From Alphaproteobacteria bacterium (GTDB lineage: Bacteria > Pseudomonadota > Alphaproteobacteria > ATCC43930 > CGMCC-115725): a stretch of DNA of 41,379 bases. Within the stretch, counting starts at the first letter, position 1, and each line of letters opens with the position of its first letter. Both the position numbers and the translations under genes were made by a program. This document shows positions 1-41,379 of the stretch, in pieces. The DNA is taken from the NCBI GenBank assembly GCA_018971215.1, contig JAGXBG010000001.1:1-41379 (forward strand). The letters run 5' to 3'. The notes beneath the pieces were generated by a model. The model did not search any database and had not been told where the DNA came from. It worked only from the letters and a program-made list of their open reading frames with translations.

Positions 1-2
1 TC

Positions 3-164
3 GCGCGTATCGGCAAAAGCTACAAGCCGCGCGGTCCGGAAGACTGGACTTGGCCGCCGGGCCGGATGGATCAATGGGGCATCGCCATCGGTCCGACCGA
101 CCGGATGAAGCAGGCGCAGCAGCGCATCGCCTTCGCGCCGGGAATTTTTCACCCGGCCGGCTGA
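3..164 (+). CDS. 3' end of an unidentified protein-coding gene (start lies upstream of the window)
   Basis: Open frame from the window edge to TGA at 162-164 (ARIGKSYKPRGPEDWTWPPGRMDQWGIAIGPTDRMKQAQQRIAFAPGIFHPAG*). Codon position 3 is strongly G/C-biased, as in the confident genes. No family recognised. Confidence 0.4.
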   Translation, partial: ARIGKSYKPRGPEDWTWPPGRMDQWGIAIGPTDRMKQAQQRIAFAPGIFHPAG

Positions 165-198
165 GTCCGGCGCGGGTGGGCCGGTCGCCACCAACCTG

Positions 199-1028
199 TT
201 GGTGACGCTGATCGCGATCGATGTGCTGTCGCTCGGTTTCGATACGCCGATCTTCCTCGGCTGGGGCGTGTCGATCGTCGGCATCTGCATCATCCGTATC
301 GTGTTGTGGCGCCATTATCACCGGCACCGGCACGACGACGATTTCGAGCTGCAGCAATGGATCCGTCGGGGCACCTATTTCGCCGCCGCGACGGGTTGCC
401 AATGAGGCAGCTTGGCGATGGCGGTCGCGATCCGCTCGAACGCGCCGACCGACAGCTTCGTGCCGATCATCGTCGCCGGGCTCGCCGGCGGTATCGCCTC
501 GGGTTACACCGCGCACGTTCCGGAGGTCGACGCGTTTGTCTGGCCGGTCATGGCGCCGCTCATCGTCGTGACCTTCGCGGCCGACGATCCGGCGCATATC
601 GCGCTCGGCGTGCTGTATCTCGCGTTCGCGTGCACCCTCAGCCTCATGGCACGGCACTCCTTCGCGTGGTGCTCAACCTGTTGACCAACAGCGTGAAGTT
701 CACGCTGTCGGGCGGCTCGGTCGCGGTGCGTGCCTCGATCGAATTCGACCGGCTGGTCATCGAGGTGCGCAACATCGGCGTCGGCATCTCGGAAGCCGAC
801 CTGCCGATGGTGTTGGAACCGTTCGGTCAGGTCGACAACGCCTTCAACCGCACCGGCGGCGGCACCGGCCTTGGTTTGCCGCTGACCAAGAAGCTCGTCG
901 AGCTGCACGGCGGCGTCTTCGTGATCGAGAGCGTCCCGGACCAGGGTACGGTGGTCAGGGTGATCCTGCCACCGCACCGCGTCGTGTCGCTGCCCGCCAC
1001 ACCGCGGTCTGCCAACGCCGCGGCCTAG
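199..1028 (+). pseudogene. Decayed sensor histidine kinase: membrane sensor region with an in-frame TGA, joined out of frame to a HATPase_c catalytic domain; no DHp/HisKA domain
   Basis: Frame 1 (199-684) encodes hydrophobic sensor-type helices and is interrupted by TGA at 403-405 (...AAATGCQ*GSLAMAV...). From about 655, frame 3 encodes a typical kinase ATPase domain: N-box LNLLTNSVKF, G1-like RNIGVGI, F-box LEPFGQ and G2 GGTGLGLPL, ending at TAG 1026-1028. No H-box or dimerisation domain lies between the two parts. Confidence 0.55.
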
Positions 1029-1726
1029 GCGTTCAAGACCTTGCCGTGGTGCGGGCAACCCGCCGTGGCGAGCTGCACGAAAATCCCGGTCACATCCTCG
1101 GGCGTCTTGAGCATCGCGCGATCCTCGCCGGGAAAGGCCTCGGCACGCAGACGCGTCCCTACCGGACCGGGATCGACCAAATTGACCCGGATCGCCGTCC
1201 GTGCAACTTCGGCCGCATAGATGCGGACCAGCGCCTCGAGCGCGGCTTTGCTGGCGCCATAGGCGCCCCAGAACGGCGCCAATTCGCGGCCGGCGGAGCA
1301 GGTGACGAAGATCGCACGGCCGCCGTCCGAGCGGCGCAGCAATGGATCGAGCGAGCGGATGAGCCGGTAATTGGCGGTCACGTTGACGTCGAAGACCTCG
1401 CTCCACAGCTTCGGATCGATATGGCCCATCGGCGACAAGCTGCCCAGCACGCCGGCACACGCGGCGACGACGTCGAGTTTGTGGAAGCGTTCGTTGAGAG
1501 CGGCGCCCATGTGGTCGATCGCGTCGAACGCCCGCAGATCGAGCGGCACGAGTGTCGCCGCACCACCCGCGGCGCGCACTGCGTCGTCGAGCTCTTCGAG
1601 CGCGCCCTGAGTGCGCGCCACCGCGATGACGTGTGCGCCTTCGGCGGCGAAGCGCCGCGCCACCGCCGCGCCGATGCCGCGCGACGCGCCGGTCACCAGC
1701 GCGAGACGACCCTGCAGAAATCCCAC
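1025..1726 (-). CDS. Short-chain dehydrogenase/reductase (SDR) family oxidoreductase
   Basis: 233 aa. N-terminal Rossmann motif LVTGASRGIGAAVA, catalytic YGASKAAL (YxxxK) and NVTANY. The start abuts the purF stop with zero gap. Confidence 0.9.
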   Translation of the reverse strand: MGFLQGRLALVTGASRGIGAAVARRFAAEGAHVIAVARTQGALEELDDAVRAAGGAATLVPLDLRAFDAIDHMGAALNERFHKLDVVAACAGVLGSLSPMGHIDPKLWSEVFDVNVTANYRLIRSLDPLLRRSDGGRAIFVTCSAGRELAPFWGAYGASKAALEALVRIYAAEVARTAIRVNLVDPGPVGTRLRAEAFPGEDRAMLKTPEDVTGIFVQLATAGCPHHGKVLNA

Positions 1727-3181
1727 CTAGACGGTCTCGGCGAGGAGCGAAAGCTGGGTTGAGACTTTGCCGGCGTCATGATCGACGAGCGGCACCGGAT
1801 AATCGCCCGTGAAACAGGCGTCGCAGAATTGCGGCGCTTTGCCGTCGCGCTTGGCCTGGCCGAGCGCGCGGTAAAGTCCGTCGATCGACACGAAGGCGAG
1901 GGAGTCGGCGCCGATGTGCTTCGCCATGGTCTGCACGTCCATCGCTGACGCCAGCAACTGCGCGCGTTCGGGCGTCGCAATGCCGTAGAAGCACGAATGG
2001 GTCGTCGGCGGACTCGAAATGCGCATATGCACTTCGCGCGCGCCGGCCTGGCGGATCATGGCGACGATCTTGGTCGATGTCGTGCCGCGGACGATCGAAT
2101 CGTCGACCAGCACGATCCGCTTGCCTTCGATGCTGGCGCGGTTGGCGTTGTGCTTGAGCTTGACGCCGAGATGGCGGATCTGGTCGGTCGGCTCGATGAA
2201 GGTGCGGCCGATGTAGTGGTTGCGGACGATGCCGAGCTCAAACGGCAGCCGGCACTCGGCGGCGTAGCCGATCGCTGCCGGCACACCGGAATCCGGCACC
2301 GGAATGACGATGTCGGCGGGCACCGCGCTCTCGCGTGCCAACTCCATGCCGATCCGCTTGCGCGCCTCATAGACGCTGACGCCGTCGACGACGCTGTCGG
2401 GCCGCGCGAAATAGATGTACTCGAACACGCAGAAGCGCTTGTGCGGATTGTCGAAAGGCTTGGTGCTCTTGATGCCGCCGGGGCCGATGGCGATCATTTC
2501 ACCCGCGTCGATGTCGCGCACGAAGGTGGCGCCGATAATGTCGAGCGCGCAGCTCTCCGACGCCAGGATGTACGCGTCGCCGAGCTTGCCCAGCACCAGC
2601 GGTCGGATGCCGAGGGGGTCGCGCACGCCGATCAATCCATGCTGCGTCAGCGCCACGAGCGAGTAGGCGCCTTCGACCTGGCGCAAGGCTTCGGCCATAC
2701 GCTCCTCGACCGTGTCCTTGAGCGACGTGGCGATGAGATGGACGATCACCTCGGTATCTGAGGTCGACTGGAAGATGCTGCCGCGTCGCACCAGGCGGTT
2801 GCGCAGGTGATACGAGTTGGTGAGGTTGCCGTTATGGCAGATCGCCAGACCGCCGAAGGTGAAGTCGGCGAACAGCGGCTGGACGTTGCGCAACGCCACT
2901 TCGCCGGTGGTGGCGTAGCGGACGTGACCGATGGCCGAATGTCCCGGCAGCCGCGCGATCACGTCTTTGGAGCTGAAATTCTCGCCGACCAGGCCGAGGC
3001 CGCGGTGGGCATGAAACTGCTCGCCATCATAGGCGACGATTCCGGCCGCTTCCTGGCCGCGGTGCTGCAGGGCATGCAGACCCAGTGCGGTCAGCGCCGC
3101 CGATTCGGAATGCCCGTAAACTCCGAAAACGCCGCATTCCTCCCTGAAATGATCGTCGTCCCAGGGGTGGGTGGTCAGCAT
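1727..3181 (-). CDS. purF: Amidophosphoribosyltransferase
   Basis: Ntn-amidotransferase start ...EECGVFGVYGH, PRPP loop VLVDDSIVRGTT, and C-terminal Fe-S cysteines CFYG and CDACFTGDYP. I prefer the ATG at 3181 (MLTTHPWDD..., preceded by AAGGCGG) over the longest ORF start at 3235. Confidence 0.93.
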   Translation of the reverse strand: MLTTHPWDDDHFREECGVFGVYGHSESAALTALGLHALQHRGQEAAGIVAYDGEQFHAHRGLGLVGENFSSKDVIARLPGHSAIGHVRYATTGEVALRNVQPLFADFTFGGLAICHNGNLTNSYHLRNRLVRRGSIFQSTSDTEVIVHLIATSLKDTVEERMAEALRQVEGAYSLVALTQHGLIGVRDPLGIRPLVLGKLGDAYILASESCALDIIGATFVRDIDAGEMIAIGPGGIKSTKPFDNPHKRFCVFEYIYFARPDSVVDGVSVYEARKRIGMELARESAVPADIVIPVPDSGVPAAIGYAAECRLPFELGIVRNHYIGRTFIEPTDQIRHLGVKLKHNANRASIEGKRIVLVDDSIVRGTTSTKIVAMIRQAGAREVHMRISSPPTTHSCFYGIATPERAQLLASAMDVQTMAKHIGADSLAFVSIDGLYRALGQAKRDGKAPQFCDACFTGDYPVPLVDHDAGKVSTQLSLLAETV

Positions 3182-3358
3182 GCTACCGCCTTTATGCGCA
3201 GTTCGGCCGCCCGCCGTCCGGCTGCCGCAAGCCATAGATGGTGTCGCCGACCGTCGCCGTCGAGACCCACAGCCTTCTACACGGATTGGGCTGCGACCGC
3301 CAGAGCCGGTTGTCGCACCCGGTGAGGCTAGGCCCCAGGGGTGCCCCGTCGGCTATGC

Positions 3359-4018
3359 TTAATGCCCACCCTGGCTTTGCGCGCCCTGGTTCTGTTGGAA
3401 GAGCCGGTCGAGCTCTTTTTGCTCCTGCGTCGAGTAATTGGGCGCAGTCCCCTTTTCCGGCTCCGGAGGCGCCTTGGGGACACTGAGCGCGTGCAGCGCA
3501 TCCTGCAGCTGCTGCTCCACCGCATGGGCGTTCTGCGAATGGCCCGATCCCGGCGCCAACTGGCCCAGCACCGACAGGCCGGCCGCCAGCAGCGGCCGCG
3601 TGCGCGATTGCGTCCACCATTGTGGCGCGGCCTCGAGCGCCGGCATGACGATGAGCATTGCCGCATAGATCAGGCAGGCGAGCAGGGCGCCGCGCACCAA
3701 TCCGAAGACGAAGCCGAAGGTGCGGTCGATGCCGCCGGCCGGGCTGTCCTTGACGCGGTTGGCGATGGCCGCGGTGATCAGCGACAGCACGATCAGCGCC
3801 ACGATGAACGCGACGAAGGCCGAGGCCGCGTTGGCGAGCCGGTCGCTCGGCGTGAAGCGAAGCGCGAATGGCCGCAGGAAGGGAACGGCGTAGAGCGCCG
3901 CCACCGAGGCGCCGAACCAGGCGACGATCGACAGCACTTCCTTGATGAAGCCGCGCACGAAGGCGAACAGACCCGAAGCGGCGACGAAGACGATAATGGC
4001 GATGTCGAATCCAGTCAC
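3359..4018 (-). CDS. cvpA: CvpA-family (colicin V production) inner-membrane protein
   Basis: 219 aa. N-terminus MTGFDIAIIVFVAASGLFAFVRGFIKEVLSIVAWF is typical of CvpA, with four hydrophobic helices. Sits in the conserved position upstream of purF. GTG start overlaps the radA stop (GTGA). Confidence 0.85.
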   Translation of the reverse strand: MTGFDIAIIVFVAASGLFAFVRGFIKEVLSIVAWFGASVAALYAVPFLRPFALRFTPSDRLANAASAFVAFIVALIVLSLITAAIANRVKDSPAGGIDRTFGFVFGLVRGALLACLIYAAMLIVMPALEAAPQWWTQSRTRPLLAAGLSVLGQLAPGSGHSQNAHAVEQQLQDALHALSVPKAPPEPEKGTAPNYSTQEQKELDRLFQQNQGAQSQGGH

Positions 4019-5445
4019 GAACGTCCTCCGCCGCCGGCCCGCCGAAGATTATGCGGCGCGTTCTCGAACAAGCCGAGCAGATGTTTCAAATGGGCGATCT
4101 CGCGCGTCTTGAAGGTGCCGACGGGGGCCGCGCGGTCCTTGCTGCGGCCGCGCCGCGTCGGCATGAGCGCCGTCGCAAAGCCGAGCTTCTCGGCTTCCTT
4201 GAGCCGCGCGTCCGCCTGACTCACTGGACGGATTTCTCCCGACAGGCCGATCTCGCCGAACACCACCATGTCGGCAGGCACCGGCTCGTGCGCCAGCGCC
4301 GAAACCAGCGCCGCCGCCACCGCAAGGTCGGCCGCCGGCTCGGCGACGCGCAAACCGCCGGCGACGTTGAGATAGATGTCGTTGGCGCCGATGGCGACGC
4401 CGCAACGCGCCTCGAGCACCGCGAGCACCATCGCGAGGCGATTGCCGTCCCATCCCACCACCGCGCGGCGCGGCGTGCCAGGCGCCGAAGGCGCGACCAG
4501 CGCCTGAATCTCGACCAGCATCGGCCGGGTGCCTTCGATGCCGGCAAATACCGCCGAGCCGGCGACCTCGCGCTGGCGGTCGCCGAGGAAGAGCGCCGAC
4601 GGATTGGGCACCTCCGCGAGGCCGGCATCGGTCATCTCGAAGACGCCGATCTCGTCGGTCGGGCCATAGCGGTTCTTGACCGCGCGCAAGATGCGGAACT
4701 GGTGGCCGCGCTCGCCTTCGAAATAGAGAACGGTGTCGACCATGTGCTCGAGCACGCGCGGGCCGGCGATCATACCTTCCTTGGTGACGTGGCCGACCAG
4801 CAACAGCGTGAAACCGCGCGCCTTGGCGAGGCGGATCAGCTCCTGCGCCGACGCGCGCACCTGGCTGACGGTACCAGGCGCGCTATCGAGATTGTCGAGA
4901 TACATGGTCTGGATCGAATCAATCGCCACCACCTGCGGCACGTCGGCGCGGTCGAGGCTGGCGGCGATGTCGCGGATCGAGGTCGCAGCCGCCAGCCGCA
5001 CCGGTGCATCGGCGACGCCGAGCCGGCGCGCACGCAGCCGCACCTGATCGAGCGATTCCTCGCCGGAAACATAGGCGCAATCGAGTTTCTGGCCGCTTTT
5101 GCCGGCGGCGAGTGCGGCCATCGCCTGCAGGATTAGGGTCGATTTGCCAATCCCCGGATCGCCGCCGATCAGTAACGCCGAGCCGGGCACGAGCCCGCCG
5201 CCGCAGACACGATCGAACTCGGCGATCGCCGAAGCGCGGCGCGCTGTCGCCTGCGCGTCGCCGTGCAGGCCGACAAATTGCAATGGCCGGCCGCCTTTGC
5301 CGCCGCCGAGGCCCTTAGGCGCGCTGGCCCGCGACGCCTCCTCGACCAGCGTGTTCCAAGCGCCGCAATCGTCACACTTGCCCGCCCATTTCGGGTGGAC
5401 GGCGCCGCAGCTCTGGCAGACGTAGCGGCTTTCGGCGCGGGCCAT
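4015..5445 (-). CDS. radA: DNA repair protein RadA/Sms
   Basis: 476 aa. N-terminal zinc finger CQSCGAVHPKWAGKCDDCGAWNT, Walker A GDPGIGKST, RadA motif AVKNRYGPT and a Lon-protease-like C-terminal domain. Confidence 0.95.
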   Translation of the reverse strand: MARAESRYVCQSCGAVHPKWAGKCDDCGAWNTLVEEASRASAPKGLGGGKGGRPLQFVGLHGDAQATARRASAIAEFDRVCGGGLVPGSALLIGGDPGIGKSTLILQAMAALAAGKSGQKLDCAYVSGEESLDQVRLRARRLGVADAPVRLAAATSIRDIAASLDRADVPQVVAIDSIQTMYLDNLDSAPGTVSQVRASAQELIRLAKARGFTLLLVGHVTKEGMIAGPRVLEHMVDTVLYFEGERGHQFRILRAVKNRYGPTDEIGVFEMTDAGLAEVPNPSALFLGDRQREVAGSAVFAGIEGTRPMLVEIQALVAPSAPGTPRRAVVGWDGNRLAMVLAVLEARCGVAIGANDIYLNVAGGLRVAEPAADLAVAAALVSALAHEPVPADMVVFGEIGLSGEIRPVSQADARLKEAEKLGFATALMPTRRGRSKDRAAPVGTFKTREIAHLKHLLGLFENAPHNLRRAGGGGRS

Positions 5446-5473
5446 GGTCAGGCCTCGAAACGGATCCGGGTGG

Positions 5474-6250
5474 TCACAGTGCGCGGACCTCCATCTTGAT
5501 CGGGCCTTCGCCGCGACCGTGGATGAACTGGTCGACGTAGGGATTGCCCGACTGGTCGATGGTCTTGGACGGGCCCTGCCAGATGATCTTGCCTTTGTAG
5601 ATCATGGCGATGCGGTCGGCGATCTTGTGCGCCGACGCCATGTCGTGCGTGATCGACACCGCGGTCGCGCCGAGATCGCGCACGCATTTGATGATCAGGT
5701 CATTGATCACGTCGCCCATGATCGGATCGAGGCCGGTCGTCGGCTCGTCGAAGATGATGATCTCGGGCTTGCCGGCGATGGCACGCGCCAGGCCGACGCG
5801 TTTCTGCATGCCGCCGGAAAGTTCCGCCGGCCACAGCTCCGCGACCTCGGGGTCGAGCCCGACCGCCCCCAGCGTCTTGATCGCGATCGTCTTGGCTTCG
5901 TCGCGGCCGATGCCGTGGCCCTGGATCAGGCCGAACGCGACGTTCTGCCAAACGCGCAGGCTGTCGAACAGCGCGGCGCCCTGGAACAGCATGCCGAACT
6001 TACGCATCAGGCGCTCGCGCTCGCCGCGTTTGAGCCCGGTGACTTCCTGGCCGTCGATCTTGATCGAACCGGCGTCGGGTTCCATCAGGCCGATGATGCA
6101 CTTGACCATCACCGACTTGCCGGTGCCCGAACCGCCGATGACGACGACGCTTTCGCCGACGCCAACGTCGAGATCGAGCCCGTCGAGCACGACCTTGGAG
6201 CCGAAGGATTTCTTCAGGCCGCGGACCGAGATTTTGGGCGCACCGCTCAT
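5474..6250 (-). CDS. mlaF: ABC transporter ATP-binding protein, MlaF family
   Basis: Walker A GGSGTGKSV, signature LSGGMQKRVGLARA, Walker B IIFDEPTTGLD. True start MSGAPKISVRGLKKSFG at 6250 overlaps the mlaE stop (ATGA). The 96-codon N-terminal extension of the tracked ORF is Arg-rich and overlaps mlaE. Confidence 0.85.
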   Translation of the reverse strand: MSGAPKISVRGLKKSFGSKVVLDGLDLDVGVGESVVVIGGSGTGKSVMVKCIIGLMEPDAGSIKIDGQEVTGLKRGERERLMRKFGMLFQGAALFDSLRVWQNVAFGLIQGHGIGRDEAKTIAIKTLGAVGLDPEVAELWPAELSGGMQKRVGLARAIAGKPEIIIFDEPTTGLDPIMGDVINDLIIKCVRDLGATAVSITHDMASAHKIADRIAMIYKGKIIWQGPSKTIDQSGNPYVDQFIHGRGEGPIKMEVRAL

Positions 6251-7023
6251 GACGAGAACAGCAGGGCCGAGAGGATGTAGTCGAACGTCAGAATCAGCAC
6301 CGAAGCCGACACCACCGCATAGGTTGTCGCGGCGCCCACGCCCTGCGCGCCGCCTTTTGAATGATAGCCGGTATAGCAGCCCATGAGCGAGATCAGGAAA
6401 CCGAACACCGCCGATTTGATCAGGCCCGAGATCACGTCGTCGCTGCGCAGGAAGTCCGCGGTGTTCTGGAGATAGGCCACCGGGTTGAAGCCGAACTTGT
6501 ACGTGGCGACGAGAAAGCCGCCGAACACGCCGATGCAATCGGCCACCAGGACCAGCGCCGGCAAGGCGACCACGCCCGCGAGCAGACGTGGCACCACCAG
6601 GTACTTGTAAGGATTCGTCGACAGCGTCGACAACGCGTCGATCTGGTCGGTGACGCGCATGGTGCCGACTTCGGCGGCGATGGCGGCGCCGATGCGCCCG
6701 GCGACCATCAATCCCGCGATCACCGGTCCCAGCTCGCGCGTCATGCCGAGGACCACCACCTGCGCGATCGCGCTTTCGCCGCCGGTAATGCGGTTGAAGC
6801 CGGTGTGCAACTGCAACGCCAGCACCATGCCGATGAATATGGCGGTGAGACCGACAACAGGCAGCGAGTAATAGCCGATATCGACGAATTGCCGCAGGAT
6901 CAGGTTGACGTAAATCGGCGGCCGGAAGCAGTGGCTCAGCGCGTTGAGCGTGAACAACGCCAGACGGCCCGAGGCCGACAGGAACGCCAGGACGACGCGG
7001 CCGACCCGCGCAACGAACGCCAT
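6247..7023 (-). CDS. mlaE: ABC transporter permease, MlaE family
   Basis: 258 aa. Polytopic, with MlaE-like sequence (...RQFVDIGYYSLPVVGLTAIFIGMVLALQ...MTRELGPVIAGLMVAGRIGAAIAAEVGTMRVTDQIDAL). Start directly abuts the alr stop. Confidence 0.85.
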   Translation of the reverse strand: MAFVARVGRVVLAFLSASGRLALFTLNALSHCFRPPIYVNLILRQFVDIGYYSLPVVGLTAIFIGMVLALQLHTGFNRITGGESAIAQVVVLGMTRELGPVIAGLMVAGRIGAAIAAEVGTMRVTDQIDALSTLSTNPYKYLVVPRLLAGVVALPALVLVADCIGVFGGFLVATYKFGFNPVAYLQNTADFLRSDDVISGLIKSAVFGFLISLMGCYTGYHSKGGAQGVGAATTYAVVSASVLILTFDYILSALLFSS

Positions 7024-8133
7024 TCAGCGCGCTCCGCGATAGACCCGGGCGTAGCGCCGGCCGAGCAGCGTCAGCATCTCGTAGCCGATGGTCCGCGCAG
7101 CTTCCGCCGCGTCATCGATGCCGTAGCTGTCGTCGAGCAAATCGACATACGCGCCGGGCTTGGCCCGGTCCGCTTCGATCCCCGTCACGTCGAGCGTCAG
7201 CAGATCCATCGAGATGCGTCCAACGAGGGGAACCCTTCGACCGGCGATCGCCGCGCTGCCGCGATCACTGGCGGAGCGGAGCCAGCCGTCGGCATAACCG
7301 ACGGCGATGGTCGCGATGCGACTCGGCCGCTCCATGCGGTGCGTCGCACCATATCCAACGGTCTCACCTGCGTCAACGTCACGGACCTGAAGGATTTTGG
7401 CGCGCAATGCAACGGTCGCGCGCATCGGATTGGGTTTGCCCGGCAGTGGATTGATGCCGAACAGCGCGGCGCCAGGACGCACGATCTGGAAGTGATAAGC
7501 GCGGCCGAGAAAGATCGCCGACGATGAGGCGAGCGACGCCGGCGCCTTGGGCAGACGCGCGAGGGCGGTGCGGAAGCGGGCGAGCTGCTCGGGATTTTTC
7601 GGATGTTCGGGTTCGTCGGCGCAGGCGAGATGGCTCATGATCGCAGCGACGTCGAGGTGCGCGAGCAAGGCTGGATTGGCTGTCAGGCGATCGACCTCGG
7701 CGCGCGACAGACCGAGACGCTCCATGCCGGTGTCGAGATGGAAGATCGCCGGCTTGCGCGGATAGGCCTTACTCCAGCGCGTCACTTGGCCAAGATCGTT
7801 GAGCACCGGCATGAGCCGGTGGCGGGCGAATTCCGCTTCGCTGCCGGCCAGCGCGCCGTCGAGGATGGCGATGCGCGCCTTGGGCAGCACCTTGCGCAGC
7901 GCGATGCCCTCGTCGAGCGAGGCGACGAAGAAGAGCTCGCAGCCGGCGCGCAGCAGCGCCGGGCCGACCTGCGCCGCGCCCAGGCCGTAGGCGTCCGCCT
8001 TGATCACCGCCGCCATGCGTACGCCAGGTGCCAGTTCGCGCTTCAGGCGCCGCCAATTGGCCGCGACGGCGCGCAGGTCGATTTCAAGGATGGCGTTCGC
8101 CCGGTCGGTCGCGACCTTGCGGTCAGAAGGCAT
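7024..8133 (-). CDS. alr: Alanine racemase
   Basis: 369 aa. PLP-lysine motif AAVIKADAYGLGA and C-terminal VGYADGW...VGRISMD. Lies downstream of dnaB, as in many proteobacteria, and overlaps the dnaB 3' end by 11 nt. Confidence 0.9.
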   Translation of the reverse strand: MPSDRKVATDRANAILEIDLRAVAANWRRLKRELAPGVRMAAVIKADAYGLGAAQVGPALLRAGCELFFVASLDEGIALRKVLPKARIAILDGALAGSEAEFARHRLMPVLNDLGQVTRWSKAYPRKPAIFHLDTGMERLGLSRAEVDRLTANPALLAHLDVAAIMSHLACADEPEHPKNPEQLARFRTALARLPKAPASLASSSAIFLGRAYHFQIVRPGAALFGINPLPGKPNPMRATVALRAKILQVRDVDAGETVGYGATHRMERPSRIATIAVGYADGWLRSASDRGSAAIAGRRVPLVGRISMDLLTLDVTGIEADRAKPGAYVDLLDDSYGIDDAAEAARTIGYEMLTLLGRRYARVYRGAR

Positions 8134-9637
8134 CGGGCAGGCGGTCGCCGCTGACGTAGTTGTCGAACTTGGTGGTGTTGCCGTCGAAGCGCAGCGTCAC
8201 TTTGCCGATCGGACCGTGGCGCTGCTTGGCGACATGGACTTCGGCGAGGCCGTAGACTTCCTCGCAGCGCTGCCGGTGCTTTTCGATGCGGTCGTTGAAT
8301 TTTTCCTGGCTTTCCTCGGGCCGCTGCGTCGGCGGCGTGCGCATGAGGTAGTATTCCTCGCGGAAGACGAACATCACGACGTCGGCATCCTGCTCGATCG
8401 AGCCCGATTCACGCAGATCGGACAGCATCGGCCGCTTGTCTTCGCGTTGTTCGACCGCGCGTGACAGCTGCGACAGCGCCAGCACCGGCACGTTGAGCTC
8501 TTTGGCCAACGCCTTGAGGCCGCGCGTGATCTCGGAAATCTCCTGCACCCGGTTCTCGAAACCGCCTCCCTCGCTGGAACCGCGAATGAGCTGGAGATAA
8601 TCGACGATCACCATGCCGAGATTGTGCGTGCGCTTCAGTCGGCGGGCCCGGGTGCGCAGGCCGGCAATGGTCATGGCGGGGGTGTCGTCGACGAAGAACG
8701 GCACCGACGCCAGCCGCTGGCTTGCCTGGACGAACTTGTCGAAATCCTCGTTCGAGACCTTGCCCTGACGGATTTCGTGCGACGGCACGCCCGATTCCTC
8801 GGCCAGGATGCGGGTCGCGAGCTGCTCCGACGACATTTCGAGCGAGAAAAACCCGACCACGGCGCCGTCCTCGGCCATGGCGGACTCGTCGGCTTTGGGC
8901 CGGTAGGCACGCGCGGCGGCGAAGCCGATGTTCGTGGCGAGCGCGGTCTTGCCCATCGACGGCCGGCCGGCCAAGACGATCAGATCGGACGGATGCAGGC
9001 CGCCCAGCAACTTGTCCATGTCGGTGAAGCCGGTGGCGACGCCGGTGGTCTTGCCGCTGCGCTTGAAGGCGGCCTCGGCCATGCGAACGGCATCGGTCAT
9101 CGCGGCGGTAAAGGGCTGGAATCCGCCCTCGGTCTGGCCCACGGTCGCCAGGTTGAACAGCCGCTGCTCGGCCGCCTCGATCTGCTGCGGCGCGGTCAAC
9201 TCGAGGTCTTGGGCATAGGCCTCGTTGACGACGTCGGTGCCGACCTCGATCAGCTGGCGGCGGAGGTAAAGGTCGTGGATGGTCCGGCCGTAATCGGCGG
9301 CATTGAGGATCGTGACCACCGAGGCCTGCAAGCGCGACAGATATTGGCCGCCGCCGCGTTCGGAAAGGGCGGCGTCCTGGTCGAACTGGTTCTTGAGGGT
9401 CACCGCATTGGCCAGCTGGCCGCGTTCGATCAACCGGGTGATCGCACCAAATATCCGGCCATGCGCCGCTTCGGCGAAATGCTCCGCCCGCAGGAAGTCG
9501 GCGACCTTATTGTAGGCGTTGTTGTTCTGGAGGATCGCGCCGAGCAGCGCCTGCTCCGCTGCGACGTTCTGCGGCGGCACACGGTAACCCGCATCGCCGT
9601 CGTGCAGCGGCGTCACCTTCGACAATGCGTTTTCCAT
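8123..9637 (-). CDS. dnaB: Replicative DNA helicase DnaB
   Basis: N-terminal PPQNVAAEQALLGAIL, Walker A AGRPSMGKTALA, VIVDYLQL, and C-terminal QRHGPIG. Start taken at MENALSK (9637); the longest ORF begins at 9676. Confidence 0.93.
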   Translation of the reverse strand: MENALSKVTPLHDGDAGYRVPPQNVAAEQALLGAILQNNNAYNKVADFLRAEHFAEAAHGRIFGAITRLIERGQLANAVTLKNQFDQDAALSERGGGQYLSRLQASVVTILNAADYGRTIHDLYLRRQLIEVGTDVVNEAYAQDLELTAPQQIEAAEQRLFNLATVGQTEGGFQPFTAAMTDAVRMAEAAFKRSGKTTGVATGFTDMDKLLGGLHPSDLIVLAGRPSMGKTALATNIGFAAARAYRPKADESAMAEDGAVVGFFSLEMSSEQLATRILAEESGVPSHEIRQGKVSNEDFDKFVQASQRLASVPFFVDDTPAMTIAGLRTRARRLKRTHNLGMVIVDYLQLIRGSSEGGGFENRVQEISEITRGLKALAKELNVPVLALSQLSRAVEQREDKRPMLSDLRESGSIEQDADVVMFVFREEYYLMRTPPTQRPEESQEKFNDRIEKHRQRCEEVYGLAEVHVAKQRHGPIGKVTLRFDGNTTKFDNYVSGDRLPDAF

Positions 9638-9743
9638 GACAGAACTGTAGCACTCCGCCGCATGGGCGGCATGCACGAAACGGTGCGTGGCGCCTGTGAG
9701 TCAGATGAATGACGGGTGTGAACGCTCCGCGACTCGTTGCTAA

Positions 9744-9764
9744 GCGCAAAAAATTGGATTGCGC
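9744..9764 (-). terminator. Hairpin downstream of cfa
   Basis: GCGCAA-(9 nt, U-rich loop)-UUGCGC, 10 nt after the cfa stop. Only two trailing U residues. Confidence 0.25.
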
Positions 9765-9773
9765 GGAATTTTC

Positions 9774-11015
9774 TTACGCAGCCCGTCCGGCTTCGGCCGC
9801 TGCCGGCGCCTGATGGCTGCGTTCCCAGTCGAACATATAGTCGCGCGTCAGCGGCACGGTGTCGACGCGCCGCGCCATCTGCATCTGCCAGACCATGTGG
9901 CCCTGATAGCGGAAGGCGATCTCCGATCCGGCCAGATAGAACTCCCACATCCGGCAGAAGCGCTCGTCATAGAGTGCCTTGACGCGCTCGCGCTCGGCCA
10001 TGAAGCGGGTCCGCCAGGCGCGCAGCGTCTCGGCATAGTGGAGCCGCAGGATTTCGATGTCGGTGACCCAGAGGCCGGTTCGCTCAACCACGGGCAGTAC
10101 CTCGGATAGGGCTGGCGAGTAGCCGCCCGGGAAAATGTATTTGCGGATCCAGGGGTTGGTGCTGGCGGCGCCGTCCGAGCGGCCGATGGCGTGGAGCAGG
10201 GCGACGCCGTCCTCGGTAAGCAACGAATTCACCCGATTGAAGAAGGCCGGATATTGCGGCACGCCGACATGCTCGAACATGCCGACCGAGACGATGCGGT
10301 CGTATTGCGCGCGTTCTTGGCGGTAATCGAGCAGCTTGAAGCGCACGCGCGACGACAGGCCGGCGGCCGCGGCGCGGCGTTCGGCGACGCGATGCTGCTC
10401 GACCGACAGGGTCAGGCCGGTGACGTCGACGTCGCATTCTTTCGCCAGATAGAGCGCCAGCCCGCCCCAGCCGCTGCCGATGTCGAGCACGCGCTGGCCC
10501 GGCTTGAGCATCAGCTTGGCGGCAATGTGGCGCTTTTTGTTGGCTTGGGCCTGTTCGATCGTCTGGTCGGGCGCCGTGAAATAGGCGCAGGAATATTGGC
10601 GGTCGCGATCGAGAAAGATGTCGTAGAGCGCATCCGACAGATCGTAATGGTGCGCGACGTTGCGGCGCGCGCGACCGGCCGGGTTCCATTGCTGAAGACC
10701 GCGAAACGCCCGGCCGAAGCCGTTATAGAGCGGCGTCAGCACGGTTTTCGGCGCCAGACTGATGTTGGTGCCGAGGAAATCGAGCAGGTCGTAGAGGCTG
10801 GCGCCGTCCTCAAGCGTGAGGCGGCCGTCCATATAGGCTTCGCCCAGCATCAGACGCGGATTGAACAGCAACTGCCGCTTGATCTGCCGATCGTGTAGGC
10901 GAATGGTCACCGTCGGGCCGGGCGCGCCGGAATAGACGCGTGTTTTGCCGGCCGGGTCGATGACCCGCAGGGTGCCCCGACGGACGAGGTGACGCAGCAA
11001 CAACCCGACAGTCAT
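9774..11015 (-). CDS. cfa: Cyclopropane-fatty-acyl-phospholipid synthase family SAM-dependent methyltransferase
   Basis: 413 aa from ATG 11015 (MTVGLLLRHLVRRG...). SAM motif VLDIGSGWGGLALYLA, plus HYDLSDALYDIFLD and WEFYLAGSE. The upstream 151 codons of the tracked ORF are Arg-rich and overlap the next gene. Confidence 0.9.
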   Translation of the reverse strand: MTVGLLLRHLVRRGTLRVIDPAGKTRVYSGAPGPTVTIRLHDRQIKRQLLFNPRLMLGEAYMDGRLTLEDGASLYDLLDFLGTNISLAPKTVLTPLYNGFGRAFRGLQQWNPAGRARRNVAHHYDLSDALYDIFLDRDRQYSCAYFTAPDQTIEQAQANKKRHIAAKLMLKPGQRVLDIGSGWGGLALYLAKECDVDVTGLTLSVEQHRVAERRAAAAGLSSRVRFKLLDYRQERAQYDRIVSVGMFEHVGVPQYPAFFNRVNSLLTEDGVALLHAIGRSDGAASTNPWIRKYIFPGGYSPALSEVLPVVERTGLWVTDIEILRLHYAETLRAWRTRFMAERERVKALYDERFCRMWEFYLAGSEIAFRYQGHMVWQMQMARRVDTVPLTRDYMFDWERSHQAPAAAEAGRAA

Positions 11016-11083
11016 GCCATCCCCGGTGTTTTTTGCCGGTTTTGGGGATTTTCTTGCAATCCGCGGCCCGGATACAAGTCCGT

Positions 11084-11917
11084 TTACAGCATGGCGAGGG
11101 GCATTTTTCGGCGCGGCGGCGGAAAAGCGCGGTCGAGCGCCGCAAATTCCGCCGGTGTGAGCGCGATCTCGGCTGCAGCGCGGTTGTCGGCGACGTGGGC
11201 AAGCGTCGCCGCCTTCGGAATGACGATGACGCCGGGTCGGTGCAGCAGCCAGGCTAGCGCCATTTGCGCGGCGGTCGCGCCGCGCGCAGCGGCGACCTGT
11301 TTGAGCGTCCGGTCGCCCAGCAGGCGACCCTGTTCGAGGGGCGAATAGGCCATGACCGGAACGCCGCGCGCAGCCAACGCCGGCATCAAGTCCCATTCGA
11401 TACCGCGGCGTCCGAGATTGTAAAGGAGCTGATTGGCGGCGCAACCGTCGCCCTCGGGCACGGCCCACAGTGCCTGCATCTCATCGAGATCGAGATTGGA
11501 CACGCCCCAATAGCGGATTTTGCCGGTACGCCGCAGGGCCGTGAAGCCGGCGACGGTCTCGCGCAACGGCACGCTGCCGCTCCAATGGAGAAGGTAAAGA
11601 TCGATGCGGTCGGTGCCGAGGCGTTTCAGGCTGCGCTCGCAGGCGGCGGCGACGCCGGTGCGCGACGCGTTCGACGGCAGGACCTTGCTGACGATGAAGA
11701 TTTGATCGCGGCGTCCTTTGATCGCCTGGCCGACCAGCTCTTCGGCACCGCCATCGCCGTACATCTCGGCGGTGTCGATGAGCGTCATGCCGAGATCGAT
11801 GCCGCGTTTGAGCGCGGCGACGGATTCAGGCTCGTGCGCGCCGCGCTCGCCCATCATCCAGGTACCGAGACCCAGCGCGGGCACGCACTCGCCGCCGGGC
11901 AGCGTTACGCTCCGCAT
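11084..11917 (-). CDS. Aldo/keto reductase
   Basis: 277 aa. AKR signatures [23 protein letters not shown], and DLYLLHW. Confidence 0.9.
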
Positions 11918-11921
11918 CGAC

Positions 11922-11965
11922 GCGCCTCCGTTGCCGGCGCCTGACGCGGGAGGCGCTTTCGCGCC
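11922..11965 (-). terminator. Overlapping GC-rich hairpins directly after the rplI stop (no U-tract)
   Basis: Minus-strand RNA contains GGCGC-GAAA-GCGCC immediately after the TAG. It also contains the alternative GCGCCUCC...(19 nt)...GGAGGCGC. The next gene (aldo/keto reductase) starts only 47 nt downstream. Confidence 0.25.
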
Positions 11966-12696
11966 TATTCCTTGGCGCTCTTCTTCTTCTCGCGCTTCGG
12001 CTTGTCGGCTTTCTCAGCCTTTTCGGCCTTGTCCGCTTTTGACGCCTTGGCGGCCTTGGCCGGTTTGGCCTCCGCCTCGTCCTCGTCGTCGGCAGCTTTT
12101 GCTTTGGTTTTCGTCTTCTTGGGCTTGGCTTCGGCTTCCGGCGTAACGTCTTCCGCCGCCGGTGCCGGCGCTGCGGCGGCGTCGTCCGCCTGTGCTTCCA
12201 GCGCCCGCTTGGTGACGTCGATGCCCTTGGCCTGCATCTCGGCCTCTTCGGCCGATTGCGCCACGTTGACCGTCACCTGGATAGTGACCTCGGGATGCAG
12301 ACGGACCCGCATCGGATAAAGGCCGAGGGTCTTGATCGCCTTGTCGAGCGTGACCTGGCCTTTGCCGATGGTGAAGCCGGCCTCGGTCACCGCCTGGGCG
12401 ATGTCGCGCGCCGTCACCGAACCGTAGAGCTGGCCGCTTTCGCCGGCCTGCCGGATGATCATCACCGAGATGCCGTTGAGCTTCTGCGCCACCTGTTCGG
12501 CGTCGCCGCGCCGCACCAGGTTGGCCGCTTCGAGCTGTGCGCGCTGCTTCTCGAAGATCGCAAGGTTTTCCTTGGTGGCGCGCAGCGCCTTCTTCTGCGG
12601 CAACAGGTAGTTGCGCGCAAAGCCGGGCCGCACCTTCACGACCTGGCCCATCTGGCCGAGCTTCTCGACGCGCTCGAGCAGGATGACTTCCATCAT
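11965..12696 (-). CDS. rplI: 50S ribosomal protein L9 with a long Lys/Ala/Asp/Glu-rich C-terminal tail
   Basis: N-terminus [37 protein letters not shown] is canonical L9. It lies in the rpsF-rpsR-rplI order. Residues from about 150 to 243 are low complexity. Confidence 0.92.
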
Positions 12697-12709
12697 CGTC
12701 TCGCCTCCG

Positions 12710-12997
12710 TTAGCGCAGGCTGTAGGGCAGGAGCCCGAGGAACCGGGCTCGCTTGATTGCTTGCGCCAGCTCGCGCTGTTTCAGGGTCGACACGGCGCTG
12801 ATGCGCGACGGCACGATCTTGCCGCGCTCCGACACGAAGCGTTGCAGCAGCTTGACGTCCTTGTAGTCGATCTTCGGCGCATGCGGGCCCGAGAACGGGC
12901 ACGATTTGCGCCGGCGGAAAAACGGCCGACGCGACTGTTGGCGGCCGCCACGCTCGCCGCGATCCCCGCGATCGGCGCCACGAATCTCGTCGCTCAT
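12710..12997 (-). CDS. rpsR: 30S ribosomal protein S18
   Basis: 95 aa. ...[60 protein letters not shown]. Start overlaps the rpsF stop (ATGA-type). Confidence 0.96.
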
Positions 12998-13410
12998 GCT
13001 TCGCCTCCTTCGGCTTCGGCGGGTGCGCCATCGCGGCCATCGCGATCGAACCGACGGCTGCGCTCGCGCTCACGCTCTTCGCCACGCGAACGCGCCTGCA
13101 TCATCGCCGACGGCCCTTCTTCGAGCGCTTCGACGTGTACGGTCAGGTAACGCAGCACGTCCTCGTTGATGCGCATGTTGCGCTCGAGCTCGTGCACCGC
13201 GGCCGGCGGCGCGTCGAGGTTGAGGAGGACGTAATGGCCCTTGCGGTTCTTCTTGATGCGGTAGGCGAGGTTGCGCAGACCCCAGTATTCGCGTTTGGTG
13301 ACCTTGCCACCATGCTCGGCGACGAGATTGGCGAAGGTCTCGGTCAGGGTTTCGACCTGGGCGGACGAAACGTCCTGACGCGCAATAAAGACGTTTTCGT
13401 AGAACGGCAT
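12994..13410 (-). CDS. rpsF: 30S ribosomal protein S6
   Basis: 138 aa. [20 protein letters not shown]...[25 protein letters not shown], with an acidic/Arg-rich C-terminal tail. RBS AAGGAG lies upstream. Confidence 0.96.
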
Positions 13411-13505
13411 CCTAGCTCCTTATGGCTGTTCGCGGCCCGGCGCTGGTCGAGGATCGAGCATCAGCCGCCCGGACCTAGCCGGCAAAGCCGGCAAGGAGGC
13501 GGCGG
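13411..13505 (-). promoter_or_regulatory. Structured 5' leader of the rpsF-rpsR-rplI operon (possible S6:S18 autoregulatory element)
   Basis: The roughly 90-nt leader contains GCCGGC-UUU-GCCGGC nested inside a CCGCC...GGCGG pairing, plus a second small hairpin upstream of the AAGGAG RBS. The functional assignment is inference from the known rpsF leader motif class. Confidence 0.3.
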
Positions 13506-13533
13506 ACTATACAGCAAGATCGCGTCGGCGCAA
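13506..13533 (-). promoter_or_regulatory. Sigma70-type promoter candidate for rpsF
   Basis: On the minus strand: TTGCGC (13533-13528), a 16-nt spacer, then TATAGT (13511-13506), about 95 nt upstream of the rpsF ATG. Confidence 0.4.
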
Positions 13534-13552
13534 GCGGCCAAAAGGAGCGGAA

Positions 13553-14137
13553 TCAGGCCGTTTTGCGCGGGTTGTGGCCGAGCCAGGCCATGACTTCGGC
13601 GGCACTCCGGTCGGGCGGAAAGACCGGGTAGAACACGTGCGTCACGACGCCGTCGTCGATCACCAACGTGAAACGCTTCAAGAGGGTCATGCCGCCAGTC
13701 ACGAAAACCGGCAGGTTCATCGCCCGGGTCAACGCGAGGGCCTCATCCGAAAGGATGGCGAAGGGGAGGTGAAGGCGCTCGGCGGCTTCGCGTTGGTACG
13801 CCGTCGGCTGGGTCGAAAGACCGAAAAGCTGGCAGACGCCAAGTCGTTTCAGCTCGTCGAAATGGTCGCGGAACGCGCACGATTGCGGTGTGCAGCCGCG
13901 GGCGCCCGGAATCATGTCCCAGCCCGGCGGATTGTCGACACCGGGTTGGCCGGTGCGCGGATACGCGTAGACGACGGTGCGGCCCTTGAGGGCGGCGAGA
14001 TCGACCGTTCGCCCATCGGTTGTTTTCAACGGCACCGCCGCGACCTGCGCCCGCGGTAGATGTCCGGTCGCGCCGTCGTCGGTCGGCGCCGGGATGGCGG
14101 ACCAGTCGGGAGCGTCGACGCTGGTTTTTACGCTCAT
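13553..14137 (-). CDS. Peroxiredoxin, Bcp/PrxQ-like (AhpC/TSA family)
   Basis: 194 aa. Thioredoxin-fold motif ...VVYAYPRTGQPG...IPGARGCTPQSCAFRDHFDELKRLG, with the two-Cys CTxQxC arrangement seen in Bcp. The ATG overlaps the stop of the upstream oxygenase beta subunit (ATGA, 14134-14137). Confidence 0.8.
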   Translation of the reverse strand: MSVKTSVDAPDWSAIPAPTDDGATGHLPRAQVAAVPLKTTDGRTVDLAALKGRTVVYAYPRTGQPGVDNPPGWDMIPGARGCTPQSCAFRDHFDELKRLGVCQLFGLSTQPTAYQREAAERLHLPFAILSDEALALTRAMNLPVFVTGGMTLLKRFTLVIDDGVVTHVFYPVFPPDRSAAEVMAWLGHNPRKTA

Positions 14138-14637
14138 AAGATGAAGCTCACCGCGCCCAATGCGCCAAGCTCCTCGCTGTCGAGGATAGCGCGGCGTTCG
14201 GCGATCTTAAGGACGCCGTTCTCGCGCCGCAACTTGTAGCGGTAATGGCCGACGAACGCGCGCCGGTCGTCGTCGCGGCGGAAGCGATAGACGACGAAAT
14301 TGGCCGCGACCTCGATGGTATCGCTGTCACCGCCGGTAATGTGCACGTTGGAAATCATCCGGCGGGTGCGCGACGGCGGATATTCGGCGTGCGCGCTCGG
14401 ATCCTTGAGGCGTTTGACGCGCTCGACGAGGCGCGCGTGGTTGTCGGCGACGGTGAACAGCGTCGACCGATGGTCGGCGTCCGGCTTCTCGTTGGGCGGC
14501 ACGTAATAGCCGCAATCCGCCGTTGTCAGCGCGAGCCATTCGTCGAGCCGCCAAGCGTCCAACAAAGCAGCCTCACGATAGAGGAAGTCCTCGACCTCCT
14601 CGCGCGTCGCCCTTGCGACATTGCGTCGGCCGCTCAT
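14134..14637 (-). CDS. Aromatic-ring-hydroxylating dioxygenase beta subunit (NTF2/SnoaL-like)
   Basis: 167 aa from MSGRRNVARATREEVEDFLYREAALLDAWRLDEWLALTTADCGYYVP..., which is the typical beta-subunit pattern. The ATG overlaps the alpha subunit stop (ATGA, 14634-14637). The rest of the tracked 492-aa ORF is an Arg-rich shadow of the alpha gene. Confidence 0.85.
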   Translation of the reverse strand: MSGRRNVARATREEVEDFLYREAALLDAWRLDEWLALTTADCGYYVPPNEKPDADHRSTLFTVADNHARLVERVKRLKDPSAHAEYPPSRTRRMISNVHITGGDSDTIEVAANFVVYRFRRDDDRRAFVGHYRYKLRRENGVLKIAERRAILDSEELGALGAVSFIL

Positions 14638-15914
14638 CCGGCGCGGTCCATGAGTTCGCTCCACCGCCGCCAGAAAACTCTCATATGGCCTTCGTCGGTG
14701 TTGAGCTGTGCGTCCGCTGGCTTCGCCATGCCGCGCGACATGTCGGACCAGCCGACCTCGCGCCAGGCGGCGAGGCCTTGCTGCACCGCTTCGAGCGCGG
14801 CGACGTCGTCCGGCGTGGCGAATCCGCCCGGTCCGTAAAAGGTGAGGAAGGCGTCGAGCCGCCGCGCGCGCTGCGCCGGTGTCTCCTCCGACGGGCCGAG
14901 ACACCAAGCGGTGACGCGCATGCGGTCGGGTGCAATCGGGAAGAAGGTGCGCACCGTCACCGACGAGCCGTCGTTGAGTGCGAGATTGGGAAAGACAATG
15001 AGGTTGCGATTGGTATCGGCGATACGCGCAGCGCGTTCCTCGCCCAGGCGCGCCACCAACTCGCGGCGGATCGCGTCGATGTCCGCTTTGGCGTCTTCGC
15101 CGTAGATTGAAATCCAGCGCGCCACCGGTCGGCCGCGGAAATTGACATTGTCGGTGGTGAGGTGGCCGTTGCCGAGATCCTTGCCCCAGCCTTTGGACGG
15201 TAGCAGCAAGCCTTCCTCTTTCGGCGGCCGTACGTTGACGCCGGCGTTCTTCATGTAGTTGAGCCAGGTCGTGTGCACCGTCGGCAGGTGATAGTCGTCG
15301 ACGCTGTTCTCGACCAAGAGTTTCCAGTTCGCCTTGACGTCGTATTCCTGCACGCCGGCGATGATCTCCATCCGGCCCGACGGCGATTGATCGACGACCA
15401 GGTCGATATATTCCTTGGCGCCGGCGAGATAATCGACGAGCGGCGGCGCCAGGCGATCGAAGCAGGCGAAATAGAAATCGCGGTAATGCTCGAACCGCGG
15501 CACCGGCACCAAGCCGAATTTGCGTTTGTCGAACGCGGCGCCATAGGCCTCGGGTCCGGGCACGTTCTTGAGCGCGCCGTCGGTCTCGTAGGTCCAGCCG
15601 TGATACATGCACATGAACTGGCGCGCGTTGCCTTCGCGCTCACGGCACACCGTCGTGCCGCGGTGGCGGCAGGAATTGAGCAGCGCGCGAATCACTCCTG
15701 CCTTGTCGCGACAGAAGATCACGGGCCGGCCGGCGACCTGCCGGGTGCGGAAATCGCCCGGCTGCGCAAGCTCGGACGCATGGCCGACATAGATCCAGCA
15801 CCTATCGAAGATCGCGCGATGCTCTTTCTCGAGCACGGCGGGCGAAACCAGTGCCTCGCGCGACAGCGAGAACGTATTCTGGGCGCGATCTTCGATGACG
15901 TAGCGGTCGGTCAT
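14634..15914 (-). CDS. Rieske non-heme iron oxygenase alpha subunit
   Basis: 426 aa. Rieske motif CRHRGTTVC...CMYHGWTY and mononuclear iron motif NSVDDYHLPTVH. Confidence 0.9.
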   Translation of the reverse strand: MTDRYVIEDRAQNTFSLSREALVSPAVLEKEHRAIFDRCWIYVGHASELAQPGDFRTRQVAGRPVIFCRDKAGVIRALLNSCRHRGTTVCREREGNARQFMCMYHGWTYETDGALKNVPGPEAYGAAFDKRKFGLVPVPRFEHYRDFYFACFDRLAPPLVDYLAGAKEYIDLVVDQSPSGRMEIIAGVQEYDVKANWKLLVENSVDDYHLPTVHTTWLNYMKNAGVNVRPPKEEGLLLPSKGWGKDLGNGHLTTDNVNFRGRPVARWISIYGEDAKADIDAIRRELVARLGEERAARIADTNRNLIVFPNLALNDGSSVTVRTFFPIAPDRMRVTAWCLGPSEETPAQRARRLDAFLTFYGPGGFATPDDVAALEAVQQGLAAWREVGWSDMSRGMAKPADAQLNTDEGHMRVFWRRWSELMDRAG

Positions 15915-16060
15915 GGCGGCGGTCGCTGATTGGCGGCGAGTATAGCAAGGCGGACGATGGCGCGAGCGCCGCTTTTCGCGCCGGCGGCGCCGGGTTGGGG
16001 CGCGTTGCAGCCGCTTTACAGCGTTTCGGCGCGGGTGTATCCGGTGCGCCGGGAGGACTC

Positions 16061-16345
16061 ATGAAGGCGTGGCTGGTTTTGGCCCTGGCGGCACTCGTCG
16101 CCGGCTGTGTGCCGGTTGATCGCGATCCGGCGCGCGACGTCATCGGCGTCTCCGCCGCAACCGGCGAGGCGGCCGACGTCGCCGCGGCGCAACCGCTGCT
16201 GGCGTGGAAGGCCGATCAAATCTGCACCGTGCCCGGCTACGACGTGCAGAAAAAAGATGTCGCGCCGGCGGAGAACAAGCAGCAGATCGTCGACTGGCAG
16301 CTGCGTTGCGAGCCGTACACCGCGATGGCGCCAGTCCGGTTTTGA
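16061..16345 (+). CDS. Small lipoprotein of unknown function
   Basis: ATG at 16061 preceded by GGGAGG. Signal peptide plus lipobox MKAWLVLALAALVAGC. The 94-aa product has two further Cys residues. It ends 12 nt before fabD. Confidence 0.6.
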   Translation: MKAWLVLALAALVAGCVPVDRDPARDVIGVSAATGEAADVAAAQPLLAWKADQICTVPGYDVQKKDVAPAENKQQIVDWQLRCEPYTAMAPVRF

Positions 16346-16357
16346 ACTGAGTCGAGC

Positions 16358-17299
16358 ATGAGCCGCGCATTCGTATTTCCCGGTCAAGGTTCGCAGGCGG
16401 TCGGCATGGGCCGCGAGCTGCACGCCGCATTCGCCACCGCACGCGACGTGTTCGGCGACGTCGACGAAGCGCTGAAACAGAATTTGTCGCGCCTGATGTT
16501 CGAAGGACCGGAGAGCGAGCTGGTGCTGACCGAAAACGCCCAGCCGGCGCTGATGGCGGTGAGCCTGGCGGCAATGCGCGTGATGGAAAGGGACGGTGGG
16601 CTCGATTTGAAGCGTCACGCCGCATTCGTCGCTGGCCATTCGCTGGGCGAATATTCCGCGCTGGCGGCGGCGCATGCGGTTTCGGTCGCCGACGCCGCGC
16701 GGCTGTTGAAGCGGCGCGGCCGGGCGATGCAGCGCGCGGTGCCGGTGGGGCTGGGCGCGATGGCGGCGTTGCTCGGGCTCGAACTCGACGTGGCGCGTGC
16801 CGTCGCCAGCGAAGCGGCGCAGGGCGAGGTGCTGGAAGCTGCGAACGACAACGGCGCCGGCCAAGTCGTGGTCAGCGGCCACCGGGCGGCGGTCGAACGC
16901 GCGGTGGCACATGCCGCGACCCGCGGCGCCAAGCGCGCCATCATGTTGCCGGTGAGTGCGCCGTTCCATTGCGCGCTGATGGAGCCGGCGGCGCGCGAGA
17001 TGCAAGAGGCGCTCGCCGAAGTCAAATTCGTCGAACCGGTGGTGCCCGTCGTCGCCAACGTGACGGCGTCCGCCGTGCGCGATCCGGCCGAGATCAAGGA
17101 GTTGCTGGTCCAGCAAGTAACCGGCCTGGTGCGCTGGCGCGAGTGCGTGCTCTACATGAAGAGCCAAGGCGTAAGCGCGCTGGTCGAAGTCGGCTCTGGC
17201 CGCGTGCTGAGCGGCCTCGCCAAGCGGATCGACCGCGAGATGACCGGCCAGTCGCTCGGCGCGCCGGCCGAAATCGAGGCCTTTCTCAAGACGCTGTGA
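16358..17299 (+). CDS. fabD: Malonyl-CoA:ACP transacylase
   Basis: 313 aa. FVFPGQGSQAVGMG, and active-site GHSLGEYSALAAA. Confidence 0.95.
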   Translation: MSRAFVFPGQGSQAVGMGRELHAAFATARDVFGDVDEALKQNLSRLMFEGPESELVLTENAQPALMAVSLAAMRVMERDGGLDLKRHAAFVAGHSLGEYSALAAAHAVSVADAARLLKRRGRAMQRAVPVGLGAMAALLGLELDVARAVASEAAQGEVLEAANDNGAGQVVVSGHRAAVERAVAHAATRGAKRAIMLPVSAPFHCALMEPAAREMQEALAEVKFVEPVVPVVANVTASAVRDPAEIKELLVQQVTGLVRWRECVLYMKSQGVSALVEVGSGRVLSGLAKRIDREMTGQSLGAPAEIEAFLKTL

Positions 17300-17316
17300 G
17301 CGGCGGAAGGAATTCC

Positions 17317-18054
17317 ATGTTCGATCTGAGCGGCAAGGCGGCGCTGGTGACCGGCGCTTCGGGAGGCATCGGCGGCGCGATTGCGCGCGCCCTGCACGGC
17401 GCCGGCGCCAAGGTGCTGCTCGCCGGTACCAAGGCCGACAAGCTGGCCGCGCTCAAGGAGGCATTGGGCGAGCGCGCCGCGGTTGCCACCGCCGATCTCG
17501 GCGATCCTGCGGCGGCCGAGACGTTGATAAAAGCGGCCGATGAACGATTCGGCCAGCTCGACATTCTGGTCAACAACGCCGGCTTGACGAAGGACGGGCT
17601 GGCGATGCGGATGAAGGACGAGGATTGGGCCAAGGTGATCGAGGTTGATCTCACCGCCGGCTTCCGCCTCGCGCGCGCGGCGCTGCGCGGCATGATGAAG
17701 CGGCGCTGGGGCCGCATCATCGGCATCGGCTCGGTCGTCGGTAGCACCGGCAATCCCGGCCAGGCGAATTACGCCGCGGCAAAAGCCGGCATGATCGGCA
17801 TGACCAAGGCGCTCGCCGCCGAGGTCGCGTCACGCGGCATCACCGTCAACTGCGTCGCGCCCGGATTCATCGCCACGGCGATGACCGAGACACTGTCGGT
17901 CGAGCAGAAGACGAAGCTGGAAACCGCGATTCCGATGGGTCGGCAAGGGACGCCGGACGAGGTGGCGGCGTGCGTGCTGTTCCTCGCCAGCGAGGAATCG
18001 CGCTATGTCACCGGCCACACGCTGCACGTTAACGGCGGCCTGGCGATGCTTTGA
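17317..18054 (+). CDS. fabG: 3-oxoacyl-ACP reductase
   Basis: 245 aa from ATG 17317 (MFDLSGKAALVTGASGGIGGAIA), preceded by GGAAGG. Catalytic NYAAAKAG. Sits between fabD and acpP. Confidence 0.95.
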   Translation: MFDLSGKAALVTGASGGIGGAIARALHGAGAKVLLAGTKADKLAALKEALGERAAVATADLGDPAAAETLIKAADERFGQLDILVNNAGLTKDGLAMRMKDEDWAKVIEVDLTAGFRLARAALRGMMKRRWGRIIGIGSVVGSTGNPGQANYAAAKAGMIGMTKALAAEVASRGITVNCVAPGFIATAMTETLSVEQKTKLETAIPMGRQGTPDEVAACVLFLASEESRYVTGHTLHVNGGLAML

Positions 18055-18211
18055 ACCGGCGTTCGATCGAGGGTGGCCATGGCCCGCCATCTATGTTATG
18101 TCAGCCCCGCCTCGTCCGACGGCGTTGCCCGGGCGTACGGGCGGGTGTCTAACACCTTGATCCACCAACATTTGTAGCCAACAGCGCGTCAATCTTTCTG
18201 AGGTAAGTCTC

Positions 18212-18448
18212 ATGAGCGATATCGCCGACCGGGTAAAGAAGATCGTCGTCGAGCACCTGGGCGTTGACGAAACGAAGGTGACCGAGAACGCCAGCTTCAT
18301 CGACGATTTGGGCGCCGACAGCCTCGACACTGTCGAATTGGTCATGGCGTTCGAAGAGGAATTCGGCTGCGAAATTCCCGACGATGCGGCCGAGAAGATC
18401 GTGACCGTGAAGGACGCGGTGAACTTCATCGAGCAGCACAAATCATAG
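18212..18448 (+). CDS. acpP: Acyl carrier protein
   Basis: 78 aa. Phosphopantetheine site [32 protein letters not shown]. Confidence 0.97.
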
Positions 18449-18458
18449 CGTTTCGTCC

Positions 18459-19721
18459 ATGAGACGCGTTGTCGTCACTGGCTGCGGCGTCGTCACGCCT
18501 TTGGGCGTGGGGACCGAGACTGTCTGGAAGCGGCTGCTCGAAGGCCAATCCGGAATACGTGCGATCCAGAATTTCGACGTGTCGGACCTGCCGGCGAAGA
18601 TCGCCGGCCAGGTGCCGCGCGGCGAGACTGCGTCGGGCTCGTTCAATGCCGACGACTGGGTGCCGCCGAAGGAACAGCGCAAGATGGACGAGTTCATCGT
18701 CTTCGCGCTGGCGGCGGCCGCGCAGGCGGTGGACGATTCCGGCTGGAAGCCGACCGACCCGGTCGAGCGCGAGCGCACGGGCGTGATGATCGGCTCCGGC
18801 ATTGGCGGGCTGCCGGGAATCACCGAAGGCGCGCTGACGGTTCACGAAAAGGGTCCACGCCGGCTGTCGCCATTCTTCATTCCGGCCAACCTGATCAACC
18901 TGGCGTCGGGTCACGTTTCGATCCGCTATGGATACAGCGGCCCCAATCACGCCGTGGTGACCGCCTGCTCGACCGGTGCGCATGCAATCGGCGACGCCGC
19001 GCGCATCATCATGTGGGACGATGCCGACGTCATGGTCGCAGGCGGCACCGAAGCGGCGATCTGCCGCATCGGTATCGCCGGTTTTGCCGCGGCGCGTGCG
19101 CTGTCGACAAAGTTCAACGACGAACCGCAGCGTGCCTCGCGCCCGTGGGATCAGCAGCGCGACGGTTTCGTGATGGGCGAGGGCGCCGGCATCGTCGTTC
19201 TCGAAGAGCTCGAGCACGCCAAGAAGCGCGGCGCCAAGATCTACGCCGAGGTAATCGGCTACGGCATGTCGGGCGACGCGCATCACATCACGGCGCCGGC
19301 CGAAGACGGCAGCGGCGCTTTCCGCGCCATGCGCAATGCGCTTGGCCGCGCTAAGCTCGCGCCGGACCAGATCGATTACGTGAACGCGCACGGCACCTCG
19401 ACGCCCCTCGGCGATGAAATCGAATTAGGCGCCGTCAAGCGGCTCTTCGGCGAATCGGTCTACAAACTGTCGATGTCTTCGACCAAATCGGCGATCGGCC
19501 ATTTGTTGGGCGCGGCCGGCAGCGTCGAGGCGATCTTCTCGATCCTGGCGTTGCGCGACGGCGTCGTGCCGCCGACGCTCAACCTCGAAAACCCGTCGCC
19601 GAGCTGCGACATCGATCTTGTGCCGCTCAAGGCCAAGCAGCGGCCGGTGCGTTACGCGTTGAGCAACTCGTTCGGCTTTGGCGGAACCAACGCGTCGCTG
19701 ATCTTCGGCCCGGCGCCCTGA
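18459..19721 (+). CDS. fabF: 3-oxoacyl-ACP synthase II
   Basis: 420 aa. Active-site Cys in VVTACSTGAH, His motifs AHGTSTPLGD and KSAIGHLLGAAG, and C-terminal NSFGFGGTNASL. Confidence 0.95.
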   Translation: MRRVVVTGCGVVTPLGVGTETVWKRLLEGQSGIRAIQNFDVSDLPAKIAGQVPRGETASGSFNADDWVPPKEQRKMDEFIVFALAAAAQAVDDSGWKPTDPVERERTGVMIGSGIGGLPGITEGALTVHEKGPRRLSPFFIPANLINLASGHVSIRYGYSGPNHAVVTACSTGAHAIGDAARIIMWDDADVMVAGGTEAAICRIGIAGFAAARALSTKFNDEPQRASRPWDQQRDGFVMGEGAGIVVLEELEHAKKRGAKIYAEVIGYGMSGDAHHITAPAEDGSGAFRAMRNALGRAKLAPDQIDYVNAHGTSTPLGDEIELGAVKRLFGESVYKLSMSSTKSAIGHLLGAAGSVEAIFSILALRDGVVPPTLNLENPSPSCDIDLVPLKAKQRPVRYALSNSFGFGGTNASLIFGPAP

Positions 19722-19722
19722 G

Positions 19723-20718
19723 ATGCGGTGGCTCCGTTACGGCGCGCTGGGGATCATCGCCCTAGTGGTCGTGACGGCCGCGGTGCTCGGATGGGGGGTC
19801 GGCGATTACTTCGCCGCCGGACCGCTCGCCAAAGCCAAAGTCGTCGTCGTACCCAAGGGGTCGAGCGTCGAGCAGATCGCCGAGACGCTGGGCCAAGCGG
19901 GCGTCATCGCGCATCCCTGGGCCTTCGCCGCTGCGGTGCACGTGACCGGCACGGCCGACCGGCTCAAGGCCGGTGAGTACGAATTCGCCGCGGCAATCAG
20001 CCCGCGGGCGATCGTCGGCCTGCTGCTGTCCGGCCGGGTCGTTCGCCACAAGCTGACGGTTGTCGAAGGGCTGACCAGCGCCGAGGTGGTCGCGCTGGTC
20101 GACGCCGCGCCGGCGCTCGCCGGCTCGATCACGATTCCGCCGCCCGAGGGCAGCGTGCTGCCGCAGACCTATTTCTACATCTATGGCGAGCAGCGCAACG
20201 AACTGGTCGCGCGCATGACGCACGCGATGGACGCCATCGTCGCGAAGACCTGGGCCGGACGCGCGCCGGGCCTGCCGCTCGCCAACGCCCAGCAGATGGT
20301 GACGCTGGCGTCGATCATCGAGCGTGAAACGGCGCGCGCGGACGAACGCGCGCGGGTTGCCGGCGTCTATATCGACCGGCTGCGCATCAACATGCCGCTT
20401 CAGGCCGATCCGACCGTGATCTATGGCTTGACCGATGCCGGCCGGAAACCGCTCGGCCGCGCTCTCGGCCACGACGATTTGCTCGTCGATACGCCGTACA
20501 ACACTTATAAATTCAAAGGCCTGCCGCCGACACCGATCTGCAATCCGGGCGCAGCAGCGCTCGAAGCGGCGGTGCACCCCGATCTGCGCGGCGAGCTCTA
20601 TTTCGTCGCCGATGGCGACGGCGGCCATCGCTTCGCCAAGACCCTCGCGCAGCAGGACAAGAACATCGCCGAGCTGCGCGCCCGCACGCAAGCCAAGACA
20701 TCCGGCGCGGCGCAATAG
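19723..20718 (+). CDS. mltG: Endolytic murein transglycosylase MltG (YceG family)
   Basis: 331 aa. N-terminal membrane anchor, catalytic region LASIIERETA, and YNTYKFKGLPPTPICNPG. Lies downstream of fabF, as in many proteobacteria. Confidence 0.9.
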   Translation: MRWLRYGALGIIALVVVTAAVLGWGVGDYFAAGPLAKAKVVVVPKGSSVEQIAETLGQAGVIAHPWAFAAAVHVTGTADRLKAGEYEFAAAISPRAIVGLLLSGRVVRHKLTVVEGLTSAEVVALVDAAPALAGSITIPPPEGSVLPQTYFYIYGEQRNELVARMTHAMDAIVAKTWAGRAPGLPLANAQQMVTLASIIERETARADERARVAGVYIDRLRINMPLQADPTVIYGLTDAGRKPLGRALGHDDLLVDTPYNTYKFKGLPPTPICNPGAAALEAAVHPDLRGELYFVADGDGGHRFAKTLAQQDKNIAELRARTQAKTSGAAQ

Positions 20719-20726
20719 CGCTGCAG

Positions 20727-20755
20727 TTGTTGCCGTGGCGAGCCAAGGCTATAAG
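20727..20755 (+). promoter_or_regulatory. Sigma70-type promoter candidate for yicC-gmk
   Basis: TTGTTG (20727-20732), a 17-nt spacer, then TATAAG (20750-20755), 30 nt upstream of the yicC ATG. Confidence 0.3.
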
Positions 20756-20785
20756 CTCTGGGCCACACAGGGGATTCGACTTGCC

Positions 20786-21673
20786 ATGAGCGTTGCCAGC
20801 ATGACCGGATTCGCGCGGTCGGAGGGGCATGCCGACGGGCTCGGGTGGGTGTGGGAGATCAAGAGCGTCAATTCCAAATCGCTCGATCTGCGGTGCCGCT
20901 TGCCGGCCGGTTACGACGCGCTTGAGCCTAAGTTGCGCGTCGCCCTGGCGGAACGGCTCAAGCGCGGAGCGGTGAGCGTCACGCTGACGGTGACGAAATC
21001 CGCCGGCGCTGTGCCGTTGCGCGTCAATCGTGCGGCCCTAGCGGAGATCATGGCACTTGCCAAGGAGCTGGCGCGGGAGACGGGCGCTGCGCCGCCGCGG
21101 ATCGACGGGCTCTTGGCCCTGAAAGGTGTGCTCGAAAGCAGCGAGGAAACCGCCGATACCCCGGCCGACGAACAGCGGCAGGCCGCGATGCAGCGCGATT
21201 TCGAGGCCGCGCTCGGCGCCCTGACGGCGATGCGCCTCGCCGAAGGCCAACGACTCGTGCCCGCACTCGAGGCGCGCCTCGCCGAGATCACGGCGTTGGT
21301 CGGCGCGGCGGAGCGCACGGCCGTAGCCCAGCCGGCGGCCGCCAAGGCGCGGCTCAAGGAACAGGTCGCGGCGCTGCTTGAGGCCGTGCCGGCGCTTCCG
21401 GAAGAGCGCCTGGCGCAAGAGGCTGCGCTCATCGTCGCGCGCGGCGACGTGCGCGAGGAGCTCGACCGGCTCGCCGCGCACGTCGACGCCGCGCGGAGCC
21501 TACTCAAAGAAGGCGGGCCGATCGGCCGGCGCTTCGATTTCCTGTGTCAGGAGTTCAACCGCGAAGCGAACACGCTCGCTTCGAAATCGCCCGATCTCGA
21601 GCTGACGCGGGTGGCACTCGGCCTCAAAGCCGCCATCGAGCAGCTGCGCGAGCAAGTGCAGAACATCGAATAG
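20786..21673 (+). CDS. yicC: YicC/YloC-family stress-induced protein
   Basis: 295 aa from MSVASMTGFARSEG...WEIKSVNSKSLDLRCRLP. C-terminal DUF1732-like GRRFDFLCQEFNREANTLASKS. The upstream part of the tracked 412-aa ORF overlaps mltG out of frame. Confidence 0.85.
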   Translation: MSVASMTGFARSEGHADGLGWVWEIKSVNSKSLDLRCRLPAGYDALEPKLRVALAERLKRGAVSVTLTVTKSAGAVPLRVNRAALAEIMALAKELARETGAAPPRIDGLLALKGVLESSEETADTPADEQRQAAMQRDFEAALGALTAMRLAEGQRLVPALEARLAEITALVGAAERTAVAQPAAAKARLKEQVAALLEAVPALPEERLAQEAALIVARGDVREELDRLAAHVDAARSLLKEGGPIGRRFDFLCQEFNREANTLASKSPDLELTRVALGLKAAIEQLREQVQNIE

Positions 21674-21675
21674 CC

Positions 21676-22311
21676 ATGACGATGCGCGATATCAAACGAC
21701 GCGGAATCCTGTTGGTGCTGTCGTCGCCTTCGGGCGCCGGCAAGACCACGATTACGCGCGCCCTGGTGACGCGCGAGCCGCAACTGGCGCTGTCGGTTTC
21801 GGCCACGACGCGTCCCCGCCGGGCCGGCGAAGTCGACGGCGAGGACTATCATTTCGTCGACCCGCCGCGGTTCGCGACGATGGTCGCGAATGGTGAGCTG
21901 CTGGAGCATGCGACGGTCTTCGGCCACAGTTACGGCACGCCGCGCGCGCCGCTGATGGCGGCCATCGAAAGCGGCCGCGACATCATCACCGATATCGATT
22001 GGCAGGGCACGCAACAGCTACAGGCGAAGATCGGTGCCGACCTGGTCTCGGTGTTCATCCTGCCGCCGACCATGGCCGCGCTCGAGGCGCGTTTGAAATC
22101 GCGCGCGCAGGACAGCGACGAAGTCGTGCGCGCACGCATGGCAAAATCGTCGGAAGAGCTGAGCCACTGGGATGCGTACGACTACGTCGTGATCAACGAC
22201 GATTTCGAGGACAGCGTCCGCCGCGTGCAGGCGATCCTGAGCGCCGAGCGCGTCCAGCGCCGGCGCCAGGTCGGACTCGCCGAGTTCGTCAACCGCCTGC
22301 GCGGCGTCTAG
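21676..22311 (+). CDS. gmk: Guanylate kinase
   Basis: 211 aa from ATG 21676. P-loop [11 protein letters not shown], plus [20 protein letters not shown]. Confidence 0.95.
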
Positions 22312-23147
22312 CGCACGCTCGCAGTCAGCGCTCGCGCCAGGGCGCAAAATTCGGTAACGGTCAGGCTCTCGGCCCGCGCGGTGGGATCGACCTGTGCCGC
22401 GTGCAGCAATCGGGCGGCATCGCCAAGCGATTTCAGACTCTGGCGCAGCATCTTGCGACGTTGGCCGAAGGCGGCGGCGGTGACGCGCTCGAGCGCGCCC
22501 TGGTCGCAGGGCGCCTGCGGCTCCGGTCGCGGCGTCAGGCGCACGACCGTCGACGTCACTTTGGGCGGCGGGACGAAGGCTTTGGGTGCGATGTCGAACG
22601 GGCGCTCGACGGTGGCGAGCCATTGGGTCAAGACCGACAGCCGCCCGTAATCGCGCGTGTCCGGCTTGGCGGCGAGCCGGGCGGCGACCTCTTTTTGGAA
22701 CATGAGCGTGAAATCGACGAAGGCGGCAATACTCGGCAGCCAGGCGATCAGCAGCGGCGTGGCAACGTTGTAGGGCAGATTGGCGACGATCTTGCGCGGC
22801 GCCGGAACTAGGCTCGCCGGATCAATCGTCAGCGCGTCGCCCGGTACGATGTCGAGGCGGCCCGGAAAGGCGGCGGCAAGCTCGGCGAGCGCTGGCAGGC
22901 AGCGCTCGTCGCGCTCGATCGCGACGACGCGCCGCGCGCCTTCGAGCAGCAGCGCCCGCGTCAAGCCGCCGGGGCCTGGTCCGATCTCGACGACGTTGCA
23001 GTCGGCAAGCGGCGCCGCGCTGCGGGCGATGCGCCGCGTCAAATTGAGATCGAGGAGAAAATTCTGGCCGAGCGCCTTGCGCGCCGCGAGGCCGTGGCGC
23101 CGGATGATGTCGCGCAACGGCGGCAGGGGCGGCGTATCGTCCGCCAA
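22308..23147 (-). CDS. rsmA: 16S rRNA (adenine1518/1519-N6)-dimethyltransferase
   Basis: LGQNFLLD and SAM motif [15 protein letters not shown]. There is no in-frame ATG between the pdxA stop and the conserved N-terminus. The TTG at 23147 gives [20 protein letters not shown]... (279 aa), 8 nt after the pdxA stop. Confidence 0.88.
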
Positions 23148-23155
23148 GCCGGTTC

Positions 23156-24157
23156 TCAGGCCTCGGCCGGTTGTGCCGCGCGCCGCGTCGCCATGGCGCT
23201 GGCCGTCGTCAGCGCGGCGATCAAACTGGCCGGATTGGCAGTGCCGCGACCGGCGATGTCTGTCGCGGTGCCGTGGTCGGGCGAGGTGCGGATGAACGGC
23301 AGGCCCAGCGTAATGTTGATGCCGCGCTCGAAATCGAGCGTTTTCAGCGGGATCAGCGCCTGGTCGTGATACATGCAGAGCACGGCGTCGTAGCGCGCGC
23401 GCGCCGCGGCATGGAACAGCGTGTCGGCCGGTGCCGGGCCGCTGACGTCGATGCCCTGTGCTGCGAGCGCAGCGACCGCTGGCGCGATGATGTCGTGTTC
23501 CTCGTGGCCCATGGCGCCGGCCTCGCCCGCATGTGGATTGAGCGCCGCGACCGCCAGCCGCGGCCGGGCGATGCCGAAGTCGCGCCTCAGCGCCGCCGCT
23601 GTGATGCGGCCGCACGTCACGATCGTCGCGGTCGAGAGCGTCGCGAGCGCGTCGGCTAGCGACAGGTGGACGGTAACCGGCACGACGCGCAGTTCAGGGC
23701 CGACCAGCATCATCACCGGGTGCGCAACATTCGCGAGCGCGCCGAGAAACTCCGTATGGCCGGGATAGGCGAAGCCAGCGTCGTACAGCGTCTCCTTCTG
23801 GATCGGATTGGTGACCACGGCGCTCGCTTGGCGGTTGCGGACCAGCGTCACGGCCCGTTCGATGGCGGCGATCACCGCCGGTGCGTTCGCCGGATCAGGT
23901 CGGCCGGGCACCGGCACGCGCGGCAGGGGCTGCGCCAGCACCGGCAGCGCATCCGAAAAGATGCGTGCGGCCTCGCCTGGGTCGCGAATTTCGCGAACCG
24001 GCACGTCGAGGCCAGTCGCCTGCGCCAGCGCGATCAGCCGCGCCGGGTCGTCGATGACAAAGAATGGCGGCGCGGCGCGCTCCCGCCACGCCTTGAGCGT
24101 GATTTCGCCGCCGATGCCGGCGGGTTCCCCCATCGTCAGCGCGAGCGGTGCGGTCAC
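23156..24157 (-). CDS. pdxA: 4-hydroxythreonine-4-phosphate dehydrogenase
   Basis: 333 aa. [21 protein letters not shown], and TSPDHGTA. Start overlaps the surA stop. Confidence 0.95.
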
Positions 24158-25410
24158 GCGCGGATATCCACATAGGCCGCGCGGCGCAAGTCGAGCAGGT
24201 AGCGCCGCGCCAGAGCGTCAAGCCGTGCCCGCGCGAGGTTCTCGGAAACCTGGTCGTGGGTCGGCATGCCGCTGCTCGGTTCCTTGCGCGAGCACACCAT
24301 GAAGACCGCGACGCCCGGGGCGTTGGCGAGGCGTATCGGCTTGCTGGCTTCGGCGAGTTTGAGTTGCAGCACCTGCGGGCGGATATCCGGCGGCAACCGC
24401 GCGGCGGTGACGTCGCCGTTCTGCGTCGTTAGCGGTGGATTATGGTCGTGGCCGAGCTTTGCCAGCTCGCCGCAGCTCTTCGCCGCACCGGAGACCTGCT
24501 GGGCTTCGGCCATGATGTGTTGTTCCTGGGCGGCGCTCGCCGTTGGTGGCAACGGGAAGACGACCTCCGTCAGTCCCAGTTGCACGTCGTCTGGATTCAC
24601 CTGGCCGAAGATCCGACGGTCGATCATATACAGGATGTAGTATCCGCCTGGCGTCCGGAGCGGATACGACATTTCGCCCGGCTTCATTTTGCCCAGCGCC
24701 TGGCCCAGCAGCGGCGGCAGTTGGCTCGGCGTTACCCAACCGATATCGCCGCCAGCCGCCGAGCTCGGCGACTGTGAGAATTGCTGCGCGACCGCGGAGA
24801 AATTGGCGCCAGAGCGGATTTGCTGGATGAGCTGGTTGGCGAGGCGTTCGACGTCCTGTTCCTGCGAAGGGTTGTCAATCGCCAGATAGATCTCGGCGAT
24901 GTGGCTTTGCGGCTGTCCCGCATCTTCCTTGATCCGGGCCATGGCTTCGTTGATTTCCTCGTCGGAGATCGACACCTCCTCGGAAAGTTGGTTGCGCACG
25001 ACCTTCGACCAGGCGATTTCGGCCGTCAGCTGATCGGTTAGCGCGGTCTTGGCGATGCCGACGCGTTTCAGATAAGCGTCGAGGCCGCCCTTGGGCATGT
25101 TGTTGCGTTGCTCGATGCCGGCGATCGCATTGTCAATCTCTTCCTTTGTTACGGTCACGTTGAGATGCCGGGCTTCCTGGACCTCGAGCTTCTCGTCGAT
25201 CATCTGATGCAGCACGCGCGGTTGCAAACGCTGGCGATTTTCGGGCGTATCGGGAATGTTGGAAGACGACAACACCAGCGCGACGCGTGCCGACAGATCG
25301 TCCATGCTGACGATGTCGTTGTTGACGACGGCGGCGATGCGGTTTTCTTCCTGTGCCTGGGCGCCGACGGCAACGCAGGTCAATACGACAAGTGACAGCA
25401 ACAGCCTCAT
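24154..25410 (-). CDS. surA: Periplasmic chaperone / peptidyl-prolyl isomerase SurA
   Basis: Start at MRLLLSLVVLTCVAVGAQAQ (signal peptide, ATG 25410). SurA N-domain followed by one parvulin domain (GGDIGWVTPSQLPP...). Sits in the conserved lptD-surA-pdxA-rsmA order. Confidence 0.85.
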   Translation of the reverse strand: MRLLLSLVVLTCVAVGAQAQEENRIAAVVNNDIVSMDDLSARVALVLSSSNIPDTPENRQRLQPRVLHQMIDEKLEVQEARHLNVTVTKEEIDNAIAGIEQRNNMPKGGLDAYLKRVGIAKTALTDQLTAEIAWSKVVRNQLSEEVSISDEEINEAMARIKEDAGQPQSHIAEIYLAIDNPSQEQDVERLANQLIQQIRSGANFSAVAQQFSQSPSSAAGGDIGWVTPSQLPPLLGQALGKMKPGEMSYPLRTPGGYYILYMIDRRIFGQVNPDDVQLGLTEVVFPLPPTASAAQEQHIMAEAQQVSGAAKSCGELAKLGHDHNPPLTTQNGDVTAARLPPDIRPQVLQLKLAEASKPIRLANAPGVAVFMVCSRKEPSSGMPTHDQVSENLARARLDALARRYLLDLRRAAYVDIRA

Positions 25411-25507
25411 GGTCGGGCAAAGGTCTCGCCAAGTAAGGGGCCAAACGTCTCCGGTCACGGAACATACACCGGTCGGCGGCGCTTTTCCTACTATCGGCGC
25501 GTTCAGA

Positions 25508-27721
25508 TTATGGCCCGGACGACGCCAGTTTTGTCCCGACTTCGCCCAGATTCTTGAACACGAACGTGACCAGAAGGCTGACGCCGGGATGAACGTCGCC
25601 GAGCTGTACGCCGGATTGCTGGAGAGAGGTGGTGATCGCGAGGCAATCGTCGCGGTACGTCAAGTCGACGCCCGAATAGATCGTGTTGCCGCCCTGGCTG
25701 ATATTGCGCGTGTCGTGGACACCGACCGACCAGTATTGCGTAAGCGCGGCGTTCACCGCGATGCTGATCTGATCGCCGATTTGCAACGGCGAGGTCAGGC
25801 CGGGGACCGATTTGAACGAGATGAAAGAACCGCTAACGCGCAGGTTTGCTGGACCTGTGGAAAAGCCGGTTTCCTGCCGGCGCATGGCCAGGGTCGAGTG
25901 ATCGAGGCGCATGCGGTAATACAGGTCGAGGAAGGTCGACGGCGAGAGCAGCAACCCACCGACGACATCCGACGCCTGATTTTCGAGGCCGCTGCCAATA
26001 TCGAACGCGCTGCTTTTTTCCAACCGATAGCTTTGGCCTATGAGGAGGTTGCTGCTGCCATATTCGGCGTTGTAGATGCCGGTGTGGAGGGCGTAGTCGA
26101 CGCGCTGTCCGCTGTCGACGCGATCGTAGCCGGGCAACCGGTCGGGCCGGAACAGGCTCGTCTCGTCGAACTCGAACCCCTCGCTATCCTCGTCGGGAAT
26201 AATCGCCGGGTTGCCGCCGTTGGGCGCGGCAATGAATCCGGCCATAGGCTCGATCACTTCGCTGGTGTAGCCGTCACGGCGAACCCACGGGTAGCGCCAT
26301 AGCAACGCTCCTTGCGGAAATACCCGGCCGCTAGTGCCGGAACGGAACACTTGCGAGTTCTCGGTGGATTGGACGTTGTCGGAATCATAGCCGTCGGCCC
26401 GCACCGACATCGAGAACTGATAGCGATCACCGAGCGGCCCGTCGAACGGCAGCCGCCACTCAGTTTTCGTGACCAAGCGCCGAATGTTGGAACCGCTGTG
26501 CCGTTCGAGATTGAGGGCATTGCCGCTCAATTCGAGGCGGCCGCCGATGGGATCAGCCGGACTGGTCCAGTCGTAGGTCGCGATCGGCGCGACGATCGGC
26601 TGAATGCCGTCGCCAACCAGCGAATTCAGGCTTTGAAACGAATAGGCGCTGATGTTGCCGTAGCTGCGCGGCCCGAAATCCTCGGCGTAGACCTGGCTGG
26701 TGAGGAAGTTGGTCGGCTGCGGAAAGTGGTATTTGAGAAGATAGGCCTGATCGGACACGCGCTGGACATCGAAGCCGGCGCGCCAATTTTGGTTCAGAGC
26801 GAACTTACCGTTGCCAAATAGATGGCCGCGGATCGATGTCGTTGAATTTGTGGTCGTCGATACGCCGAGCGGGCTGGTTTGCACGGGAGCGTCGCCGGCC
26901 TCGATGCTGCCTTCGACGTCGAGTTGCCCGAAACCCCAAGCCTGCCGGTATTCCCCGTCGAGGACGTCGCCAGCGTCGGTTGTCACCATGGGACGGATGG
27001 TGAGATCTTTGTCCGGCGCGATCGCCCAGAAATAGGGCTGTGTGACGTGAAAGCCGAGCGTACTGCCGGTACCGACGGTCGGAGGCAGGAAACCGGACTC
27101 CCGTTTCACAGACGGGTCCGGGTGGGAGAAATAGGGCGTATAGAAGATCGGCCAACCGTCGAGTTCCATGGTCGCGTCGTGGTACTCGACGGTCTGTTCT
27201 TGCTTGTCGTGGACGACGCGTTCGGCTTTGATCTGCCACACGGGCGGCTTCGTCGGGTCGCTCGCGCACAACTCGCAGGGCGAATAAACGCCGCGTCGCA
27301 ATTCGGTGCGATTGCCCTCGATGCGACGGCCGGTGTTCGCCGCCAGGCGCGAGCCATCCGACAGCAGAATGCGGACGTCCTTGATAAAGCCTTCACGCAT
27401 GTCATCGTGCAGCTCCATGTAATCGGAGAACACGATGTCGCCGCCCGGCTGCAACAGGCTGACATGCCCAGATGCGGTGACGGTGTCCGTGCGCTGGTTG
27501 TACGTCACCGTGTCGGCCAAGAGAATCTGGTCGACCTGATCGAGTTCGACATGGCCGCGGGCGACCGTGAGACCGAGATCCTGGTCGTATTCCACCTGGT
27601 CGGCTTGGAACAGTACCGGCTTGTTGGGCGCGTGCGCGGCATTCTGCGCGGCCGCCGGCGCGGCTGCAGCGGCAAGCGCGGCCGCGCCGGCGATCCGGTA
27701 AATCAATTTTCCCCCACGCAT
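25508..27721 (-). CDS. lptD: LPS-assembly outer-membrane protein LptD
   Basis: 738 aa from ATG 27721 (MRGGKLIYRIAGAAALAAAAAPAAAQ signal peptide). OstA-like N-domain (VLFQADQVEYDQDLGLTVARGHVEL), then a long beta-barrel-type sequence. Lies directly upstream of surA. Confidence 0.9.
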   Translation of the reverse strand: MRGGKLIYRIAGAAALAAAAAPAAAQNAAHAPNKPVLFQADQVEYDQDLGLTVARGHVELDQVDQILLADTVTYNQRTDTVTASGHVSLLQPGGDIVFSDYMELHDDMREGFIKDVRILLSDGSRLAANTGRRIEGNRTELRRGVYSPCELCASDPTKPPVWQIKAERVVHDKQEQTVEYHDATMELDGWPIFYTPYFSHPDPSVKRESGFLPPTVGTGSTLGFHVTQPYFWAIAPDKDLTIRPMVTTDAGDVLDGEYRQAWGFGQLDVEGSIEAGDAPVQTSPLGVSTTTNSTTSIRGHLFGNGKFALNQNWRAGFDVQRVSDQAYLLKYHFPQPTNFLTSQVYAEDFGPRSYGNISAYSFQSLNSLVGDGIQPIVAPIATYDWTSPADPIGGRLELSGNALNLERHSGSNIRRLVTKTEWRLPFDGPLGDRYQFSMSVRADGYDSDNVQSTENSQVFRSGTSGRVFPQGALLWRYPWVRRDGYTSEVIEPMAGFIAAPNGGNPAIIPDEDSEGFEFDETSLFRPDRLPGYDRVDSGQRVDYALHTGIYNAEYGSSNLLIGQSYRLEKSSAFDIGSGLENQASDVVGGLLLSPSTFLDLYYRMRLDHSTLAMRRQETGFSTGPANLRVSGSFISFKSVPGLTSPLQIGDQISIAVNAALTQYWSVGVHDTRNISQGGNTIYSGVDLTYRDDCLAITTSLQQSGVQLGDVHPGVSLLVTFVFKNLGEVGTKLASSGP

Positions 27722-27725
27722 GCCG

Positions 27726-28823
27726 TTAGCCGTCTTCGAGATGCAGCAGCAGGCTGACGCCGACGAGCCAAGAAATGCCCGCCGGCGTCCAAGCCGCGAG
27801 CAGGGTGGGAATGGTCGCAGACAGGCCAAGGGCAAATACGACGTCGGAGAGGAAATAAAGAAGGAAGCCGCTGGCGATGCCGACGGCGATCATCAGCGTC
27901 GCGCCGCCGGCGCGCTGCATCCGCAGGCTGAAACTGGCGGCGATCAGAACCATGGCCGCGAGCAACAGAGGCCGCGCGAGCAGCGTATCGAAATACAGTT
28001 GATGACGCTGCGACGAGAAGCCGGACGCTTCGAGCAAGCGGATGAAGCCGGGCAGTTCCCAGAACGACATGGTTTCAGGCGGCGCGAAGCTGTCCTGGAT
28101 CTTGGCCGGAGTCAGGTTGGTGGGAATTTCCATCTCGGCGAATTGCTGCGGCTGCTTGTCGGGCGACCAATCGGTGCCGTCGCGCACCGTCCATACGCCC
28201 GATCCGAGCGTCGCCTGCTGCGCGTCGATCCGGCGCTCAAGGCGCGTGTCGTGCGCCAGGAACAGGAACATGACGTCGTGTAGAGCGCGCTGCGGCAATG
28301 TAAATCGTTCGGCGTGAACGATCGACGGATTGCCCTGGGTGTCGCTCTGGCGCAGCCAAAGCCCGGTGCTCGAAAGCGCGAATTGCGGGTTGCCGCCTTG
28401 CAGCACGCGGTTTTGCAACGTCTCGTAGCGGGCCTGGGTGACGGATGCGATCGGGTTGAACAACGTGACCGAGACAACGCCGATTAAAAATGCGCCCGCC
28501 AGTGGCGGCGCGACGAACTGCCAAGCCGAGATCCCGGAGGCGCGCGCCACGACAAGTTCATGGCTGCGTGTCAGGCGCCAGAACACCATCATCGTGCCGA
28601 ACAGGACCGCAAAGGGCAGGATCTGCTGCGCCATATAGGGTTGTTTGAGCAAGGCAAGCTTGAGCAGCACCAGCAACGTGACGTCGGCCTTGGTGCCGGC
28701 GCGCCGGATCAGCTCGACATAGTCGAGCATGAATACGATCGCCGTCATCGTCAGGAAGACGCCGGAGAACCAGATGAAGAACTGGCGCGCGATATAGCGG
28801 AACAGCGTCTTCCAGGGCGACAT
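27726..28823 (-). CDS. lptG: LPS export ABC transporter permease LptG
   Basis: 365 aa from ATG 28823 (MSPWKTLFRYIARQFFIWFSGVF...). YjgP/YjgQ-family layout of three TM helices, a periplasmic domain and three more TM helices. Starts 5 nt after the lptF stop and ends 4 nt before the lptD start. Confidence 0.9.
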   Translation of the reverse strand: MSPWKTLFRYIARQFFIWFSGVFLTMTAIVFMLDYVELIRRAGTKADVTLLVLLKLALLKQPYMAQQILPFAVLFGTMMVFWRLTRSHELVVARASGISAWQFVAPPLAGAFLIGVVSVTLFNPIASVTQARYETLQNRVLQGGNPQFALSSTGLWLRQSDTQGNPSIVHAERFTLPQRALHDVMFLFLAHDTRLERRIDAQQATLGSGVWTVRDGTDWSPDKQPQQFAEMEIPTNLTPAKIQDSFAPPETMSFWELPGFIRLLEASGFSSQRHQLYFDTLLARPLLLAAMVLIAASFSLRMQRAGGATLMIAVGIASGFLLYFLSDVVFALGLSATIPTLLAAWTPAGISWLVGVSLLLHLEDG

Positions 28824-28828
28824 GATGG

Positions 28829-29932
28829 CTACGGCGCCGCGCGCCGCGCAAGGAACGCCACCGGCGGCCGGCCGGCGGCAGAACGCCAGCACATCCACAG
28901 CACCAAGATGAACGGCCCGATGGCGTTGACGTAGATGAGGGGGATGACGGTCAAGGTGCTGCGCGCAAGATTCGTCAGACCGACGTCGACGATCTCGATC
29001 GCCAGCGCCGTCGCGATGGCGATGAGAATGCGGCGCGCCTGGCCGCGGCGATTGAACTCGCCGGGCAACAGGCACAGAATCGGAATGGCCGCCATCGACA
29101 ACGCCGTCAACGGACCGGCGAGCCGCATGTTGAGCTCGACCACCAGCGCCTGGTTGTTAAGGTTGTCCAGCAGCTCGCCCAGATAGAGCTCGTCGGGCTG
29201 ACGGTCGCGCAGCGTCGGCGCATTCTGCATCTCTGACAGATCGAGCGTATAGCTCTTGAATGACAGCGACGACAACTTGCCGGTGAGGTGGTCGAACTGT
29301 TGGCGCGTTCCGTTCACCATCAGAATGCGCGGACCCTCGGGTGTGTCGACGAGGGCGCCACGCTCGGCGGTTATGGTGATGGGCTTGTCCTTGTCGCTGG
29401 TGTTTTCGATCAGCAGACCGAGGAGGTCGCCTTTGGAATCCCGCTGTCTGACATAGACCATCAACGTATCCGACAGCGTGTTGAACACGCCTTCTTGGAT
29501 CAGGGCGGTGGCGAATTTGTTGCGGATCTCAAACTGCAGGTCCTTGAACGCGCGATTGGATGCCGGCAGGAAATAGAACGCCATGACGTAAAGCGTGACC
29601 ATGCCGGCGGCGCCGACCATCAGCGCAGGCTTGGCGAGCGCCCACTGGCTCATTCCCGACGCGCGCATGACGACGAGCTCGCTTTCGGCGATCAGCTTGG
29701 CATAGATGAAGACGATCGCGGTGAAGACCGCGATCGGCAGCACGACGTCGACGAAGCGCGGCAGGATCAGCACCGCGAGATAAAGAAAGAGCCCGATCGA
29801 GAGTCCACGATTAACGATCAAGTCGACGAGGCGCAGCGATTGCAAAAGCCACACCGCCGCACTGAAGATGACGCCGACCGAAAGCGTCACCATCAGGGCC
29901 TGGCGGAACACGTACCACGTCAGCCGATCCAT
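28829..29932 (-). CDS. lptF: LPS export ABC transporter permease LptF
   Basis: 367 aa. MDRLTWYVFRQALMVTLSVGVIF..., YjgP/YjgQ family, first gene of the lptF-lptG-lptD string. Confidence 0.9.
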   Translation of the reverse strand: MDRLTWYVFRQALMVTLSVGVIFSAAVWLLQSLRLVDLIVNRGLSIGLFLYLAVLILPRFVDVVLPIAVFTAIVFIYAKLIAESELVVMRASGMSQWALAKPALMVGAAGMVTLYVMAFYFLPASNRAFKDLQFEIRNKFATALIQEGVFNTLSDTLMVYVRQRDSKGDLLGLLIENTSDKDKPITITAERGALVDTPEGPRILMVNGTRQQFDHLTGKLSSLSFKSYTLDLSEMQNAPTLRDRQPDELYLGELLDNLNNQALVVELNMRLAGPLTALSMAAIPILCLLPGEFNRRGQARRILIAIATALAIEIVDVGLTNLARSTLTVIPLIYVNAIGPFILVLWMCWRSAAGRPPVAFLARRAAP

Positions 29933-29940
29933 GACGCGCG

Positions 29941-29946
29941 ATTATA
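29941..29946 (-). promoter_or_regulatory. Perfect TATAAT -10 hexamer 8 nt upstream of the lptF ATG (possible leaderless transcript)
   Basis: The minus strand reads CACC-TATAAT-CGCGCGTC-ATG. There is no purine-rich Shine-Dalgarno sequence between the hexamer and the ATG, and no good -35 element. Confidence 0.3.
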
Positions 29947-30106
29947 GGTGTGGCGCGTCTTCCGCCATAGCGGAATTGCCGCCGCCGGCGTGGTGAACCT
30001 GGCGATTCGTTCGTTGGGTGAAGCGGCTTGCGAGCCGACCAGCGGCGTGGAAATCTCCCAGCGCGCGGCGAATGGAGATGCGGTGTCGGATCGAGGGGGG
30101 ATTGAT

Positions 30107-31627
30107 TTGGCGGATTTGCCGTTCCGCGTCTTCGCCGCATTGTTCGTGGCGCTGCTGTTGGTCGCCTGCATTCCGCTGCTGCTGACACCGCTGCCGCCGC
30201 TGGTCGACTATCCGAACCATCTTGCGCGCATGCACCTGCTCGCCGGGCTGAGCCGCTCGCCGACGCTGCGGCAATACTATGCCTTGGCCTGGCGGCCGCT
30301 GCCCGATCTGGCGATGGACGCGCTGGTGCCGCCGCTGCTCGCCGTGGTGTCGCTGCAAACCGCCGGCAAGCTGTTTCTCGTGGCGACTTATTTTTTGCCG
30401 ACTGGCGGCGTGGCCGTGCTCCATCGGGTGCTGAACGGACGCTGGTCGGCGTGGTCGCTGACGGCATTCCTGCTGATCTACAACCGGCTGCTGTTGTGGG
30501 GCTTCGTCAATTTTCTCTTCGGCCTCGGCCTGGCGTTCTGGGCGCTCGCCGGCTGGATCGCATGGCGCGAGCGCGACATCGCGTGGCGTCTGGGTTTCGG
30601 CCTGATCGCCGCGCTGGCGATCTATTTCGCGCATCTGATGGCGTTCGGCATCTACGGTGCGATGGTCGCAGGCTACGAGGCGGGCCGGCTGTGGCGCGTC
30701 CGCGCCGCGCCGGCCGTTGCCGTCGGCACCATGCTCGTCGCGTTCTTGCCGTTCCTGCCGAGCTTGGCGTTGTTCGCCGTCGAATTCGTGCCGCTGCATG
30801 CGGCGACGAGCATCGGCTCCGGCATCCGTTTCGCCCGGCCGGTGCGCAAACTCGACCTGCCGTTCAGCATCTTCGATCTTTACAACCGTCCGTTCGACAT
30901 CGCCTGCTTCGCCCTCATGGTGATCGGCGCGGCGTTCGCCTATTGGCGGCGGTGGCTGCGCGTCACGCCGGTGGCGGCCGCGCCGCTGATCGTTCTTGCG
31001 CTGCTTTATGTTTTCATGCCCGACACGCTGTTCGGCGCAACCGGTGCCGATCGCCGGATGCCGCTGGCGGTCGTCTTGCTGCTGATCGGTGGCAGCGCCT
31101 GGCAGGCACCGTTTGCGCGCGTGGGGCGGTTCTTCCTGCCTGCGGCTTTTGTCCTTTTCGCGTTGCGCCTCGGCGTCGTTGCCGCGACGTGGCAGGCCGG
31201 CGGACGGCTCTATGCCGATTTGCTTACCGGCCTCAACACGTTGCCGGCCGGCGCGCGCGTCGCCGTCGCCTTCGCGGATGCCGAAGTCAATGTCGAGGCG
31301 GCGCCGCTGCTCCATTTCCCCGTTCTCGCGATTGCGCGCCGCGATGCCTTTGTGCCGACCTTGTTTGCCTACGCGACGCAGCAACCGGTCACGTTCACGC
31401 ATGAATACGGCGCGGTCGCCGACCAGCTCTCGGCCGATGCGCTGTGGCGTTTCTATGTCGCCGGCGGCACGAAGCTGCCGCCGGAGGTCGCACAGGCGCT
31501 GGCGCATTGCCGCTACATTACCTTCGCTGGCCGGTGGCCGTTTGTGGTACGCGCTGGCAGCGGTCTGCAACCGGTTTTCATCTCACCGCGCTTCCAGATC
31601 TACCGCCTGCCCGGGGCATCGACGTGA
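30107..31627 (+). CDS. Uncharacterised polytopic inner-membrane protein with C-terminal soluble domain (GT-C-like architecture), protein A
   Basis: G/C-biased third positions throughout. By eye, about 9-11 hydrophobic helices followed by a non-hydrophobic C-terminal domain of about 150 aa. The first loop is PPLVDYPNHLARMHLLAG. Start is uncertain: TTG 30107 (preceded by GAGGGGGG, just before TM1) is preferred, GTG 30083 or GTG 29948 (the longest ORF) are possible, and no in-frame ATG is available. Confidence 0.7.
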   Translation: MADLPFRVFAALFVALLLVACIPLLLTPLPPLVDYPNHLARMHLLAGLSRSPTLRQYYALAWRPLPDLAMDALVPPLLAVVSLQTAGKLFLVATYFLPTGGVAVLHRVLNGRWSAWSLTAFLLIYNRLLLWGFVNFLFGLGLAFWALAGWIAWRERDIAWRLGFGLIAALAIYFAHLMAFGIYGAMVAGYEAGRLWRVRAAPAVAVGTMLVAFLPFLPSLALFAVEFVPLHAATSIGSGIRFARPVRKLDLPFSIFDLYNRPFDIACFALMVIGAAFAYWRRWLRVTPVAAAPLIVLALLYVFMPDTLFGATGADRRMPLAVVLLLIGGSAWQAPFARVGRFFLPAAFVLFALRLGVVAATWQAGGRLYADLLTGLNTLPAGARVAVAFADAEVNVEAAPLLHFPVLAIARRDAFVPTLFAYATQQPVTFTHEYGAVADQLSADALWRFYVAGGTKLPPEVAQALAHCRYITFAGRWPFVVRAGSGLQPVFISPRFQIYRLPGAST

Positions 31628-33468
31628 TGGCGCTGTTGGTGCCGAGCCTCGCCCAGCTTGCGGGCTGGGCGGCGGTCGGTTTTGCGGCGCTGATGTTCAT
31701 CGGCCTTGGCCGGCTGGTGAGCCGGGGCAGGGCGCTGCCCGAGATCGCCCTGATTGCGGGATGGGGCGTGGCGTGCTGGATCCTTACGATCTGGGGCGTC
31801 GCGCTGCCGATTTCGCTGCGCGTGCCGGCCATCGCCCTGACCGCGGCCGGTCTTATTGGTTTGATCCAGCCGCGCAGTCGCCTGACGGCGGCGGATTGGC
31901 GGGCGCTGGGTCGCGTCCTGCTTCTGTCGTTGCCGTTGCTCGCGGTGATGGTTTCGGCGCGCCCGAGCCAGCCTGATACCTTTCTCAATCTTCTGCCCAA
32001 TGCAGCCTACCTTTACGACCACGGCTTGTTTCCGGCCGCTGGCCGGCCGGCGGCGCATTCGCTGTTGCCGGCCGCGCCCTACAACCTGCAATTCGTGGCG
32101 CTGATCGCCGGCCTGGTGACGCCACAATTCCCGTTCGTGGCATTGATCGCCTTCAACGTCGCGTTGCAGCTCGCCGCCGGATTGCTGCTCGCGCGCCTGG
32201 TTGCCGACAGCGACGATCGGGCGGAACCGCCCGGTTGGAGCGTCGTCGCCTTCGGCCTGCTGTTGGCCACGGCGCTCAATCCCGGTTTCGTGCCGCGTTA
32301 TCACCTGTCGGGATACAGCGAGCCATCGGTGACCGTGGTGCTCGCGATCGCGGGGTATCTCGCCTTGCGGCGCGATCGTATGTCGGTCTGGCTGTTGGCG
32401 GCTGCGCTCGCCGCGTTGGTCGAGATCAAGCAGGACAGCGTCGCGTTGGCGCTTGGCATCATGCTCGCGGCGTCGGCGCAGCCGCCGGACGTTGGCGGCA
32501 GCGGCGGTGTGGTCGTGCGACGTGCGGTCATGGCCGCGATCCCGGCTGGCGTGCTGTATGCCGCGTGGACCTGGTACGTGCACGCGCAGTTTGCCAGCTC
32601 CGACGTCGAGCTGACGTGGATGCCGCTGGCGCAGTGGCAGTGGCACATGTTGCCGATGGTCTTGCGCCAGATCGCGCGCATCGTCGCCGAGAAGGTCGTT
32701 TTCTTCGGACCGCTCCTTGCCGTGCTGATCGCGTTTATCGTTCGCGCTTGTCGCCGCGCGCCGCTGGCTGCGCCTGGCCAGCGCACCGGCCTGACATTGC
32801 TGGTCGTCACATTGGTCTATAACGCTGCGCTGCTCGTCAGCTACATCGGGCATTTCAGCGGCCAAATGGCCGCCGACGCGCACTCGTTCTTCCGCTACAA
32901 CACGCACCTCACGCTGTTGTTGATGGTGACGCTGGTGCTGATGCTGCGCGCGCCGGCGCGTGCGTGGTTTACGGGCCTGACGCTGCGCAGGCGGCAATGG
33001 CTGGGCGGGCTCGCAATCGCCGTTTTCATCGGCTGCCCGGTGGTGTTCTTGCATTTCCTGCGCTTCGATCTCGAGACGCCGCAACTGCGTGCCTGGGATT
33101 TGGCGAAACATCTCGCCGCCGCCGTCGGGCCGGACGACCGCGTCGCACTTATCCTGCCAGGCGATGGTGGCAGCCTGTTTCCCGTCCTCGAAGGCCTGGT
33201 GCGGATGACGCCACCGCGCCGGCCCAACCTTGTTCTCGACGACCTGCCGACGCTGGCGTCGGACACGTTCGCCAAACTTACCGCCAACCGATGGGCGTTG
33301 ATCTCATGCACGCCATCCGGCATGGCGGGCGTTCCCGAAGGCGAGGCAGCGCTCTTCGCGCACGGTACCAACGGCTGGACGCTTGTCGATCAGTGGCGAT
33401 ATCCGCCGGCGGATGACGGACATTGGTCGCGGGTAATCGCCCTGGCACCGCTCTGTCTGCCCGGTTGA
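31627..33468 (+). CDS. Uncharacterised polytopic inner-membrane protein with C-terminal soluble domain (GT-C-like architecture), protein B
   Basis: 613 aa from ATG 31627, which overlaps the TGA of protein A (GTGATGG). By eye, about 12-14 hydrophobic helices. Loop SQPDTFLNLLPNAAYLYDHG. C-terminal soluble domain of about 130 aa. The upstream part of the tracked ORF (31444-31626) overlaps protein A and is Arg-rich. Confidence 0.7.
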   Translation: MALLVPSLAQLAGWAAVGFAALMFIGLGRLVSRGRALPEIALIAGWGVACWILTIWGVALPISLRVPAIALTAAGLIGLIQPRSRLTAADWRALGRVLLLSLPLLAVMVSARPSQPDTFLNLLPNAAYLYDHGLFPAAGRPAAHSLLPAAPYNLQFVALIAGLVTPQFPFVALIAFNVALQLAAGLLLARLVADSDDRAEPPGWSVVAFGLLLATALNPGFVPRYHLSGYSEPSVTVVLAIAGYLALRRDRMSVWLLAAALAALVEIKQDSVALALGIMLAASAQPPDVGGSGGVVVRRAVMAAIPAGVLYAAWTWYVHAQFASSDVELTWMPLAQWQWHMLPMVLRQIARIVAEKVVFFGPLLAVLIAFIVRACRRAPLAAPGQRTGLTLLVVTLVYNAALLVSYIGHFSGQMAADAHSFFRYNTHLTLLLMVTLVLMLRAPARAWFTGLTLRRRQWLGGLAIAVFIGCPVVFLHFLRFDLETPQLRAWDLAKHLAAAVGPDDRVALILPGDGGSLFPVLEGLVRMTPPRRPNLVLDDLPTLASDTFAKLTANRWALISCTPSGMAGVPEGEAALFAHGTNGWTLVDQWRYPPADDGHWSRVIALAPLCLPG

Positions 33469-33473
33469 GCGGG

Positions 33474-33503
33474 TTGACACTGCAGCGATTTCAACGCTCT
33501 ATC
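33474..33503 (+). promoter_or_regulatory. Promoter candidate for pepA-holC
   Basis: Perfect -35 TTGACA (33474-33479), 6 nt after the protein B stop. Only a weak -10 (CTCTAT/TCTATC at 17-18 nt spacing). Confidence 0.3.
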
Positions 33504-33534
33504 GCTGTTTCGCCGTTTGCATCGAGGATCGGCT

Positions 33535-35031
33535 ATGAAAATCAAATTCGTGCCGCCGCGCTTACCCCGAACGGGAACGCTCGTGCTTTTCGTCGGCGAG
33601 GGGCGGAAATTGTCGCCGCAAGCCACGCAGCTCGATCGTCGCAGCGGCAAGGCGTTAACCCGCGCGTTGGGCGCGTCGCGTTTCAAGGGCAAGGCGGAAG
33701 AGACGCTGGCGATTTTGGCGCCGGCCAAGCTCGGCGTGGCGCGCGTTCTGTTGGTGGGGACCGGCAAGGCCGACCCCGCCGATCGGGCGCTGTGGCAGCA
33801 TTGTGGCGGCGTTATTCTGGCGGCGCTCAATGGTGCGGGCGAGAGCGAAGCGGCGGTGTTGGTCGAAGCCGGAGATCGTGCGGCCGAGATCGCGGCGCAT
33901 GTCGCTTACGGTGCGCGCCTGCGCTCCTATCGTTTCGACAAGTACCGCACCAAGGAAAAGTCCGAACAGAAGCCGTCGCTCAAAACATTGTCGATCCTGG
34001 TCGACGACGTCGCCGCCGCGCGCCGCCGTTTTGCACCGCTCGACAAGATTGCCGACGGCGTGTTCTTCACCCGCGACCTGGTTTCCGAACCGGCCAACGT
34101 GATCTATCCCGAGACGCTCGCCGACCGCGCCAAGGAGCTGACCGAACTCGGCGTTACGGTCGAGATCCTCGACGAGAAGAAGATGGCGGCGCTTGGCATG
34201 GGGGCGCTGCTCGGCGTCGGACAGGGCAGCGCCCGCCCGCCGCGGCTGCTGGTCATGCAGTGGCATGGCGCCGACGACAAAAAGCAGGCGCCGGTTGCGT
34301 TCGTCGGCAAGGGGATCACCTTCGACACCGGTGGCATCTCGATCAAGCCGTCCGCCGGCATGGAAGACATGAAGTGGGATATGGGCGGCGCCGGCGCCGT
34401 GATCGGCCTGATGACGGCCTTGGCTGGACGCAAGGCCAAGGTCAACGTCGTCGGCGTCGGCGCGTTGGCCGAGAACATGCCCTCGGGCACCGCGCAGCGG
34501 CCGGGCGACATCGTCAAATCGATGTCCGGCCAGACCATCGAGGTGCTCAATACCGACGCCGAAGGGCGCTTGGTGCTGGCGGATGCGCTTTGGTACTGCC
34601 AGGACCGCTTCAAGCCGCGGGCGATGATCGACCTCGCGACGCTAACCGGCGCGATCATCATCGCGCTCGGCCACGAGCATGCCGGTCTCTATAGCAACGA
34701 CGACAAGCTCGCCGAACAGCTTGCCGCCGCGGGCAAGGCGACGGGCGAGACGCTGTGGCGCATGCCGTTGGGCGACGCCTACAACAAGATGATGGACAGC
34801 GACGCGGCCGATGTGAAGAACATCAGCGGTGGCCGCGATGCCGGCAGCGTCACCGCCGCGACCTTCCTCGAACGCTTCGTCAACAAAGTGCCGTGGGCGC
34901 ATCTCGACATCGCCGGCACGGCGTGGGCGACCAAGGACAAGCCGACTGCGCCGAAAGGCGCCACCGGTTTCGGCGTGCGCCTGTTGAACCGGTTCGTCCG
35001 CGACAATTACGAGACCCGCGACGGCAAGTGA
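33535..35031 (+). CDS. pepA: Leucyl aminopeptidase (M17)
   Basis: 498 aa from ATG 33535 (MKIKFVPPRL..., RBS GAGGA). M17 signature NTDAEGRLVLADAL, plus VGKGITFDTGGISIKP. Confidence 0.95.
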   Translation: MKIKFVPPRLPRTGTLVLFVGEGRKLSPQATQLDRRSGKALTRALGASRFKGKAEETLAILAPAKLGVARVLLVGTGKADPADRALWQHCGGVILAALNGAGESEAAVLVEAGDRAAEIAAHVAYGARLRSYRFDKYRTKEKSEQKPSLKTLSILVDDVAAARRRFAPLDKIADGVFFTRDLVSEPANVIYPETLADRAKELTELGVTVEILDEKKMAALGMGALLGVGQGSARPPRLLVMQWHGADDKKQAPVAFVGKGITFDTGGISIKPSAGMEDMKWDMGGAGAVIGLMTALAGRKAKVNVVGVGALAENMPSGTAQRPGDIVKSMSGQTIEVLNTDAEGRLVLADALWYCQDRFKPRAMIDLATLTGAIIIALGHEHAGLYSNDDKLAEQLAAAGKATGETLWRMPLGDAYNKMMDSDAADVKNISGGRDAGSVTAATFLERFVNKVPWAHLDIAGTAWATKDKPTAPKGATGFGVRLLNRFVRDNYETRDGK

Positions 35032-35480
35032 CCGATATCGGTTTCTATCATCTGCGTAGCCTGACGCTCGACCGCGCCTTGCCGCAGCTGCTTGAGAAAG
35101 CCTATGCCGGCGGTTACCGCGTCGTGGTGATGGCCGGTTCTGCCGAGCGCGTCGATCACCTCAACGCGCTGCTGTGGACCTACGGCGAAGCCGCCTTCCT
35201 GCCGCATGGCTCGACCAAGGACGGCAATGCGGCGCAACAGCCGATCTGGCTCACGGTCGACGACGAAAACCCCAACAACGCGGATATGCTCGTGCTGGTC
35301 GACGGCGCGACCGCGCAGAGCGTCGACCGTTACAAGCGGGTGCTCGACGTTTTCGACGGCAACGACGAGGCCGCAGTCGCCGCGGCGCGCGAGCGCTGGC
35401 AGCAGGCCAAGGCCGCCGGCCATGCCCTGACCTATTGGCAGCAGACCGACAAGGGCTGGGAGAAAGCTGGCGCGGGTTGA
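35028..35480 (+). CDS. holC: DNA polymerase III chi subunit
   Basis: 150 aa from the GTG at 35028, which overlaps the pepA stop (GTGA). TDIGFYHLRSLTLDRALPQLLEKAYAGGYRVVVMAGSAERVDHLNALLWTY..FLPHG is the typical chi pattern. Conserved position downstream of pepA. Confidence 0.85.
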   Translation: MTDIGFYHLRSLTLDRALPQLLEKAYAGGYRVVVMAGSAERVDHLNALLWTYGEAAFLPHGSTKDGNAAQQPIWLTVDDENPNNADMLVLVDGATAQSVDRYKRVLDVFDGNDEAAVAAARERWQQAKAAGHALTYWQQTDKGWEKAGAG

Positions 35481-35505
35481 AGCCCGCAGCCGGTCCCGCT
35501 ATAAA
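35477..35505 (+). promoter_or_regulatory. Sigma70-type promoter candidate for ndk
   Basis: TTGAAG (35477-35482, overlapping the holC stop), a 17-nt spacer, then TATAAA (35500-35505), 35 nt upstream of the ndk ATG. Confidence 0.45.
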
Positions 35506-35540
35506 CCCGCGACTTTTACGCCAGCAATGAGGCCCGGCCC

Positions 35541-35951
35541 ATGGCCAACGAACGTACGCTTTCGATCATCAAGCCCGACGCAACGCGTCGCAATCTGACC
35601 GACAAGATCAACGCCCGTTTCACCGCGCGTGGCCTTAAAGTCGTCGCACAAAAGCCGCTGCACCTGTCGTGCCCGCAGGCCGAAGGGTTTTATGAGGTGC
35701 ACAAGGAGCGGCCGTTCTTCCGCAGCCTAGTCACGTTCATGACGTCAGGGCCAGTGGTGGTCCAGGTGCTCGAAGGCGAAAATGCGGTCGCGCTCAACCG
35801 CGAGATCATGGGCGCGACGGATCCCGCCAAGGCGGCGCCGGGCACCATCCGCAAGGATTTCGCCGAATCGATCGAAGCCAACTCGGTCCACGGCTCGGAT
35901 TCCGCCGAGACCGCGCAACGCGAAATCGCGTTCTTCTTTCCCGAGCTTTAG
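35541..35951 (+). CDS. ndk: Nucleoside-diphosphate kinase
   Basis: 136 aa. [24 protein letters not shown], and active-site NSVHGSDS. Confidence 0.96.
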
Positions 35952-36067
35952 ACCAGGAAGTAGGCGAGCAGCACCAGGACGACGACGATCGTCCCGATCG
36001 CCCAGCGAAGCAGCCGCGCAAAGCCGAGCCAAGTCTCGCGGTGCGGTTGCAGGTCAAACGCGCTCAT
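35948..36067 (-). CDS. 39-aa single-pass membrane peptide, aa3-type cytochrome oxidase subunit IV-like (COX4_pro_2-type signature)
   Basis: Not in the supplied ORF track, being below its size cut-off. I translated it by hand as ATG 36067 ... TAA 35950-35948, giving [44 protein letters not shown] lies 8 nt upstream of the ATG and third positions are G/C-biased. The pattern H-x-x-T-W-x-G-F-x(5)-W followed by one TM helix matches what I recall of the small bacterial oxidase subunit IV family. Confidence 0.5.
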
Positions 36068-36097
36068 CAAAAGCCCCTGAACAGGAAACTCGGCAAG

Positions 36098-37231
36098 CTA
36101 TAGCGCGACCGCCGGATTTTGCAAACCCCTGTGCGGCCGCGTCAGTGCCGCACCCAGCGCCAACGCATAGAACGGCAGCCACCAGAGCTGGTAGTTGTGG
36201 TGGGCGGTCGGTGCCGCCAGGATGACCGCTAAGGTCAAGGCCGCGGCCAGCGCCGAGCGCGCGGTCAGGTCCGGTGTGCGCCGCCAGACATGGACGGCGA
36301 CCGCCAGCGCGAACGCGACGACGATCGAGCGTGCAGCCACCGCGGCGCCTTCCGGCGCAAAGGCCAGCCAGCTCGTGCTGTCGGGCGGGCGGATGGCGTT
36401 GAACAGGACGATGTTGTCATAGAACGCGCCGGGTGCGGCAAGGGCGTACGGCAGGATCGGCAATAGACCGACAGCGATGCCCAAGGCATAGCGCAGCCGC
36501 GCGCCGTTGCCGGGCGGCAATAGGCAGGGCACGAACGCTACGCCCGGAAACAGCTTGGCGGCGATCGACAGGCCGATGCACAGGCCGGAGAGAAAAGCGC
36601 CGCGTTCGAAAGCGACGAATGCGAGAAGCAACGGAACGATCGCGGCGAGATCGGTCGTACCTTTGGCGAACAATTGCTGTGCCACAAGCGGCAGCGACAG
36701 GTAGAGCGCAGTGGCGATGACGCCCGCGGCGCGCGATCCGGCACGCCGGCCGAGGTGCAGCATCAGTGCGACCGCCGCTGCCTGGAGTAGTAGATTGGTG
36801 ATCAGGACGCCGCGCGCGCCGAACGTCAGGCCGAGCGGCAGATAGACCACCGGCATCACGGGCAGATATTTGTAGCCGGCGAAGGCGCCGCCCAACTCGC
36901 GATCGATCGGCAGCACGTAGGGGTTCTGTCCAGCCAACATCGCATGGCCGGCGGCAAGCGTCGTCGTCGCCATGTCGATCAGACGCGGGTGAATCAACCG
37001 CGTTGCACCATAGATCAGCTCGGCCGCCGCCAACGCGACGACGAGCGCGATCACGATCCGCGATGAATTTATCGCCGCAACGGGTCGGCGCAACGTTCGC
37101 AGCATGACGGGTACTGCGGCAAGCAGGGCGAGCAGCGCCAGGGCCTTCCACGGACCGGCTTCGTCCCAGTTGAAGATCTGGACCAGGCCGACGGCCAGCC
37201 AGAACGCCACCGCGGCGACCACACGCGCCAC
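36098..37231 (-). CDS. Polytopic membrane protein, DUF2029/GT87-like (GT-C glycosyltransferase candidate), protein C
   Basis: 377 aa, with roughly 10 or more hydrophobic helices. Loop DMATTTLAAGHAMLAGQNPYVLPIDRELGGAFAGYKYLPVMPVVYLPL resembles the D...G.NpY...Y.P signature of DUF2029/PimE-type polyprenol-phosphate-sugar transferases. The GTG start lies 2 nt after the purN stop. Confidence 0.65.
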   Translation of the reverse strand: MARVVAAVAFWLAVGLVQIFNWDEAGPWKALALLALLAAVPVMLRTLRRPVAAINSSRIVIALVVALAAAELIYGATRLIHPRLIDMATTTLAAGHAMLAGQNPYVLPIDRELGGAFAGYKYLPVMPVVYLPLGLTFGARGVLITNLLLQAAAVALMLHLGRRAGSRAAGVIATALYLSLPLVAQQLFAKGTTDLAAIVPLLLAFVAFERGAFLSGLCIGLSIAAKLFPGVAFVPCLLPPGNGARLRYALGIAVGLLPILPYALAAPGAFYDNIVLFNAIRPPDSTSWLAFAPEGAAVAARSIVVAFALAVAVHVWRRTPDLTARSALAAALTLAVILAAPTAHHNYQLWWLPFYALALGAALTRPHRGLQNPAVAL

Positions 37232-37233
37232 AG

Positions 37234-37878
37234 TCAGGCCACAGCGTCGAGGCGCACCGGACCCGGCCGGCCGTCGATCTCGACGTTGTCGCGCAGGACG
37301 CGCACCCGGCCTTCGGCGACTAGCCGCAGCGCCAGCGGATAGGCGCGATGCTCCACCGCAAGCACGCGCGCCGCGAGCTTGTCGGCATCGTCGCCTGGCA
37401 GCACCGGCACCGAGCCCTGCACGATGATCGGCCCGCTGTCGACCGCGTTGCGCACGAAATGGACGGTACAGCCGTGGCGTTTGACGCCGGCCGCAAGCGC
37501 GCGCGCATGGGTGTCGAGGCCGGGAAATTCCGGCAGCAGTGAAGGATGGATGTTGATCATGCGGTCATGCCAGGCGTCGATGAATCCGCTCCCGAGGATG
37601 CGCATGAAGCCGGCGAGGCAGACGAGCTCGACGCGTGCCTCCTTGAGCGCGCTGTCGAGCGCCGCGTCGAAGGCGTCACGATCGGCGAAGTCGCGGTAAG
37701 CAACGACCCGCGTCGGGATCTTGGCGCGCGTCGCGCGTTCAAGGCCCTGAGCATCGGCGCGATTGGAAATCACCAGGACGATCTCGGCCGGATAGCCGCC
37801 CACCGCGCACGCGTCGATCAGCGCCTGAAGGTTGGAGCCGCGGCCGGAGATCAGCACGCCGGTCCTCAACCGGGCCAC
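37234..37878 (-). CDS. purN: Phosphoribosylglycinamide formyltransferase
   Basis: 214 aa. [21 protein letters not shown], and GCTVHFV. The GTG start overlaps the purM 3' end. Confidence 0.95.
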
Positions 37879-38939
37879 GCGCGCTCCGTATTGACGAGAT
37901 GGGCGCTAGCCTCGCCCGCGCCTTTGACGATGCAGCCGATACGATGGACGCGCTCTCCGGCTTGGGTCAGAACGCGCGCAACGGCATCGACTTGCGCCGG
38001 CGCGACGACAGCGACCATGCCGATGCCGCAGTTGAATGTGCGCGCCATCTCGGCGCGCGCGATGCCGGCGGTGTGCGTCAGCCAGGCGAAGACGGGCGGT
38101 AGCGTCCAGGTGGCGGCATCGATCTCGGCAGCGAGACCATCGGGCAGCACGCGCGGAATGTTCTCGACCAAACCGCCGCCGGTGATATGCGCATAGGCCT
38201 TGACGCCGCCGGCCTTGAGCGCCGCCAGGCACGGCTTCACGTAGAGCCGCGTCGGCCGCAGCAGCTCGTCGGCTAGGCTATGCGAGGCGGCGAACGGCGC
38301 CGGCGCGGTATATGACAGCCCAGCCTCCTCGACGACGCGGCGCACCAGCGAGAAGCCGTTGGAATGAAGACCGTCGGATTCGAGTCCGAGCACGATATCG
38401 CCGGCCACGACGTTCGCGCCGTCGAGCACCTGGTCGCGTTCGACCGCGCCCACCGCGAAGCCCGCCAGATCGTAGTCGCCGGCGGCATACATGCCGGGCA
38501 TCTCGGCGGTTTCGCCGCCGATCAGCGCGCAACCGACCGCGCCGCAAGCAGCCGCGATGCCTTTGACGATGGTCGTCGCCTGCGCGACGGCCAACTTGCC
38601 GGTTGCGAAGTAGTCGAGGAAGAAGAGGGGCTCGGCGCCCTGGACGACGAGATCGTTCACGCACATCGCCACCAAATCGACGCCGATCGCGTCGTGCTTG
38701 TTGGCCGCGATGGCGACTTTGAGTTTGGTGCCGACGCCGTCGGTGGTGGCGACCAGGATCGGATCGCGATAACCCGCCGCCTTGAGATCGAACAGCGCGC
38801 CGAAGCCGCCGAGTCCGGCCGCGGTGCCAGCACGCGCCGTCGCCTTGGCAAAGGGCTTGATGGCCTCGACCAGCGCATCGCCGGCGTCGATGTCGACTCC
38901 GGCGTCGCGGTAGCTGCGACTCTTCTTGGGGTCTGCCAT
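37866..38939 (-). CDS. purM: Phosphoribosylformylglycinamidine cyclo-ligase (AIR synthetase)
   Basis: 357 aa. [24 protein letters not shown], and [11 protein letters not shown]. Confidence 0.96.
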
Positions 38940-39000
38940 TCGCGCGCTTTCTACGCCAGGACGGCGGCGATGAAAAGCCCAGCCATGGTAAAGTGGCGCA

Positions 39001-40176
39001 ATGAAAGCGCCCGCCCGGGCGGCCGCGGTTTGGCTCGCCGGCTTCTGCAGCTTCCTCGACCTGTACGCGCCGCAATCGATTCTGCCGATGATCCGCGACC
39101 TTTATGGGGTCGATGCGGTCGTGGCCAGTCACATGATCAGCTCCACTACCGTGGCGGTCGCGATCATCGCGCCGTTCACCGGCGCCGGCGCCGACCTGAT
39201 TGGTCGCAAACGCGTGATCGTCACCGCGATGGTCGCCTTGATCGTCCCGACGGTAATGATCGCACTGTCGACGACGCTGCCGGCCATGGTGTTCTGGCGC
39301 TTCGTCCAGGGCCTGTTGTTGCCGCCGATCTTTGTCGTCACCGTCGCCTATATCGGCGACGAGGTGCCCATTGCCGAGGCGACAGGTGTCGCCGGCATCT
39401 ACCTGTCGGGCAGCTGCTTCGGCGGCTTCTTCGGCCGCTTCCTGTGCGGCATCCTGGTCGAGCCCTATGGCATCCGTGGCGCGTTCCTGGGCCTTGCCGC
39501 CTTGACCGCGGTTGCCGCAGTCGGCGTCATGGCGTTGATGCCGCGCGAACGCCAGTTCGTGCCGAGCGCCGGCCCGGCACACGCGTTGCGCCACATTCTC
39601 GCGCACGTCTTCGATCCGCAACTCGACGCCATCTTCGCTGTTGGTTTCGGCGTGCTGTTCTCGTTCGTCGCCACCTTCACCTATGTGAATTTCCATCTCG
39701 CCGCGCCGCCGTTCGATCTATCGGCGGCGGCGCTTGGCACAATCTTCCTCGTCTATCTCGTCGGCGTCACGACGACGCCGCTGGCCGGGCGGCTGGTACG
39801 GCGCTTCGGCCGTCGGCGTCTGGTGCTTGGCGTTCTCGGTATTTGGATTTGCGGCCTGTTGCTGACGTTGACTGGCAGCCTGTGGGTCATCGTCGCCGGA
39901 CTGGCGGTCGGCGCCGGTTGCGGCTTCATCGTGCAGACCGCGGCGACGGCGTCAGTTGCGGTCTCGGCACAACGCGCGCGCTCGTCAGCGGTCGGTCTCT
40001 ATGTCACCTGCTACTACGTTGGCGGCAGTATCGGCGCGGTGCTGCCGGGCTATGCATGGAATCGCGCTGGCTGGCCGGGATGCGTCGCTATCGTCATCGC
40101 GATGCTGGTGCTGTTGGCGGCGATCGTGCTGCGCTTCTGGCGCGAGCGGCCGGCTCAGGCGAGACCCGAGCGGTAA
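39001..40176 (+). CDS. MFS transporter
   Basis: 391 aa with about 12 hydrophobic helices. MFS loop motif [12 protein letters not shown] between TM2 and TM3. Divergent from purM. Confidence 0.85.
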
Positions 40177-40302
40177 GTCCGATCGAGCGGCGCACGGCCG
40201 CTGCCGGTGACGATCAGGATCGGCGATGCCGCGGCCATGGTTCCTTTTGCGCTGTTCCCTTCGACACGCCAGACTATGCCGAGATTGAACCGGGAGGTCG
40301 TC

Positions 40303-41154
40303 ATGCATGCCGCCGCGGCAATTGCGACGGTCATGACCGGGATGCTGCTGAGCGTGCCGGTCAATGCGGCGTCATGGAGCGATCCGACGATCGCGCCAAC
40401 GGCCGGTCCAGCGCAAGTCATCGGCCGGCCGTGGAACGGCTGCCTCGCCGGCGCCGTTTCGCTGCCCTGGGACGGGCCTGGGTTCGAGGTGCTGCGCCCA
40501 GCGGAGCATCGCTATTTTGGCCATCCGGAGACTGTTGGATTCGTCGAACGGCTCGGACGCGAAGCGCACGCCGCCGGTCTGCCGAATTTCTACGTCGGCG
40601 ACATGGCGCAGCCGCGCGGCGGGCCGATGTCGTCCAATCACGTGTCGCACGAGACCGGCATCGACGTGGACATCTGGTTCACACTCGACACCGTGCCCGG
40701 CTTGCCGGTCGCCGACCGCACGACGCTCGAGCCGCCGCCGATGGTGCTCGCCGATCAGAGCGCGATTGATCCGGCGCAATTCGGACCGCACCAGGTGACG
40801 TTGCTGCGCCTGGCGGCAAGCGATCCGCTGGTCGATCGCATCTTCGTCAATCCAGCGATCAAAGAGGCGCTATGCCATGGCTATGGCGGTGCCGGGCAGG
40901 GTGACCGCACCTGGCTCGAGCGCGTGCGCCCGTGGTACGGCCACAAGGCGCATTTCCATGTGCGCCTGAAATGCCCGCCGGGCTCGCTGCTATGCGTCGC
41001 GCAGCCGCTCGTGCCGCCAGGCGATGGTTGCGACCCGGCGATCTTCGCTTGGTGGGCGCAGGAGCTGAGCAAGCCCAAGCCGCCGACGCCGGCAGTGCCA
41101 CCCGCGCGGCCGCCGCTGCCGGCCGCCTGCACGGCGCTATCGCCGGCTAACTAG
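40303..41154 (+). CDS. mepA: Penicillin-insensitive murein endopeptidase (peptidase M74)
   Basis: 283 aa from ATG 40303 (RBS GGGAGG). Signal peptide MHAAAAIATVMTGMLLSVPVNAAS. Zinc-site motifs HVSHETGIDVDIW and GHKAHFHVRLKCP. Confidence 0.88.
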   Translation: MHAAAAIATVMTGMLLSVPVNAASWSDPTIAPTAGPAQVIGRPWNGCLAGAVSLPWDGPGFEVLRPAEHRYFGHPETVGFVERLGREAHAAGLPNFYVGDMAQPRGGPMSSNHVSHETGIDVDIWFTLDTVPGLPVADRTTLEPPPMVLADQSAIDPAQFGPHQVTLLRLAASDPLVDRIFVNPAIKEALCHGYGGAGQGDRTWLERVRPWYGHKAHFHVRLKCPPGSLLCVAQPLVPPGDGCDPAIFAWWAQELSKPKPPTPAVPPARPPLPAACTALSPAN

Positions 41155-41180
41155 ATCAAACGGCGTAACGCATCCCGCTT

Positions 41181-41210
41181 GCCTGTCGGCAGGCTTGGCC
41201 TTCTTTTTTG
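41181..41210 (+). terminator. Weak hairpin plus T-tract downstream of mepA
   Basis: GCCTG-TCGG-CAGGC (41181-41194) followed by TTGGCCTTCTTTTTT. The stem is short and separated from the T-run. Confidence 0.3.
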
Positions 41211-41267
41211 CGCGCGGGGTAGAAAAGGCCGGGGCGGCCGCTCTATGGTGTCGGCCGCGAGGCACCC

Positions 41268-41379
41268 GTGACCATTCCATTTTCGCAGCCGTTCGACGAA
41301 TTTGCGCGCGTCTTCGCCGACGCCAAGGCCACGGAACCGTCGGAGCCCGAGGCGGCGACGCTGGCGACATCAACGCGCG
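41268..41379 (+). CDS. pdxH: Pyridoxamine 5'-phosphate oxidase, 5' end (runs off the window)
   Basis: The GTG at 41268 (GAGG 6 nt upstream) opens VTIPFSQPFDEFARVFADAKATEPSEPEAATLATSTR..., which resembles the PdxH N-terminus (PF..F..w...A...e...p.A..LAT). Confidence 0.6.
   Translation, partial: MTIPFSQPFDEFARVFADAKATEPSEPEAATLATSTR

Follow-up and report, generated by a model that had tools for sequence, protein, structure and literature searches.

The DNA analysed here (41,379 nucleotides in full, hereafter the window) raises the question of what two large membrane proteins are doing between genes for LPS export and a leucyl aminopeptidase. In E. coli, pepA lies directly beside lptF in divergent orientation, whereas in the window gene A (30107-31627, + strand, 506 aa) and gene B (31627-33468, + strand, 613 aa) are placed between the divergent lptF and pepA. 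This is consistent with the insertion into a conserved junction that the original prediction had proposed, and both of the long coding ORFs it described were found and are conserved. In Stellaceae, the same junction holds A alone, A-B, or A-B followed by a gene for a GT2-GtrA fusion.

Gene content of the lptF/pepA junction

Upstream lie the LPS export permease genes lptG (about 27726-28805, - strand; NCBIfam LptG, 293 bits, cut-off 240) and lptF (28829-29932, - strand; NCBIfam LptF, 227.4 bits, just below the cut-off of 230), and this region (27726-29932, - strand) also gives Pfam LptF_LptG matches at 210 and 250 bits. Downstream, pepA (33517-35031, + strand; leucyl aminopeptidase) probably starts at ATG 33535, 67 nt after gene B, and is followed by holC and ndk. 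The predicted third GT-C-like gene nearby lies at 36098-37231 (- strand) and is a borderline GT87/DUF2029-like case (Pfam GT87, 25.3 bits versus a cut-off of 25); it keeps synteny with ndk and purN, and a homologue is present in L001, L003, L004, L008, L010, L011, L015, L019 and L074.

The maximal ORF of gene A spans 29948-31627, the 506-aa version starting at TTG 30107 behind a Shine-Dalgarno-like GAGGGGGG at 30093-30100. An alternative in-frame start, GTG 30083, would give 514 aa, which is the length of a homologue (P0002) that is 92% identical. Gene B starts at ATG 31627, within the sequence GTGATGG (31624-31630, + strand) in which the TGA of gene A overlaps the ATG of gene B (ATGA, 4 nt). 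The overlap, read correctly at the outset, should give translational coupling, and it recurs at 9 separate places, covered by 10 related locus entries (L001 and L007 being one contig); 4 more entries have a 1-nt overlap. A and B are genuine, conserved genes: they have 717 and 427 homologues, respectively, a mean column identity of 58-59% in 60-sequence alignments, and a GC3 of 0.79-0.82. The named homologues are all annotated as 'hypothetical protein' and come mostly from Stellaceae soil MAGs. Promoters presumably lie in the intergenic stretch (29933-30106) from which lptF and gene A diverge; no match to the sigma-70 consensus, and hence no promoter position, was found in it, nor was a terminator-like site found between gene B and pepA.

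Predicted fold, topology and conserved residues

At the sequence level, neither A nor B has a Pfam, NCBIfam or PDB match or any tie to a curated GT-C family, and the two show no detectable homology to one another; the searches likewise returned no transporter or other non-transferase family for either. The AlphaFold2 models (A: pLDDT 90.5, pTM 0.91; B: pLDDT 90.5, pTM 0.92) nevertheless predict that both are GT-C-fold glycosyltransferases. In Foldseek, the 17 best PDB matches of A consist entirely of GT-C enzymes: ArnT (5f15; E 1.8e-5, TM 0.55) comes first, followed by STT3, ALG12, AftD, ALG9, PglB, AftB and Pmt4. Emb is also among the matches of A. The structural match of B is weaker, with AftA (8if8) modestly on top (E 3.6e-4, TM 0.44) and ArnT second (E 5.5e-3, TM 0.40), but its matches with a TM of at least 0.3 are again GT-C enzymes only (AftA, ArnT, STT3, AftB, AftD). 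The GT-C-type reading is thus backed by the sole structurally meaningful matches of both models.

Secondary structure of the models and hydropathy give 11 TM helices in A and 14 in B (inside the ranges of 9-11 and 12-14 estimated by eye), with three extra N-terminal helices preceding an 11-TM core in B. Each protein ends in an alpha/beta domain of ~140 aa (A residues ~363-506, B residues ~475-613), in line with the expected 130-150 aa; these domains match nothing known. Topology was assigned by positive-inside statistics across the alignments of A and B, as N-in, C-out for A and N-out, C-out for B: the short loops of A hold 13.0 K+R per 50 residues inside versus 1.8 per 16 outside, and those of B 18.4 per 82 inside versus 3.1 per 41 outside. 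By this bias, D34 of A, D117, R423 and D481 of B and the two C-terminal domains face the periplasm, the orientation originally proposed for the Asp loops and the C-terminal domains.

The Asp residues of these loops proved to be invariant in homologues. In A, D34 is part of a DYPNHLAR loop after TM1 that is at least 95% conserved across 79 loci; these span several phyla, and Nitrospira, Bryobacteraceae and Thermodesulfobacteriota are represented among them. In B, D117 lies in the loop after TM4 and is, like R423 and D481, invariant in 66 members of the B family, down to 23% identity. D34 and D117 are candidate equivalents of the catalytic residues of ArnT or PglB by topological position only. 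C561 and C610 in the C-terminal domain of B, invariant among close relatives, would fit a periplasmic disulfide. The 'aromatic-Arg-x-Pro' ending is present in both sequences but is not a conserved common motif, since the consensus of A ends in PRFQLYRV (without Pro) and that of B in W-x-Y-P-P-P (without Arg).

Genomic context and alternative readings

The two genes co-occur elsewhere, as had been expected: B adjoins A in 54 of the 71 informative GTDB loci (the B genes of the retrieved loci having been located via A), in two gene orders, 33 co-directional and 21 convergent, and A-A and B-B distances correlate with r = 0.95 (50 loci). In the other 17 loci A lacks B, which shows that A can occur outside the pair. 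As for the donor, a GT2+GtrA_DPMS_TM fusion adjoins A/B-family genes in 15-17 loci, forming A-B-GT2GtrA at the same lptF/pepA junction in L030, L051 and L059. These synthases resemble ArnC, AglJ, PpgS and PgfS, below the curated cut-offs. Behind the A homologue of L079, a Bryobacteraceae locus, come genes for a decaprenyl-phosphate phosphoribosyltransferase (275 bits, cut-off 234), a HAD hydrolase and a PMT_2 GT-C; this corresponds to the pentofuranose variant of the same lipid-linked logic, which PMC11127046 describes. In the window itself, neither tblastn nor the gene inventory shows a GT2 synthase or a GtrA gene. Since paralogous modules lie beside genes of the polyprenyl-phosphate-sugar-synthase type, the gene neighbourhood supports a lipid-linked (polyprenyl-phosphate) sugar as the donor, as was initially suggested.

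It therefore seems probable to us that A and B are a periplasm-facing GT-C pair that together carry out the transfer step of an extracytoplasmic glycosylation pathway with three components (Gtr/Arn-like), most likely on LPS. In 11 convergent pairs, the gene directly upstream of the paralogous B belongs to the GT9 heptosyltransferase family (a GT4 lies further upstream in L062, L066 and L076), GT9 enzymes being typically inner-core enzymes, and the orthologous pair, divergent from lptFG in 27 species, adjoins these genes and not a polysaccharide cluster. On such circumstantial grounds, we favour LPS core or lipid A as the likeliest acceptor, although the adjacency to lptFG may be mere inherited gene order; synteny is just as strong for pepA, ndk and purN. 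Neither point is decisive against a reading that we hold to be a good deal less likely but still a serious contender, in which the same GT-C/polyprenyl-P-sugar enzymology acts on O-polysaccharide, capsule, an exopolysaccharide side branch (cf. Gtr* and GT136) or another periplasmic glycan. In fact, the GT4-GT9-B operon of L062 includes a Wzy_C (O-antigen-ligase-like) gene, and P0041, a paralogue of A that stands alone in L002, is part of a cluster of O-polysaccharide or capsule type (GT2, ABC exporter, RMNT_CmcI-type methyltransferase, GT61, Wzy_C, UDP-GlcNAc 2-epimerase), which suggests polysaccharide, in place of core, among the acceptors of the family. Most known three-component systems, too, act on O-antigens or wall polysaccharides (PMC11127046). 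Of the envelope-glycoconjugate module originally envisaged, the two periplasm-facing GT-C transferases are thus supported, while LPS or lipid A as the acceptor stays circumstantial; nothing ties the locus to mannose or to Bradyrhizobium-type lipid A, a link already called speculative when it was made.

The division of labour within the pair could also be different, with A as the sole catalyst and B as a non-catalytic GT-C-like helper (scaffold, acceptor-binding subunit or lipid-carrier handler). The GT2-GtrA fusion flanks A alone in L034, L047, L057 and L061, the B genes of the retrieved loci were found through A, and the weaker structural match and additional N-terminal helices of B would suit such a role; we nevertheless consider it improbable, as the invariant periplasmic acidic and basic residues of B form an active-site pattern, and as distant B homologues have a synthase-type gene of their own (a 310-aa GT2 comes next), with a neighbour in L083 that is not an A-family protein. 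Very unlikely, finally, is the glycosylation of periplasmic or outer-membrane proteins, as by the GT-C enzymes PMT, TMEM260 or oligosaccharyltransferase. The structural matches do include STT3 and PglB, A and B share a soluble periplasmic C-terminal domain with the oligosaccharyltransferases, and 1 of the 66 B-family members gives a weak TMEM260-like Pfam match (E 0.0096); but the C-terminal domains fall far below the size of oligosaccharyltransferase periplasmic domains, the genes nearby are of the LPS or polysaccharide kind, and the neighbourhoods showed no conserved genes for candidate substrates or for protein glycosylation.

Proposed mechanism and comparison with known systems

In the preferred reading, a GT2-type synthase, which in related loci forms a fusion with a GtrA/DPMS-type membrane domain and is here presumably encoded outside the window, would work at the cytoplasmic face and transfer a sugar from a nucleotide sugar to undecaprenyl (polyprenyl) phosphate, after which the lipid-linked sugar would be flipped into the periplasmic leaflet. 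A would accept it through a cavity formed by the first periplasmic loop, with D34 of DYPNHLAR as the putative catalytic or metal-binding acid and the conserved R41, K248, R317 and other basic residues as candidate phosphate binders. B would take the lipid-linked sugar through an equivalent loop (D117, with R423 and D481) and either add the next residue or work at a second site. The likeliest acceptor would be LPS (lipid A or inner core) in the outer leaflet of the inner membrane, prior to extraction by LptB2FGC.

A and B are accordingly best described, on the strength of their models, as two predicted new GT-C families, unnamed in any database, within the known logic of three-component periplasmic glycosylation. 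Like the GtrA/GtrB/Gtr* systems of Shigella and Salmonella phages, GmlABC, and undP-Ribf with the founding GT136 (PMC11127046), related A/B loci combine a polyprenyl-phosphate-sugar synthase (GT2 or UbiA-type) with a GtrA-type membrane component and a polytopic GT-C transferase whose active site is periplasmic. Unlike these systems, which have one GT-C protein, an A/B module has two unrelated ones, the related loci carry the GtrA-like part as a fusion with the synthase, the synthase is unlinked to the transferases in the window, and A and B lack detectable similarity to Gtr*, GT136 or any Pfam GT-C family.

ArnT (CAZy GT83; Pfam PMT_2), the 4-amino-arabinose transferase of lipid A, works with ArnC and ArnE/F, using an Und-P-sugar donor at the periplasmic face. 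Among the structural matches, it ranks first for A and second for B, and its synthase ArnC resembles the GT2-GtrA neighbour of A/B loci. A and B differ from it in lacking a PMT_2 or GT83 sequence match (13-14% identity in structural alignment), in the number of TM helices (11 in A versus 13), in their ~140-aa soluble C-terminal domains of unassigned fold family, and in their signature motifs (DYPNHLAR; PSQ-W-D-E-F in A/B). The mycobacterial enzymes, among which AftA is the best match of B while AftD, AftB and Emb are among those of A, share no sequence similarity with A/B; they are larger, carry carbohydrate-binding modules, and come from unrelated organisms with unrelated glycans (arabinogalactan, LAM). 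EmbA-EmbB, a heterodimer of two different GT-C enzymes with C-terminal periplasmic domains, nonetheless sets a precedent for a putative A-B complex. In Alphaproteobacteria, RgtA/B/C/D of Rhizobium, with RgtE, transfer galacturonosyl residues to the core and the lipid A of LPS, several periplasmic GT-C enzymes with a polyprenyl-P-sugar donor occurring in one alphaproteobacterium. Unlike A and B, the Rgt enzymes belong to the ArnT/PMT_2 family, but they are a precedent for more than one periplasmic GT-C enzyme acting on the same LPS.

Gene A, gene B and their flanks

Gene B (31627-33468, + strand) starts at an ATG and encodes 613 aa, its start codon overlapping the TGA of gene A within the sequence GTGATGG. 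Gene A lies in a maximal open reading frame of 559 aa (29948-31627, + strand), which is unlikely to be translated in full and would start just 15 nt from lptF. A start at TTG 30107, which is preceded by a Shine-Dalgarno-like G-run (GAGGGGGG), gives the 506 aa of the original prediction, while GTG 30083, in the same frame, would extend the protein to 514 aa and so to the size of its closest homologue (P0002, 92% identical); between these two codons the start of A is ambiguous. The pair is flanked by lptG and lptF (up to 29932, - strand) and by pepA, holC and ndk (from ~33535, + strand). The reading of the frames, together with Pfam/NCBIfam matches for the flanks, bears out the two long + strand ORFs, their stop/start overlap and the lptFG and pepA neighbours as originally described. 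With 717 (A) and 427 (B) database homologues, a mean column identity of 58-59% in the 60-sequence alignments of A and of B, and a GC3 of ~0.8 for each, both can be taken to be real genes.

The AT skew reaches -0.30 to -0.40 at 30001-33000 and 39001-40000 (i.e. over A, B and a downstream MFS-like gene), which is consistent with T-rich codons of hydrophobic membrane proteins on the + strand rather than with a separate feature. A scan of the A-B region for promoter and terminator consensus sequences gave matches at chance level. In the 67-nt spacer between B and pepA (33469-33534) there is a TTGACA at 33474-33479 but nothing like a terminator hairpin; transcription of B may run on into pepA-holC-ndk, or a separate promoter for pepA may lie in the spacer.

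Fold, topology and sequence families

AlphaFold2, run on family alignments, yielded confident models for both A (pLDDT 90.5, pTM 0.91) and B (pLDDT 90.5, pTM 0.92). When A was compared with the PDB by Foldseek, the 17 best matches were all GT-C enzymes, headed by ArnT (5f15, E 1.8e-5, TM 0.55) and followed by STT3, ALG12, AftD, ALG9, PglB, AftB, Pmt4, Emb and AftA, past which the TM-scores dropped to ~0.1. For B, AftA (E 3.6e-4, TM 0.44) and ArnT (E 5.5e-3, TM 0.40) were found, as well as STT3, AftB and AftD, and the matches outside GT-C, transporters included, had a TM of at most 0.17; judged by the models, B is the weaker GT-C case of the two. Both proteins have the make-up of the GT-C fold class (polytopic, with 8-14 transmembrane helices and a predicted fold like that of solved GT-C enzymes), as was originally predicted. 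Readings as a transporter, as a Wzy/WaaL-type polymerase or ligase, or as an MFS protein were rejected, such structural matches all lying at TM ≤ 0.17, and a Foldseek comparison with the viral structures of BFVD added no information.

Topology was taken from the model helices and hydropathy, after which Lys and Arg were counted in the short loops over the 60-sequence alignments. A is predicted to have 11 transmembrane helices (N-in/C-out), with 13.0 Lys+Arg per 50 cytoplasmic versus 1.8 per 16 periplasmic loop residues, and B 14 helices (N-out/C-out), with 18.4 per 82 versus 3.1 per 41; in its model, B looks like an 11-helix core preceded by three extra N-terminal helices. The first periplasmic loop of A (29-83) directly follows TM1, contains helices at 35-50 and 69-77, and carries an invariant D34. 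This residue is part of the motif DYPNHLAR, in which each residue is at least 95% conserved over 79 loci, a conservation that spans Nitrospira, Bryobacteraceae and Thermodesulfobacteriota; K248, D315 and R317 are among the other conserved periplasmic residues. In B, the loop after TM4 (110-168, with a helix at 116-132) carries D117 in the consensus PSQWDEF, and D117, R423 and D481 are invariant in 66 members at identities down to 23%. A long first extracytoplasmic loop with juxtamembrane helices and a conserved Asp or Glu, as is typical of GT-C enzymes, is thus present in both, and by their position in the models D34 and D117 would be equivalent to the catalytic residue of solved GT-C enzymes.

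All of these conserved residues, as well as the ~140-aa alpha/beta C-terminal domain of each protein, are predicted by the positive-inside rule to face the periplasm. In the C-terminal domain of B, close relatives all keep C561 and C610, as would be expected of a disulfide formed in the periplasm. The original prediction had placed the Asp loops and C-terminal domains in the periplasm and had expected the acids to be conserved: the loop statistics agree with the former (as a prediction), and the invariance of D34 and D117 with the latter. The aromatic-Arg-x-Pro motif that both C-termini were said to share had to be dropped, as it is not conserved in common by the A and B alignments.

On the level of sequence, neither A nor B matched Pfam or NCBIfam at E ≤ 0.01, and no GT-C model was reached when 60 A-family and 66 B-family members were scanned singly. 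Candidate assignments to Pfam/NCBIfam families proved to be noise (e.g. DUF6057 at E 0.18, and a TMEM260-like model at 0.0096 in one member) and were rejected, which leaves A and B outside the curated GT-C sequence families (PMT_2/PMT, i.e. GT83/GT39, GT87, STT3, AftA_N, Glyco_transf_22 and those of NCBIfam). Searches of PDB sequences with phmmer and hmmsearch (sequence and profile) were empty. Homologues, the majority of them from soil MAGs of Stellaceae or of unclassified Alphaproteobacteria, are named 'hypothetical protein' in every source. The A family comprises at least 575 stretches in GTDB (one genome per species) and the B family 722 clusters at 50% identity in an exhaustive representative search with the B profile; this search gave no bridge to any known family, because its best 150 matches were all clear B-family members. 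In the literature, the general framework was found and no publication on either family. That A and B are distant paralogues was considered and rejected, since BLASTP and hhalign (full profile, two B alignments) gave a probability of at most 8.5%, the same ceiling holding when transmembrane cores and C-terminal domains were aligned separately; ancestry shared beyond the common fold is not shown by these sequence comparisons. A and B would appear to be two new GT-C families, set apart from the curated Pfam/NCBIfam ones and forming a paired variant of a known system.

Pairing, probable donor class and possible acceptor in the light of gene context

From at least 575 stretches with a relative of A (one genome per GTDB species), 80 loci were kept and mapped by tblastn. 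A and B are co-directional in 33 of these (27 of them at the lptF junction); in 21 they lie at other genomic sites and converge tail to tail. A lacks an adjacent B in 17, and nine loci were too short for a pairing call. A thus adjoins B in 54 of the 71 informative loci, as is to be expected if, as originally proposed, the two co-occur elsewhere. Pairwise A-A and B-B distances correlate with r = 0.95 over 50 loci, to which shared phylogeny contributes, and A and B split alike between the co-directional and convergent arrangements, from which it seems that the pair was duplicated and inherited as a unit. A 4-nt stop/start overlap is found in 10 locus entries, i.e. 9 distinct places (one contig underlies both L001 and L007). 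Four further entries overlap by 1 nt, and more distant orthologues have gaps of 14-128 nt. Adjacency, correlation and overlap show genetic linkage; a physical complex of A and B, of the EmbA-EmbB or Pmt1-Pmt2 type, would go beyond it.

Pfam assigns a further polytopic protein of 377 aa, encoded between ndk and purN (36098-37231, - strand), to GT87 (DUF2029/PimE-like) at a borderline 25.3 bits against a cut-off of 25, with no NCBIfam match; the gene is syntenic in at least 9 related loci (49-82% identity) and appears to be a stable neighbour.

The view of the pair as an insertion into a conserved junction is reasonable, because pepA and lptF are direct divergent neighbours in E. coli K-12 and the junction in Stellaceae contains A, A-B or A-B-GT2GtrA (GT2GtrA denoting the fusion of a GT2 domain with a membrane domain of the GtrA/DPMS type). 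In two Stellaceae MAGs (L028 and L039) the stretch from lptF to pepA contains A and lacks B, loci L051 and L059 have A-B-GT2GtrA there, and in L030 lptF is followed by A-B-GT2GtrA up to the contig end, which implies that, within the family, genes of the module come and go at this junction.

The same fusion recurs around A and B in other arrangements. In five convergent pairs (L044, L046, L055, L056, L069) a gene divergent from B encodes it; in another two (L063, L068) a gene of this type is found 0.4-0.6 kb past the GT9 gene that precedes B. It lies downstream of B in five co-directional modules (L030, L051 and L059 among them, these three at lptF|pepA), and in L034, L047, L057 and L061 it flanks A alone; overall, a synthase-type gene is linked to a GT-C gene in 15-17 related loci. 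The GtrA_DPMS_TM domain of the fused GT2 scores 58.9-65 bits in these loci, and the fusion has, by its domains, the architecture of a polyprenyl-phosphate-sugar synthase, its nearest NCBIfam models being ArnC, AglJ, PpgS and PgfS (all under curated cut-offs). Even for GtrA itself, a role as a flippase has yet to be proven (PMC11127046). Distant B homologues have a 310-aa GT2 of the same type downstream, and in a Bryobacteraceae locus three genes come after an A homologue, for decaprenyl-phosphate phosphoribosyltransferase (275 bits against a cut-off of 234), for a HAD hydrolase and for a PMT_2 GT-C. This is the three-component scheme of PMC11127046 in its pentofuranose form. These independent gene contexts give good, though indirect, support to a lipid-linked donor class for A and B, as first suggested.

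No sugar-nucleotide biosynthesis genes were found beside the GT2GtrA-A modules. In the 41-kb window itself, no GT2 synthase gene (tblastn at 1e-6 and gene inventory) and no GtrA-family component was found; given the linkage in 15-17 related loci, we infer a three-component system in this genome as well, the synthase gene of which would lie outside the window. Locus L061 (6731-15765, from the MAG of an uncultured Rhodospirillales bacterium) has the two-gene module GT2GtrA-A and, directly after it, genes for an Omp85/POTRA protein of 582 aa and an ORF of 1457 aa, a layout resembling TamA/TamB. Proteins of 148 and 484 aa without Pfam/NCBIfam match lie beside a distant B homologue (P0340) in L083 (1557-3465); the larger was rejected as an A-family member (hhalign probability 0.1%) and may be a further unannotated membrane partner.

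As for the acceptor, LPS, and specifically lipid A or the inner core, is the leading hypothesis, favoured by the GT9-B operons and the adjacency to lptFG. A GT9 (heptosyltransferase-family) gene lies immediately upstream of B on the same strand in 11 convergent pairs, preceded by a GT4 gene in L062, L066 and L076 and accompanied by a Wzy_C O-antigen-ligase-like gene in L062, and the orthologous A-B pair is divergent beside lptFG in 27 species, an adjacency that could also be inherited synteny alone. A second A-family gene without B (P0041, 54% identical; L002 10001-11536, on the 2.2-Mb contig of L001) lies in an ABC-transporter-type polysaccharide cluster, among genes for GT2, an ABC exporter, an RMNT_CmcI methyltransferase, GT61, an LPG_synthase_TM+Wzy_C protein, UDP-GlcNAc 2-epimerase and a heparinase-II/III-like protein. 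It follows that the A family would serve more than one glycan pathway, and polysaccharide acceptors are possible within it. No Bradyrhizobium homologues occurred among the 80 loci kept, and the speculative link to mannose and Bradyrhizobium-type lipid A found no support. The periplasmic transferase module originally proposed is supported in its fold and orientation, in its conserved acids, in the co-occurrence of the two genes and in its donor class; LPS core or lipid A as the acceptor is unproven.

Relation to known glycosylation systems

The most specific reading, to which we give only a small chance, is that A and B are two new CAZy-level GT-C families forming an obligate EmbA-EmbB-like heteromer, which would decorate the lipid A-core with two sugars or at two sites on the periplasmic face, just before extraction by LptB2FGC. 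If true, Stellaceae and other Alphaproteobacteria of the soil would share a widespread step of LPS modification that had gone unrecognised. More generally, two sizeable families of hypothetical proteins gain a predicted fold and topology, with candidates for the catalytic residues, and can be placed in a donor class and, probably, in a pathway. A-B could also bring to light a hitherto unknown decoration of LPS core or lipid A in soil Alphaproteobacteria, which are abundant but for the most part uncultured. The use lies in the annotation of genomes and the envelope glycobiology of these bacteria, with two new enzyme scaffolds for glycoengineers; conceptually, the result is expected and overturns no concept.

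To our knowledge, three-component systems of Gram-negative bacteria do not usually have a conserved pair of different GT-C enzymes per module. New sequence families of GT-C enzymes continue to be established one by one; GT136, for instance, dates from 2024 (PMC11127046).

Functionally, the A-B module corresponds to the Gtr/Arn/Rgt-type three-component scheme of periplasmic glycosylation, with ArnT as the nearest structure to A and AftA as the nearest to B. It differs from the classical scheme in having two unrelated GT-C proteins, both with unclassified periplasmic C-terminal domains, in the fusion of synthase and GtrA-like domain in related loci and, in this genome, in a (presumed) synthase that is unlinked from the A-B transferases.
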